DNA of 63,914 nt, the filler included, from Anaerolineae bacterium (lineage in GTDB: Bacteria > Chloroflexota > Anaerolineae > Epilineales > Epilineaceae), in NCBI GenBank assembly GCA_029262755.1. It is 7 parts of 7 records of this genome, joined end to end, with 100 filler letters (N's around TTAATTAATTAA, not from the genome) between each part and the next. Parts side by side here need not be neighbours in the genome. Positions count along the whole stretch, not along the records: positions 27,075 to 34,410 come from JAJCYU010000334.1; 6 more parts are not named here. One strand, 5' to 3'. The stretch's first letter is position 1. Every line of letters starts with the position of its first letter. The notes under the pieces are model-generated. The model did no database searches and was not told the DNA's origin. It saw only the letters and a list, made by a program, of their open reading frames with translations. This document shows positions 1 to 63,914 of this stretch, piece by piece. Made by a program: the position numbers and the translations under genes.

Positions 1-4
1 CGAC

Positions 5-1867
5 ATGACCTTCTTCTCACCCGGCAACGAGAACCCGCCGGGCGAGGGCACGGGCACCCCGGCCGGCGACATCTTGATCGGCCGCCCCACCGACGACGGC
101 CGCTGGGACGTTCAGACCAACCCCGAGTTCTATGCTCAGGACGCCGGACCCGGCCTTGGCGAAACCCGCGGCACGCACGACGAGACGAGCTTCGGTGGCC
201 TCGCCCGCGTGCGCGTCCTCGACGTCGTGGTCACGACAGGCCTCGCACCGCAGGCGATCTCCTCCGGCGGCGCGTTCTGGTTCGACAACGTCACAGGCGA
301 GAATCTGGCGCGCGAAGAGCTCTACCGCTTCTCCGACGACCTCGTGAACTTCGGCAAGGCCAACGGCCTCGGCGACGTGGAGCTGCTGTGTCCGGCGGAG
401 ATCGCGACGGAGACGCCAACCCCAACGGCCTCCTCGACCGCGACCTCCACCCCGACCGCCACGCCCATAGCCACACCGACGTCCACCGCAACCCCGACGT
501 CGACCGCAACCTCCACGCCCTACATCATCTACCTGCCCTACGGTGAGGATGAGTGCATCCCCGAGAAGCGCTTCGTCGATGTCGTGCTCGTGCTGGACCG
601 CTCCACCTCGATGCTGCGCTCCGTCGAGCCGGGCGGCGTGCAGAAGAACGAGGCCGCCATCGCGGCGGCGCGCACCTTCATCGATACGCTCGCCCTAGAG
701 CCGGACCCGAACGACCCATACCTACGCCACGACCAGGTCAGCATCGTCGGCTTCAACGACGACGCGTGGATCGAAATCCCGCTCACCAACGACCGAGCCG
801 CAGCCGTGACCGCGCTCGAAACGATCCGCACCAAGACCCAAGAAGGCACGCGCCTTGACCTGGCCATCCTCGAGGGCCGCAAGCCGCTCGACGGCCCCGA
901 GCGCGTGCTGGCCAACGACGCGATCGTCGTCCTCCTGACCGACGGCCTACCCAACCGCGTGCCCTTCGACGCGGCCGCGGGCGGCAGCCAGGAGCAAACG
1001 GTCCAAGCCGCGGCCGACTCGGTGAAGGACAAGGGCACGAACGTCTACGCGATCGCGCTCGGCCGCCCGAACGACATCCACCCGCTGCTGATGCTGCAAA
1101 TCGTTTCCGAGCGCTACCAGTACTACTACGCGCCGCGTCCAGAAGACCTGGAGGGCATCTACCAGATCATCCTCGACACCTTCACCTTCTGCGGCCGCAA
1201 GAACGTGCCGCCGCCCACGCCCTGCGTGCCGCAGTACCAGCACGCGGACCTCATCCTTGTGCTCGACACCTCGACCTCCATGCAGCGCACCACCCGCGCC
1301 GGCCGCACCAAGCTCGCCGCCGCGCTGGAGGCCGCCGGCACCTTCGCCGATTCCCTGTCGCTCGAGCGCGACGGCTACGGCCGCCAAGACCGCCTGGCCA
1401 TCGTGGGCTTCAACAACACGGCCTGGACCGAGCTGACGCTGAGCGACGACCGGGCACGCATCGACCAGGCGCTCGCCGCGCTGCCGGCCAAGAGCGCGGA
1501 AGGCACGCGCCTCGACCTGGCCTTCCAGCAAGGCATCACCGCCTGGAACGACTCCTGGCGCTTGCCGGCGAATCGCCCGGTCCTCGTGCTCCTGACCGAC
1601 GGCCTGCCCAACCGCGTGCCCTTCGGCCCCGGCTCTACGAGCCCCGCCTGCCCGGACCAAGAGTGCACGGTCCTCGCAGCGGCAACGGCGGCCAAGCGCG
1701 CTGGTGCCCGCGTGTTCACGATCGGCCTCGGCCTGCCCGACGACGTCCTGCGCCGCCTGCTCGAGGAGTCCGCCAGCAGCCCGCGCGACTACGCGTTTGC
1801 GCCGGACGCAGAGGACCTCGCGGCGATCTATCGGCAGATCGCGGGACGGGTGCGGGCGTGTCCGTAG
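5..1867 (+). CDS. Tandem VWA-domain surface protein with Pro/Thr linker (probably 5'-truncated by the window edge)
   Basis: Two MIDAS motifs (DRSTS, DTSTS), two LLTDGLPN motifs, TPT/STAT linker, IIYLP motif. Confidence 0.85.
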   Translation: MTFFSPGNENPPGEGTGTPAGDILIGRPTDDGRWDVQTNPEFYAQDAGPGLGETRGTHDETSFGGLARVRVLDVVVTTGLAPQAISSGGAFWFDNVTGENLAREELYRFSDDLVNFGKANGLGDVELLCPAEIATETPTPTASSTATSTPTATPIATPTSTATPTSTATSTPYIIYLPYGEDECIPEKRFVDVVLVLDRSTSMLRSVEPGGVQKNEAAIAAARTFIDTLALEPDPNDPYLRHDQVSIVGFNDDAWIEIPLTNDRAAAVTALETIRTKTQEGTRLDLAILEGRKPLDGPERVLANDAIVVLLTDGLPNRVPFDAAAGGSQEQTVQAAADSVKDKGTNVYAIALGRPNDIHPLLMLQIVSERYQYYYAPRPEDLEGIYQIILDTFTFCGRKNVPPPTPCVPQYQHADLILVLDTSTSMQRTTRAGRTKLAAALEAAGTFADSLSLERDGYGRQDRLAIVGFNNTAWTELTLSDDRARIDQALAALPAKSAEGTRLDLAFQQGITAWNDSWRLPANRPVLVLLTDGLPNRVPFGPGSTSPACPDQECTVLAAATAAKRAGARVFTIGLGLPDDVLRRLLEESASSPRDYAFAPDAEDLAAIYRQIAGRVRACP

Positions 1868-2069
1868 GGGGAGGGCTGGACTGGAGCAGAGCGCAGGATC
1901 GAATTAAGAGCAGAGCGAATTCCGGTGCAGCTTTCACCACGGTCTGAAGTATCGGCCGTTTCGCTTTCTGGTACGGCCGGTACGCTGCTGCTCGGGCTCG
2001 CCGCGTCGCGTGCGGATGATACACACGTAGGTTTCAGCGTAGCCTGCGCTGGCCGGATCAGATCCGCGG

Positions 2070-2720
2070 TTACGCGCTTATGCGACTTCGCCCAACCGTC
2101 TTGTTCAAGAGCCCAATGATTTCCACTGTGTTCCATGTACTGCCGACGATAAGCCCGAGCGTACTCGCTTGCATGGCTACTCCGATGCTCGAGTCCATGC
2201 TGCCCACAATCTCGATCAACGCGACCAGCGCCCCGGCTGCGCCGAGCGCATACCAATAGCGACCATAGGGTGAGCGATTGCGTGCGATGCCTACCATCAT
2301 AAGGCTCATGAGGAGCCCGGTGGCACCGGAGCGCAAGGAACCTCTCTCCATGAAGGTATGGGAATACAACATGGCCATCATCGGCAGCACGAGCAACATT
2401 GCGCCGCGTCTTGGCATCTTATTCTTGACAACAAGTTCTCGCACGTCTTCGGGAAGCTGGTCCTGAAGTGCACGGACTCCGGGCGCGAATCGAGCGCGTA
2501 ATCGTATGTCGGCCACGGCGCCAACCAGCAGTCCGATCAGAAGCGGTGTGATGAGAAATAGGAGCCCCACTTCGATCGACAGGGTATGCCTGAGTTGCCC
2601 CGAGTCAGCGAAGAGCAATCCAATCCATGACACGCTGATGCCCCACATACTAGTCGTCATCGAGTACGGGCTTGACATGTACGCATAGTTCTCCGCGACA
2701 TAGCGTTCTTCAGGCGTCAT
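2070..2720 (-). CDS. Hypothetical multi-pass membrane protein
   Basis: 216-aa ORF with several hydrophobic segments, ATG start preceded by a purine-rich RBS-like run, locally lower GC. Confidence 0.55.
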   Translation of the reverse strand: MTPEERYVAENYAYMSSPYSMTTSMWGISVSWIGLLFADSGQLRHTLSIEVGLLFLITPLLIGLLVGAVADIRLRARFAPGVRALQDQLPEDVRELVVKNKMPRRGAMLLVLPMMAMLYSHTFMERGSLRSGATGLLMSLMMVGIARNRSPYGRYWYALGAAGALVALIEIVGSMDSSIGVAMQASTLGLIVGSTWNTVEIIGLLNKTVGRSRISA

Positions 2721-2827
2721 GTCCCTGTCTCCCGTCAGCGCTCGACGTCTAATCTGCTCTTCGTGTATTGCCCCACCGCAGGTTCCCTCGGGCAGCCGCG
2801 CGTTCAGTCACACACCCCAAACCCCGC

Positions 2828-4507
2828 CTACTCCCTCCCCGCTTCAATCCGCAGCGTTTCCACCGTGCCCGACGCCGGATCGACGACGCGGATCGCGTGG
2901 TTGTTCGTGTCCGCGACGTAGAGCAGCGCGCGTAGGTCGTCCCACGCCAGGCCTTCGGGTTCGAAGAAGGTCGCGGCCAGGGCGGCGCCGTCGGTGGCGC
3001 CCGCGGTTCCCGTGCCGGCCTGCGTGCGGACGACGCCGGAACCGGGGTTGAGGATCTTGAGCTTGTGGTTGTAGCTGTCCGCGATGTAGATCTCGTCGCC
3101 GACAGCTGCGAGGCCCGTGGGGTGTTGCAGCCGCACCGCGGCGCCTTGGCCATCGATGTCGCCGAAGTCGAAAAGGCCCAGGCCGACGAGGGTGAACACG
3201 CGTGGGTCCTTGTCGAGGCGGATGGCGCGGATGGCGCTTGCCTCGCTGTCGGCCACGATGAGATGGCCCATGACCATCGCGAGATCGCTTGGCTGGTTGA
3301 AGGAGGCCTCGGCGCGCGGGCCGTCCACGAGCGCCTCGCGCCCGGTGCCGGCGAACACGCCCAGCTCGCGCTCGCCGACGAGCGCCCAGATCTGGTGCGA
3401 GCCGGCCATGGCGATGAGCAGCGCTTCCCCGTCGGCCCATACGTCCCACGGTGAGCGTAGCGCCGTCTCGAGCGGCGCGCCGGGTCGCCCGTAGCCGCCC
3501 TTCTCGCCGGTGCCCGCCACGGTCCGCACCGTCCCGTCCGCCAGATCGATGGCGCGGATCGCGTGGTTCTCGGTATCGGCGACGTACAGGGTTTCGCCCG
3601 CACCGCCGGCGCGCGTGGCGAGCGCCATGCCGTGTGGATCGTGAAAGCGCGCCTCATCGGCTGCGCCGTCGACGAACCCCGGTTCCCCACTGCCGAACAC
3701 GCGCACGATGGTGGCCGTGGGCGCCGAAGAGAGCGCGCTAGCGGCGGCGCTGGGATCGGCATGCGCGTCGCCTGCTTGTGTGCCTTCGCCGGCGCCTGAG
3801 GCCGAACTTGAGCCCGAGCCTTCTCCTGCGCCCATTTCCGAGCCCACGCCCCCCACGCCCGACCCAGGCGCGGTGCCGTTCACGCGAGCGGCGCCGACGC
3901 CCTCAAGGCGTAGCTCCAGCACGCGGTGGTGCCCGGTGTCCGCGACGAACAGCCGACCGTCGCCCGGTGCGTACAGCTTGGACGGGTAGCGCAATACGCG
4001 TTCTGGGGCCGCTTCGCGCTCAAGCTGTGTGGCCAGGGGCGTGCGATCGAGCCTGCCCTCGTTCTCGGCCTGCTCGATCAGCTCGTGGATGCGCGGCGAG
4101 AGCGCATCGGCATCGATCTCGCCGCTGTAGGTCTCGATGATACGACCCCGCGCGTCGATCAGCATCACGGTCGGCCAGGCTTTCACGGCGTATTGCTGCC
4201 ACACGTCGAAGTGCGCGTCGTTGGCCACGGGATGATCGATCCCATGCCGCTGCACGGCCTCGCGAATGTTGGCCAGCTCTTTCTCGGCGGGGAATTTGGC
4301 GGAATGGATACCCAACACGACGAGCGTGTCGGGGAACTGCTCCCGGAGTCGGCGCAACTGCGCGACGTTGTGGTGGCAGTTCACTCAGCAGAAGGTCCAG
4401 AACTCCATGAGGACGATCTTGCCGCGCAGCCGGGCCATGGACAGCCGCTGCGGCGTGTTGAGCCAGTCCAATCGCGCGGGCAGTTCGGGGGCGCGGATCA
4501 CAGACAT
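2828..4507 (-). CDS. Thioredoxin-like + NHL-repeat protein (NHLRC2/SOQ1-like), predicted selenoprotein with TGA at 4385-4387 read as Sec41
   Basis: ORFs 4385..4615 and 2828..4384 are in one frame: ...MEFWTFC-TGA-VNCHHNV..., against family motif DFWTxCCINC. GGAG RBS before ATG 4507. Downstream HSAKF, WPT and NHL repeats. Confidence 0.85.
4334..4382 (-). promoter_or_regulatory. Candidate bacterial SECIS element for the thioredoxin-NHL gene
   Basis: Lower stem GAACUGC/GCAGUUC. Upper stem GUC-GCGC-[AGUU]-GCGC-C-GAC (4348-4366) with GU in the apical loop about 27 nt after the UGA. Confidence 0.6.
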
Positions 4508-4628
4508 GGGGGGACTCCATGGGGGATGACGGAAGGAGGGGGACGACGGGCTGAGGTGAGACGATGGACGGACAGCGGCGATGGCTAGACACCGGCGAAT
4601 CCGCTCCCGTATCACCGGGGGCTCAAGT

Positions 4629-5036
4629 CTATCGGATCAGCTCGATGCGGATGGGCCCCGGAACGGAGGCCCATGCTTGATCCGCGGAAAGGATGACGCG
4701 TTGGCTCACCATTCCCAATGCCAGGCAGGCGCGATCGCCCAATGACAGCCCGAGGGGGCGCGTCGCCGTCCGCAGCGATGCCGCGGCCTCCGCCTGCCGC
4801 GCATCAAGCGCGCGGATGCTCAGCAGGGGCCCAAGGATGCCGCGACGGAGCAAATCGTCCCGGAGCGTCTCCGGCTCGTGGCCCCAATCCGACTTGCGCG
4901 TGAGGCACTCCGACCAGTTGACCGCGCTCATCCAGGCACCGTCAGTCAACGCCCCCGCGACCCGCTCGGAGCCAGGTTCATCGCCGATCAGTGCCAGTAG
5001 CGCGGAAGCGTCGAGCACATAGCCCGGTGCCATCAT
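4629..5036 (-). CDS. vapC: PIN-domain VapC-type toxin
   Basis: YVLDASALLA, SAVNWSE, LSLGDRACLALG and SAD motifs. Confidence 0.9.
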   Translation of the reverse strand: MMAPGYVLDASALLALIGDEPGSERVAGALTDGAWMSAVNWSECLTRKSDWGHEPETLRDDLLRRGILGPLLSIRALDARQAEAAASLRTATRPLGLSLGDRACLALGMVSQRVILSADQAWASVPGPIRIELIR

Positions 5037-5386
5037 GGGCCCCGTTTCGGATCGACAAGGGGCGGGGGCGACGGAGGAGAGACCGCATCGCTCGAAGCGC
5101 CGCGCGACTCCAACTCCTCGCGAAGCGCCTCCGCGCGTCGCTCACGATCTAGATCAGCGACCAGGAATCCCGCGCCCTTTTGGACCGAATAGCTGCCGCG
5201 CAGCTCGGCCACCACGTGGCGAGCCACACGCAAGCGCAGCTCACCGTCGCCGACCTGGTCCAAGACAAGCACGTCTCCGGTGTGCAAGCCCATCCGGCGA
5301 CGGATCGCCGATGGCAGCACAACGCGACCTCGATCGCCTAGTCGAACGCGACAAGCCTTGGGTTCCTGATCGGCTATGACTTCCAT
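5033..5386 (-). CDS. AbrB/MazE/SpoVT-family antitoxin
   Basis: RGRVVLPSAIRRRMGLHTGD motif, GGAG RBS, 4-bp overlap with the toxin. Confidence 0.85.
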   Translation of the reverse strand: MEVIADQEPKACRVRLGDRGRVVLPSAIRRRMGLHTGDVLVLDQVGDGELRLRVARHVVAELRGSYSVQKGAGFLVADLDRERRAEALREELESRGASSDAVSPPSPPPLVDPKRGP

Positions 5387-5539
5387 GGCCGTGCTCCGTC
5401 GATGATCGCCAAGGGGTTGGCGGCCGTGGGTCGCACAAGTTATGTGGGCCGTTTTCAAACATACCTCAATGCTCATCTACATCCGTTCCAGCGCTTATGT
5501 CGCCTTGCCTTGGAGATGAGTTCCGCCCCAACCGAGCCC

Positions 5540-7726
5540 TCAACGCCCGCCTACACCAAGCACGGGCAGCCATACTCGCCCCGGAGGGCTCGCCGCCCAA
5601 TCCGCGTCGAAGACCGTCGCGAGCCGGTCGTGCAGCGCGGCGGAGCCCACCTGCAGCGCAACCTCGCGATTGGCCTTGCTCGCCGCCTCGCTGCCGTTGA
5701 GACTGCCCACGTGCACCCACTTCCCATCACTTCCCAGCGCGGTTCGGTACGCATCGTCTGCACGGATGTCTTCCGTTCCGCGCGAGCCGAAGGGTCGCTC
5801 TGCGCCACTGCGTTCTTGCCCTCCGTCCAGCCGCAGCAGGACGACTTTCGCGTGAATGCCGGCCCCGGCCGGGTTGCCCACGCGTGCCTCTAGATCCAAG
5901 CCCTCGGTTGCCGCTACCGCGTTCAGCCAACGCGCCGCCGCCGCGTTGCTGTTGGGGTGCTCCGCGTCGTCGAAGTAGCGGTCGAGCAGCACCCACACCC
6001 GGGCGCCGCGCCGCGCGGCGTCGAGGTAGGCCACCAGCCGTGGGTTGAGCGCCACCGCGCCCTCGCTCGGATCGCCCCACCAGCGGGCCTCACGCATCTG
6101 CGCCACGCGCAGTGTGTCGCCCGGCCCGGCCGCCGCCACGAGCCCGAGCAGCCCGCCCTCATCGGAGAGCGCGTTCTCCGGCGCGGTGATCATCTCCACC
6201 ATCCGCACGCCGCGATCGCGCACCGCATCGGCCCACCGTGGGGGCGGCGCGCCGATCGCGCCCGGCAGCAGGCCACGGGGCGGCGCGTAGCCTGGCGCCG
6301 GCGCCCCGCGTCGAGGATCCCGCGCCTGCCAGGGCTGCACGTCCGGGTGCGCGGGATCGAGGTCGCGCGCCACGATCCCGGCCGCCCAGTCGAGCGCGGC
6401 GGGTGCGTCGGTCGCCAGCCACGCGCCGCGCCGGCCGAAGGAGGCGCCGCCGGTCGGAGCCGAGGCCGCGGACGGATTCTCGGTGCCGATCAGGACCCAC
6501 AGGCCATCGACCACCGAGAGCTTGGCGTGAGCGCTGCGATACCGCCTCACCCCCCCGGCGCGCGCCATCCACCACAGCTCGACGCCGGCCGCCGCCATGG
6601 TCGCCAGCGCCCAGCGTTGGTCGGGCTCGACGCCCCCGACGGGGCTGCCGTCGAGCAACACGCGCACGCGCACCCCGGCGCGCGCCCGTTCGGCCAGCAG
6701 CTCGGCCAGCTCGGGGTGGTCGAAGGAATAGGCCAGGAGCTCGATGGACCGCCGCGCGTCGCCCCAATGGCGCGCGAGGAAGGCCTGCAGGCCGTCGGGC
6801 GCGATCGCGAGCTCGAGGCTCGTGCGGGCCAGCGTGCGTTGGGGACGCGTCCGGCCCTCGAGATCCCAGCCCGGGAAGCGCACGCGACGACCGAGCCGCG
6901 GGTCGCGCGGATCGGAGGCCCAGTCGGCAGCGCGGTCCGTGTCGGGCACGGGACCCGGCGAGAGCGCCGAGGAGGGCGCTGCATCGACGGCGGCAGCGGA
7001 CGTGACACGTTGGATGAACGCGCCGGCGGATGGGGACTCGGTCGCAGGAGGCACAGCGATCGTGGATGCACTGTCAGACGCACCGTCGGACGCACCGCTT
7101 GTCGCGGCCTCGGCAACTGCCGCCACCGCATCCGCAGCGCCGAGTGGGCCATCCTCCTGGCCTTCCGTGCGCAGCGCCAGCTTGCGGTAGAGCACCTGTC
7201 CGCGACTCGGCAGCCCACCTCCGCCGTAGGGCTCGACCGGCTCGCCGTGCCACCCTTCGGCCGCGATCGCCGCGTCGCCCGTCCCCCACACCACCACATC
7301 CACCACGCGGCCCGCCGCGTCCAGCAGACGCAACCCGTCGCCGCCGTCCGCCAGCCGCGGTCCGCCGCCGGCCGTGCGCATGGCGCAGCCCGGCGCGAAG
7401 CACCAGCGCGGTGGATGGCCGAAGCTCGTGGCGAAGGCGTGCGGATCGCGGGCGACCCACGCCCAGGCACCGGGCGCGAGTTGGGTCGATGCCCCGTCGC
7501 CGGCACCCGAGCCGAAGACGGCGCGCCCCTCACCGTCATCGATCACCCAACCCGCCAGATCCACGACCTTCGGCCCCACGTTCCACAGCTGCACGCCTTC
7601 GTCTGCGTCTCCCGGCACCCAGCCCTCGGCCAGAAAGGCGGCGATGACCACGCTCGAAGACTGGGCGAGGGTCCACGCCAGGCACAGGGTGGCTCGAGCC
7701 GCCTGCCATACCGGTCCTCTCGTCAT
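5540..7726 (-). CDS. Exported lamin-tail-like + phospholipase D-family protein
   Basis: HAKLSVVD...GTEN and HAKVVLL...GSLN...NRE motifs, N-terminal LTD-like segment (VQLWNVG..VDLAGWVIDDG), C-terminal RVWLPVL. Confidence 0.8.
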   Translation of the reverse strand: MTRGPVWQAARATLCLAWTLAQSSSVVIAAFLAEGWVPGDADEGVQLWNVGPKVVDLAGWVIDDGEGRAVFGSGAGDGASTQLAPGAWAWVARDPHAFATSFGHPPRWCFAPGCAMRTAGGGPRLADGGDGLRLLDAAGRVVDVVVWGTGDAAIAAEGWHGEPVEPYGGGGLPSRGQVLYRKLALRTEGQEDGPLGAADAVAAVAEAATSGASDGASDSASTIAVPPATESPSAGAFIQRVTSAAAVDAAPSSALSPGPVPDTDRAADWASDPRDPRLGRRVRFPGWDLEGRTRPQRTLARTSLELAIAPDGLQAFLARHWGDARRSIELLAYSFDHPELAELLAERARAGVRVRVLLDGSPVGGVEPDQRWALATMAAAGVELWWMARAGGVRRYRSAHAKLSVVDGLWVLIGTENPSAASAPTGGASFGRRGAWLATDAPAALDWAAGIVARDLDPAHPDVQPWQARDPRRGAPAPGYAPPRGLLPGAIGAPPPRWADAVRDRGVRMVEMITAPENALSDEGGLLGLVAAAGPGDTLRVAQMREARWWGDPSEGAVALNPRLVAYLDAARRGARVWVLLDRYFDDAEHPNSNAAAARWLNAVAATEGLDLEARVGNPAGAGIHAKVVLLRLDGGQERSGAERPFGSRGTEDIRADDAYRTALGSDGKWVHVGSLNGSEAASKANREVALQVGSAALHDRLATVFDADWAASPPGRVWLPVLGVGGR

Positions 7727-8115
7727 GGTCGCTCGCCCTCCCGCGCAAGGCCGCCGGCACGTGCGCTCGGGCACGTCCCGTTCAGACTACGCCGTGGGGC
7801 ATAGGCGATCTAGGAGGATGGCGCCAGGTCGGTGACGGATCGGCGACGAGGCGGTTGTACGCAGCGGTACGGGTCACGTTCGATCGCGATGGCCAAGACG
7901 ACCACTCCGCCGTACCGCCGTCCCCACCACCGGCCCGGCGGGCACGGGATCTCGACCGCGATCTGCTCGTTCAGCGCCGCGTGGTGGTCGGCCTCGGGTG
8001 CCGCTTTGGATCGTCGCGCGAATGCGGGGCCCGATCGAGCTCCCCGCACCACCGATCGCACGCACTCGGGCATTCCTCCCCGGCTCCCCGGCTCCCAGGC
8101 TCCCCGCCACCGCCC

Positions 8116-9138
8116 CTACACGCCGCGGACTTGCCCGTCCAGCGCCTTCAACGTGCCCACGGGGCCGACGACGATCAGCGTGTCGCCGGCTTCGAGTGGC
8201 AGGTCGGGTTGCGGCGGGACCGAGACGCTCTCCGCGTGCCAGATCGCGACGATCAGGGCGCCGTAGCGGCGGGTATCGAGGGAGGCGAGCGTGCGGCCGA
8301 CGAGCGGGCTGGCCTCACCGATGACGATCTGCCCTAGGTCGAGGTCGCCGCGGCGTGGGATGAGGCGGTTGAGGACCTCTTCCACGATCGGGTGGGTGAC
8401 GCTGAGCGCCAGGTGCATCGCGGCCGTGCCGTGGTGCTGGAGGACGTAGTTGGAGCCGGCGCGCTCCATCTTGACGCGGGCGTCCGCAGTCTCGGCGCGG
8501 GCGGCAATCATGATCTCGGGGGCCATGGCGCGGGCACTCAGGATGATCACGATGTTGGTCGCGTCGTCGCGCGTGACGCAGATGACGGCCCTGGCACGCT
8601 CGATGCCGGCCAGAGCCAGCGTTTCGTCCAATGTCGCGTCGCCCAACACGGCCAGGCCACCGTCGGCCTGGAGTGCGGCCACGATTGTCTCTTCGGAATC
8701 GACCATCACCCACGGTTCGTCTTCGGCAGACAGTTCCTGGCCTACACGCACGCCCATGCGCCCGTAGCCGCAGACGATGGTGTGGCCGCTCATCTCATCG
8801 ATCCGGCGCTGCATGCGCTGCCTCCCGATGTAAGTCCAGAAGAATTCGGCGAAGATCAGCTCCGCCGCGGTGGCCACGGCCCACGCGGTCACCAAGACGG
8901 CGGATAGGATCAGCCAGACGGTGAAAAGCTTGGCGGCGTTGGTCTCGATCGGAATCGTCTCACCGTAGCCGACGGTCGTGACCGTGATTACGGTGAAGTA
9001 CAGCGCGTCGATCCAATCGACGTCCGTCAGAAGTTTGAAACCCGCGGTGCCCGACAAGAGAACGGCCACCAGGGTCAGTAGCGCAAGGCGCAGCCTGCCT
9101 AGTGGATTGCCGTGGTCGCGTCGCGGGAAGAGATACAT
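8116..9138 (-). CDS. Potassium channel with RCK (TrkA-N/TrkA-C) domains
   Basis: TTVGYG selectivity filter, VCGYGRMG Rossmann motif, C-terminal TrkA-C. Confidence 0.9.
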   Translation of the reverse strand: MYLFPRRDHGNPLGRLRLALLTLVAVLLSGTAGFKLLTDVDWIDALYFTVITVTTVGYGETIPIETNAAKLFTVWLILSAVLVTAWAVATAAELIFAEFFWTYIGRQRMQRRIDEMSGHTIVCGYGRMGVRVGQELSAEDEPWVMVDSEETIVAALQADGGLAVLGDATLDETLALAGIERARAVICVTRDDATNIVIILSARAMAPEIMIAARAETADARVKMERAGSNYVLQHHGTAAMHLALSVTHPIVEEVLNRLIPRRGDLDLGQIVIGEASPLVGRTLASLDTRRYGALIVAIWHAESVSVPPQPDLPLEAGDTLIVVGPVGTLKALDGQVRGV

Positions 9139-9246
9139 GGTCGCGCAGGATACCACCGACCACCCGAGTTCTCGCCTTTGCGCACGGTTCGCCCATCAGG
9201 GCCTCGGTGGACGCTGCGAGAACCGCTGGTGTTCCTCGTTCCCTGC

Positions 9247-12200
9247 CTACCCGTCCGCGAGGGCGACCGGGAGCCAGATCGGCGTGCGCGGCTCCAGGCT
9301 GCGGCCGCCGAGCAGCAGCGATGCTCTGCCCGTGTCGTGGCCGTATTCGAGCGTCACCATATGCGAGCCGCTCTCTGCCACGCGCACCGAAACCGTGTGC
9401 GTAGTCTCGCGCGCATCGTCCGGAGCCGGCATGTCGAGCAGCATGCGACCATCGACCCACAGCCGCACCGCGCCGTCGGTGCTCAGACGCCAGTCGCTCG
9501 AGCCGGCGGGCAGGGCCATCGTGCCGGTCGCGCGCAGCGAGAAGCCGTCCTCGGGCAGGTCTTCGAAGGGAGCGCCGGTACCCCAGTCGAGCGCGAGCCA
9601 CGGTGCGCCGACCACCGGAGCCGCTTGGCGTCGGACGTGGCGTGCCCCCTCAGCCAACCAGCGGTTTCCGTGGAACTCCAGGCGCCAGCCCTCCGGTGCG
9701 CGCGGCGCGAACGCCGCCACGCGGCGCGCCGCGAGATCGACCACCCACAGGCGGCCGTCCGGCGCGGCAGCAATCCCACGCGGCTCGCGGAAGGTGCCGC
9801 CGCCGCCTCCGGGACCGCCCCAGCTGCCGAGGAGCTCGCCCTCGGAGTCGAAGCATTGCACCCGATCGTTCGTGGTGCCGTTGATGCCGTCGTCCGTCGC
9901 GCACACCATGCCGTTGGCCGTCACGGTGACATCGGTGGGCCACGTGAAGCTGCCGTCCTCCACGCCGAGGCCGCCGAAGGCGCGCAGGAACGTGCCGTCC
10001 GCCTCGAAGGCCTGGATCCGATGGTTGAGCAGATCCGCGACGTAGACCGTGCCGTCCGCGGCTACCGCGATACCCTGCGGCGATCGCAGCTCGCCCGGCG
10101 CCTCGCCGCGGCGCCCCCACGTGCCAACGATGCGACCGTCGGCGGTGAATACCTGCACCCTGTCGTTGCCGCGATCGGTGACGAAGACCTGCCCGTCCGG
10201 CGCCACCGCGACACCGGCGGGGCCGACAAAGCGCGCTTCCTGCTGGCCGTAGCCTCCCCAGGACAGCTCAAAGACGCCGTCCGCGTCGAAGCGCTGCACG
10301 CGGTGGTTGCCCAGATCCGCGACGTACACGCGCCCGTCCGGCGCCACCGCCACGTCGGCCGGCGCGACGAAGCGTCCGCGCCCGTCGCCCGTGGAGCCCC
10401 AGGCGAGCTCGAAGGCGCCGTCGGGGCTGAAGCGTTGGATGCGGTCGTTGCCCGTGTCGGCCACGTACAAGCGGCCGTCCGCCGCCACGCTGGCACCCTC
10501 CGGCGACTTCAGACGCCCCTCGCCCAGTGGCGAGACGCCGACGAGGCCGATGGCTTCGCCGTCGGGGTTCAGGCGCTGGACGCGATCGTTGCCGGTATCG
10601 GCCACGAGCAGATCGCCTTCGGCGGTCCAGGCAAGACCGCCGGGGCTGTCGAGCTCGCCGCCGCCCACGCCGCGCAGGCCGAAGACCGCGTCGACGTTCA
10701 TGTCCGCATCCAAGCGCTGAATGCGGTGGTTGAGCTGGTCTGCGACGAACAGCGCGCCGTCGGACCCGACCACGAGATCCGAGGGCCGCGAGAACTGTCC
10801 CGGCTCGTGCCCGAAGGCCCCGACCTTGCCCAGGAAGCCGCCCTGCGCGTCGAACCACTGCACGCGGTGGTTACGCTGATCGGCCACGAACACGCGTCCG
10901 TCCGACGCCACCGCGATACCCGTCGGGTCGCTGAAGGAGCCGTCCGCCGCACCGGGATCGCCCCAGATGCCAAGGACCGCGCCTTGATCGTCGAGATGCT
11001 GGACGCGATGGTTGCCGCTATCCGCCACGAACAACGTGCCGTCCGGCGCCACCGCCAAGCCCTCGGGACCGTCGAAGCGGCCGGGCGCGTTGCCGTAGCC
11101 GCCCCACACGTCACGCACCGCGCCGTCCGGGCTGACGTGCTGGATGCGGTGGTTGAGCGTGTCGGCCACGAAGAGCGAGCCGTCCGTCCCAACGGCCACA
11201 TCGCCTGGCGCCAGGAACTGCCCCGGCGCGGTGCCGTAGGCGCCGATCACACCGAGGTGGTAGCCCTCGGGGCTGAAGAACTGGATGCGATGGTTCTCGG
11301 TATCGGCCGCGTAGATGGTGCCGTCCGCGCCGACGCTGACCCCGCCGGGGCTGTTGAACTGCCCCTCCCCGCTGCCACGCGCCCCCCACGTGCCGCGAAA
11401 CACGCCGTCCGCGGCCAGGTGCTGCACGCGGCCGTTGCCGCGCTCGGCCACGTAGAAGGCACCGTCGGGCGCAACCGCGATGCCCCACGGCGACAAGAAC
11501 TGCCGCACGCCGCGGCCGGCCTCGCCCCAGCTGTCCTCGAGACGTCCGTCGGGCAGGAAGCGCTGGACACGGTGGTTGTCGCGGTCGCTGACCAAGATGC
11601 GGCCCGCGCCGTCCACGGCGACACCGACGGGATGGCTCAGCTGACCGGGCTCCGAGCCTTGGCGGCCGATGGCGCCGGTCGGGGCCAGGTCGGGCGCGAA
11701 GCCCTGCACGCGGTGGTGGAAGGTGTCGGCCACCCAGACCGTGCCGTTGGGCGCCACCGCGACATCGTGCGGCTTGCGCAACAGCGCCGGACTCCCGCCA
11801 TCGCCTGCGCCGCCGAACGCGACGGGATCGGCGCCGGTCGGGCCGAAGCGTTGGATGCGGTCGTTGCCGGTGTCGGCGACGAACACGCTGCCGTCCACCG
11901 CCACCGCCAGCCCCGCCGGCTCGTTCAGCTCGCCCAGACCGGAGCCCTGGCTGCCGAAGGCACCGAGAAAGTGACCGTCGGCCGTGAAGCGCTGAATGCG
12001 ATGGTTGCCCGTGTCCGCTACGTACACGCTGCCGTCCGGCGCCGTAGCCAAGCCGAGCGGGCCGGCCATCCGGCCTTCCGCGCGTCCGCCGTCTCCCCAG
12101 GTGCCTAGAAATGAGCCGCTGGCGGAGAAGCGCTGCACGCGATCGTTGCGCGAGTCCGCGACGTAGACCGAGCCGTCCGGCCCTACGGTGATCGCCGTCG

Positions 12201-12387
12201 GGGCGTCGAATTGGCCGACGACATCTTGGGCGCCCAGATCGAATAGGTGCGCCATCGGTAAGGTCGCCGCGACGGGATCGCGGGTGGCGTCTTGCGCGCG
12301 CAGGCTCGGGGCGTCGGCACGTACGGCGCAGACGGCAACGAGCACGATGGCGAGCGCGAAGGGCCCTGGGGTGGGGCGGCTGCGCAT
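9247..12387 (-). CDS. Exported protein with 18 NHL repeats and a C-terminal PA14-like domain
   Basis: Signal peptide, 18 VADxxNxRxQ repeats, DWGTGAP...DGFSLR...STDGAVRLWVDG, C-terminal PIWLPVA. Confidence 0.9.
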   Translation of the reverse strand: MRSRPTPGPFALAIVLVAVCAVRADAPSLRAQDATRDPVAATLPMAHLFDLGAQDVVGQFDAPTAITVGPDGSVYVADSRNDRVQRFSASGSFLGTWGDGGRAEGRMAGPLGLATAPDGSVYVADTGNHRIQRFTADGHFLGAFGSQGSGLGELNEPAGLAVAVDGSVFVADTGNDRIQRFGPTGADPVAFGGAGDGGSPALLRKPHDVAVAPNGTVWVADTFHHRVQGFAPDLAPTGAIGRQGSEPGQLSHPVGVAVDGAGRILVSDRDNHRVQRFLPDGRLEDSWGEAGRGVRQFLSPWGIAVAPDGAFYVAERGNGRVQHLAADGVFRGTWGARGSGEGQFNSPGGVSVGADGTIYAADTENHRIQFFSPEGYHLGVIGAYGTAPGQFLAPGDVAVGTDGSLFVADTLNHRIQHVSPDGAVRDVWGGYGNAPGRFDGPEGLAVAPDGTLFVADSGNHRVQHLDDQGAVLGIWGDPGAADGSFSDPTGIAVASDGRVFVADQRNHRVQWFDAQGGFLGKVGAFGHEPGQFSRPSDLVVGSDGALFVADQLNHRIQRLDADMNVDAVFGLRGVGGGELDSPGGLAWTAEGDLLVADTGNDRVQRLNPDGEAIGLVGVSPLGEGRLKSPEGASVAADGRLYVADTGNDRIQRFSPDGAFELAWGSTGDGRGRFVAPADVAVAPDGRVYVADLGNHRVQRFDADGVFELSWGGYGQQEARFVGPAGVAVAPDGQVFVTDRGNDRVQVFTADGRIVGTWGRRGEAPGELRSPQGIAVAADGTVYVADLLNHRIQAFEADGTFLRAFGGLGVEDGSFTWPTDVTVTANGMVCATDDGINGTTNDRVQCFDSEGELLGSWGGPGGGGGTFREPRGIAAAPDGRLWVVDLAARRVAAFAPRAPEGWRLEFHGNRWLAEGARHVRRQAAPVVGAPWLALDWGTGAPFEDLPEDGFSLRATGTMALPAGSSDWRLSTDGAVRLWVDGRMLLDMPAPDDARETTHTVSVRVAESGSHMVTLEYGHDTGRASLLLGGRSLEPRTPIWLPVALADG

Positions 12388-12558
12388 GGGGCAAGCTTCC
12401 GTCGGTGGGGGCGGCGGAACAAGAAGGTGGGGCGCCGCGACGAGCGCCCCGCGCCGGAGGATAACAGAGCGACCCGCGTGTTACAATCGCGCGCACGGCC
12501 TTTCGGCCTTCTCGCGACGGGTCGTTCGCCGCGGCTTCTCCACCCCAGGGAGACCTCC

Positions 12559-13563
12559 ATGAGCGCAGCCCCGCACCGGCGCATCGCCTTCATCGGGGCG
12601 GGCGTCATGGGCGCCCCGATGGCGCGCCACCTGCTCGACGCGGGCCACGAGGTCGTCGTGCATACGCGCAGCCCGGCGAAGGCCGGACCGCTCATGGACG
12701 CCGGCGCGATCCTGGCCACCTCGCCCGCCGCCGCGGCGCGCGACGCGGACGTCGTGATCACGATCGTCGGCTTCCCGGAGGACGTCCGCCGCTGCTACCT
12801 CGGCGCGCCGGACGGCGACGAAGGCATCGTGGCCGTCGCATCGCGCGGCGCGCTCCTGATCGACATGACCACGAGCAGCCCCTCGCTGGCACGCGAGATT
12901 CACGTCGCGGCCGCCGCGCGCGGCGCGGACGCGCTGGACGCACCGGTCTCCGGCGGCGACGTCGGCGCGCGCGCCGCCACGCTGTCGATCATGGTCGGCG
13001 GCGACGAACCGGCCTACACCCGTGCGCTCCCGATCCTGGAACGCCTCGGCCGCACCATCGTGCGCCAAGGCGGCCCCGGAGCGGGCCAGCACGCCAAAAT
13101 GTGCAACCAGATCGCGATCGCCGGCACCATGCTCGGCGTCTGCGAAGCCCTGGCCTACGCGCGCTCCGCGGACCTCGACCCGACCACGCTCCTGTCCTCC
13201 ATCGGCGCCGGCGCAGCCGGCAGCTGGACGATGGACAACCTCGTCCCCCGCATGATCCAAGCCGATTGGGCCCCCGGCTTCTACGTCCGCCACTTCCTCA
13301 AGGACCTCGGCATCGCGATCGACGAAGCCGAGCGCATGGGCCTCGACCTACCCGGCCTGACCCTCGCGCGCTCGCTCTACGAGCGGCTGCGCGACGAGGT
13401 CGACGGCGGAGCGGATATGGGGACGCAGGCGCTCGCGCTGTTGTGGGCCGACGCGGGGGTGGATGCGGGGGTAGACGCTGGGTTGGACGATCGGGCGGAC
13501 GCGGGGTCGGAAGGTGGGTCGATGGACGCGACGGCCACCGGATCCGCGACGGGCGTCGTCTGA
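12559..13563 (+). CDS. NAD(P)-dependent beta-hydroxyacid dehydrogenase (3-hydroxyisobutyrate dehydrogenase family)
   Basis: IAFIGAGVMG, DAPVSGG, GQHAKMCNQ and KDL motifs, GGAG RBS. Confidence 0.9.
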   Translation: MSAAPHRRIAFIGAGVMGAPMARHLLDAGHEVVVHTRSPAKAGPLMDAGAILATSPAAAARDADVVITIVGFPEDVRRCYLGAPDGDEGIVAVASRGALLIDMTTSSPSLAREIHVAAAARGADALDAPVSGGDVGARAATLSIMVGGDEPAYTRALPILERLGRTIVRQGGPGAGQHAKMCNQIAIAGTMLGVCEALAYARSADLDPTTLLSSIGAGAAGSWTMDNLVPRMIQADWAPGFYVRHFLKDLGIAIDEAERMGLDLPGLTLARSLYERLRDEVDGGADMGTQALALLWADAGVDAGVDAGLDDRADAGSEGGSMDATATGSATGVV

Positions 13564-16088
13564 GTCTGCATACCCAGCGCACCCGCGCGCCGCGTCACGA
13601 CCAGCCAGCCACTGCCCCGCCCCTCGTCGCCTTCCGCGATGCGCATCCACGGCTCTAGTGCGCGATCCACCGCGAAGAGCACGCGCCACGCGCCCCCCAG
13701 CAGCCGGCCGATCCCCCGCCCGCGCCGCCAGCCGCGGGCCATGCGCGCCGCGCGGCGCCGCGTCCCCACGGGTCCGACGAGCGCCGAGCGTTGGATGAGG
13801 CGGTCATAGATCCGTCCAAAGGGCCAACCCCATCCAGTCCACGTCTCGACCTCCAGCCCCGCGCCGGCGACCAACGCTTCGAGCGCCCGCCGCCCGTACC
13901 GCCGCCGATGTCCCACCGAGCGATCGAGCGCCCCGAGCCGCGACGGCCCAGCCGGCACGCTCAACACGACGGCCCCACCGGGCGACACGACGCGCGCGAG
14001 CTCCGCGGCCGCCCGATCGTCGCGCGCCACGTGCTCGAGCACCTCGCCGCACGCGATGCCGGCAAGGCGGGGACGCGTGGCCGGTGGGTGTGTGAGCGCT
14101 GCCGGTACGGGAAGCAGGGGTGACGGCGAGGACGGTGAGGGCAGGGATGCGGGCGTGACGGATGCGGGCGAGACGGAAACAAGGGGCCATCTGGCTGTCG
14201 AGCGCTCGTCCCCACGCGCTCCGTCGCGCAACGGCAACGCGCAAAGGTCCGCCACGAATGGCAGCAGTCGATCGCCGCCCCGCGTGATGCGCGCGCGGGC
14301 ACGCAGCCGCCGAACGCGTACGATATCGACGTCGCACGCCAGGACGTGCCGCGCAGGATCGGTCGCCACAAGGCGGAGTGCGAGGGAGCCATCGCCGCAG
14401 CCGGCATCCAGGAGGTCTGCGGGGGCCGGGGCCGCGGCAGGGGCGGGCACGTCCGCTGGGTCGACGACGTCCGAATGGGCAGGGACGCGGGTAGGGTGGG
14501 ACGTGTCGGCACGGCGGGAAACGGCGGCAGCGTCGGCGAGGTCCGCAGGGTCGGAAACGTCCGGAGCGTCGACCACGTTCGAACGGTCGACCAAGTCCGC
14601 AGCGTTGACCACGCCCGCACGGTCGACCAAGTCCGCAGCGTCGACCAAGTCCGCAGCGTCTACCACGTCCGCACGGTCGACCACGCCCGCAACCGTCGGG
14701 AGGACCGCGGTGTCCGTCCGCTCGCTGCGGTCGGCGGCGTCCAAGTTGCCGGTTCGCCGGTCGAGGTCGTGGCCGACCGCCTGCGCGAGAAGCGTGGCGA
14801 CGCGCGCAATGCGGTCGACGTGGCGGGGCCCGATCGCGCGATCGTGATCGGCGACGAGTCCTTCGAGCAGCCGGCGCAGCGTGGCACCTTGCGGCACGGG
14901 CGCAAAGCGCGTCCGGTGCGCCGCGGCTCCGGCCGACGCGAGCCGTGCCCGGCGCTCGGGATCGGACGCGAGCGCGGCGATCGCGTCGGCCAGCGCGCGC
15001 GGATCGGCGCAGGGCACGACGGCGAGCTCGGGCTGCGCAGGCGCCCCATGCTTCGCATCCACCGCGAGCAGCTCGCGCACGGCCGGGGTGTCGCCCGTCA
15101 GCACGGGGCGGCCGGCGGCCAGCGCCGCGTGGACCTTGTAGGGCACGACGCGCTGCGCCTTGGCCGATGCGCCGAAGATGCCGAGGCACAGGTCCGCGCG
15201 CGCGACGTGGCCGGCGACCAGGGCGCCTTCGTCCATCCACGTATCGTGGAAGCGCACGTTCGGCAGGCCCAGCACACTCGCACGCTCGCGCGCGGCCGTA
15301 AGCCCCTGGCCGCGGCCGACGAGCGTGAACCGAATGTCCATGCGGGTGCGCATCATTGCCGCTGCGTCGAGCATCACGTCGACGCCGTGCAAGGGGATGT
15401 ACTGCCCGACGTAGAGCACGGAGAAGGGCTGGCTCGCGTCGATTTCCGCGGGCATTCGGGCGCGATACGCAGCCGCGGCGCGCCAGGCTGCGCGAGCGCC
15501 AACGGGCAGCACGTGGATGCGCGTCGCGGGCACGCTGAGCTCCGCGCTCCAGGCCGCACGGTGACTTGGGGTGTCGGAGAGAATCCGATCCGGCAGCGCG
15601 AACAGTCGGCGCTCCGCGGCGCGCAGGAGCCGTGCGCGCGGTGCGTCGTCAGGCAGCAGGCCCCGATCGCGAACCGTCTCGCCGATCGAGACGAGCGGGT
15701 CGAACACGAGCGGAAGGCCGGCGCGATCCGCCACGCGCCGCGCCAGCGGCAGGTCCACGTGTCCCGTCGCGCCGACGAGGACCACGTCGCACGAAGGCGC
15801 GAGACGCCGCGCTTGGCGCTCCAAGGACCACTGCGCGCGCGCCCAACGCGCTGCGAGCGCGGCCGTCGCGACCGGACCCGCGCCGCGCGCGGCGGCGAGC
15901 TTGTCCTCCGTGTCGCGCCAAAGCGGGACGTGGCACACCACCCGCTCGATCCCGACCGCGGCCATCGCCTCGCCCAGGATCGCGTTGCGCCCGACGCCAC
16001 GGTCGAAGGTGCCCAGGTGCAAGACGCGCAGCGGACGGATCCCGTCCCACGCCGCGCGCGCGGGATAGGATGCGGCGCTCACGCGCAT
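13377..16088 (-). CDS. GT4 glycosyltransferase fused to a class I SAM methyltransferase via a repeat linker
   Basis: LYVGQYIPLHG, LGIFG..KAQRVVPYK, then LLDAGCGDG and CGEVLEHV. Confidence 0.75.
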   Translation of the reverse strand: MRVSAASYPARAAWDGIRPLRVLHLGTFDRGVGRNAILGEAMAAVGIERVVCHVPLWRDTEDKLAAARGAGPVATAALAARWARAQWSLERQARRLAPSCDVVLVGATGHVDLPLARRVADRAGLPLVFDPLVSIGETVRDRGLLPDDAPRARLLRAAERRLFALPDRILSDTPSHRAAWSAELSVPATRIHVLPVGARAAWRAAAAYRARMPAEIDASQPFSVLYVGQYIPLHGVDVMLDAAAMMRTRMDIRFTLVGRGQGLTAARERASVLGLPNVRFHDTWMDEGALVAGHVARADLCLGIFGASAKAQRVVPYKVHAALAAGRPVLTGDTPAVRELLAVDAKHGAPAQPELAVVPCADPRALADAIAALASDPERRARLASAGAAAHRTRFAPVPQGATLRRLLEGLVADHDRAIGPRHVDRIARVATLLAQAVGHDLDRRTGNLDAADRSERTDTAVLPTVAGVVDRADVVDAADLVDAADLVDRAGVVNAADLVDRSNVVDAPDVSDPADLADAAAVSRRADTSHPTRVPAHSDVVDPADVPAPAAAPAPADLLDAGCGDGSLALRLVATDPARHVLACDVDIVRVRRLRARARITRGGDRLLPFVADLCALPLRDGARGDERSTARWPLVSVSPASVTPASLPSPSSPSPLLPVPAALTHPPATRPRLAGIACGEVLEHVARDDRAAAELARVVSPGGAVVLSVPAGPSRLGALDRSVGHRRRYGRRALEALVAGAGLEVETWTGWGWPFGRIYDRLIQRSALVGPVGTRRRAARMARGWRRGRGIGRLLGGAWRVLFAVDRALEPWMRIAEGDEGRGSGWLVVTRRAGALGMQTQTTPVADPVAVASIDPPSDPASARSSNPASTPASTPASAHNSASACVPISAPPSTSSRSRS
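14520..14700. repeat. Degenerate 18-bp tandem repeat encoding hexapeptides (ADLVDA/ADVVDR)
   Basis: Repeated GTCGACCAAGTCCGCAGC-like units within the GT4-MTase linker; boundaries approximate. Confidence 0.8.
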
Positions 16089-16373
16089 TCGGCCTCGGCA
16101 GCGCTGCAGGCTGCCGTGGTTGCGGATCTCATCGTCGACGTGATTGTGATCATGGACGGGATCGTTGCCGGATCTGGAGTCAGGTCGGGTCGGGTCGGGT
16201 CCTCAACGCAGGCGTCCTCGAAGTCTTCGCGTTATGCGGGGACGTTGAGGTTGACGTCGGCGCAGCTCTGTCGGCTACGGCGAACGCTTCGACACCGACA
16301 GTCTATTCCGCCTGCTGGTCGACCTGCGATTCCGCCTGTGCTAGGGCGGTCGGCTTCGCGATCGCGCCGCCGC

Positions 16374-16844
16374 TCAGAGGGTCGTGCGTCGTACGATCAC
16401 GTCGGCGAGCAGGCCGATGACCAGAACCTGCAGACCCGTCACCAACAGCGCCAACGTCGTCCCTGCCAAGGGCGGGACCGGCCAGACTGGGCCGTAGCGC
16501 AGGAGGATGTCCCAGCCGATGTACTTCAGCGTGCCGAGGCCCATCAGGCTGAGCGCGAGCGGCAGGAAGATCTTGAGCGGGTTGAAATACATGACCGTGC
16601 GAACCGCGAGCATCAGATAGTTGTAGCTGTCGCGCACGGGGTGAAAGGTGCTGCGGCCCACCCGCGGAAAGTAGTCGATGGGCGTCCAGCGCACGAGGTA
16701 GCCGTTGGCCAGGAAGGCGATCGTGATCGTGCTGACCCACGAGTGCGTGGTGGGCAGGATCGACAGGAAGCGCATCGTGGCGTCGCGGCGCTGTACGCGC
16801 AGGCCGGAGTTGAGGTCGGGGATGCGCGAGCCGGTCATGAACTC
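16374..16844 (-). CDS. GT2 glycosyltransferase, C-terminal part (5'-truncated by gap)
   Basis: IPDLNSGLR, PIDYFPRVGRS and FNPLKIF motifs, two C-terminal TM helices. Confidence 0.85.
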   Translation of the reverse strand, partial: EFMTGSRIPDLNSGLRVQRRDATMRFLSILPTTHSWVSTITIAFLANGYLVRWTPIDYFPRVGRSTFHPVRDSYNYLMLAVRTVMYFNPLKIFLPLALSLMGLGTLKYIGWDILLRYGPVWPVPPLAGTTLALLVTGLQVLVIGLLADVIVRRTTL

Positions 16845-16944
16845 NNNNNNNNNNNNNNNNNNNNNNNNNNNNNNNNNNNNNNNNNNNNTTAATTAATTAA
16901 NNNNNNNNNNNNNNNNNNNNNNNNNNNNNNNNNNNNNNNNNNNN
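16845..16944. other. Artificial contig linker N44-TTAATTAATTAA-N44 (also at 26975-27074, 34411-34510, 51993-52092, 55601-55700, 61085-61184)
   Basis: Identical 100-nt spacer containing stops in all frames. Confidence 0.97.
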
Positions 16945-19176
16945 GACGCCGGCTTGCAGGGGCACATCTACCTCCGAAGCAACCTCGCCTTCTGAATCGC
17001 TAGCGCCGTGCGATCCGCTCCCGAGCTGTGATTCGATCGCGCCGTCCGACCCTCGCGCCGCGCCCGATCCATCGCCCGATCCATCGCCCGGTGTCGCCGG
17101 ATCCGTGTGCCAGCCGTTGATCTCCGCGAGCACCGCCTCCATCTGCGGCTCCCCGTGCTTCGTCTCGGGGTACCACCAGTCCAGCGCGCGCAGGGGCGCA
17201 TCGCGCGGGTCGTCGCTCGCCTCCGCCTTGGCCTTGAGACGCAGCGCGAGCTGGTGGATGAACCAGGCCTCGCTGCGCGCATCTCCGGGCGGCGACACGG
17301 CCTTTTCGCGCCATTGCAGCATGCGCTGCGTCTGCGTGAACGAGCCCTCCTTCTCGGCGTGGCCGGCCGCGGCCATCAAGAAGACCTCCGTTTCGATGTC
17401 CTCCGTCACGAGCTCGCCGCGCTCGATCTCGGGCGCGTCTCGCCAAAACGTGGCCGTCTCAATCTCGACCAGGTCGCGCACGACGAGCCACTTGAGCTTG
17501 GCTAAAGCCTTGCGCTCGAAGCGCGCATGCTGGGCGCCGACTGCCGGGTTCTGACCCATCACGAACAGCCCCTCCACCAGGCCGTCCATCATCTCCGCGA
17601 AGTAGGCGAAGTGGCTGTGGTCGCGCGTGATACGCGGCAAGAGCGCGAAGCCCCAGTCGTTGTCGGCGCGGGCATACCGGCCGTACCAGGCCTTCAGGAG
17701 GCTCACCATGTACTTGGGCGTGTGGTGCCACCAACCCGCGGTGGGGGCGTGCTTGTCATAATACTGCGCAAGCGTCCCGTCTTCTTTCGCCGGCATGGGC
17801 AGGTAGCCGGGCAGGTTGTTGTAGAGCGTCGGGATGTCGGTCGAGCCCTGGATCGAGGCGTGGCCGCGCAGCGCCAAGATACCGCCGCCCGGGCGGCCGA
17901 TGTTGCCAAGCAGCAATTGGAGGATGGCGGCCGCACGGATGACCTGGACGCCCTTCGAGTGATGGGTCCAGCCCACGGCGTAGCACAGGGCGGACGTGCG
18001 ATCCCGTCCGCTGTTGGTCATCAGCGCTTCGGCGATGCGTGCCTGATCGGCCTCCGATACCCCGCTTACCCGCGCGACCATCTCCGGCGTGTAGCGGGCG
18101 AAGTGGCGGCGCAGCACCTGGAGCACGCAGCGCTCGTCCTCCATGGTGGGATCGCGCTCCGGGGTCGCGAGGCCCCCGGCGTACATCCAGCTTGCATCGT
18201 CGTAGCGCCGTGTTACGGGGTCCCAGCCGCTGAACAGGCCGTCCAGGTCCTCCGTGTCGCGGAAGTCTTCGCCGACGATGTAGGTCGCGTTGGTGTAGTG
18301 GCGCACGTACTCCTCGAAGTAGCGGCCGCTCTCGATCACCGTGCGGATGATTCCGCCCAGCAGCGCGATGTCGCCGCCGGCCCGGATCGGCGCCCAGATG
18401 TCGGCCATCGCGCTGGTGCGGCTGAAGCGCGGATCGACGTGGATGATCACGGCGCCGCGTTCCTTGGCCTTCATGACCCACTGGAAGCCGACGGGGTGCG
18501 CCTCGGCCATCGAGCTGCCTTGGATGAGGATGCAGTCGGCGTTGGCCAGATCCTGCTGCGCGGTCGTAGCCCCGCCGCGCCCTAACGTGGTGCCCAGACC
18601 GGGCACCGTGGAGGCGTGTCAGATGCGCGCCTGATTGCTCACCGGCACGATGCCCAGACCGCCGGTGAAGAGCTTCTTGATCAGGTAATTCTCTTCGTTG
18701 TCGAGCGTCGCACCGCCAAGATGGGCGATGTTCGTGGTGTGGCCCACCGCGTGTCCGTCTTCCTCCTCGACCCACCGCGTGCGCCGGCTGTTCCACACCA
18801 GCTCCGCGATGCGGTCCATCGCCGCTTCCAGTGGCACCTGCGTCCACGTGCGCGCTCCCGGCGCCCGGTGCAGGATGGTCGTCAGCCGTCCTTCGTGGGT
18901 GAGCAGCTGGTGGCTCGCTGCGCCCTTCGGGCAGAGCGCGCCGCCGCTTACGATGCTCTCCGGATCCCCTTCGATGGCCACCAGCTTGTCGTCGCGGTGA
19001 TGCACGAGCTGCCCGCAGCCGACCGCGCAGTAGGGGCACACCGAACGCGCCGTCTTCGTGCCGCTGGTGCGGGCGTGTAGCGTGCGCGTACGCTGTGTCA
19101 TCGACGCCGGACCGCTGGGATCCGCGCCGCGCAGCTGTTGGATGAGCGGCCAGTTGGCGAGCCAAGACGGCGACAT
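16945..19176 (-). CDS. fdnG: Formate dehydrogenase alpha subunit (Mo/W-bisPGD), selenoprotein with Sec at TGA 18619-18621; 3'-truncated
   Basis: CPYCAVGC...LCPKG [4Fe-4S] motif. SNQARI-TGA-HASTVPGLG matches FdnG NQARVUHGPTV. Also AEAHPVGF and LRGHASIQGSTD. Confidence 0.93.
18589..18607 (-). promoter_or_regulatory. SECIS element of formate dehydrogenase
   Basis: GGUGCCC-GGUCU-GGGCACC hairpin starting 11 nt after the UGA, like E. coli fdhF/fdnG SECIS. Confidence 0.9.
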
Positions 19177-19426
19177 GGGCCACGCTCCTTCAAGAGGCGA
19201 GATGGAGATACGGTAACGCCGCTACGGGCGTCCCAGCCACGGCTGTGCGCGTGTAACGGCCTCGCGGAAGTATCCCCCGCGCTGTCCCCGCCGTTGACCG
19301 CACCATGGCACCCCCGTATCATCGCCGCGTTCGATCCCACACGCCAACGCTCGGGCACAGGACTGCCGGCCGAGCGGACGAGCACCCGCCACGCCGGCCC
19401 TTCCTTGCCCGCCTCGGAGAATCGCC

Positions 19427-20281
19427 ATGCCGCTGCCCCCGGATCCCGTTGCGTTCACGATCCCGCTCATCGACCGCGAGGTCTTCTGGTACGGCCTGAT
19501 GGTCACGCTCGGCACGCTGGCCGGCGCCTGGATCGCCGATCGCGAGGCGCGGCGCCGTGGCCACAACCCGGACCACGTATGGAACGCGTTGATCGTGCTG
19601 ATGATCCTCGGCCTGCTCGGTGCACGGCTGTATCACGTGATCAGCCAGCCGGCCGGCGCCGATCCCAACCTGCGCAACGAATACTTCCAGGATCCGATCA
19701 AGATCATCGCCTTCTGGGACGGCGGGCTGCGCGGTCTCGGCATCTTCGGCGCGATCGTCGGCGGTCTGCTCGGCCTGTGGCTTTACACGAAGTGGCAGAA
19801 GCTCTCGTTCGCGGAGTGGTGCGATATCGCCGCCGTGGGCCTACCGCTTGGTCAAGCCATTGGTCGTTGGGGCAATTGGTTCAACCAGGAACTCTACGGT
19901 CAGCCGACCAAGCTGCCCTGGGGCACGCCGATCGAGTCGCTGTACCGGCTCCCGCAATACGCCGGCTTACCCGAAGAGACGCGTTTCCACCCAACGTTCT
20001 TGTACGAGTCACTCGGCAACCTCCTGCTGTTCTTCGTGCTGAGCTACATCGTGGTCAATTGGGGCCGGTTTCTGCGCAAGGGCGACATCGCGTTGCTGTA
20101 CTTGATCGGCTACCCGCTGGTGCGCTTCTTCGCCGAGATGCAAAGGCCGGATGCGTGGATTGCCGGCGGGACCGGGATCCCGACCGCCCAGCTGATCTCC
20201 CTGGTCATGATGGCCGCGGCCGCGCTTTGGATCTTGTGGCGCCACGGGTCGCTGCAACGCCTCGCGGGCGGCCGAGCCTAG
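19427..20281 (+). CDS. lgt: Prolipoprotein diacylglyceryl transferase
   Basis: WYGL, GARLYHV, GQAIGRWGNWFNQELYG and HPTFLYES motifs. Confidence 0.95.
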   Translation: MPLPPDPVAFTIPLIDREVFWYGLMVTLGTLAGAWIADREARRRGHNPDHVWNALIVLMILGLLGARLYHVISQPAGADPNLRNEYFQDPIKIIAFWDGGLRGLGIFGAIVGGLLGLWLYTKWQKLSFAEWCDIAAVGLPLGQAIGRWGNWFNQELYGQPTKLPWGTPIESLYRLPQYAGLPEETRFHPTFLYESLGNLLLFFVLSYIVVNWGRFLRKGDIALLYLIGYPLVRFFAEMQRPDAWIAGGTGIPTAQLISLVMMAAAALWILWRHGSLQRLAGGRA

Positions 20282-20322
20282 GTCGTGCCACGCCGCCTCC
20301 AGGGAGCGCGGTCCGCTAGGCG

Positions 20323-22302
20323 ATGAGCGCGGCGAGCGCGTTGGCCGCGGCGACGGTGCTCGTGGTGCTGTGGCTGCCGGGTGAAGCGCTGCTGCGTCTC
20401 CTACGCGCAGGCGGCCGCGGAATCGATCGCGCCGCGCTAGCCGTAGGCCTGGGCATCGCCGTGGTGCCGCTCGCGCTCGTGTACACCACGGCGCTCGGCG
20501 GCCATTGGACAGCGACCGGCGTGCGCACGACGTGGGCGCTGCTCGCGGTGCTCGTCCTCGCCGACGCGATCCGCACGTCGCGGCAGACTGCCTGGCCCGA
20601 GCCTCCGGGCGCGGACGATCCGTCGGCGCATAGAGATGACCCGACTGCCGCCGGCAACCGCAACGCCCCCTCCCGGCAATTCCCGCCCGATCCATGGTCC
20701 GTCGCGATCAGCGCGCTCGTGCTGCTCGCGATCGGGCTGCGCATCGTGCAGGCGGCGCCGCTGGTCGTGCCGGCCTGGGTCGACGGCTACCACCACAGCC
20801 TGATCACCGCGCTGGTCATGGCGCACGGATCGGTCCCGCCCGACTTCTCGCCCTACGTGGAGGGCGTGCCCTTTTACTACCACGTGGGATTCCACGCGAT
20901 CACGGCTGTCGTGGCGTGGCTGGCCCGTCTCGATGCGCCCGCAGCGGTGCTGGCTGGCGGCCAAACGCTAAGCGCGCTCGCCGCGCTGAGCGTGGCAGCG
21001 TTCACGCGCCGCACAACCGGCTCCAGCGCGGCCGCGGCGGTGGCGGCGGCGGTTCCGGTGGGCTGGCACTTCTTTCCGGCCTATTACGTGTCCTGGGCGC
21101 GTTATACGCAGCTCTGTGGGCTTGTCCTGTTGCCCGTGGCGTGGCTGACGCTCCACGCGGCGGTGACGGAGACGACACGTCCGTTGGTCATGCGCCGAAT
21201 CGCGCTTGCCGCGATCTCCGCCGGTGGGCTCGCGATCGTCCACTACCGGGTGCTCGTTTTCTTTGCGCTTGGCGCAGTCTTGCTGGGCCTCGACGGGCTC
21301 CGGCGACGTAAATCGCGCAGCTTGCTACGCCTCGGAGTCGTGGCCGGATGCGCGGCGCTGCTCGCCGCACCATGGCTGCTCGGCCCCTTCCGGGCAGGCG
21401 TGAACAACCTTGCCGCCAGTACGGCGCGCGTGGAATCGCCAACCGTAGACCGGTCGTGGTTCACCTGGGCCGGCGAGGTCGATGCGCTACCTCGTTGGCT
21501 CTTCGACATCGCGGGCAACGAGTGGCTGCTGCTGGCGGCCGGCTTCGGGCTCATCGTGGGGCTCATGCGCGGTCGCCGCGCGGCGGACGCGCTGGCGGCG
21601 TGGCTGCTCGGCGCCGTGGTCCTGGTGAATCCTGCGGCCATTGGGCTGCCCTCGAGCTGGCTGGTGCCGCGCTTTGCGCTCGCGATCTCCTTGTGGTTGC
21701 CCGTATCGATCGCAATCGGTTTGCTCGTGGACGGCCTCGCGCCGCTCTACCGGGTGATCGTTGGATCCCGTGGGCGGGCGCCGGCCGCCTGGCTCGCCGC
21801 AACGTTGCTAGTTGCGACCACAGCAGGGGCCGGCTGGACGCAGCGCCGCATCGCCAACGAGGAGACGGTCATCGCCACGCAGGCCGACGGCGAGGCCATG
21901 CGCTGGGTGCGAAGCGAAACACCGCCCGACGCCCGCTTCCTCATCACCACCGGCCCCTGGCACTTGGGAACGTGGCGCGGCATGGACGGCGGCTATTGGC
22001 TGCCGCTGTGGGCGGATCGCTGGACCAGCATGCCCCTTTCGTTTTACGCCTACGGTCCGCCGGAGCAGACCGCGGCCATTCACGCGGTCGCGAAGCAAGC
22101 TGCCCAGGGCGACGCCCTGTCCGATGAAGAACTCGACCAACTTCTCGATACGGTCGGGGCGGATTGGCTCTACATCGGACCCGCGAGCCTGGACGAGCCA
22201 GAGGCTTGGACCGCCCAACGCCTGCGCCGACATCCCGGCCTCGTGGAGCGCTATGCGCAAGACGGCGTACAAATTTTCGAGCGTAGCGTCGCTACGCGCT
22301 AG
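20323..22302 (+). CDS. Polytopic membrane protein, GT-C-like glycosyltransferase
   Basis: Many TM helices, WVDGYHH, FYYHVGFH, W-x-RY and DGGYWLP motifs. Confidence 0.65.
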   Translation: MSAASALAAATVLVVLWLPGEALLRLLRAGGRGIDRAALAVGLGIAVVPLALVYTTALGGHWTATGVRTTWALLAVLVLADAIRTSRQTAWPEPPGADDPSAHRDDPTAAGNRNAPSRQFPPDPWSVAISALVLLAIGLRIVQAAPLVVPAWVDGYHHSLITALVMAHGSVPPDFSPYVEGVPFYYHVGFHAITAVVAWLARLDAPAAVLAGGQTLSALAALSVAAFTRRTTGSSAAAAVAAAVPVGWHFFPAYYVSWARYTQLCGLVLLPVAWLTLHAAVTETTRPLVMRRIALAAISAGGLAIVHYRVLVFFALGAVLLGLDGLRRRKSRSLLRLGVVAGCAALLAAPWLLGPFRAGVNNLAASTARVESPTVDRSWFTWAGEVDALPRWLFDIAGNEWLLLAAGFGLIVGLMRGRRAADALAAWLLGAVVLVNPAAIGLPSSWLVPRFALAISLWLPVSIAIGLLVDGLAPLYRVIVGSRGRAPAAWLAATLLVATTAGAGWTQRRIANEETVIATQADGEAMRWVRSETPPDARFLITTGPWHLGTWRGMDGGYWLPLWADRWTSMPLSFYAYGPPEQTAAIHAVAKQAAQGDALSDEELDQLLDTVGADWLYIGPASLDEPEAWTAQRLRRHPGLVERYAQDGVQIFERSVATR

Positions 22303-22332
22303 GGCGCGCGAAGCTGTCCCCTATTCGCGTGA

Positions 22333-22387
22333 AACCCGCCTTGAACCCGCCTTGAGCCCGCGTCGCACCCGTGATGAAGCGGCGTTG
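22333..22387. repeat. Phased 11-bp direct repeats in an intergenic region
   Basis: AACCCGCCTTG, AACCCGCCTTG, AGCCCGCGTCG, CACCCGTGATG, AAGCGGCGTTG. Confidence 0.5.
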
Positions 22388-22638
22388 CAGCCCGCGCCAA
22401 AATTGGGACGTCCCGTTTGGCTGCCGGCTGACGTCATAGCCGCTGGATGGCCGTAGCGGAGGCAGGCACGCGCTGCTATGCTGAGACTATCGGCCGAGCG
22501 CCCAACCAGAATGCCGATGCGGTGTTATAGCTATCGACCGCACTATGCTCGGAACATGGCGTGGGCGGGTTGTTTGAAACGATAGCCGGCACCCGGCAGA
22601 CCGGCGCACCGTCCGCACGCAGGCCATAGGAGTGCACG

Positions 22639-24510
22639 ATGCGAACCCCCTCCCCCCGGACCGATGACGCTGCTACAGGCGTGGCGCGCGCAGCCACGTT
22701 CCTTCGCCGCGCAGCCTCGTGGCGCAGTTTGATCGCGGCCACGGCTCTTTGTGCGCTTGCACTCGGTCTGACCTCGGGATTGCAAGGCACCGAGCTTGGG
22801 TCGTACGTCGATGCGCGCGCCCATGCCCAGACTTCGCTGCGCAGTCCGTGCACGGTGACGCCCGACAAGTACGCCGATCCTACGGTCTTGGACGACCTCG
22901 GGGATCGAACGACGGTGACGCTGACCCTGACCGACACCTGTCCTGAAGAACGCGCCCCGGTCGATATCGTGCTCGTCTTCGACAAGTCCAACTCGATGAA
23001 CGAAATCGCCCGCAGCAACAACAAGACGAAGTTGGCAAACGCCAAGCTGGCGGCGATCGAGTTTGTCGACAATATGAACTTCAACCTGTCGAAGGTCGCG
23101 CTGGTTGCCTTCAACCACCAGGTGGGACTCCGCGTACCCCTGACCGACGACGGCGAGCGGGTCAAGGACCGGGTGCGGTCCATGCAGGGCGACGGCGAAA
23201 CGAACGTCACGGATGCCATCCGCCTGGCCACGTCCCATATGCTCAGCACCAGCGAAGAGGGCCGCAGCCGCGCGATGATCGTCCTGACCGACGGCATCCA
23301 CAACGCCACGCAGGAATCGCCGCTGGTGGCCGCCCGTGAGGCCAAGGCCGGTGGGCTGACCGTGATCACGATCTGCGCGGCCAGCCGCGAGCAATGCGAT
23401 CCGAGCCTGCAAGATGCGGCCAGCGCGCCGGATCTCTTCTTCTTGGTGGAGGATTCCGCCGCCCTTGTCGACCTATACCGCGCACTCGCCAACGAGCTGC
23501 AGCAGAACGCGATCGTTGCGCTCACGGTGCGCGACGTCGTGCCCGCCAACATGACCTACATCGCGGGCTCTGCCGTGCCCGCTACATCCGAGGTCTTGGC
23601 CGACACGCCCGATCCCGGTCAAACCACCTTGGTGTGGCAGCTGACCGGCAGCGTCCCCGACACGGGTCTCACCTACGTGCTCGAGCCCCAAGAGCGTGGC
23701 ACGCATCCGACCAACGTCGTTGCCACGGGCGACTTCGTCGATCGCAAGGGTTTGCCGGGCGACACGGTATTCCCGATCCCCGAAGTCTTCATCCCCGGCC
23801 CGAGCTGTCCACCGCAGCACCTCGAGGTCTACTACCTGATCGATGACAGCACCTGCCTCTTCGGCTCTACGTTGAACGGTATGCTTGCGCTGGAAGCGAT
23901 CGCCCAAGGCATCGAGAAGAACCTTGACGAGATGGATCTGGCCAACGGTGACCAGGTAGCCGTCATCGGCTTCGGCGATTCGGCCCGCGTGTACCAGGAG
24001 CTGACCAACAGCAAGGAAGCGATCCGGGCAGCCGTGCGACGCGTCGCGATGCTCGATCGCTCGGCCCGGCTCGACCTGGCCTTCAACGAGGTCCGGCGCG
24101 AGATCGCACGCGCAGACAGCAACCACGATCCGAGCCGGCAGCTGGTGACGGTCACGGTCACGGACGGCCCGATGATGGCCGCGCCCGATCGCGCTGTTCA
24201 CCGTGCAATTCAACTGCGCACGCAGGTCGAAGCCTTGCACTACACCATCGGGGTCGGTCCGATCGTGCAGCACCAGCTGCTGCGGCAGGTCGCCGAGCCG
24301 GGCGGCTACCGCGCGATGCCCTTGGGCGGCGATGTTATCGCGGCCTACGTCGACCTCGGAACAGTCTGGCTGCCCTACGGAATTTTGTGCCCGCAGCCAA
24401 CACCGAATGTGCCCGAGCCGACAGCCACCGAGACACCGCCCACCGTCGTAGAGCCCAAGCCGAACCAGATCCTGCTGCCGCTCATCTTGCGGACCCGCGC
24501 CCTGCGATGA
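22639..24510 (+). CDS. Exported double VWA-domain protein
   Basis: Signal-like N-terminus, DKSNS MIDAS, LTDG, DUF11-like segment, degenerate second VWA, Pro/Thr tail ending ILLPLILR. Confidence 0.85.
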   Translation: MRTPSPRTDDAATGVARAATFLRRAASWRSLIAATALCALALGLTSGLQGTELGSYVDARAHAQTSLRSPCTVTPDKYADPTVLDDLGDRTTVTLTLTDTCPEERAPVDIVLVFDKSNSMNEIARSNNKTKLANAKLAAIEFVDNMNFNLSKVALVAFNHQVGLRVPLTDDGERVKDRVRSMQGDGETNVTDAIRLATSHMLSTSEEGRSRAMIVLTDGIHNATQESPLVAAREAKAGGLTVITICAASREQCDPSLQDAASAPDLFFLVEDSAALVDLYRALANELQQNAIVALTVRDVVPANMTYIAGSAVPATSEVLADTPDPGQTTLVWQLTGSVPDTGLTYVLEPQERGTHPTNVVATGDFVDRKGLPGDTVFPIPEVFIPGPSCPPQHLEVYYLIDDSTCLFGSTLNGMLALEAIAQGIEKNLDEMDLANGDQVAVIGFGDSARVYQELTNSKEAIRAAVRRVAMLDRSARLDLAFNEVRREIARADSNHDPSRQLVTVTVTDGPMMAAPDRAVHRAIQLRTQVEALHYTIGVGPIVQHQLLRQVAEPGGYRAMPLGGDVIAAYVDLGTVWLPYGILCPQPTPNVPEPTATETPPTVVEPKPNQILLPLILRTRALR

Positions 24511-24688
24511 TCCGCTGAACGAGCACCTTCGCCACCGACTCGCCACGGGCCGCACCGGGAAACTCGAACTCCCGGTGCGGCCCGTGCGCTGTTGGCCGCT
24601 GTATTGGCTCGGCCGATCGTCACGTGCGCAAGACTTCCGTGCACCGACTCCGCTACGGGGGCCACGTCGCCTGAGCAAGATCGCCGGC

Positions 24689-26974
24689 ATGCTCGTTGGT
24701 GGGCTCGTTCTCTTCACGGCGCCGAACACGACATCGGGATCGAGCGCCCTGCCGGCCGAAGGGATCGACCAGGTGGCCGGTAGGCCGGCGATCGAGCGCG
24801 ACGCGAGTCCCGTAGCTTCGACGACGGCGCATTCCCGTCGAAGCGCCAACACCGCGCCCCACGTCGCCCAAAGCTCCGCCGCCCAGTCTTCGCCTGCGTT
24901 CAGCTACGGGCTGTCCGAAACCTGGGGCGATCGCCCGTGGGTGCCGGCCGCCGGCCGCTTCGGCGAGGTCAGCGACATCGCCTCCGCGCCGGACGGTACG
25001 ACCTGGGTTCTGGACGGCCGCGGCGGCGCCATCCACGTGCTCGATACCGCGGGCCGTCCGGTCCGCCTGCTCCCGCTCGCCACCTCGCCCGTCGCAGCGC
25101 CATGGCGCGCGCGCAAGCTCGACGTCGGTGCGGAGGGCCGTGTCGGCGTGCTGGCTACGCGCAGGGCGGACGATGGCCGCACGCACGCGCGCGTCGCCAT
25201 CTGGGCTGCCGGAGGCACGCGCATCATCGGCGGCTTCGAAGAGCCGCTGGCCTTTCGCGACCTGGCGCTGGCACGCGGCGGCCGCATCGTGCTTGTGCGC
25301 ACGCAACCGCGCGTCCTACCCACACCCAGCCGCGGACCGTCCGAGCGGCCCGCAGGCGGCTTAGACGTCTATGACGCGGTCGGACGGTTGCTGGCGTCGG
25401 TGGAGCGCCCTGCCTTGTACCTGCCCGTCGCCGTCGACGTCGCTGAGACTATCGACGGCGAGCGCTACTTCGTGGCCAACTGGCTGCCGAGCCCCGAAGG
25501 CATCCCGCCGCCCGGACCGGCGCCAACGCCACGACCATCGATGGCGGATAGCCTGCCCAGCCCACCGATCGGCGTGCGGCTATCGGCCGCGGAGATTTCG
25601 GCCTCGACCCAGTCCCTAAACCAGACCCTACCTTGGCAAGAACGCGCTGCCTCGGAAGAGGGGATTGTCGTGTTCGACGAAGCGTTGACCTTGCGCGCCT
25701 TCCATCCTTTCTACGCACCGGAGGATGTCGGCGCGGGCGCCTCCGGCGTGTTCGTCGGGCGAGCGAGCGAGCTTTGGCACGTGCGCGCGGATACCCGTGA
25801 CCCCAGCGCGGAACGGCCGATGCGCGAGGAGCCCGTAGCTCCGTTCTGGAGCTTGCCCCATGCGCAGATCAATATCCCGTCCTACGGTCCGCTGCTCAGC
25901 GTAGACGTCCCGGAGCACGCACCACGGCTGCGCGGTGCGTTGTTGGTCGGCGTGAACCACTGCCAGGCCCAGGGCACCGCGCGTTTCGATGCGGGGCACG
26001 TGGTGCGCCGGGCCCAGGCGATCGCGCGCGGCGAGAGCCCGGACGGCGCGCCCGAATGGGTGGGCGAAACGGACGCGCCGCCGCTGGCCGGCCCGTTCGC
26101 GCCGCTACGGCTGGCAGCCGACCACGACGGTGGCCTCAGCGTCTTGCAGGGGCGCTTCCGGCTGGATGATCCTGGCGCTCCAATGCTGCCGGTCACGGTC
26201 GGCCGCTGGGGGCTCGAACCGCAGTCGGTACAGCGTTGGGAAGCGGGCCGCCCGACCACGCAACGCGGCGTATGCGGCGACGATCCGAATTGGTTCGAGC
26301 GACGCCACGACGGTCGATCGGCGCTCGACGTGGCGGCGGACGGCGGCCGCGCGTTCGTCGCGGGCCCGGAGCTGGTCCGCGCGCGCCCCTTTGCCAGCGG
26401 GAAGCCGTGGCCGGATTGGACGTGGTGGGCCGGCAACGCGGACGACGATCCGCCGCCGTTGGACGCGGGATCGCCGCTCATCGGAGCCGTGGACGCGCGC
26501 GCGGGCCGCATCGCCGTCCTCGATCGTTCTGCGGGCCGAGTCACGCTGCTGGACGGAGACGGCGCGATCACGGCGCGGCTGCCGATTTCCGACGTACTGG
26601 GGGGCGGCATACCGGTTGATTTGGCGCTCGGCTCGGATCACGTCGTCGTCGCCGAATCGGGGGGACGCGTTCACGTGCTCGGTCCGGCCGGCTCCGTCGA
26701 ATACGAGTGGGACGCGCTCGACCGGATCCTGCGCATCGCCGTCGGCCCGGACGACGACGTGTACGTGCTTGGCGCCGGCGGATGGGTGGAACGAAGGCAC
26801 CCGAGCGGTGACCTGCGCGCACTCTGGCGCCTACCGGGCGATGGCCCGCCCGACGTGGCCGATATCGCCGTGCGACCAGACGGAGCGGTCGCGGTGTCCT
26901 TTGTATTCGCCGACCCTGACGACGCTGGCGGCCCAGACGGCAGCGAATCATCCCTCCCGCCCGATAGCTGGCGC
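24689..26974 (+). CDS. Exported beta-propeller-like hypothetical protein (3'-truncated; start uncertain)
   Basis: Long ORF with degenerate NHL-like DIAxxPDG repeats and an N-terminal hydrophobic segment. Confidence 0.6.
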
Positions 26975-27074
26975 NNNNNNNNNNNNNNNNNNNNNNNNNN
27001 NNNNNNNNNNNNNNNNNNTTAATTAATTAANNNNNNNNNNNNNNNNNNNNNNNNNNNNNNNNNNNNNNNNNNNN

Positions 27075-27794
27075 CTGCGCTTTCCCGTGCCCGTGGTTGA
27101 GGTCGTGGACCTTGACCCCACGGCGACACCGACGCTGACACCGGTGCCTACGTCGACGCCTATTCCGCGCCCGGTGTACCTGCCCATCGTGGTTCGCCAG
27201 AGTTGCAGCAGCGAGGACATCGGCACGGACGTCGTGATCGTGATGGACAACTCGGGCAGCATGGCGGAACCGGTGCGCGATGGTGGTCCGAGCCAGCTCG
27301 AGGCGGCGGTGGACGCGGCCCAGCTGCTCGTGGACCGTATGCGCAGCGCGGACCGCGCCTCCATCGTGGCCTTCAATGCGGAGGCACGCCTAGTCCAGGG
27401 TTTGACGGGCGACACCCAGTTACTGCGCGACGGGCTTGCCGGCCTGCAAACGGAAGCGGGAACACGAATCGATCTCGGCCTCGATGTCGCCTTTGCGGAA
27501 CTGACAGGCGAGCGTGCAATTGAAGGCAACACGCGCGCTGTTGTGCTGTTGACCGACGGCCGAAGTAGCGTGGAAGACGAGGCGGTCTTGGCGTCCGCCG
27601 CGGCCGTACGTGAGGTACCGGCGCGCATGTTCGTTATCGGGCTAGGCACGCCCGATAACTTGGACGTCGAGCTGCTCAAACAAGTGGCCGGGCGCGATGC
27701 AGACTTCTTCGCGGCTCCGGACCCGGCGGAGCTCGCGACGATCTACACCAGCATCGCCAAGACGATCGAGTGCGCCAACCTCAACTGGCCCTAG
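27075..27794 (+). CDS. VWA-domain protein, C-terminal part (5'-truncated)
   Basis: PT linker, VYLPIVVR, DNSGS MIDAS, GTRIDLG, LLTDG. Confidence 0.85.
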   Translation: MRFPVPVVEVVDLDPTATPTLTPVPTSTPIPRPVYLPIVVRQSCSSEDIGTDVVIVMDNSGSMAEPVRDGGPSQLEAAVDAAQLLVDRMRSADRASIVAFNAEARLVQGLTGDTQLLRDGLAGLQTEAGTRIDLGLDVAFAELTGERAIEGNTRAVVLLTDGRSSVEDEAVLASAAAVREVPARMFVIGLGTPDNLDVELLKQVAGRDADFFAAPDPAELATIYTSIAKTIECANLNWP

Positions 27795-27893
27795 TACTCG
27801 GTCGCATTGAATGTTCAGTGCGACCGAGTGCTAGCGGCCAACGGCTGGGGCTAGGACGATACGCCCCTGGTGGGTGCGCGGTCGTGGCAATCG

Positions 27894-27922
27894 TTGACCG
27901 GCTCCCGGCGGCGTCCTATCAT
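27894..27922 (+). promoter_or_regulatory. Sigma70-type promoter for the tRNA cluster
   Basis: TTGACC-N17-TATCAT, 10 nt before tRNA-Pro. Confidence 0.7.
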
Positions 27923-27932
27923 CGCCCGACGG

Positions 27933-28008
<76 letters not shown>

Positions 28009-28083
28009 ACCGTGGCCGTGAACCGAAATCGGCTGCGAGGCAACACCGGACACGCAGCACGTTCGGACATGATGTGCAGTGCT

Positions 28084-28158
<75 letters not shown>

Positions 28159-28161
28159 TGC

Positions 28162-28234
28162 GGGCCCATAGCTCAGCGGTTAGAGCAGCCGGCTCATAAC
28201 CGGTAGGTCCCAGGTTCAAATCCTGGTGGGCCCA
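28162..28234 (+). tRNA. tRNA-CAT, probably Ile2 (lysidine) rather than Met
   Basis: GGGCCCA acceptor, CTCATAA loop, no initiator GGG/CCC anticodon stem. Confidence 0.85.
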
Positions 28235-28251
28235 CTTTGCGTTCGTGCGTC

Positions 28252-31170
28252 CTATGACCGCGGCCCGCCCGTGTCCGGTATGCGGGCCAGCAATATGGCC
28301 TGGGCCAGCCAGAGCAGCAGAGCCAGGTCGACCAAGAAGAAATGGTTGTCGACCAGGCCATGCGCGGCGGCATAGACGAGAAGCCCAATCGCTCCGACGA
28401 TCAGCCATTGGGAATCCTCCGCGGTGTCGCTGGCGGCAGAGTCCCCAGCCGAACGTGCCGCGGTGCCCACCGCAGCCGAGCCTTCCCTCGTTGGATCCGA
28501 TGCGGCTTCAGGTGTGCCCACCGCTAGTAGGCTTTGGCGCGCCCGAGGGTTTGCAGCCGCGACCGCAGGCCAGGCAAGCCGTGCGAGACGTACGTGTCCC
28601 ACGAGCAACAGTGCGAGGGCGATCAGGCCAAGCGCTCCGAGCTGCGTCCACCAGTCCAACACCAACTGGTGCGGGTGGTTTAGGAAGCGCTCCTGCACCA
28701 CGGAGCGCCGCACGTAGATCTCGCTGTACTGGCGCAGAAAGTTGTCCGGACCGACGCCAAGAATGGCGTGATCGCGCGCCATCTCAAGACCGGCAGACCA
28801 TAATTGGGTCCGGATGTAGGCGGTAGATCCTGGTGCCAGGCTGAGCGCGCCGCGTACGCGTTCCGTGCGGGCAAACGGTAGCGCCAACGCCACGACAACA
28901 ACGGCTAGCGCCAACAACGAGAGCAGCGTGATTCGGACAGCGCGCAGGCCGGCGCGCCCGCGCGCTGCTGCAATGAGCCACGTGACCAGCAGGGCCGTCG
29001 GCGGCAGGCCGAATAGCAGGGCGCCGCGGCTGAACGTGCCCAGGAACGCAAGCCCCGTAAACCAGGCAACCACAAAGCAAACCGTCCGAACGCGACGCGA
29101 CGAAGCAAGCGCAGCCCCGGCTGCAGCAAACGGCAGCACGCGGCCAAGGAGCAGCGCGAGGTTGTTCGGGCTTGCGTAGGGCCCCGTGAGACGGTTCACG
29201 CCTTCGGCCGCCACGACGCCGAGGCTGTCACCCAGTGTGGGAGCAAGAGCCCCAAGGAATGCCCACGCTGCGGCTACGGTGGCGCCCCCCATGACCCCGA
29301 TCGTGCTCGTTCGCGTGGCACGCCGTCGCCAAGCCGGGCTGCCGATACGCAACAGCGCATACCAGATTGCGGGTCCCAGCAAGACCGTCCGCCACGCGTA
29401 GATGGCAGCGTCCGGCGTCCGCGCCCACAGCGGAGCCATGGCTCCCCAAGCGACAATCGCGACAACCACGGCATCGAGGGGATGCAATCGGAGGAGCGCA
29501 ATCCGTACGGACTCAATTCCCTCGCGCATTGTCCGCCTTGGAGCAACGTCCGCTGTGGCTACGGAACCCGTTGACACGTGGGTGTAGGATCGTGCCATTC
29601 GTCCAATCACCGCCAGCGCCAGCATCCCCTCCACCGGACCCACGGGGCGTGGCCCCCCGTACATGCGAAGCCCGTACCAGAACGGGGCTACGGCCGCGAC
29701 GCCGGCCACGGCGATCGCGGGTCGGATGGCGGCCAGCACAGCCAGCGGCACGAGCGCCGCCGTGGCTATCGGCCACGGCGCGAGCATTGCCAGTCCCCCG
29801 AACACCGCATACAGCACCGTCACGTGCGCATCACGAACGCCGTTCACCGCGTGCCAAAAAGGCGCGATGGGCGCTGCGAGCGTGGCGCGGAATCGCGCAG
29901 CCATTGCCGCAACCAGCACCAAAGCTGCCAGAAGGATCGCGCCGCCCAGCGCCGCGGGCATCTGGTCCGAGGGCCACCGGCTTTCGCGCGTGGGCGCAAG
30001 TGCAGCCGGCGCCACCAACGTCTCCGGATTCCGTGCCATGTGGCGCACCGCCTCGCCCAACGCGGTCGGCTCCCCATCGCGGTCGAGTAGGGCGAATCCG
30101 TGGACAGGGTCTTGCGGCGCGGCAACGGGATCGAGGTGCCATACGAGCATCGGCCCGAGCCATGGCCAATCCGTGCGCGCGAGGGCCCATCCATCGCCCA
30201 ACCAGGAGGCAGCGCCCGCGGAGGTGTGCCCGCCCCATGGGCTAGCGGCGTTGCCGACGCGCCAACCATACGCGACGGACCACATCGGCTTCTCTAGCCC
30301 TTTTCGCGTCAGCACCGCGTGCGCGGCCTCGGCTCGCGCGAAGTCCAATGACGCTCGCGACCCTCGGCGCCGCAGCGGCGGATCGCGCAAGCCAAAGGGC
30401 TGGATCGCAACCCCATCCACCGCTTCAAGGGCGCCGCTGCGTGCCAAACGCTCCAGAAACACGAGGTCGGATAGTGCGCATACTCCCAACTCCGTCGTCG
30501 GCGCGAGGCCGGCGGAGAGAACGGGCACGGCCGGCGCGCGATCGTGGACTGCTCGAGTCACCGCGGCGAGCACGTTTGCGTAGTCTTCCGGGTCAGGGCC
30601 CGAAACGCGCCACGTGGCGGCAAGATTCGGTTCGCGCCATACCTCGATGGCGGCCAGATCCGCCTCGAAGCGTTCGGCAACCCCCGCCGCAAAGGCCGCG
30701 AGATCACGTGCATGCCGCGGGGGCCCGTCGCGCAAAGCTTGGGCTAACGGCGATCGATCTTTGCAAACCATCCAATGGGCAGGGACGTCGCGGTGGTCGG
30801 CCGCCCAGGAAGGTGTCGTTTCGATGGTGGCGATCCACCGAACCTGGCGCTGCCGTAGATCCGCGGCCACCGAGTCCAGTCGGGTCCAATCGGGCTCACC
30901 CGAACGGAGCTCGATGTCGGCCCAGCGGACGGGCATCCGTACCAGATGGATCGGCGCCTCTTCAAGGAAGGACAGCGCGTGGCCGCGTCGTTCCTCGGTC
31001 ACGGACCTTTCAAGGAGGTCGACATTGACACCGAGTCGTGGGTCTATCCCCGGAGCGCCAAGCACCTCTACTGTGGCCGACGGGTCCAACGACGATTCGA
31101 AACACGCGATCGTGCCGAGAGCCAGGAACAGCCCTGCCACCATGGCCGCGCGGGTACGGGCGCGCCGCAC
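28252..31170 (-). CDS. GH clan-A-like domain fused to an O-antigen ligase/Wzy-like membrane domain
   Basis: VRMPVRWADIE and EVWREPN, then many TMs with GPYASPNNLA, FSRGA, GVGPDNF and HPHQ. Confidence 0.8.
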   Translation of the reverse strand: MRRARTRAAMVAGLFLALGTIACFESSLDPSATVEVLGAPGIDPRLGVNVDLLERSVTEERRGHALSFLEEAPIHLVRMPVRWADIELRSGEPDWTRLDSVAADLRQRQVRWIATIETTPSWAADHRDVPAHWMVCKDRSPLAQALRDGPPRHARDLAAFAAGVAERFEADLAAIEVWREPNLAATWRVSGPDPEDYANVLAAVTRAVHDRAPAVPVLSAGLAPTTELGVCALSDLVFLERLARSGALEAVDGVAIQPFGLRDPPLRRRGSRASLDFARAEAAHAVLTRKGLEKPMWSVAYGWRVGNAASPWGGHTSAGAASWLGDGWALARTDWPWLGPMLVWHLDPVAAPQDPVHGFALLDRDGEPTALGEAVRHMARNPETLVAPAALAPTRESRWPSDQMPAALGGAILLAALVLVAAMAARFRATLAAPIAPFWHAVNGVRDAHVTVLYAVFGGLAMLAPWPIATAALVPLAVLAAIRPAIAVAGVAAVAPFWYGLRMYGGPRPVGPVEGMLALAVIGRMARSYTHVSTGSVATADVAPRRTMREGIESVRIALLRLHPLDAVVVAIVAWGAMAPLWARTPDAAIYAWRTVLLGPAIWYALLRIGSPAWRRRATRTSTIGVMGGATVAAAWAFLGALAPTLGDSLGVVAAEGVNRLTGPYASPNNLALLLGRVLPFAAAGAALASSRRVRTVCFVVAWFTGLAFLGTFSRGALLFGLPPTALLVTWLIAAARGRAGLRAVRITLLSLLALAVVVVALALPFARTERVRGALSLAPGSTAYIRTQLWSAGLEMARDHAILGVGPDNFLRQYSEIYVRRSVVQERFLNHPHQLVLDWWTQLGALGLIALALLLVGHVRLARLAWPAVAAANPRARQSLLAVGTPEAASDPTREGSAAVGTAARSAGDSAASDTAEDSQWLIVGAIGLLVYAAAHGLVDNHFFLVDLALLLWLAQAILLARIPDTGGPRS

Positions 31171-32712
31171 TCAGATCGCCAGCCGGGTGGGCTCGCCCTC
31201 GCGCACGACACGCAGCCAGCCGTCGGGCTCGATACCAATGCCGGGTCCGGATCGAGGCGCGGCACAGCCGGTGGCATCGGGTTGCGGCCAATCCGACCAC
31301 GGACGCTCGTCGCCGTCGATTCCAACGTCCGCGGGACGCGTGAACGCCGGATGGCAGGCAACCGCAAGGGCGTGGTGCGCGCCGATCGGGGTGACGGGCC
31401 GTGCGATCAGGCGGGCCGCGACGGCGTGTCCTTGCGCGGCATTGGCCATCGACAGAGCCGCGTACGTGCCGCACGTCCCCGAATCGACAAGCAGCTCATC
31501 GGTAGCTTCGCGCTCGAGTACCGACGATGCCGCTTCCGCAGTCTCAACCGGGGCGAAGGCAACCGGGGCGTCCAGCCAGCGCTGTAATCGAGCGGCTTCA
31601 TGCACATGCGCTCCGGGAACGGGGCGCATCATGACGCTGGGACCGAGCCCCGCAAGGACCTGCAACGCGTAGAGATCAGAGGGTCGATACCGTTCTTCGA
31701 GGTCGAAGGCGAAGGCCGCGCCCTGTGCGGCTAGAGCGCGCACCACGTTTGGCCCGACGCGCCGATCCGCATTCGGGCGGGCGGAGAATATGAGCTCCCG
31801 AAAGCCCCTGTCCACCAGTGAATTCGCCATCAGGACTAATGAGGCTACGTCACCGCCCCGTGCGCGCGCGGCAAGCGGGATGGGCCGGTCGGCCATCGCG
31901 AGTGCAGTCGTGAGCGCAATGCCGTCTCGTTTCGCGCTCAGGTCCCAAATGGCGGCCTCCAATCCGGCGGCGGCCTCGGATTCCGATGCGAGACCCTGCC
32001 AGCGCAGGCTAAGCACGGCCGCAGACGAAACCGGCAGAGCGAGAAGTGCGGGAACGAGCGACTCGGACAGGGCTGCCAACGCGCCGTGCTCCCGCCATGA
32101 TTGCCGGCATTCGCCCCAACCCACGTGTCCCCCCGAACGGGCTTCGATAAGGATGGCGCGCGCATCGCCGTGAGCGACCCTATGCAAGTAGACTTCTTCG
32201 ACCTGAAGATGCTCGCGTGCGGCCGCGGGGGCCCAGCCTATGCGCGGCAGGCCGGGTACCGGCCCGGTGATGGGCATGGGCGTGGCGAGCCGCTTCCGCC
32301 AGACCGACAACTCGGCTCGCAGCGCGACCAGATCCAGGCCGTGGTGGTAGTCGGGCAGAGGATCGAGGGCCTGAAGCGCTCGTTTGAGCAAACGCCCCGC
32401 ACCGTTGGCGTTATCCTGCACCACATACTTATGAAACGCCGCCCCGGCTTGGATCAGACCCTGTACGAATGCTTTCTCTTCGGGGGGAGCGTCGAGCCAG
32501 ACCGCCTCCCAGGCTTCATGGCTGCCCCAATGATCGCCCCGATTGAAGCGAGCCAGACCAAGCGCGAGGCCGGCCCGGAATCCCGGGCCGGCCTCGAAAT
32601 GCAGCGCCCCTGCAGGCGACCCTGCGTGGGGTGGGTTCTTCGCTACGGCGTCACTCTCCCGCCAGCGCCGTGTCCACGGCCGTGGATAGGTCGAGTACCT
32701 CAGCCTGACCAC
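31171..32712 (-). CDS. DUF309 domain fused to a degenerate enolase-superfamily (MenC/NSAR-like) domain; start uncertain
   Basis: FNRGDHWGSHEAWEAVW...QGLIQ (DUF309), then GWGEC, AGLEAAIWDL and GPGIGIE. Confidence 0.7.
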   Translation of the reverse strand: MVRLRYSTYPRPWTRRWRESDAVAKNPPHAGSPAGALHFEAGPGFRAGLALGLARFNRGDHWGSHEAWEAVWLDAPPEEKAFVQGLIQAGAAFHKYVVQDNANGAGRLLKRALQALDPLPDYHHGLDLVALRAELSVWRKRLATPMPITGPVPGLPRIGWAPAAAREHLQVEEVYLHRVAHGDARAILIEARSGGHVGWGECRQSWREHGALAALSESLVPALLALPVSSAAVLSLRWQGLASESEAAAGLEAAIWDLSAKRDGIALTTALAMADRPIPLAARARGGDVASLVLMANSLVDRGFRELIFSARPNADRRVGPNVVRALAAQGAAFAFDLEERYRPSDLYALQVLAGLGPSVMMRPVPGAHVHEAARLQRWLDAPVAFAPVETAEAASSVLEREATDELLVDSGTCGTYAALSMANAAQGHAVAARLIARPVTPIGAHHALAVACHPAFTRPADVGIDGDERPWSDWPQPDATGCAAPRSGPGIGIEPDGWLRVVREGEPTRLAI

Positions 32713-33364
32713 CGCCGGCCACCAGCGTTTCGCCGATCAAGAAGGAAGGGGTGCTTTCCACGCCCGTCTCCGTGGCGAAATCTCGGTCCGCCTGCACGCG
32801 GGCGATCGTTTCCGGGTCGGACATGCAGTTCGCGAAGACCTCCGTATCAAGCCCGATACTCTCTGCCATCGAGGTCAGCCGTTCCGTGTTGTAGGCGCCA
32901 TCGTTGTTGACCGCCGTCTGATTCTCAAAAATCCAGTCATGCATCGCCCAGAACTCGCCCTGATCCGCGGCGCAGAATCCAGCAGCCGCGGCGGTATTGC
33001 TTTCATCCCCCAGGAATGCGAAGTTCACCCAGACGAGCTTGGCCTTGCCGGAGCCGATGTAGTCGCGCTTGAAGCCCTTGCTGTAGGTCTGCGAGAAATC
33101 GCGGCAATGCGGGCACTGCCAGTCCGCGAACTCGTACACGACGACGGGGGCGTCCGGATCCCCCATGAAGGGACGGCCGTCATCGTGAATACCGTGCATA
33201 TCCTCCGCGACATCCCCGCCGAGAGACTGGCTTACCGGGGTGGCCGGCCCATCGGAAGAACCGCCCGATAGGAGCCAGATCAGCCCCATGAGAAAGAAGG
33301 CCGCCAGCACGGCGGCGATACCGATAAGCTGCCATGAGATTCCCTGCTTCTTGCGCTTGGCCAC
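32651..33364 (-). CDS. DsbA-family thiol-disulfide oxidoreductase with N-terminal TM anchor
   Basis: GDPDAPV, FADWQCPHC and GVESTPSF motifs. Confidence 0.9.
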   Translation of the reverse strand: MAKRKKQGISWQLIGIAAVLAAFFLMGLIWLLSGGSSDGPATPVSQSLGGDVAEDMHGIHDDGRPFMGDPDAPVVVYEFADWQCPHCRDFSQTYSKGFKRDYIGSGKAKLVWVNFAFLGDESNTAAAAGFCAADQGEFWAMHDWIFENQTAVNNDGAYNTERLTSMAESIGLDTEVFANCMSDPETIARVQADRDFATETGVESTPSFLIGETLVAGGGQAEVLDLSTAVDTALAGE

Positions 33365-33528
33365 GGATTCCACCTTCGTTGTCTTTATGTCGAGAATTTC
33401 GGCGACGTAGATCGCTCGTCGTGCTGCAGAATGCGCCCGCTTCGCATCGACGCATGGCGATTCTAACCGGCGGTACCTGCCACCGTCAATCGACGCGTCT
33501 TCGCTTGTTGCTGAACGCGCCAAAATGG

Positions 33529-33557
33529 TTGACACCCCTAGGGCTGCATGGTACTCT
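33529..33557 (+). promoter_or_regulatory. Sigma70-type promoter for the tRNA/rnpB cluster
   Basis: TTGACA-N17-TACTCT with extended -10 TG. Confidence 0.75.
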
Positions 33558-33605
33558 ACCCGACGTTCTCGCGACGACTATGTCGCGAGAATCGTAGCGT
33601 TACGT

Positions 33606-33682
33606 GTCCCCGTAGCTCAGTGGATTAGAGCGTCTGGTTGCGGTCCAGAAGGTCGCAGGTTCGAGTCCTGCCGGGGATACCA
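33606..33682 (+). tRNA. tRNA-Arg(GCG)
   Basis: Anticodon arm TCTGG-TTGCGGT-CCAGA, GGTTCGAGTCC T-arm, encoded CCA. Confidence 0.9.
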
Positions 33683-33688
33683 TCCTTT

Positions 33689-33776
33689 GCCGAGGTGGCG
33701 GAATTGGCAGACGCGCGGCGTTCAGGACGCCGTGGGCTTAACGCCCGTGCGAGTTCGAGTCTCGCCCTCGGCACCA
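33689..33776 (+). tRNA. tRNA-Leu(CAG)
   Basis: CGGCG-TTCAGGA-CGCCG anticodon arm, long variable arm, CCA. Confidence 0.93.
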
Positions 33777-33816
33777 GGACACACCCTGTAGGAAGGCACG
33801 CTGGGGTGTGCAGTAA

Positions 33817-33902
<86 letters not shown>

Positions 33903-33911
33903 TTGCACCTT

Positions 33912-34341
33912 GACAGGGCATCCGGGAATCCGCCGCTGGCCTTCGGGCTAGAGGAACCTCCCAACTGCCACGTACATGTGGACCTCACGAAACCGGAAGT
34001 GAGGGCGCGTTGCCCGTGAGGGCGCGTGACGACAGCCGCAACAGAGAGAAGACCTGTCGGACCCGCGCATTGTGACGCGGGCGGCAAGGGTGAAAGCTCG
34101 CCGGGAAGGCGAGGGTGCGCTTCGGAGACGGGCGCACGCAGGTGAGGCGGCCACGGCAGCAAGGCGGGTGGGCCGGGCTCGTACTTGGGGCAGCGACCTC
34201 AAGCGATGTTCGGTCCCGTCGCAGCGGACGCCGGCGAGGTCGGGTAACACCCGTCAAGCTAGGCATCCGCCAGTGCCGTTCGCGGCGCTGAGATAGATGG
34301 CGGACTCGACAGAATTGGGGGTATGACCCCGATGCCCTGTT
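33912..34341 (+). ncRNA. rnpB: RNase P RNA with divergent P4/P5
   Basis: P1 ACAGGGCATC/GATGCCCTGT, P2 TCCGCC/GGCGGA, P3 UUCG hairpin, and conserved blocks GAGGAA, GCAACAGAGAG, AAGGGTGAAA, GCAAG, AGATAGATG, ACAGAA in canonical order. Confidence 0.9.
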
Positions 34342-34347
34342 CGGTGC

Positions 34348-34410
34348 GCCCCCGTAGCTCAGAGGATAGAGCACCGGCCTCCGGAGCCGGGTGCGCAGGT
34401 TCGAGTCCTG
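34348..34410 (+). tRNA. tRNA-Arg(CCG), 3'-truncated by gap
   Basis: CCGGC-CTCCGGA-GCCGG anticodon arm, GGTTCGAGTCC. Confidence 0.9.
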
Positions 34411-34510
34411 NNNNNNNNNNNNNNNNNNNNNNNNNNNNNNNNNNNNNNNNNNNNTTAATTAATTAANNNNNNNNNNNNNNNNNNNNNNNNNNNNNNNNNN
34501 NNNNNNNNNN

Positions 34511-34876
34511 GGAGGAAAGAAGGCGTATTTCGAAGGCGGGCAGCTACCGCTTGTCCGACGCCTTCCGTACCGCCGCGGCTTCACAAACGTGTTCCGTGTC
34601 GAATACGCTCCGGTGAACTTGTCGCGCTTGGAAGCAATGTTCGAAGATAACACCGAGATCACCGCCGCGACCCTTACGTCAGCCGGCGTCCTGCGCAACG
34701 AGCGCGAGGCCTACAAGATTTTGGGCGGCGAGATCGCCAAGCCTCTCGTTGTTCACGCGCCGCGATTCAGCGTCGCTGCACGGGCGGCCATCGAGGGTGC
34801 TGGTGGCCGCTGTGAAGACACGACCGACGACTATCGGCGTCCCGGCATGCGCCGCGAGCACAAGCGCTTCCGATAG
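34511..34876 (+). CDS. rplO: 50S ribosomal protein L15 (5'-truncated)
   Basis: FEGGQLPLVRRLP..RGF, KILG, FS..AR.AIE.AGG. Confidence 0.93.
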   Translation, partial: GGKKAYFEGGQLPLVRRLPYRRGFTNVFRVEYAPVNLSRLEAMFEDNTEITAATLTSAGVLRNEREAYKILGGEIAKPLVVHAPRFSVAARAAIEGAGGRCEDTTDDYRRPGMRREHKRFR

Positions 34877-34933
34877 CGCGCCGGCCGCCGTTAGACGGCC
34901 GGATACGAGCACCCTTCCGAGGAGCAAGCCGCG

Positions 34934-36247
34934 ATGTTCCGATCACTGGCTCAATCCCTGCGTTTACCGGATCTCCGGAGGCGCATCCTGTATACGTTGG
35001 CGATTCTGGCCATCTATCGTCTCGCCGCGCAGATTCCCGTACCGGGTGCAGACCGGGTGGCGATCAGCCAGATCTTGGACGGTCCCGGCGCGGTCGGTCG
35101 TCTCGGAAGCTTCTTGAACATGATGACCGGCGGTGCGCTCGAGAATTTTTCGGTGATGGCGATGGGGGTCTATCCCTACATCACCGCCTCGATCATCATG
35201 CAGCTGATGACGCCGTTGATTCCTGCGCTGGAAGAGTTGTCGAAGGAAGGGGAGTCTGGGCGCAACAAGATCAACCAGTGGACCTACTGGATGACGATCC
35301 CGTTGTGTATTGCGCAGGCGTTCGCGCAGATTGCCCTGCTCAACAGCTCCGGCAGCGTCGGCCAGCAGATCATTGAGTTTGGTCCGAACTACCCGCTCAA
35401 TACCGTGACGGTCTTGATGGCCCTGACGGCGGGTTCGATGTTCGCGCTATGGCTCGGTGAGCGCATCACGGAAGAGGGCCTCGGCAACGGCGTGTCGATC
35501 ATCATCTTCATTAGTATCGCGGCGCAGATTCCGACGAACCTGTTGAACCTCGGGCAGGCGAATGTGCTCTCGCTGGTCGTGGTGGCTCTGTTTACGATCG
35601 CCATCGTGTACGCCATCGTCGTGATCCAAGAGGGTCATCGACGCATTCCCGTGCAATACGGTCGGCAGGTCCGCGGTCAAAAAGTATACGGTGGGCAGTC
35701 TACGTTCATCCCGATGCGCGTGAACTCGACGGGCATGATCCCGCTGATCTTCGCGAGCTCGTTGATGATCTTTCCCGGTGTGATCGGCAGCCTGATGGCC
35801 AACTCGAGCAACAGCACGGTCAGCGGCGTAGGAATCACGCTTCAGAATACCTTCATCTCGGGAACGGACTGGGTTTACTTCCTCGTGTACTTCATTCTGG
35901 TGGTGGCATTCACGTACTTCTACGCGGATGTGATCTTCCGGCAGCAGAGCTTGCACGAGACGTTGCAGCGCAACGGTGGCTTCGTGCCCGGAATTCGTCC
36001 GGGCCAGCGCACCGAGACGTACTTGACCTTCGTCTTGCACCGGATCACGCTGTTCGGTGCCGTGTTCCTAGGGTTGGTGGCGATCGTCCCGTACTTCATG
36101 CAGTTCTTGACGCCGGGATTGAACGCAACGCAGTCGATGATCGTCGACAGTGCCGGGCTGCTCATTGTGGTCGGCGTCGTCGCCGATACGATCAAGCAGT
36201 TGCAAGCGCAGCTACTGATGCGCAACTATGAAGGCTTCATCAAGTAG
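34934..36247 (+). CDS. secY: Preprotein translocase SecY
   Basis: GVYPYITASII, WLGERITEEGLGNG and GGFVPGIRPG motifs. Confidence 0.97.
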   Translation: MFRSLAQSLRLPDLRRRILYTLAILAIYRLAAQIPVPGADRVAISQILDGPGAVGRLGSFLNMMTGGALENFSVMAMGVYPYITASIIMQLMTPLIPALEELSKEGESGRNKINQWTYWMTIPLCIAQAFAQIALLNSSGSVGQQIIEFGPNYPLNTVTVLMALTAGSMFALWLGERITEEGLGNGVSIIIFISIAAQIPTNLLNLGQANVLSLVVVALFTIAIVYAIVVIQEGHRRIPVQYGRQVRGQKVYGGQSTFIPMRVNSTGMIPLIFASSLMIFPGVIGSLMANSSNSTVSGVGITLQNTFISGTDWVYFLVYFILVVAFTYFYADVIFRQQSLHETLQRNGGFVPGIRPGQRTETYLTFVLHRITLFGAVFLGLVAIVPYFMQFLTPGLNATQSMIVDSAGLLIVVGVVADTIKQLQAQLLMRNYEGFIK

Positions 36248-36274
36248 TATCACGCCCGTTGGGGGCTGAAATTC

Positions 36275-36303
36275 TTGACCGAGCGGAGGGGGCGGGTTAT
36301 CCT
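36275..36303 (+). promoter_or_regulatory. Putative promoter for rpmJ-rpsM-rpsK-rpoA
   Basis: TTGACC-N17-TATCCT. Confidence 0.6.
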
Positions 36304-36337
36304 CAACGCTTGGCTTGTCGGCAGAAAGGACCATTCC

Positions 36338-36451
36338 ATGAAGGTTCAGGCTAGCGTCAAGAAGCGCTGCGAGAACTGTAAGATCGTGCGGCGACGAGGG
36401 CGTGTCTACGTGATTTGCAAGATCAAGAAGCACAAGCAGCGTCAGGGCTAG
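36338..36451 (+). CDS. rpmJ: 50S ribosomal protein L36 (not in the ORF track)
   Basis: [46 protein letters not shown]. Confidence 0.97.
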
Positions 36452-36461
36452 GAGCTCGAAT

Positions 36462-36842
36462 ATGGCACGTATTGCAGGCGTTGACCTGCCACGAGACAAG
36501 CGCAGCATCATCGCGTTGACCTACATCTTCGGTATCGGTCGCACAAGCAGCGAGCGAATCCTGGATGCGACCGGCATCGACGGCGCGGTTCGGATCAAGG
36601 AGTTGACCGAGGACGAGGTTGGCCGCTTGCGCGCGTTCATCGACCAGAACTTCAAGGTCGAGGGTGATCTGAGGCGAGAAGTGTCGCAGAACATCAAGCG
36701 GTTGCAAGAGATCGGCTGCTATCGCGGGATCCGCCATCGCCGGCGGCTGCCCGTGCGCGGCCAACGCACGCGCACCAACGCGCGCTCCAACCGGGGCTCG
36801 CGCAAGACGGTGCCGGTGCGCCGTCGCGCCGCCTTGAAGTAG
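36462..36842 (+). CDS. rpsM: 30S ribosomal protein S13
   Basis: [10 protein letters not shown]...[13 protein letters not shown]. Confidence 0.98.
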
Positions 36843-36859
36843 GGGACGAGGAGAGCCAA

Positions 36860-37252
36860 ATGGCCCGACAAGCAGCCCGCCGCGGGCGACGCGCGGTACG
36901 TAAGAACATCCCGACGGGGCGCGCATTCGTGTTCGCAACGTTCAACAACACGATCATCACGATCACTGATCCCAATGGAAACACCGTGTGCTGGCGCAGT
37001 GGCGGCACGGTCGGTTTCAAGGGTTCGCGCAAGAGCACGCCGTACGCGGCACAGCTCGCTGGGCAGGCGGCGGCCGAAGAGGCCATCGAGCACGGCATGC
37101 GCGAAGTCACGGTCCACGTGAAGGGCCCCGGTCCTGGTCGCGAGAACGCCATTCGAGCATTGAGCCAGGGCGGGTTGAAGGTTTCGTCGATTACCGACGA
37201 GACCCCGATTCCATTCAACGGATGCCGCCCCCCGAAGAAGCGACGCGTCTAG
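36860..37252 (+). CDS. rpsK: 30S ribosomal protein S11
   Basis: [24 protein letters not shown] and [11 protein letters not shown] motifs. Confidence 0.98.
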
Positions 37253-37352
37253 TACAGCCCAAGCACGACGGCTTGCGGCTCGAGGGCGTGCGCCCTAAGG
37301 CCGCGGGATCGCGACGCAGCTTCGCAGCGAGCGTAGAACGGAGAGAGCGGAC

Positions 37353-38330
37353 GTGGAAGCGACAATGACGTTGGAACAGACGCGAGTCGAGGTTGAGCGG
37401 CCGACGGAGCGCTATGCGCGTATCCGAATTGGACCGCTCGATGGCGGCTATGGCACGACGCTCGGCAACGCCTTGCGCCGCGTGCTGCTTTCCAGCTTGG
37501 ACGGAGCGGCGATCACGAGCATCAAGATTGCCGACGTGTATCACGAGTATTCTGTGGTTCCGAATGTGCGCGAAGATACGACGCGCATGCTGCTCAATCT
37601 AAAGCAGGTCCGGTTTCGGCCGCTAGCAGAAGACGGCAGCGAAGATTGGCGGATTAGTTTGATCGCCAACGGCGAGGGCCTGGTGACCGCGGCGGACATT
37701 GATCTGCCGAGTGATCTGGAGATCGTCAATCCCGAGCAGCCGATTCTCACGCTCGACTCGCATGACGCGGAAGTCCAACTGGAGTTTATCGTGCGTCGTG
37801 GGCGGGGATACTCGCCCGCGGACGACCGCGAGAAGCTGGACATTGGTGAGCTGCCGGTCGATGCGATCTTCAGCCCGATTCGCCGTGTCTCGTATCGTGT
37901 AGACAAGACCCGCGTCGGCAAGTTGTCAAACTACGATCGGCTGACGATGGAAATCTGGACCGACGGCACCGTCGGGCCGGAAGATGCCTTGCGGCGCGCG
38001 GCGGCCATCCTCGCGGATCGCTTTCGCGGCGTCGCCGGATTTGGATCGGAGCCGGTTGAGGAAGAGCCTGAAGATGCAGAGGGCATTCCGCGACCGATCT
38101 ATGAAACTGCGATCGAGGAGCTGGATCTCTCGGTGCGCGCCTACAACTGCTTGAAGCGAGCCGGTCTAACGCGCGTGGGAGAGATCCTCGAGCGCATGGC
38201 CCAGGGCGAGGATGAGATGCTCGTCATACGCAACTTCGGGCAGAAGTCATTGGACGAACTCAAAGACGCGCTGTCGGCAAAGGGCTTTATCGAGTACCTA
38301 CCGACAGGCCAAGACGAGGTGGAGGACTAA
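37353..38330 (+). CDS. rpoA: RNA polymerase alpha subunit
   Basis: GYGTTLGNALRRVLLSS and LDLSVRAYNCLKRAG motifs. Confidence 0.97.
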   Translation: MEATMTLEQTRVEVERPTERYARIRIGPLDGGYGTTLGNALRRVLLSSLDGAAITSIKIADVYHEYSVVPNVREDTTRMLLNLKQVRFRPLAEDGSEDWRISLIANGEGLVTAADIDLPSDLEIVNPEQPILTLDSHDAEVQLEFIVRRGRGYSPADDREKLDIGELPVDAIFSPIRRVSYRVDKTRVGKLSNYDRLTMEIWTDGTVGPEDALRRAAAILADRFRGVAGFGSEPVEEEPEDAEGIPRPIYETAIEELDLSVRAYNCLKRAGLTRVGEILERMAQGEDEMLVIRNFGQKSLDELKDALSAKGFIEYLPTGQDEVED

Positions 38331-38333
38331 GCC

Positions 38334-38687
38334 ATGGGCCACGCCAAAGCCGGGCGCAAGCTCGGGCGTGACCGCGCGCACCGACGGGCGATGTTTCGCA
38401 ACTTGATGACGGAACTCTTTCGTCATGAGCGGATCAAGACCACCGAGGCCAAGGCCAAGGCCGTTCAGGGTGAAGCGGAGAAGCTGATTACCCTTGCGCG
38501 GCGCGGTGACCTGCACGCACGAAGGCAGATCATGAGCGAGATCGCAGACAAGGCGATCGTCGATAAGCTGATCCACGTCATCGGTCCGGACATGGCCGAG
38601 AGACCGGGCGGGTTTACGCGCATTCTAAAGCTGGGTGCGCGCAGCGGTGACAACGCCCCAATGGTATTTCTTGAGTTGGTGGACTGA
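38334..38687 (+). CDS. rplQ: 50S ribosomal protein L17
   Basis: RKLGR..AHRRAM.RNL, RPGGFTRILK, GDNAPM. Confidence 0.97.
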   Translation: MGHAKAGRKLGRDRAHRRAMFRNLMTELFRHERIKTTEAKAKAVQGEAEKLITLARRGDLHARRQIMSEIADKAIVDKLIHVIGPDMAERPGGFTRILKLGARSGDNAPMVFLELVD

Positions 38688-38711
38688 TCAGGATTGGGAT
38701 GAACTCGCGCG

Positions 38712-39560
38712 ATGGCGGTGAACTCGTCACGAGGTGTGAGTACCGATCCTGATCGCTCGGGTCCCTCGCTTCCATCGTTGAATCGAGTTCGGATGCGGGT
38801 GGCCTACGACGGAGCGGCATTTCGCGGCTGGCAGCGACAGCCGGGGGTGCGAACCGTTCAGGGCGAGTTGGAGAAGGGTGTTTGCCGTATTGTTGGACAC
38901 GGTGCACGTGTCGTCGGAGCGGGTCGTACGGACGCCGGCGTCCATGCAACCGGACAAGTAGCGCACTTTGACACACGTTGGACACATGGGCTGCATGCGT
39001 TGCAGCGTGCATTGAATGCGGCGTTGCCGCGCGATCTGGTGGTTGACGAGATAGCTGAGGTCGCCGAGACGTTCCATGCTCGTCATAGCGCCATTGGTAG
39101 AGCTTATCGGTATGTGGTCTTGCCACGCCCGCTGCGCGATCCGCTACGTAGGGCACGCAGTTACCATGTGCGCCGCGCGTTGGATGTGACAGCCATGCAG
39201 GCGGCTGCGAGTCGATTGATCGGCAGTCACGACTTCGCCGGTTTTGGGCGTCCCATGACACCAGGTGGGCCGACGCAGCGCCGAATGGATCGAGTCGATG
39301 TTTCGGAACAAAGCGATGAGGTATGGATCGAGCTGGAAGCGAACGCCTTCCTTCGCCATCAAGTGAGACGTACGGTAGGTTTATTGTGCGACGTAGGCGT
39401 TGGCAAGGAACAACCCGCGGTGGTCGACGCGGTACTGAGAAATGAAGCGGGTGCTCCGACGGCCAGGCGTGCCCCCGCCCAGGGTCTTGTGCTCACGGCG
39501 GTGCGCTACCCGCCGGACGAAGCAATTCAACGACGCGCAGAAGCGCGAGAGATGGAGTAA
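38712..39560 (+). CDS. truA: tRNA pseudouridine(38-40) synthase
   Basis: AYDG..F.GWQ, GRTDAGVHATGQV and ANAFL motifs. Confidence 0.95.
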   Translation: MAVNSSRGVSTDPDRSGPSLPSLNRVRMRVAYDGAAFRGWQRQPGVRTVQGELEKGVCRIVGHGARVVGAGRTDAGVHATGQVAHFDTRWTHGLHALQRALNAALPRDLVVDEIAEVAETFHARHSAIGRAYRYVVLPRPLRDPLRRARSYHVRRALDVTAMQAAASRLIGSHDFAGFGRPMTPGGPTQRRMDRVDVSEQSDEVWIELEANAFLRHQVRRTVGLLCDVGVGKEQPAVVDAVLRNEAGAPTARRAPAQGLVLTAVRYPPDEAIQRRAEAREME

Positions 39561-39563
39561 GGG

Positions 39564-40013
39564 ATGAACAGTCGGACTTACGTGCCGGATATGAAGGAAG
39601 TGGATCGAAAGTGGTTGCTGGTGGATGCAGAGGGGCAGACTCTCGGGCGTCTCGCTAGCGAAGTGTCGCACCTTCTCCAGGGCAAGCATCGCCCGACGTA
39701 CACCCCCCATCTCGACACCGGTGACCATGTTGTGATCATCAATGCCGAGAAGATCGCCTTCAGTGAGGCGCGCGGCGATCGCAAGAAGTACTATCGCCAC
39801 TCCGGGTATCCCGGTGGTTTGCGCGAGATGACGCTCACCGAGATGCTCAACCGTCATCCTGAGCGCGTCCTGCGTCTTGCCGTGCGCGGCATGCTGCCCC
39901 GCAATCGTCTGGGCCGGGTGATGCTGCAGAAACTCAAAATCTATTCGGGCGGCGATCATCCGCACAGCGCACAGGGTCCCGTAGCCCACGAATTGACCGG
40001 CGGCGTGCTCTAA
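39564..40013 (+). CDS. rplM: 50S ribosomal protein L13
   Basis: LGRLAS, YTPH.DTGD and HSGYPGG motifs. Confidence 0.97.
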   Translation: MNSRTYVPDMKEVDRKWLLVDAEGQTLGRLASEVSHLLQGKHRPTYTPHLDTGDHVVIINAEKIAFSEARGDRKKYYRHSGYPGGLREMTLTEMLNRHPERVLRLAVRGMLPRNRLGRVMLQKLKIYSGGDHPHSAQGPVAHELTGGVL

Positions 40014-40062
40014 GCGGCACGTATTGCACCCATCAGCAAACGAACCACTGCGAGGCTAGGAC

Positions 40063-40488
40063 ATGGCAAAGGCCGAACGGGCTCCGATGGCCCAAGTAGA
40101 AGGAAAGTATTTCTATGGCGTGGGGCGTCGCAAGTCGGCGTCTGCGCAAGTTCGCGTCTACGCGGACGGTTCCGACCTGATCATGGTCAACGGGAAGACC
40201 CTTGAGGACTACTTCCCGCGCGCCGTCGATCAGCGCGCCGTACGTAGCCCCCTCGTTGCGGCAGGCGCTGCCAACTATACCGTGACCTGCATGGTGCAGG
40301 GCGGTGGGATTACGGGGCAATCAGGGGCCATCATGCAGGGCATCGCTCGATGCTTGGTCAATGCCGACGAAGACCTACGCGTGACCTTGCGTCGTGGTGG
40401 CTACTTGACGCGAGACCCGCGGGAGAAGGAACGGAAGAAGCCTGGTTTGAAGCGTGCCCGAAAGGCACCGCAGTACACCAAGCGCTAA
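40063..40488 (+). CDS. rpsI: 30S ribosomal protein S9
   Basis: GRRKSA, GGGITGQ and ERKKPGLKRARKAPQYTKR motifs. Confidence 0.97.
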   Translation: MAKAERAPMAQVEGKYFYGVGRRKSASAQVRVYADGSDLIMVNGKTLEDYFPRAVDQRAVRSPLVAAGAANYTVTCMVQGGGITGQSGAIMQGIARCLVNADEDLRVTLRRGGYLTRDPREKERKKPGLKRARKAPQYTKR

Positions 40489-40510
40489 ACCGCAGCATTC
40501 TGCAAGAGAC

Positions 40511-40548
40511 GACGGCCCATCCCGGTTACGCCGGGGTGGGCCGTTTCT
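40511..40548 (+). terminator. Intrinsic terminator after rpsI
   Basis: GACGGCCCATCCCGG-TTACG-CCGGGGTGGGCCGTT hairpin followed by a short pyrimidine tract. Confidence 0.7.
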
Positions 40549-40600
40549 CATCGGTTGGTGCTGAGTACGGGTTGCGGGTTTCCGGCGTTCGAGCCGGCTA

Positions 40601-41512
40601 TCAATCCGCGGAATCGCTCTGTGAATCGCTCGGGGTCACGGCTCGCGCTACAAGGATCTTGACGCTGGGATCGACGTAGCAATCCTCAACCTGCTTGGCC
40701 AGCCGACCGTCATCGGCATCGTCGACGGGATCAACGACTATGTCGGCGTCGGTCGAGCGCATGTCGCGCACAGCCGGCGCCTCGTTAGGCGTGGCCATCT
40801 GAAGGAGAAACTCCCGATTTCCGGATCCGCCCGTGATCGGGGACGCGGTTGCGTCTATGACGCGCCACCGCGCGTCCCGTGCTTGTTCGATCACTGCTCG
40901 TAGCACCGAGCGATGGACATGCGCGTCGCGCACGATGCCACCGCGCCCCACGCGCTCCCGACCCGCTTCGAATTGCGGTTTGACCAACGCGATAACGTCG
41001 CTGCCCGGAGGACAAAGGGCCTGGATCGGAGGTAGGACCGACCGCAATGCGATAAAAGCAACATCGACGACGGTCACCGTTGGCGTGGTTGGCAATGAAT
41101 CCAGCCGCCGGATGTCTGTCCGTTCCATGCACGTGACACGCGCATCCTGCCGCAATCTCCATGCTAGTTGGTTTCGGCCTACATCAACCGCGAAGACGTG
41201 ATCCGCACCGCGTGCGAGCAAAACGTCGGTGAAACCACCGGTCGACGCGCCAACGTCGAGGCAGACCTGTTCACGCACGTCGATTCCAAACGCATCGAGC
41301 GCATGGACCAGCTTCAGCGCGCCGCGCCCTACCCACGGGGAGCGTTCGCGCATGGTGATTTGCGCGTCAAGGGCAATCGAAAGCCCGGGTTTGTCGCTGC
41401 GGTGCCCGGCAACGGAAACGTCTCCCGCTCGGATTAGCGCTTGCGCCTTGGTGCGTGATTCCGCAAGCCCCCGCTGGACAAGCAATACGTCGAGTCGTTC
41501 TTTCGCCGGCAC
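40601..41512 (-). CDS. tlyA: TlyA-family rRNA 2'-O-methyltransferase
   Basis: ERLDVLLV.RGL.ESR, LDVGASTGGFTD and LVKPQFE motifs. Confidence 0.93.
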   Translation of the reverse strand: MPAKERLDVLLVQRGLAESRTKAQALIRAGDVSVAGHRSDKPGLSIALDAQITMRERSPWVGRGALKLVHALDAFGIDVREQVCLDVGASTGGFTDVLLARGADHVFAVDVGRNQLAWRLRQDARVTCMERTDIRRLDSLPTTPTVTVVDVAFIALRSVLPPIQALCPPGSDVIALVKPQFEAGRERVGRGGIVRDAHVHRSVLRAVIEQARDARWRVIDATASPITGGSGNREFLLQMATPNEAPAVRDMRSTDADIVVDPVDDADDGRLAKQVEDCYVDPSVKILVARAVTPSDSQSDSAD

Positions 41513-41680
41513 GAGTTCGTCCTCGAGAGGATCGGGGAGGGAAGCCAGGTGATGCGCACCATTCTGCACGGTTGTCGCCGAAGCCCAAAGACGTGCATGG
41601 CTCTTGGCCTCCGTTGCTGGATGCACAGATCGTTGGGCCGCCCTTGACCGTCTTCGGGCCGCACATTACCATCGCGCGCC

Positions 41681-42667
41681 GTGAGCCCCCCCATCCCCGA
41701 TCCGGAACGCCGCCGCGGACCCGCGCGCGCCCTTCTGGCCGCAATGCGACCGCGCCAGTGGACGAAGAACGTCGTCGTCCTGGCGGCGTTGGTGCTGTCG
41801 TTGCAGCTGGACGAGCCTGCCAGGCTCGTGCGGGCCGCAGCCGCCTTCGTCATATTTTGCGCCGTCTCGAGCGCGGTGTACTTGGTCAACGACCTGGTAG
41901 ACATCGAGAGCGACCGGCTGCATCCCGAAAAGCGACGCCGGCCACTCGCTGCCGGCGAGTTGCAGCCGGCGAGCGCGTTGATGGCCGCCGGGGTTCTCGT
42001 TGTGGCGGCGATCGGTGGCGCGATCGCGCTCGTCGGGTGGAGTACCGTCGGCCGTAGTAGTCCGATGTTGGTCGCAGCCGTGGTTGCGTACCTTGGTTTG
42101 CAGCTTGCCTACACCCTGCGGCTCAAGCACATGGTGATCGTCGAGGCGCTTTCCATCGCGGGTGGCTTCGTCCTGCGCGTCCTGGCCGGTGGCGCTGCAA
42201 TCGACACCGCGATCTCTCCATGGCTGTACCTGTCGATGATCAACGTCGCACTGTTTCAGGCCTTTGCGAAGCGCTACGACGAGCTACGCGTATTGGCCGA
42301 TGCGGCCGGCGGTCATCGACGTAGCCTGGAGGAGTACACGCCTGCGTTGCTGGAGCAATTCATCACCCTGAGCGCAACAGCGACCATCGTTACCTACGCG
42401 ATGTACGCCATTACCACGCCGTGGCTGCCGGCGGGAATCAGTGCCAACGCGATGTTGCTGACCGTTCCTTTCGTAATCTACGCAATCCTTCGTTACCTCT
42501 TCTTGGTCCAGGTGCGAGGTATGGGCGGAGCACCGGAGGTCGTCCTTCTGCGCGACCCGCTGCTCCTGATGTCGGTGCTAGGGTGGGGCGTGATGCTCTT
42601 GCTGATTCTCTACGCTTGGCCTGTTTTGGCGCCATCCGGGGTGCTCGACGTCCCCCCGCTACCCTAG
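41681..42667 (+). CDS. UbiA-family decaprenyl-phosphate phosphoribosyltransferase-like protein
   Basis: RPRQWTKN, YLVNDLVDIESDRLHPEKRRRPLAAG and GFVLRV motifs. Confidence 0.9.
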   Translation: MSPPIPDPERRRGPARALLAAMRPRQWTKNVVVLAALVLSLQLDEPARLVRAAAAFVIFCAVSSAVYLVNDLVDIESDRLHPEKRRRPLAAGELQPASALMAAGVLVVAAIGGAIALVGWSTVGRSSPMLVAAVVAYLGLQLAYTLRLKHMVIVEALSIAGGFVLRVLAGGAAIDTAISPWLYLSMINVALFQAFAKRYDELRVLADAAGGHRRSLEEYTPALLEQFITLSATATIVTYAMYAITTPWLPAGISANAMLLTVPFVIYAILRYLFLVQVRGMGGAPEVVLLRDPLLLMSVLGWGVMLLLILYAWPVLAPSGVLDVPPLP

Positions 42668-42749
42668 CATCATTTCGTGTAGCGATAGGGCTATCACCGC
42701 ACGGACTCCGGCTAGAATTACGACATTTTGTTTACATAACGCGCCCCTA

Positions 42750-44348
42750 TCAACCGTTGTCCGGGCAACCCCAACCTCCGCCGCCGGGAGAGCGAACAAT
42801 AAGGGTATCGCCCGCCTCTACGTCGAGGCTGGTCTTGGCCGGAAGCACAATCGGTTGCGATTCCGCTGCGCGAACGAGCACGTTTTGACCCGGTTCGCCG
42901 GCGCTTCCGCCGGCGAGGCCCGGCGGGCCATGGCGGCGTCGTTCCGTAACGAGGGTGACGCGGGCCGGAGCTAAGAACTGTAGGGCCCGTTCCACTCCCT
43001 CGCCTCCCCTATGCCTTCCCGCGCCGCCCGAATGTGCACGCAGCCGGTATGAGGCCACGCGCAGCGGCACGGAGAGCTCCAGGGCTTCGACGGGCGTGTT
43101 GAACGTGTTGGTCATGTGGCACTGTCGACCGGAGGAGCCAGGCCCCATTGGGCCACCTCCGCCGCCACCACCCATGGTTTCGTAGTACGCCCAATCGGCC
43201 CGTGATCCCGTCCCTGCCCCTGTTGTTCCTGGAACGTCCGCGGATCCACCGGCAAGCACATTGTTCATGCTGCCTTGTGATGATGCGGGCATGATGCCGG
43301 GGATCGCCTGGTCGATCGCGGCGAAGAGTACGTCGACGACCCGTTGCGAGGTCTCGACGTTGCCTGCGGCGACCGCGGCGCCGGGATAGGGGTCGAGCAG
43401 GCTTCCCTGGCGAACCTGCACCCTGGCCAACGACAGGCTTCCGTCGTTGAGCGGCACGTCGGGCAGCAGGCACGCGAGGGCGTAGCGAACGGCGGCGACC
43501 GTCACGGCTCGAGGCGCGTTGATGCCACCACCAACCTGGTCGTCGCTGGCGCGAAAATCGGCCCGGAGACCGCCCGCGGCGTCAATGTGCACGTGTGCTC
43601 GGATCTCGAACGGGCCGTCCACGAGCCCGTCGTCCTCCATTGTGCCGCGCGCGAACCCTTCACCGGCCGGAAGCGCTTGCAGCCGCGCTCGGCCGAGCCG
43701 GTTGCTCCAATCCAGCAGGGCATCACAGCCTTCCTCAAACGCGAATCCGCCCGCAAGCAAGGCCCGAAGGCGTGCTTCACCCACGTGATGGGCTCCGAGT
43801 TGGGCCGCGAGATCCCCCCGTCGCTCGGCAGGGGTGCGCGAGTTCGCCGCGAACAACGAGACAATGTCCGCCTGCAAGATTCCGCGGCGGCGCAAGAACA
43901 CCGGTGGCACGATCAAGCCTTCGGCGAATAGATCGCGCGTCATCGCCATGGACCCGGGGGCCGATCCGCCGACATCGGCGTGGTGGGCCCGCGTCGCGAG
44001 AAAGGCACGGGGACGCGGGACCTCGTCGCGAGGGTGAGCATCAAAGACCGGCGAAACCGTGGTGACATCGGGCAGGTGGCTTCCGCCGTGGAACGGATCG
44101 TTGAGGACGATCACGTCGCCCGCGGACCATTCGTCGCCTACGACAGCGCGCGCCGCGGCGACCGAGGCCGGGAGCGCGCCTAGGTGGACGGGAATGTGCG
44201 CGGCTTGGGCAAGCAACCGCCCCTGCGCATCGAAGACAGCGCAACTGTAATCGCGCCGCTCCTTGATATTGGGCGAATGTGCGGCGCGGCGAAGTGCTTC
44301 GCCCATCAACTCCGCTACCGACTCCAGGCGATGCCGAACGACTTCCAA
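42750..44348 (-). CDS. Hydantoinase B/oxoprolinase family protein (true start may be a little upstream)
   Basis: SPNIKERRDYSC, HIPVHLG, NDPF.GG.HLPD, HHADVGG and HMTNT motifs. Confidence 0.92.
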   Translation of the reverse strand: MEVVRHRLESVAELMGEALRRAAHSPNIKERRDYSCAVFDAQGRLLAQAAHIPVHLGALPASVAAARAVVGDEWSAGDVIVLNDPFHGGSHLPDVTTVSPVFDAHPRDEVPRPRAFLATRAHHADVGGSAPGSMAMTRDLFAEGLIVPPVFLRRRGILQADIVSLFAANSRTPAERRGDLAAQLGAHHVGEARLRALLAGGFAFEEGCDALLDWSNRLGRARLQALPAGEGFARGTMEDDGLVDGPFEIRAHVHIDAAGGLRADFRASDDQVGGGINAPRAVTVAAVRYALACLLPDVPLNDGSLSLARVQVRQGSLLDPYPGAAVAAGNVETSQRVVDVLFAAIDQAIPGIMPASSQGSMNNVLAGGSADVPGTTGAGTGSRADWAYYETMGGGGGGGPMGPGSSGRQCHMTNTFNTPVEALELSVPLRVASYRLRAHSGGAGRHRGGEGVERALQFLAPARVTLVTERRRHGPPGLAGGSAGEPGQNVLVRAAESQPIVLPAKTSLDVEAGDTLIVRSPGGGGWGCPDNG

Positions 44349-44401
44349 GCTCGCGATATCAAACGCGCGTTCCGCAGCGCTGCGTGGCGAGCCGATCGCG
44401 C

Positions 44402-45076
44402 TCAGGGGTAGCTTTCCCCGGAACCCTTTGCATCGGCAGCCTCAGCGGTCGCGGTTTGGTCACCGGGGCCGGGATAGCCGTCGAGGGTGGTCGCCTCGGG
44501 CGAAGGCTGCGGGGTTTCTGTTTCCTCACCCGGCTCCATGGTCTCTTCCGGGGTCGGGGTGAGCTTCCCTTCGCTCGATGGCACAGCGCGCGTCGCTGTT
44601 GCGGTGGGGCGCGGTGTTCGCGTTGGACGAGGCGTGCGGGTGGGGAGAGCGACCTGCGGGGACGGCTGCACCAGGATCGTAGTTGGGATCGCGGGAATCA
44701 TCGGGCTGGTCCGGCCCGAATCAGCTGCCAACGCGGTCGCGGTCAGGAAGGGGGCCGGCAGCGCCAGCGAGGAGCCATCAACGCCGGACGCCGGCGTCGA
44801 GCGCGCACCGGGGCCCGCGAGATCGCGGGCGCGGGGCGCAGAGCGCAAACCGCCGGGACGCGGCGTCACGGTAGGGGTAATGGACGCAGCTCGATTCGCC
44901 TCGAGACGCTCGTTGTTTACACAGAACCAACGGGCACTGCGGCCGCTCAATCCGCTGCACGTACCTTGCAACAGAAGGGCGCCGACAAGCGCGGTGGCAA
45001 CCAGGGCCAAGCCGAGCTCGCCGCTTACCGAGCGACGGGCGCCGCGTTCGGCACGTTCGGTAGGTCGATAGATCAT
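44402..45076 (-). CDS. Hypothetical membrane-anchored Pro/Thr-rich protein
   Basis: One TM segment then a PT-rich low-complexity tail; adjacent to the hydantoinase gene. Confidence 0.5.
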   Translation of the reverse strand: MIYRPTERAERGARRSVSGELGLALVATALVGALLLQGTCSGLSGRSARWFCVNNERLEANRAASITPTVTPRPGGLRSAPRARDLAGPGARSTPASGVDGSSLALPAPFLTATALAADSGRTSPMIPAIPTTILVQPSPQVALPTRTPRPTRTPRPTATATRAVPSSEGKLTPTPEETMEPGEETETPQPSPEATTLDGYPGPGDQTATAEAADAKGSGESYP

Positions 45077-45155
45077 GGAGGTAGACGGTCCCAATCGGGG
45101 CGGGACGAGGGTCGCGCTAGGATAGGCAGCGGCCCATAACGAGTCAAGCATTCGG

Positions 45156-45183
45156 TTGACCCTAAGCGGCCAGACGCTATACT
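45156..45183 (+). promoter_or_regulatory. Promoter upstream of stand-alone rpoC
   Basis: TTGACC-N16-TATACT. Confidence 0.65.
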
Positions 45184-45365
45184 TGCGGCGGATCTACGTG
45201 CTCTGCCGACATGATCCCCTCGCGGGAGCCTTGTCGGCGGCGCTTGTCGCATTTAAGTAGTCACCATGCAGTGCCATTCGCCCTCGTGCATCGCGCAGCG
45301 CGCCCGGCATACGTGCCGTACCCGCGAAAATAGCGCGACACGACAAGCAATCGGAGGCCGCGGGC

Positions 45366-48300
45366 TTGGAGATCAAGGACTTCCACGCCATTCGGATCAG
45401 CCTCGCATCGCCCGACGAGATGCGTTCCTGGTCCCATGGCGAGGTCACGAAGCCGGAGACGATCAACTACCGCCGTCTGCGGCCCGAAAAGGACGGTCTC
45501 TTTTGCGAGGCCATCTTCGGGCCGACCAAGGATTGGCAGTGCTATTGCGGCAAATACAAGAAGATCCGATATCGCGGCATCGTCTGCGACAAGTGCGGTG
45601 TCGAGGTTACGCGTGCGCGCGTCCGTCGAGAGCGGATGGGGCATATCGATCTCGCCAGCCCGGTAGCGCACATCTGGTACACGCGCCGCGTACCCAGTTA
45701 TCTGGGCATCTTGCTCGACATTTCCCGGCGCAACCTCGATCGCGTGCTGTACTTTGCGCAGTACGTGGTCACCGGAGTCGATGAGGAAGCGCGTAAGCGC
45801 GAGGTCAAGCACCTCGAGGAAGAGTTGCGTGAGGCCGTCGCGGCCGCCCGGGGACAGGATGCCAAGGACCCGTCTGCTGAGCGGGCTCAGGTCGAGGAAG
45901 CGTTGGCCGGCCTCAAGGCGGATCTCGACGAGAAGCGGGTCGATGCGAATGCATCCTTGGAAAAGGCGTCCGGTGACCTGATGCAGGCGGCCGCTGAAAT
46001 GCAGCAGCGACTCAACGAGCTGCGTGACGAGGTTCCCGAGGAAGATGTTCTCTTTGAGGCAACCGGCGCCGTGATCGCCCAAGCGGGCGAAGCCGTGGAC
46101 GCCGAAGCGCACGAGCGGCTCAACGAGGTGCTGCAGGCTCGTCTCTCCGACCTTCAGATGGAGGCGGAGGAGGCTGTCAGCGAAGAGCAAGCCCGTTATC
46201 AAACCGAGCGCGCGAAGCTCGAGAAGGAGCTCGCTGCCGAGCCCGAGGAGGGCGCCGACGACGATGAGTCGGTGGCGGCCTTGGAAGAGGCGTATCGTGC
46301 CTCTCGGGACGAGCTCGAGAACCTCACGGTGATGCAGCTTCTCACCGAAGCCGAGTACTGGGACCTCAAGGATCGATTCGGGTCCGTGTTCTCGGCCGGA
46401 ATGGGCGCCGATGCGGTCTTTGAGATCGTGTCGAAGCTGGACCTGACCACCCTGGCGCGTGAGATGCGCACCGAGATTGCAACGGGTCGCTCGAAGCAGC
46501 GGCGCAAGAAGTCCACCAAGCGGCTCAAGGTCATCGAGGCGCTACGTCGGTCGAACAACAGGCCGGAGTGGATGATCCTGCAAGTCCTGCCCGTCATTCC
46601 GCCCGATTTGCGCCCCATGGTGCAGCTGGACGGTGGTCGGTTCGCAACCTCGGACCTGAACGACCTCTATCGGCGCGTGATCAACCGAAACAACCGTCTC
46701 AAGCGTCTACTCGAGCTGGGTGCGCCGGACGTGATCATCCGCAACGAGAAGCGCATGTTGCAAGAGGCGGTCGATTCGTTGATCGACAACAGCCGCCGCG
46801 GTAAGGCCGTTTCGGCGCGCGGTCGTCGCAAGCTGAAGAGCCTCTCCGACATGCTCAAGGGCAAGCAAGGCCGATTCCGGCGCAACCTGCTCGGCAAGCG
46901 CGTCGACTATTCCGGCCGTTCGGTCATCGTGATCGGGCCTCAGTTGAAGCTGCACCAATGCGGGTTGCCGAAGACGATGGCGCTTGAACTGTTCCGCCCC
47001 TTCGTGATGCGCAAGCTCGTCGAGTACAACTTCGCGCACAATGTGAAGGGTGCCAAGCGGCTCATCGAGAAGATGGACCCGGTAGTTTGGGAAGTGCTGG
47101 AAGAAATCATCCAGGACTACCCCGTCTTGCTCAACCGCGCCCCGACGCTGCACCGTCTCGGCATCCAGGCCTTCCAGCCGATCCTCGTCGAAGGCAAGGC
47201 GATCCAGATTCACCCGCTCGTATGCTCGGCGTTCAACGCCGACTTCGACGGCGACATGATGGCCGTGCACGTGCCGCTCTCCGAGAAGGCGAAGCGGGAG
47301 GCGCGCGAGTTGATGCTTGCCAGCAACAACCTGCTGAAGCCAAGCTCGGGCGAACCGATCGTGGAGCCGACCAAGGACATGGTCCTCGGCATGTACTACC
47401 TCACGGTCGAGCGGGACGGTGTTCTGGGGTCCGGAACGGCCTACACCAGCGTCGAGGACGTCGAGTTGGCCTACGACATGGGTCTGATTCACATCCACGC
47501 GCCGATCACGCTCTACACCACGACGTACTATGGTGAGGACGGCAAGCGCGTCCCGGACGAGGTGCCGATCGAACGCACGATTCAGACGACCGCGGGGCGC
47601 GCCATCTTCAACCGCCAATTGCCCGACGGTGTCCGGTATTGGGATGTCGGCATCCCGCTTGGCAAGGGCGAGGTCAAGGACCTCGTGGCCGAGATCTACG
47701 AGCACGTCGGTCCGGAGTTCACGGCCGAGGCGGTCGATCGCATGAAGTCGATCGGCTTCCAGTTTGCGACTCGTTCCGGGCTTTCCATTGCCGTAGACGA
47801 TCTTGTGATTCCCGGGCAGAAAACCGCGGTCATCGCCGAGGCGGATGAAGTCGTGCTCGAGCTGAACCGCAACTACCGGCGCGGCTTGATCACCGACGAT
47901 GAGCGCTATATGCGCACCGTCGAGGTCTGGAACCGCGTAACGGACGTCCTGACCGACGCCGTACGCGACGAGCTGCCCGAGTTCGGCGCCATCCGAATGA
48001 TGGCGGCGAGTGGATCCACCAAGGGTGGCTTCAGCCCGATTCGCCAGCTCGCCGGGATGCGTGGTCTGATGAGCGACCCGTCGGGCCGCATTATCGACCT
48101 GCCGATTCGCTCGAACTTCCGCGAGGGCTTGAGCTCGCTCGAGTACTTCATCTCGACTCACGGAGCGCGCAAGGGTCTGGCCGATACGGCGCTGCGAACC
48201 GCAGATGCCGGATATCTGACCCGCCGCCTGGTGGACGTAGCGCAGGACGCGGTGATCAACGACCACGATTGCGGAACGACGCACGGTCTGTTGCTCGATG

Positions 48301-49994
48301 CACGAATGGATCCGGTCATGCCCGATCCGATGCACGTGCGTGTGGCCGGTCGAGCGGCGCTGCTTCCGATTGTGGATCCCAAGACGGGCGAAGTGCTGGT
48401 CGAGGCCGGTACGTTGCTCGAGTCTCATGTCGTCGACATGTTGGCTGAGTCGAACGCGACCGAGGCTTGGATCCGGTCGCCCCTGGGTTGCCGCCTTCGC
48501 CACGGGATCTGCCAGTTGTGCTACGGCCAGGATCTGGCTCGCGGCGGCTTGATCAACATCGGCGAGGCGGTCGGAATCATCGCGGCCCAATCGATCGGCG
48601 AACCCGGCACGCAGCTCACGCTGCGTACGTTCCACACGGGTGGTGTGGCCACCAGTAGCGATATCACGCAGGGTCTTCCTCGTGTGCAGGAGCTGTTTGA
48701 GGCCCGCAATCCGCGCGGTGAGGCGATTCTCGCCGACATCGCGGGTCGTGTGACGTTGGCCCAAGAGGGCGAATTGCAAACCCTAACGATCACGGATGCG
48801 GAGATCATCACCGACTCCTATCCGATCGCGAAGGGTTGGAAGGCCGTGATCGAAGCGGGAGACCGTGTGAAGCGTGGTGATGTGCTTGCCCGCGACGGGA
48901 AGGGCGAGGGCGAAGATGAGATCGTCGCCGAGCACGCCGGCGTGGCGGACATAACGAAGAAGGAAGTGCTCGTACGTCACGACGAGCGACGGGAAGAGGA
49001 GTACGTTGTGCCCGCTGGAGCGCGCCTGCTCGTCTCGGATGGCGACGACGTTATCGCGGGTGCCCAGATGACGGAGGGCGCCCAAAACCCTTATCGCATC
49101 CTGGACATTCTAGGTATCAAGGCCACGCAGCAATACCTGTTGGACGAGATCCAGCATGTGTATCGTTCGCAGGGTGTGACGATCAACGACAAGCATGTCG
49201 AGATCATCGTGCGCCAAATGTTGGGTAAAGTGCAGGTCATGCGTCCCGGTGACTCGAAGCTATTGCCGGGTGACCTCATCGACCGTTCTGCGATCGAAGA
49301 GATCAACGTGGATCTGGTAGAACGGGAGGACAAGCCTGCGACGTACCAGCCGGTCCTCTTGGGCATCACCAAGGCATCGCTTTCAACCGAGAGCCTGCTA
49401 TCCGCGGCGAGCTTCCAGCATACGATCAACGTGCTGGCCAAGGCCGCGATCGAAGGCAAGACCGATCGCCTCGTCGGCCTGAAGGAAAACGTGATCATCG
49501 GTAAGCTCATCCCGGCCGGGACGGGCTTCCGTCGACGGGTCGAGACGATCGTCAATGGCTCCGAGCCGGATGACGACGTCGGCGGCTTGGACCTCAGCGA
49601 TGAGGTGTTGGCTGAGCTCATCGGCGAGGATCTGGAATTGGAGCGTCTGAGCATCGACGAAGCGGAAGATCCCGTGACCGCAAGCAAGAACGCGGCGCTG
49701 GAAACGGGGGAGGAGTCCGATCTGGATGTCGATGAAGACGAAGATCGCGTCAAGGTGGATGACGACGAGGACGCGGACGACGACGATTCAGACGACGATC
49801 TGGACGATGACGATGATGACGATCTCGAGGCCGATGATCTTGACGATCTCGAGATCGATGATCAGGACGTCGATGTAGATGACGACGACGTCGTTGACGA
49901 TGATGACGACGATGAGGACGAGGATTTGGACGTTGACCTTGACGAAGACGCCAAGGACGACGACGATGCAGAGGAAGACGACGAGGACGAATAG
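45366..49994 (+). CDS. rpoC: RNA polymerase beta' subunit
   Basis: PETINYR, zinc-binding Cys motifs, [32 protein letters not shown] start after GGAGG. Confidence 0.98.
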
Positions 49995-50037
49995 CAGGGA
50001 AGCGCCATCCATCCGACCGGGAGAACGACCGAAACTC

Positions 50038-51936
50038 GTGGACGAGCCAAACGACATCGTGACCGACCCTTCCGACGAAGAGCCCACGGCCGACGAGGCC
50101 ACGCAGCAGGAGGAAGCCGCGGTTGCATCCGCCGGTGAAGGGGGCGCGGTAGAGGCTTCCCCCGCGATGGATGCGACAGCCACGGAGGCTGAGGGTGATT
50201 CCGGTGGTGATTCAACGGATGAAGCGTCGGAACGTGAGGCGCCTTCGTCTGCTGCGGTTTCCAGCGACGACGCGATCGTCCAGGCGGAAGGCGGGTCAGT
50301 AGACGAGTCGGAGGACGAGTCGGAGGACGAGTCGGGCGACGGTCTGGCTGAGCCTGCCATGGATGACAACGAGGGCACGGACGAGAGCAGCGGCGAGAAC
50401 GACGAAGAAGCGGTCGCGGATGAACCGGCTGCCAAGCCCTTCGAAAACGAGACGTTGGAAGAGATGGAGGAGCGCGCCGAGGAACAGGGTGTGGCGCTCA
50501 TGGAGCTATTGCTCGAGGAAGGCGATTATCTTCCCGAGCGATACCAACGCGGCGATCTCGTCGAGGGCGTGGTGGTCGGCAAGAGCAAGAACCAGATCGT
50601 GGTCAACATCGGCGCCAAGCAGGAAGGCGTGATTCCGGCCACCGATCTTGCGCGCATGCCGGCGGGCTTTGCGGATACCGTGAACGTCGGCGACGACATC
50701 AAAGCCATTGTCGTTCGTCCCGAGAATCGGGACGGTGAAGTTGTTGTCTCGGTGTTCCAGGCCTTGTCGTTGAAGGATTGGGATCGGGCCGGCGGACTCG
50801 TCGACACCGGCGAGGTGTTGGAACTCGAGATCGTGGGTTACAACAAGGGCGGCGTCCTGGTCGGCTTTGGGCACCTCCAGGGCTTCGTGCCGCGAAGCCA
50901 TTTCGCGCGGGCACCGCGAGGCGGGGATGGCGGTGCTGAGCGGATGGCTGAATTCGTCGGTGAGACGATTCCCGTCAAGGTCATCGAGGTCAGCCGTCGC
51001 AAGCGTCGCTTGATCATGAGCGAGCGGCAGGCGCTGCGGGAGTGGCGCGCCGACCGCAAGAAGGAGCTCTTGGATGAGCTCAACGAGGGCGAGGTCCGCA
51101 AGGGCCGCGTCAGCTCGATCGCTGATTTCGGTGCCTTCGTGGATCTAGGCGGCGCGGACGGCCTCGTCCATGTTTCCGAGATGACCTACGAACGCGGCAA
51201 GCATCCGCGTGACGTGGTGCGCGTGGGCGAAGAGGTGGAGGTCTACATCCTCTCCATCGACCGCCAGCGCAAGCGGATCGGTCTTTCGATGAAGCGCATG
51301 CAGAAGGATCCGTGGCAGGAAGTGGAGGAAAACCACTACGTCGGTGAGCTTGTCGAGGCGCAGGTCTCCAACATCGCGGACTTCGGTGCGTTTGCGCGGC
51401 TCGAGGACGGTCTCGAGGGCCTCATCCACATCTCCGAGCTTTCCGATGCGCACATAGATCACCCGAGCGAAGCCGTTCGGCCGGCTCAGCGCATCACGGT
51501 CGAGGTTATCTCCATCGAGCCGGATCGCCAGCGCATTGGTCTGAGCCTGCGGCGTGTGCCGGAACATTTGCGATTGGTTGACGAGCCGGAGGAAGACGAG
51601 GCAGGCGCAGAGGTCTCGTCGGACGACGGTGAAGCAACTGCTGAGGCACCCACCGAGGCAACGATTGTCGAAGAGCCGGAAGGCATAGACGAGAGCGACG
51701 CCGCTCAGGAAGAAGTGAACGATTCCGAGGCGCTGGATGACGACAACGTGGACGATTCCTCCGACGAAACCGTAGAGGCCGAAGCTTCAACGGAAGGCAC
51801 GCCGGATGAACTGGTATCGGAGGGCGAATCCGAAGACGGAGACGAATCGGTCGACGTCGTTGCGGACGGCGATTCCGAAGGGGACGCCGAGACGTCCTCC
51901 GAGAACAACGCGGACGAAACGGACGAAGAGGAATAG
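50038..51936 (+). CDS. rpsA: 30S ribosomal protein S1 (four S1 domains) with acidic terminal extensions
   Basis: DFGAFVDLGGADGLVHVSE and FGAFARLEDGLEGLIHISE motifs; start uncertain. Confidence 0.88.
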   Translation: MDEPNDIVTDPSDEEPTADEATQQEEAAVASAGEGGAVEASPAMDATATEAEGDSGGDSTDEASEREAPSSAAVSSDDAIVQAEGGSVDESEDESEDESGDGLAEPAMDDNEGTDESSGENDEEAVADEPAAKPFENETLEEMEERAEEQGVALMELLLEEGDYLPERYQRGDLVEGVVVGKSKNQIVVNIGAKQEGVIPATDLARMPAGFADTVNVGDDIKAIVVRPENRDGEVVVSVFQALSLKDWDRAGGLVDTGEVLELEIVGYNKGGVLVGFGHLQGFVPRSHFARAPRGGDGGAERMAEFVGETIPVKVIEVSRRKRRLIMSERQALREWRADRKKELLDELNEGEVRKGRVSSIADFGAFVDLGGADGLVHVSEMTYERGKHPRDVVRVGEEVEVYILSIDRQRKRIGLSMKRMQKDPWQEVEENHYVGELVEAQVSNIADFGAFARLEDGLEGLIHISELSDAHIDHPSEAVRPAQRITVEVISIEPDRQRIGLSLRRVPEHLRLVDEPEEDEAGAEVSSDDGEATAEAPTEATIVEEPEGIDESDAAQEEVNDSEALDDDNVDDSSDETVEAEASTEGTPDELVSEGESEDGDESVDVVADGDSEGDAETSSENNADETDEEE

Positions 51937-52092
51937 CGGCGCGGCGCGCGACGGCACTCGCGGTGGTACTTCGTTTTGGATTCCACATAGGGNNNNNNNN
52001 NNNNNNNNNNNNNNNNNNNNNNNNNNNNNNNNNNNNTTAATTAATTAANNNNNNNNNNNNNNNNNNNNNNNNNNNNNNNNNNNNNNNNNNNN

Positions 52093-52443
52093 CTTGGCAT
52101 CCTGGGCCGCCTTGAGCGCCTGCTGTGCTGCGGCTTGCGTGGCGATCCAAGCCTGCTGTGCCGCGTCCGCGTCGGCTGCTGGTTGCTTCGCCGCCGCTTG
52201 CTTCGACTCGGCATCCTGAGTCGCCTTGAGCGCCTGCTGTGCTGCGGCTTGCTTGGCAATCAAAGCCTGCTTTGCCGTGTTCGCTTCGGATGCTGCTCGC
52301 TTCGCCTCCGCCAGTGTTGCCTCGGCATCCTTGAGAACCTGCTGTGCTGCGGCTTGCTTGGCAATCAGAGCCTGCAGTGCCGCGTCCGCTTCGGCCGCCG
52401 CATCCTGAGTTGCCTTCTTGTCCGGGTTGCGGTCGTCATTCAC
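52093..52443 (-). CDS. Ala/Gln/Lys-rich repetitive coiled-coil protein (3'-truncated)
   Basis: QALIAKQAAAQQ(A/V)LK-type unit repeated three times, GGAG RBS. Confidence 0.6.
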
Positions 52444-52637
52444 AGAGTTCTCCGTCTCGTCCCGGCGACCCTCTTGAGCGTGGTGAAGGGACCGGAAGCG
52501 CGATTCGCACTTGGCGAAGTTGAGATGCTACCCAATGCGATTGTACGGTCGATCGTCGTTGCAGAATAACGATCGATCTCCGCAGCTCGACGACCGGCTA
52601 GAGCCGCTCGTCGGCACTGCGTGTTGAGCATCCATGG

Positions 52638-53354
52638 TTACCGGGAGCATCCCCCGCGATCCCCCACCGCCCGCCGCATGACGTCGGCCGGGAAGGGCTT
52701 GCCGTGCGCCGGGTAGATCGTGTGCACCGCGTGGGCCAGCACCGAGTGCCAGCTGCGCAAGACGGCGTCGGGGTCGTCCGCGAAGATCGGCAGGCCCGGC
52801 GTGAGGCGCAGCGGGATGCGGTTCATCGCCAGGTCGCCCACGAGCGCCTCGCCGCTGTCGAGGATGACGGAGATGGAGCCGGGCGAGTGGCCGGGGGTGT
52901 GGATGGCGGTGCCGGGGATGCCGTAGGGCCTCAGGTCGTAGGGCGCGTCACTGAGCTCCAGGTCGACCTCGGCCGGCGGCACGTGGATGAGCGGCTCGAA
53001 GAGGTGGTGGATGGCCATGAACGTCCGGCCCCAGCGGGTGACACCGGGCGGCAAGGGCGGGTCGCCGGCACGCACCCACGCGGCCTCCGCCTCGTGGACC
53101 GCCAGGGGCGCGCCGGTGACCGCGCGGATGGCCGCGGCGGTTCCCATATGGTCCCAATGCGCGTGGGTGAGCAGCACCAGCCGTACGTCCTTCGGCGCGA
53201 TGCCGGCGCGCGCGAGGCCCGCAAGGAAGGCGCGCTCCTTGCGCGGCTGGCCCGCGTCGAGGACGACGGCGCCGTCGTGGCCATCCTGACCATCGCCACG
53301 CAGCACGTAGACGGTGTCGAAACCGAGGGCGATGGGGTGGATCTGGGTGGTCAT
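52638..53354 (-). CDS. MBL-fold metallo-hydrolase
   Basis: THAHWDHMG, TPGHSPG, GD and PAHG motifs. Confidence 0.92.
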   Translation of the reverse strand: MTTQIHPIALGFDTVYVLRGDGQDGHDGAVVLDAGQPRKERAFLAGLARAGIAPKDVRLVLLTHAHWDHMGTAAAIRAVTGAPLAVHEAEAAWVRAGDPPLPPGVTRWGRTFMAIHHLFEPLIHVPPAEVDLELSDAPYDLRPYGIPGTAIHTPGHSPGSISVILDSGEALVGDLAMNRIPLRLTPGLPIFADDPDAVLRSWHSVLAHAVHTIYPAHGKPFPADVMRRAVGDRGGCSR

Positions 53355-53671
53355 GGGGCGTCGTCCTCTTGGAACGGTCTTCGCGCGGCGGCTATCCCAT
53401 CAATACCAGATGCGACCGCCCGAGGCCTGCTCGCGTCCCGGTGGCAGAGACCCCGCCACCCCCCGCGCCACGCGCCGTGCGATCCACGCCGCGTCTGCAG
53501 CGTCGAAGACGTCATCGATCGGCGCGTTCCCGCCCGGGAGCACAGCGCAGAGGTTTGGGAGCCTCGGAGAGTCGGGCAGATCTTGCCGAGGTCGTCATTG
53601 CCTATCTAAGCAACAAGGTCGGCAAGTACTGGTGGCAGCAAGAAAGGTCACCTACGACGCGCATACCGACA

Positions 53672-54688
53672 CTACGGTGCGTCGCCGGTCGGAGCCGGGC
53701 CTGCGCCCTCATCCAGATCTGCCGTTGTGGAGGCTCCGCGCGGCGGTGTCCCTTCCGCGACGCCAGCGTCGGCGCCTTCGCCATCGCTCGACGAGTCGCT
53801 GTCGAGCGTCGCATCGGCGGTCGTGCCGGCATTCTCCGCGGGCGGCGTGGCGTGATCGTCGCGCGGAGCTTCCTGCGTCGATGGTTCCGGGGCGGAGGCT
53901 GCGGACGTCGCGCCGGGCGGCGGAGTCGGCGACGCGTTTGCATCCCCCAGAGCGCGCCAGCCTAGCGCGGCGGCTGCAAGGATGGTCACGGCGGTCAGGA
54001 GCATGAGCGCGGCGGAGACCCGTAGCTTGCCGAAGGTCTCGATGATCCGCGGCGCGCCCTCGACGACCTTGCCGACGATGCCTCCGGCGGCCGCAGCGAG
54101 CTCATCGCCGCCCTTGCTAGCCTGCTGCACATCCTCTGGCGCCTTCTTGGGCGCCGCGCGAGACATGCCGCGTACTTCCATAAGCGCCACGTAGGCCGCA
54201 GCCATCGACAGGGCGGTTGCAACTGCCAGGAGCTGCAGGACGACCAGAACGGCAACGGCCTCTTCGGCCAACGCGCCGCGCGCGATGTCCATGGCCGCGA
54301 GCAGCGCGCCGATTGGGGCCAGCCACACGAGGGCGAGCCGCCAGAACGTGCGCTGCGTGAAGTCCTCATCGTATTCCCACGGGGGCGCCGCTACCGGCTC
54401 TTTGGCCAGGCGAAGCTGCGCCCGCGCGCTCGTGGCGACCTCGCCCTCTTCGGGGCGCACCTCGAGCACGAAATCATGCTCCTCTTTCGCCGCCACGGTG
54501 AGGCTGGCTCCTGCGGCGGCGTCCAGGTCCGTGAAGGACTCAAGGCCGGCGTTAGGCCGGCCGATCCTCCATTGCAGCGTTGCGTCGTCGGGTGCCCCGC
54601 GCACCGTGCAATCGAAGGTGACCTCAACGCCCGACGCGGCGACATGCGTGATTGGACGCGGACCGGTGATGCGAATCGTGTCGCTCAT
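53672..54688 (-). CDS. Hypothetical membrane protein
   Basis: GGGGAGG RBS, N-terminal beta-rich domain, three TM segments, low-complexity tail. Confidence 0.55.
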   Translation of the reverse strand: MSDTIRITGPRPITHVAASGVEVTFDCTVRGAPDDATLQWRIGRPNAGLESFTDLDAAAGASLTVAAKEEHDFVLEVRPEEGEVATSARAQLRLAKEPVAAPPWEYDEDFTQRTFWRLALVWLAPIGALLAAMDIARGALAEEAVAVLVVLQLLAVATALSMAAAYVALMEVRGMSRAAPKKAPEDVQQASKGGDELAAAAGGIVGKVVEGAPRIIETFGKLRVSAALMLLTAVTILAAAALGWRALGDANASPTPPPGATSAASAPEPSTQEAPRDDHATPPAENAGTTADATLDSDSSSDGEGADAGVAEGTPPRGASTTADLDEGAGPAPTGDAP

Positions 54689-54987
54689 GCCTAACCCCCC
54701 TCCCCGCGGAGCACTGTGTTCCGCTCTGCGCTCCAGCGTACCATATCCGTGACGCGCATGTGCCGCGCGCGTGCGGGCCGATGGCCGGCCACGTACGTGC
54801 GGCCGACCACGCGCGATCACGTCCCCGGTGTTCGGAATTCGGGTAGACCATCCACGGCGCGCTCGCGCCGTCCTCTCCGCCGTCGCCCGCGTTTGGTGCG
54901 TAGCCCGGTGCTCGTGGTCCTGGAGGATGCCGACCCTGCTCTCGCAACCGTTCAATCGGCGAAGGGTGCACCCGCGTCTCGACCGCG

Positions 54988-55013
54988 GGAACTCTGCTGC
55001 CAGGCCTAACGTT
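54988..55013 (+). promoter_or_regulatory. ECF sigma-type promoter upstream of the serpin gene
   Basis: GGAAC-N17-CGTT. Confidence 0.5.
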
Positions 55014-55075
55014 CCTTGGCCGGCAATTCACCCGTCCCGGTCGGTTCTTGTTGGGACCCACGGAGGAGATTCACC

Positions 55076-55600
55076 ATGAGTTCAGCGCAATTGGCCAGCG
55101 TGCCCGCGGCATGGATGGCATTGAGGCCGAAGTTTCTCGGACCTCAAGCGGCCTGGAGCGGCCGACTCGCCGCGTTGCTCTGTGCCGTGCTGCTGTTTCC
55201 GTTGAACGGATGCAGCCCGGCTGCGGTCGTGGATACGGAGGCCACGCTCAACGAGCCTGCCCCGAGCTTGCAGCAGTCCGATGCGGTCTTGAGCGCGGCG
55301 ATCGCAGAGTTTGGCTTCGAGATGCTCGAGCGAACGGGGCAGGACACGACGCAGAACACGATCCTCTCTCCCGTTTCAATCCATGCGGCATTGGCCATGG
55401 TGAGTACTGGGGCTTCGGGCGCGACCGCCGAGCAGATGCGGCGAGTCCTACACGTCGAGCAGATGGACTCCGGCGATATGAACGCACGGTGGGCCCGTCT
55501 GTTGCCACACCTCGCGGAGCGCGGCGCCGACGAAACGCTCACCATCGCCAACGCGATCTGGGCCCAAGACGATTTGAAAATCAAGCGCGACTTTCTCGAC
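55076..55600 (+). CDS. Serpin-family lipoprotein (3'-truncated)
   Basis: Lipobox LNGC, N..LSP.SI..ALAM...GA.G.T..QM..VL, IANAIW. Confidence 0.88.
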
Positions 55601-55700
55601 NNNNNNNNNNNNNNNNNNNNNNNNNNNNNNNNNNNNNNNNNNNNTTAATTAATTAANNNNNNNNNNNNNNNNNNNNNNNNNNNNNNNNNNNNNNNNNNNN

Positions 55701-56110
55701 AGCTGCTCATTGAACTCATTATACAACAACTTCAGAAGGATACTAAAATAATGAAAAAGTTTAATGACGAAGGCTATGGGAAAGAAAATGAGGGTGTCTT
55801 TGTGGATGAAATTCGTGCTGTCCTCGGAGAGATTTTCGGTAAGTCTCCTATTATTGGAATGCCAATAGATTCTATATCCAACGATTTAAGTGATTGGACC
55901 GAGACCTTAAAGTCAAATGTAAAATTGTGTATAGTTAAGCAATACGTCGAAAGTGGAAATCCCGAAAGTATAATTTATGAAATCCCAGAAGAATTTCATC
56001 CTGAATTGGGTACAGCAGAAAACGGAGATGAACACTCTGAGAATACAGAAAACGCTAAAGTAACTAATCTAAATGCACGTGAAATTTATCTCACAAAGAA
56101 GCGAAAATAG
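55701..56110 (+). CDS. Hypothetical protein, C-terminal part
   Basis: ORF open toward the contig edge in the AT-rich contig; no recognisable motif. Confidence 0.45.
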
Positions 56111-56624
56111 GTCATTGTTTGACGGTTTAGATGAATGTCCCTTTTATTTTTAAAATCAAATATCCTTTCGTTCTTATTGTTATATTCAGCCCAATGAAAG
56201 ATCTCTTGCCAATCTTGTTCTGTCTGATTATTATGTTGTAATTGGCTGATAGCTCCCCGGGATTTAATGAAGTATACATCTAATAATCCTGTCAGTAGCC
56301 TCTCTGTAGTCTGTTTCATACATCTTCCAAATGCAGCCTGACTACTTATAGCCTATGTGTATAAGGCTCCTATTATTTGGTTTTTATGAGAAATCCGACT
56401 TGTAAAATATTTTCCTGGGAAAGGAGTATCAATTTGCAACACACGTTTATCAATTTCTATGTCATAAGATAAGATGAATTTTTCCTGTCAATTTATAACT
56501 TGCCTTAACATCATGGCTTATAAATCACATACAATTGTAGAACAATATAAATGTTCTAGGGTACACTAATTGCATATTACTCTTGTGGAATTGTAAAACT
56601 ATTTGAAATGAGGGGAAGAGAGCT

Positions 56625-57521
56625 ATGTCGGAAAAATTAAAATACGATTTGAGAAATGATACAGATATTAAAAAAACGATAGAAGTGGACAGTCTCAGTA
56701 GTAAGAACAAAGAAGGCTTGAATAGCAACAACGAGTTGAGTATGAGGGTTGATGGATACCAAAAGAGCCTGTCAGAGAAAGAGGAAATTATCCAACAGCT
56801 TAAATCTCAGGTTGACAAGAGCAATCACACTCTGTTTGTTTACTATCAAAAGAGCCTGTCAGAGAGAGATGTTATCATCCAGCAATTAACAGAGCAGGCA
56901 AACAGAAAGAAAGAGTCTGCAGAGGAATACCAGAAGAGCCTGTCGAAGATGGAAGAGGTGATCTCAGAGAAAGACAAAACACTCTCAGAGAAGGAAGACG
57001 CCATCCGTCAACTAACAACTCAGATTGACGGGCAGAATAATGCTGCCGAGAAGTTCCAGAAGAGCCTGTCGGAGATGAAAGAGGTAATCTCAGAGAAAGA
57101 CGAAACCCTCCAGCAATTAACAGAGCAGTCAAACAGAAAGAAAGAGTCTGCAGAGGAGTACCAGGATATTTTGACAGAGAAAGACAAAACGCTCACAGAG
57201 AAGGAAGACACCATCCGCCGGCTAACAATTCAGATTGACGGGCAGAATAATGCTGCCGAGAAGTTCCAGAAGAGCCTGTCGGAGATGGAAGAGGTAATCT
57301 TAGAGAAAGACGAAGCTGTCCAGCAATTAACATCCAGAATTTATAATCTGAATGTGTTTACTGAAGAATATCAAAAGAGTTTGTCCGAGAAGGAAGAAAC
57401 TGTTAACCAGGCTACAGCCAGGCTTGATAGTCAGAATGTGATTGCTCTGGGGCAACTTACAGATGAAGAAAAAGAATGGAATAATAAAGAGGAAGCGGAG
57501 GAAGTTGACACGGAGTGGTAA
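56625..57521 (+). CDS. Repetitive coiled-coil protein
   Basis: Repeated (Y/F)QKSLSE..E.I.EKD units with DNA-level duplications. Confidence 0.75.
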   Translation: MSEKLKYDLRNDTDIKKTIEVDSLSSKNKEGLNSNNELSMRVDGYQKSLSEKEEIIQQLKSQVDKSNHTLFVYYQKSLSERDVIIQQLTEQANRKKESAEEYQKSLSKMEEVISEKDKTLSEKEDAIRQLTTQIDGQNNAAEKFQKSLSEMKEVISEKDETLQQLTEQSNRKKESAEEYQDILTEKDKTLTEKEDTIRRLTIQIDGQNNAAEKFQKSLSEMEEVILEKDEAVQQLTSRIYNLNVFTEEYQKSLSEKEETVNQATARLDSQNVIALGQLTDEEKEWNNKEEAEEVDTEW

Positions 57522-57879
57522 GATTGAAGCAAAAACCCTGACAACTTGAACCCCTCCCCACCCTTACATTTCACTGTAGTAACCCGTGAGAAGGTGTTTG
57601 CCAATATCAAAACACTCCCCACTCGCAAAAAACAATTTCTTTTACGTTATAACTGAACCACTCCGGACTGAAAGTCCTTTATTCCAACCTGCACCAGTCA
57701 CCTATTAGGATTAAGACATAATACGGACTTTATGACTAGCATCAGTTTATAGGAAGCAGATCATTTCAACTGTCCTTTATCGATTTAAGTACACCAGAGA
57801 CCTTCTGGTATGCCAAGATCTCAATTGACATTTGAACCACGCAAGGCAAGTTTGGTGGAACTCATTATTAATTCTGGCA

Positions 57880-58330
57880 AAGAGATGATTCTCCTGTCAG
57901 GGTTCCCTTATTTAGAGATGGTGAGTAGTTGATGGGTTAAGCCACTTGTCTGGAGAACTATTTCCCTTGCTTATTCTGGTATATTCATGAATTTCATTAT
58001 TTGAATTTGTAAGAAACTTTGCCAGAGAGATATAACCCAAGATTGCCTGTAAACTCTTGTTGAAATCATCTGCGATACCACCTGCAAGTATACCCACAGA
58101 TTCAAGTTTCTGGGTCTTTCGCAGCTATTTTCCCATCTTCTTTTTATTCCAGAATATCGAACACGGCATGATTCGTAGTTTTAATCATGCCATCACGATC
58201 AATGACAATCAAAATGTCAGTCATGGATCTGATGATTTTGTAGATATCGTCTTTAGCTGAAACTATCTCATCCCTGTTCTCTTCTAAGTTGTTGACCATT
58301 CGACCGAAACTTACGGCTAAATATCCAATG
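57880..58330 (-). pseudogene. Decayed HAMP-PAS-histidine kinase gene
   Basis: LAVSFGRMVNNL (HAMP), IIRSMTDILIVIDRDG (PAS), stops and a frameshift, then KTQKLESVGILAGGIADDFN (H-box with His replaced by Asp). Confidence 0.75.
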
Positions 58331-59061
58331 CAATACTTTCAATGGTTCAGTAGGAAACAATTATTATATTCTTGATACACGATTGTATTATTCCGGGGCA
58401 GGCATCAGGCAATATACTCATCTTTTTAAAACATTATTAATTTTAATTCTTACACATCATTTTAAAAATAAACAACTTGCGTTAAATCGATCAACATATC
58501 CATTATCTACGACATAGCGGTACGGACTTTGCAAAGTACATTGCCGTTAAATTATGACTTTTAAGATACGCAACTATGTTAGTTGATTTTTTTCTTTTTT
58601 TCAAAAAGTTAAATTAACCGCTAAAATTGTGAAGCAAAGCCAAGTGTTTCTAACAATCAACATAGTGTCCAGGAATGCAAAATCAAAAGAGTTATACATT
58701 GATTCTAAGGTTTTGTGATTCGTTAATCTGCCAAGACCATTATTCTCAAGCAAACTGTCGAGGCCTAACCCCTCATTGTTCATACATAATTTTTTTAAAA
58801 AACTAATATTTTTCGTTTCGTGTCCGATATTATATACAAGCTTTCTTATTTCTGAAAAGTCAAACCCAGAGTAATCAGGCTCGCAAAGTCAAGAGTCTTT
58901 GTGTGTGCGTACAAGGAATAGATTATATGAAAAACAGCTTTACGACCGAAGGATGTTTTTAGGTAAATATTTTCAGCAGTAAGGCGGTTTTTATACATAC
59001 TTTACACACAGAATCAAATGTAATTTTGCAGCAAATCGTTATTTTGAAGGAGATGTAAACA

Positions 59062-61084
59062 ATGTCATGTAAATCCCGACCTCTATTTGTAATAATATTT
59101 TCAGTATGCTTAATCAACCTTTACTCCATGTGTTCTGGTATTATAGCCACAACTGAAGGTAAAACAAGCTGGGGATCCGGCTTTTATAACAGTGATGATA
59201 AAAGCAATGATGACAGTACAAATCACGATGATGGTAGTAGCGATGATGATTACAAGCATTGCGAGGAATGTAGAAAGAATATAAATAAAAAATGTAAGAG
59301 GCATATTAAAAGAACGGTAAGGCTACGAAAGAACACACCTGGTCATAGGCAAAAAGGAAACATAAATATAAGCGGTACAGCCATTATTGGCAAGAGTGTG
59401 GGAATAGGAGTAGAGAAACCTCAGGGTATTTTGGATGTGGGAGAATTGAAAGATCCTGAAGGTAGTGGAATGTGTCCTATCGGCTATATACATGTTGATT
59501 ATAATGGTAATGGGATAGTAGATGAAAAAGAGTGCTGGCGCGGTATAGTAACTAAAGAAGGCAAGGTGGGGATTAATACCACGGAGCCATCTGCAGAGCT
59601 GGATGTAAATGGAGAAATTGCAGTAAACTCTGTAACAGTAATAAATAGCGATGGGCAATGGGTAGGAGATCCGACAGGATTGCAAGGTCCTGAAGGTCCC
59701 CGAGGCCCGCCAGGACCGCCGGGCCCACCAGGTCCTAGTACGCAAGAAGCATTAGCTACAACAGGATGGGGAGGTACAGAAGGCCCGGCAGGAGCAGATG
59801 GAGTAGGCATCGCTGGTACCGTAGATAACTTAGATGGAACGTTTACCATCTACTATACAGATGATTCAACATTTACCACATCTGACTTTACAGGGGCAAC
59901 AGGCCCGATTGGTCCGCAAGGGCCACAAGGTGAACCAGGCCTAGCTGCTACAGCAGGAGCAGATGGTGCTGAAGGTCCACAGGGTCCGGAAGGTCCGCAA
60001 GGTCCTGCAGGTGCTAATGGTTTAGATGGAGCTGCAGGTGTACAAGGTCCTCAAGGTGATACAGGTCCGGCAGGTGTAAATGGTACAGATGGTGCTGATG
60101 GAGCAACAGGTCCTCAAGGTGATACAGGTCTCCAAGGTTCAATAGGTAATGACGGTCCCCAGGGTCCACAAGGTCCTCAAGGTGATACAGGTCCGGCAGG
60201 TCCAATAGGTCCAGCAGGTACCAGTTCAGAAGGTTTGCAAGGCCCTGAAGGTCCACAAGGTCCAATAGGTGATCCAGGACCTCAAGGTATTCCAGGTACA
60301 AATGGAGCAGATGGCGCTCAGGGTCTACAGGGTGATCCGGGTCCAGTAGGTCTACAAGGTACTCCAGGGTTGGATGGTGCAGACGGTGCTACAGGCTCAC
60401 AAGGTCCGGCAGGTGCGACAGGGCCACAAGGCGAACCAGGTCCAGCTGCTACAGCAGGAGCAGATGGTACTGAAGGCCCACAGGGTCCGGAAGGTCCGCA
60501 AGGTCCTGCAGGTGCTAATGGTTTAGATGGAGCTGCAGGTGTACAAGGTCCTCAAGGTGATTCAGGTCCGGCAGGTTTGAATGGTTCAGACGGTGCTGAT
60601 GGTGCAACAGGTCCACAAGGTCCAATAGGTCCAATGGGTTTGATAGGTCTACAAGGTCCGGCAGGTTTGAATGGTTCAGACGGTGCTGCTGGAGCAACAG
60701 GTCCACAAGGTCCGATAGGTAATGACGGTCCACAGGGTCCGATAGGTCTTACAGGTTCTCAGGGTCCAACAGGTGCTGATGGTACAGATGGTGCACAGGG
60801 CCCTGCAGGAGCAGATGGAGTCGTACAACATCTCTATGCGGATGGTATTCCAGGTCCACAAGGCCCACAAGGAGATACAGGTCTAACTGGTCCGGCAGGT
60901 CCTCAAGGCCCAGCAGGTCCGGCAGGTGCAGACTCAATAGTACCAGGTCTACAAGGTGATCTAGGTCCACAAGGTCCGATAGGCCCAATAGGTTTAACAG
61001 GTACCGCAGGTGCAGATGGAACAAATGGTGTTGACGGAGCTATGGGTCTACAGGGTCCGACAGGAGCCGATGGTGCTACAGGTC
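59062..61084 (+). CDS. Exported collagen-like (Gly-X-Y) protein (3'-truncated)
   Basis: Signal peptide, [18 protein letters not shown] beta motif, long interrupted GXY repeats, AAGGAG RBS. Confidence 0.9.
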
Positions 61085-61184
61085 NNNNNNNNNNNNNNNN
61101 NNNNNNNNNNNNNNNNNNNNNNNNNNNNTTAATTAATTAANNNNNNNNNNNNNNNNNNNNNNNNNNNNNNNNNNNNNNNNNNNN

Positions 61185-63038
61185 GCGGCGCGGCGATCCG
61201 ATGTTGCCGGAGAAGACATCGCCGGTGTTGACCCCCACCCCCATGCGCAGCGGCGGCAGGTCTTGCGCAATCCGTCCATCGTTCATGAGCCGAAGCGCGA
61301 TCAGCATTGCCACACCGGCGCGGACCGCACGATCGGGATCGTCCTTGTGTGTGAACGGCACCCCGAAGACGGCCATGATCTCGTCGCCGATGAACTTGTC
61401 GAGCACGCCGCCCTCGTCCTCGATGCAGGCCACCATGCGCGTGAAGTAATCGTTGAGCAGGGCCACGGTCGCCTGCGGCCCAAGCTTCTCGGTCAACGAT
61501 GTGAAGGCGCGCACGTCCGTGAAGAGCACGCTGGCCACGCTCGCCTTGCCGCCAAGCGACTCTGCATCCGAGCCCAGGAGCTGGTCGGCCACGGCGGGGT
61601 CGACGTAGCGGGCCATCGTGGCGCGCACGCGCTTCTCGCTGCTGATGTCGTCCAGCAGGATCATCGACCCCAACACCGCGCCGTGGCCGTCCGCCAGGGG
61701 CAGCGCGCTGAAGTTGACCGAGACCTCCTCGTCTCCGACCGCGAGCACGGCGTCGACGGCGAGCTGCGGCTCGCACTCCGCGATGGCGGCCGCCATGCGT
61801 GCGACGACCCAATCGTTCGCCGCGCCGAACAACTCGTCGGCCGCCCACCCGACCACCTCAGCCTCGTCGACACGCAAGATGCGTGCACCCGAAGCGTTGC
61901 AGGTGACCACCCTGTCTTCGGTATCGAAGGTCAGGACGCCGTTGCTCATGCTGGCCAGGATGCGATCGTTGTAGCGCTTCATCGTCTGCACGTCATCAAA
62001 GAGCTTGGCGTTCTCGAGGCCGATCGCGATCTGCGCCGTGAAGGCGCGCAGGCGCGAGGCGTCATCGTCGGTGAAGGCGCCGCCGCGTTTGTTGAGCACC
62101 TGGGTGGCGCCGATGCGCTTGCCGTCCTTGTTCGTGACGGGCACGCACAGAATCGAGCGGGTGAAGAATCCCGTCAGCTTGTCGAAGCTGGGGTTGAAGC
62201 GTAGATCCGCGTAGGCGTAGGGGATGTTGATCGAGTGACCGGAGGTGAACACGGCGCCGGCGATGCCGGTGTCGTTGGCCATGCGGATCTTGGTCGCCCC
62301 GAGCCCCTGGCCGATCTCCGTGTAAAGCTCGCCCGTCCGCTCGTCGTTCAGGAACAGCGTCGATCGCTCGGCGTCCAACATGCGCGTCACGGCCGCCATG
62401 ATCTTCTGGAGCAGCGGCCCGAGCTGAATCTCGGTCGAGACCTCAGACACGAGGTCGAGGAACTCGGCCTCCTGCTGGTTGGCGCGCTCCACCTCCTGCG
62501 CAAAGAGCGTGTTGCGTAAGACGATGGCCGCTTGCTGCGCCACCGCCTCCAACAGCACGCGATCGTCGTCGTGAAAGTCACCATCCCGCTTGTTGAGCGC
62601 CTGGGCCACGCCGACCGTCGTCCCGTCCGGTCCGCACAGCGGCACGGCGAGCAACGACCGCGTCTGGAAGCCCGTGAGCTCGTCGAAGCGTCCGTTGAAG
62701 CGATCGTCGACGCGGACATCGGGCACGACGGCCGAACGACCCGTGCTGAAGACGTGCCCCGAAACGCCCTCGGTGTTGAGCAGGCGCAGCTCGCGCCGCA
62801 GCTCGCCGAGCGCGATGCGTGCGTAGAGCTCCCCCGTGCGCGCATCGTTGAGGAACAAGGTGGCGCGCTCGCTGTCCACGGCGTCGGTGATGATCTCCAT
62901 GAGGGCGACGAGCTGCGCGTCGAGCCCGCGCGCGGCGGCGAGACGCCCGTGCACGGAAAGCAACAGCCCCTCGATCCCGCTCTTCGCCGGATCACGGCGG
63001 CCCTCTGCTGCGCCGCCCTCGTGCCCGTGCTCGCTCAT
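61185..63038 (-). CDS. GAF-GAF-PAS class III adenylate cyclase (3'-truncated)
   Basis: Two GAF domains with FD.LTGF.TRS.L.VP and NK motifs, PAS, then LFTDVRAFT and DKFIGDEIMAVFG. Confidence 0.92.
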
Positions 63039-63703
63039 TCCCCGCCTCCCTTGCTGCCGCTCGACGCATTGCCGCCACTCGAAGCCCTGTCGCCGCTCGA
63101 ACCACGACCTGCGCTCGATCGCTCGTCCGCGCTTGAACCGGACGGGCCGCGCGACGTCTCGCCGCCCTCGGATCCGGACCCGCTAGTCTCGGCAAGCCCA
63201 CGCGCTTCCGCCTCTTCGAGCTGCTTGCGCACGGCCGTGATCGTGTCCTGCAGCTGCACCATCTCGCGCCGCGCCACGCGACGCACCTCCGCGAGCGCGG
63301 CCTCATGCGCCCCCTGCCGCGTGGCCAGCTCTTCGCGCAAGGCCTGCACGGTAGCCTGCAGCTCCGCGGATGCGGCGACCGCGTCGGCGGCCGCACGCTG
63401 CTCGGCAAGCGAACCGTCGATACGCGCCTGCTCCAGCCGGTCGCGCAGGGCTTGGATGGTCTGTTGGAGCTGGTCGTGCTCGCGGGCATGAAGCGCGCGT
63501 TCGACGCGCTCGGCCTCGTTGTACGCCGCTTCCTGCCGCTCCAGCTGGTCGCGCAAGGCCTGAATCGTCTCGTGCAGCAGCCGCGCCTCACGTCGGGCCG
63601 CCGCGAGGTCCGCCCGCGCCCGATCGAGCTCGGCGCCGATCATCGCGTCGGCGCTTCGCCCGTCGCTCTCCAACGCATCCATCGGGTTCGGGCTTATGGC
63701 CAC
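63035..63703 (-). CDS. Repeat coiled-coil protein translationally coupled to the cyclase (start uncertain)
   Basis: Four L..T[IV].A[LV]R..L units, ATGA overlap with the cyclase gene. Confidence 0.7.
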   Translation of the reverse strand: MAISPNPMDALESDGRSADAMIGAELDRARADLAAARREARLLHETIQALRDQLERQEAAYNEAERVERALHAREHDQLQQTIQALRDRLEQARIDGSLAEQRAAADAVAASAELQATVQALREELATRQGAHEAALAEVRRVARREMVQLQDTITAVRKQLEEAEARGLAETSGSGSEGGETSRGPSGSSADERSSAGRGSSGDRASSGGNASSGSKGGGE

Positions 63704-63914
63704 GGAAGGCTCCTGGTCCTTGCGTCTGCGTGCGACGCCGGTGCACTACGATGCAACGAGGACGCCCGAACGTCGAATGCACCCGTCGCCCGGCACGTCG
63801 CGTTGTCTCCGGCGTCGCATCGGTCGTCGTTCCCCCGCGTCACATCGGTTGTCGCATCCAGCGTCGATCCTCGCACGGCACGTCGCACCATCCGACTTAA
63901 CGCATCCCGCAACC

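Follow-up and report, generated by a model that had tools for sequence, protein, structure and literature searches.

Can a bacterial RNase P RNA whose P4 helix is written in other base pairs still serve its cell, and is such an RNA a peculiarity of one genome? We addressed this question at an rnpB locus in a 63,914-nt stretch of DNA (the window), in which MAG contigs are chained by N / TTAATTAATTAA linkers. The locus is on a contig at positions 27075–34410 (7,336 nt, 66% GC), with ~70 nt between the RNA and the contig end. The bin is heterogeneous, with a GC content of 42% in one of its contigs. The gene and its parts are listed here with the evidence for each.

33916–34337, plus strand: rnpB, the gene for RNase P RNA, spanning P1 (5′ strand GGGCAUC, 3′ strand GAUGCCC) and all that lies between its strands
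33937–33950, plus strand: short P3 hairpin of 5 bp with a UUCG loop (cmscan alignment; relatives differ in length)
33951–33964, plus strand: J3/4 and P4 5′ strand, GAGGAA-CC-U-CCCAA (GAGGAACCUCCCAA) (sequence, P4 pair counts)
33957–33964, plus strand: P4 5′ positions C67 (33957), C68 (33958), bulged U69 (33959), C72 (33962) and A73–A74 (33963–33964)
33965–33969, plus strand: P5 5′ strand CUGCC, with its partner GGCAG at 34155–34159 (cmscan alignment; invariant in the subclade)
33983–34004, plus strand: P8 hairpin with a 10-nt L8 loop containing GAAAC (covarying pairs, UA5/CG5 and AU5/GC5)
34088–34139, plus strand: GGGUGAAA junction, P13 (loop GGGAA) and P14 (cmscan and subclade alignment, compensatory changes in P14)
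34160–34271, plus strand: expanded P15–P17 region (alignments; internal helix assignment tentative)
34272–34289, plus strand: P18 hairpin with a UUCG loop (34279–34282) instead of GNRA (sequence)
34309–34323, plus strand: J2/4 and P4 3′ strand, ACAGAA-UUGGG-GG-UA (ACAGAAUUGGGGGUA) (sequence)

With permissive filters, the Rfam class A model RF00010 matched this locus end to end (33918–34339, model positions 1–367 of 367) at 37.4 bits, with E-values of 3.3e-10 (local) and 3.7e-08 (whole window). This was the sole RNase P-like match in the window, and class A was the best clan member there. The cmscan alignment displays P1, P2, a short P3, both P4 strands, P5, P7–P14 and P18, while P15–P17 is long and poorly aligned; the junction motifs ACAGAGAGAAGACC, GGGUGAAA, AGCAAGG, GAGAUAGAUGG and ACAGAA all align to the class A consensus. 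BLAST gave near-full-length relatives of the RNA, 71–81% identical to it, in 10 Anaerolineae genomes. The initial annotation had identified the locus as an RNase P RNA, and the full-length alignment together with the conserved junction motifs bears this out. It had also suggested that motif searches could miss the gene, which they do: a gathering scan of the whole window returned seven tRNAs and no RNase P RNA, since the RF00010 cut-off is 100 bits and a default Rfam scan is silent at 37.4. We consider it highly likely that 33916–34337 encodes the single functional RNA subunit of the ribonucleoprotein RNase P of an uncultured bacterium of the Chloroflexota class Anaerolineae, an RNA of class A descent that belongs to a large sublineage with a variant P4.

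P4 was compared with the Rfam class A consensus GAGGAAAGUCCGGg ... ACAGAACCCGGCUUA, its 3′ partners carrying the numbers that we take to be theirs (353–360). Positions A67, G68 and U69 follow the E. coli numbering used in PMC9433436. The 3′ strand pairs with 33956–33964 in 8 bp with one bulge. Relative to the consensus, 67:359 has changed from A-U to C-G, 68:358 and 72:355 each from G-C to C-G, and 73:354 and 74:353 both from G-C to A-U, so that the window RNA has none of the consensus bases A67, G68 / C358, U359 and G72 / C355. All five altered pairs stay Watson–Crick and the bulged U (33959) is retained; the five compensated swaps proposed earlier hold in both sequence and position. Canonical relatives vary at 73 and 74 too, so only the pairs at 67, 68 and 72 are unusual.

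These three changes are not confined to the window. In all 50 divergent Anaerolineae RNAs that were aligned, the core of the rewrite is C67-G359, Y68-R358, C72-G355. The initial annotation had described a functional but highly divergent ribozyme; the RNase P identity and, very probably, the function stand, but the implied uniqueness gives way to a clade trait. The one private feature of the window's P4 is A73-U354, unique among the Anaerolineae variants, and C68-G358 is common to six others. A metagenome scan for the window-specific CCCAACUGCC strand gave two matches, neither homologous to RNase P RNA, and turned up no second, independent full-length example of the A73-U354 form. Apart from this one private pair, the window RNA is an ordinary member of the variant clade.

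The extent of this clade was gauged in several ways. A scan of prokaryotes at one genome per species, with the CC form of the 5′ strand and two class A motifs as its pattern, yielded 27 loci: four in Chloroflexota/Anaerolineae MAGs, 18 of an Elusimicrobia type, two in Fibrobacterota MAGs and three false. Rejected as variant P4 were L001 and L016, which have no RNase P match, and a Streptomyces locus (L005) in which the match is P3 sequence ahead of the true canonical strand. For the 20 of the 27 loci that were scanned with Rfam, the Anaerolineae RNAs scored 121.7, 105, 96.8 and 89.2 bits, 11 Elusimicrobia-type RNAs 146–215 bits and the Fibrobacterota RNAs 257–270 bits.

Over the 61 genomes neighbouring G003, one of the Anaerolineae genomes picked out by that scan, RF00010 scores were bimodal, with 28 RNAs at 194–325 bits and 23 at 65–129 bits. 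Every high scorer has the canonical 5′ strand, and in the 26 that no contig end truncates the 3′ strand is its canonical match. Every low scorer reads GAGGAA-C[U/C]-U-CCCGA with UCGGG-[A/G]G-UA; 16 of them fall under the 100-bit cut-off and seven pass. None of the 61 genomes holds both a canonical and a variant RNA. Ten had no real RF00010 match, among them two with copies cut by contig ends. Extreme divergence of rnpB in G005–G009 was considered and rejected, the copies in G007 and G009 being cut by contig ends and BLAST being blank in the other three; rnpB was likewise not found in G010, G016, G025, G029 or G033. Incomplete assemblies explain these missing genes as well as true absence does.

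When the window RNA was searched by BLAST against 401 genomes of the class, 93 had matches at E <= 1e-6; among the 32 loci returned, 29 have both P4 strands, all of them variant, and three are cut by contig ends. In a phylum sample (n = 401), the variant 16-mer occurred in 44 genomes, a reversed-pattern control in two, and the canonical 16-mer in 278, a tally that includes four unpublished genomes (G558, G654, G722 and G437) used for counting only. Some genomes appeared to hold both patterns (G465, G658, G656 and G624) or two variants (G591 and G676); nine of the ten regions fetched from these were not RNase P RNA. Removal of seven false genomes leaves ~37 of 401 with the variant pattern, six verified as RNase P RNA (G003, G044, G051, G056, G078 and G676) and the other 31 known by pattern alone, and the canonical pattern occurs in none of them.

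Covariation was examined in an alignment of 91 RNAs. Together with the window RNA, it comprises 49 further Anaerolineae variants, 24 canonical RNAs from the same class, 15 of the Elusimicrobia type and two from Fibrobacterota. Rows were picked by a pattern requiring both anchor motifs, and poor pairing cost no row; of the ten loci that the pattern did not match, L041 and L048 are canonical, L008, L021 and L022 are fully paired, and the other five are cut by contig ends. The row of L043 is misaligned at the P4 3′ strand. The counts for each position (n = 91) were as follows.

66:360: A-U 89
67:359: C-G 67, A-U 24
68:358: U-G 28, G-C 24, C-G 22, U-A 15, C-A 2
U69 bulge: U 91
70:357: C-G 91
71:356: C-G 90
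72:355: C-G 50, G-C 39, G-U 2
73:354: G-C 67, A-U 20, C-G 3
74:353: A-U 76, G-C 14, C-G 1

C72-G355 is confined to the Anaerolineae variants, where it is present in 50 of 50, and 68:358 takes three forms within these same 50 RNAs (U-G 28, U-A 15, C-G 7). P4 is paired in 99.2% of cells; shuffling gave 78.2%, and none of 500 shuffles reached the observed value. This control overstates significance because the aligned sequences are related. With the 3′ strand slid by 1–3 columns, pairing dropped to 20–55%; this drop, like the occurrence of three 68:358 pair types in one clade, is stronger evidence than the shuffles. RNAalifold, given the window RNA and nine subclade RNAs, predicted 107 pairs. Double compensatory changes occur at 35 of these, in P8, P9, P12, P14 and a UAACA-loop hairpin. 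The program recovered P4 unprompted, and it mis-draws P2, P5, P7 and P11 because pseudoknots cannot be drawn.

Outside P4, the window RNA and these nine full-length relatives form a subclade that shares the P13 loop GGGAA, a changed P14 and varied, non-GNRA P18 loops. The window's P13 and P14 hairpins both align to the RF00010 model, and their loops differ from the GUAAGAG / GNRA-type consensus of the clade and of class A. The subclade lacks a hairpin at the P5.1 position (L092 being the exception); most of the wider clade has one there, in line with a qualitative comparison of P5–P7 segment lengths. Between AGCAAGG and P18 lie ~110 nt, with a 47-nt hairpin (34170–34216) of variable length among relatives and a conserved, covarying UAACA-loop hairpin at ~34239–34255. 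P5 carries one swapped pair, CUGCC/GGCAG against the wider clade's CUCCC/GGGAG. P18 is present, closed by UUCG in place of the GNRA loop of class A; its loop varies in the subclade, and the hairpin is absent in L011, L014 and L019. The covarying P5, the UUCG loop in a P18-like hairpin and the expansion of P15–P17 had all been put forward from the first inspection of the sequence, and each was found as described.

The loop change in P18 bears on how the RNA may be held together. In PMC8457005, GNRA to UNCG in L18 is a laboratory change that breaks the L18-P8 contact and reduces the activity of other P RNAs; one of the two contacts, L8-P4 or L18-P8, is enough to hold the domains together, and the L8-P4 contact needs AAC in L8, which was mutated there to break it. 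The GAAAC of L8 is invariant across the subclade. With UUCG in L18 but GAAAC kept in L8, the L8-P4 contact and further contacts would carry the fold, and the window RNA may depend on contacts other than L18-P8.

For the subclade, the seven RF00010 scores listed are 66.6, 64.3, 52.4, 42.9, 41.8, 41.0 and 37.7 bits, and the closest relative, G231, gives a partial match of 25.7 bits. Since all lie below 100 bits, the Rfam cut-off misses the whole subclade. The altered L13/L14 loops, the non-GNRA L18 and the enlarged P15–P17 would, together with P4, account for the drop to 26–67 bits.

How far does the RNA depart from known RNase P RNAs? It shares with class A (the E. coli M1 RNA type, RF00010) the helix order P1–P5, P7–P14 and P15–P18, the P4 pseudoknot with its bulged U, the junction motifs GAGGAA, ACAGARA, GGGUGAAA, AGCAAGG, GAGAUAGAUGG and ACAGAA and, in relatives, the partner RnpA. 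It differs from class A in the bases at 67:359, 68:358 and 72:355, in L13/L14, in the UUCG L18 and in the enlarged P15–P17. Within the same phylum, PMC7191817 and PMC4919922 describe type C RNase P RNA, with added helices P10.1 and P15.2, in Thermomicrobium roseum and Sphaerobacter thermophilus. Type C is likewise a departure from class A that ordinary tools missed, but, as described there, it comprises two Thermomicrobia and is defined by helices rather than by P4, whereas the variant clade is of Anaerolineae. Most members of the variant clade have the extra hairpin at the P5.1 position, which the window RNA itself lacks.

A similar P4 occurs in the Elusimicrobium-type RNAs (among loci L003–L027), in which A67-U359 and G68-C358 have likewise become C-G and C-G; they retain the bulged U, and rnpA accompanies them. 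Unlike the window RNA, they keep G72-C355, are otherwise ordinary, and pass Rfam. The CC/GG at 67/68 is an independent acquisition in some Elusimicrobiota: 88 of 151 genomes from this phylum match an AG/AC/CG/CC pattern, with CC in five and almost all the rest AG. The two Fibrobacterota RNAs combine C67-G359 with a C-A opposition at 68:358. All five Elusimicrobia-type or Fibrobacterota genomes checked have rnpA.

Low Rfam scores have a precedent in CPR bacteria, whose rnpB genes, according to the accessible part of PMC8172020, lay below Rfam thresholds and were found after these were lowered. Those RNAs diverge through loss or extension of peripheral helices (P12–P14, P16–P18, the UGG motif), and that part of PMC8172020 reports no P4 change. 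A search of open full-text literature found no altered 67/68/72 P4 pairs in natural bacterial RNase P RNAs, no Anaerolineae-type RNase P RNA and no rnpB inside tRNA arrays. The P finder collections, the RNase P Database and the Rfam alignments may well contain such RNAs without comment. The initial annotation had named prior commonness of this P4 in the Rfam alignments as a point against its reading; with Elusimicrobium-type RNAs at 146–215 bits and seven of the 23 variants above the cut-off, such P4 helices are probably within Rfam's automatic hit sets. The clade-wide P4 variant appears to be undescribed in print, the kind of molecule, an RNase P RNA, being known.

A bolder reading would place the Anaerolineae RNAs in a distinct structural class beside types A, B and C. 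Its metal-binding core would be rebuilt, with a U-G wobble or C-G adjoining the bulged U, five consecutive Gs in the 3′ strand and a flipped pair below, and in place of a lost L18-P8 strut it would have the P5.1-position hairpin or an enlarged P15–P17. We regard this joint reading as possible but rather doubtful. Should it be true, the core could differ from the canonical one in metal-ion affinity or preference, and the class would offer a natural way to see which features of P4 are indispensable to catalysis. We retain class A descent with a P4 rewritten in one sublineage as the preferred reading.

Divergence of this degree could also mark decay. The RNA could be an inactive relic of rnpB, with a second canonical rnpB or HARP elsewhere carrying out tRNA 5′ processing; the very low Rfam score (37.4 bits), alterations in the most conserved helix and a non-GNRA L18 would all fit. 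However, every P4 change is compensated, 68:358 covaries in the clade, and 35 helix pairs show double changes. The alternatives were sought in the genomes of five relatives from the subclade, a scope that leaves the relic reading some room. In all five, the only RF00010 match is the variant RNA (25.7–64.3 bits, none over the cut-off); an extra 16-bit match in G298 is noise. None of the five has a canonical rnpB by RF00010, and none matches the class B model RF00011 at E <= 1. TIGR03875, which we take to be the HARP family, exceeds its cut-off in none of them. In contrast, rnpA (PF00825) is over its cut-off as an open frame of 130–150 aa in five of five, and as rnpA would have no role in the absence of the RNA, its intactness counts against a relic. 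No alternative RNase P occurs in relatives assembled into megabase contigs, G078 and G152 for example, and once false pattern matches are removed the variant and canonical patterns never occur in one genome. Decay is therefore very improbable. Judged from these relatives, the variant would be the sole RNase P RNA, and the window RNA very probably functions as such.

The genomic setting of the gene raises another possibility. On both sides, rnpB is flanked by tRNA genes:

33606–33902, plus strand: upstream tRNA-Arg(GCG), tRNA-Leu(CAG) and tRNA-Leu(GAG), the last ending 13 nt before P1 (ARAGORN)
34348–34411, plus strand: downstream tRNA with anticodon loop CCG (Arg), cut by the contig end (tRNA model match 34355–34411)

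The downstream tRNA starts ~10 nt after P1, and an N run begins at 34412. In seven of seven relatives, the order is tRNA-Arg(GCG), Leu(CAG), Leu(GAG), rnpB, Arg(CCG), Met, ... on one strand, with 14–18 tRNA genes per 3.4-kb locus, an order that the window matches as far as its contig runs. An rnpB embedded in so dense an array might be an auxiliary copy borne with the tRNAs by a phage or mobile element, and one IMG/VR contig (L132) does hold a variant-type rnpB. This contig is the single real case among five pattern matches in the viral collection (the other four are chance), and there the gene sits at the contig end beside tRNA-Leu, like the host flank of a provirus. Moreover, the gene is the only rnpB in five of five relatives' genomes, and the array order is conserved across RNAs just 71–81% identical. 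Each anticodon occurs once or twice, as in a housekeeping tRNA set, and the contig neighbours, which code for a DsbA-like thioredoxin, an enolase-superfamily enzyme and an O-antigen ligase-like protein, are those of an ordinary cell. A mobile origin is slightly less credible still than decay, and we favour a housekeeping rnpB.

Such an rnpB is probably co-transcribed with its own tRNA substrates. From the spacers of ~13 nt before and ~10 nt after the gene, we infer that it would be released by the enzymes that process tRNA 3′ and 5′ ends, RNase P included. Two metatranscriptome studies yielded contigs over 33946–34047 and 33946–34165 at ~92–97% identity, with no difference listed within 33951–33964; contigs from four runs cover nothing in 34265–34341, a gap that argues neither way, so the P4 3′ strand is unreached. 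These RNA-library contigs are a weak hint that the window's rnpB is transcribed, and fall short of proof since DNA carry-over is possible.

That the rewritten P4 arose in assembly or binning, as a chimera or through sequence errors, might be suggested by the artificial linkers, the position of the RNA 70 nt from a contig end and the presence of the full RNA only in the probable source sample, but the chance of this is negligible given an independent-study DNA contig that covers 33912–34264 at ~96% identity, a third that covers 33969–34152, matched changes on both P4 strands, unlike sequencing errors, and a core rewrite shared by 49 other Anaerolineae variant RNAs from other assemblies.

How might catalysis tolerate these exchanges? 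PMC9433436 and PMC3488217 assign the ligands of the active-site metal to phosphate oxygens of A67 and G68 and to O4 of U69, the T. maritima equivalents of A67 and G68 being A50 and G51. In the Anaerolineae RNAs, three P4 pairs around the bulged U have been replaced by other Watson–Crick or wobble pairs, C67-G359, Y68-R358 and C72-G355, swaps that should preserve the helix geometry, the backbone ligands and the bulged U. With backbone ligands and bulged U kept, the cleavage reaction should run as it does in the usual bacterial enzyme. Kaye et al. reportedly point to the same backbone-ligand view. Eukaryotic nuclear P RNAs differ at 67/68 too.

For the annotation of these bacteria, the consequence is that Rfam misses rnpB in most of the lineage, with 16 of the 23 variants near G003 and all five subclade genomes below the cut-off. 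Such genomes appear to be without an essential gene, and completeness checks based on rnpB fail; a clade-specific covariance model would fix the missed annotation. For the enzyme itself, P4 is regarded as the invariant heart of RNase P, and an exchange of three of its pairs with the bulged U and the helix kept supports the structural view in which the ligands at 67/68 are backbone atoms and base identity is dispensable. The variant lineage offers a set of natural mutants for kinetic and metal-rescue studies.

Replacement of P4 pairs 67:359 and 68:358 by CC/GG is also found in Elusimicrobiota, where it belongs to a minority of 5 of the 151 sampled genomes (G777, G779, G896, G906 and G930; the loci of this type lie within L003-L027), and an Elusimicrobium minutum MAG is among the carriers. 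The Elusimicrobiota replacement is independent of the Anaerolineae one. One of these genomes, G779, yielded two matches to the CC pattern and one to the AG pattern. Two Fibrobacterota MAGs (loci L004 and L009) carry C67-G359 in RNase P RNAs that are canonical elsewhere and score 257-270 bits against the Rfam class A model; at 68:358 in both, C faces A, a non-standard pair directly adjoining the catalytic bulged U.

Of 28 canonical strands examined in connection with alignment A3, 27 have U or C as the P3-closing base just 5' of GAGGAA, and one has G. The Anaerolineae and Elusimicrobia-type variants have a purine (A or G) there, and both Fibrobacterota strands have U. This is another correlated difference adjoining the active site. 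Most variant-clade RNAs also possess an additional hairpin immediately 3' of the P5 5' strand (for example loci L002, L011, L063, L066, L073, L081 and L112), at the position occupied by P5.1 in type B RNAs. This hairpin is missing from the window RNA and from L084 and L077.

The window was built by concatenating contigs of the bin via N / TTAATTAATTAA linkers, and two further features were observed in it:

55701-61084, a contig of 42% GC, compared with 63-70% in the remaining six; likely contamination of the bin.
18563-18624 (-), where the bacterial SECIS_3 model matches below its threshold (47.1 bits against a cut-off of 63, E = 1.1e-07) within a long open frame; the frame is possibly a selenoprotein gene.

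Variant rnpB genes were seen beside other elements in two loci. In the Chloroflexota MAG locus L002 (893-1251 and 1278-1688), 27 nt separate a tmRNA gene from the variant rnpB, and the two genes share a strand. Locus L132, the last 824 nt of a 22,484-nt IMG/VR contig classed as viral, carries a variant-type rnpB followed by tRNA-Leu(UAG); this end of the contig probably stems from the host and flanks a provirus that had inserted close to the tRNA/rnpB cluster.

In the window (33606-34411) and its relatives (loci L084-L091), rnpB sits within a same-strand tRNA array, at a constant slot in 7/7 relatives. Each 3.4-kb locus holds 14-18 tRNA genes (7/7 relatives), in the following order:

Arg-Leu-Leu-rnpB-Arg-Met-Glu-Gln-Ser-Cys-Phe-Asn-Ile-His-Ala-Gly-Pro..., all on the same strand, 7/7 relatives.

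At L090:919-992 (genome G078), the slot of tRNA-Gln(CUG) in the relatives' arrays, the ARAGORN prediction is a tRNA whose anticodon has four bases (cctg) and whose anticodon loop is accordingly enlarged; the prediction may be wrong, the sequence may contain an error, or the tRNA may be genuinely odd. A full-text literature search found no paper on rnpB within tRNA arrays. The ribozyme and its tRNA substrates are probably transcribed together as a single RNA.
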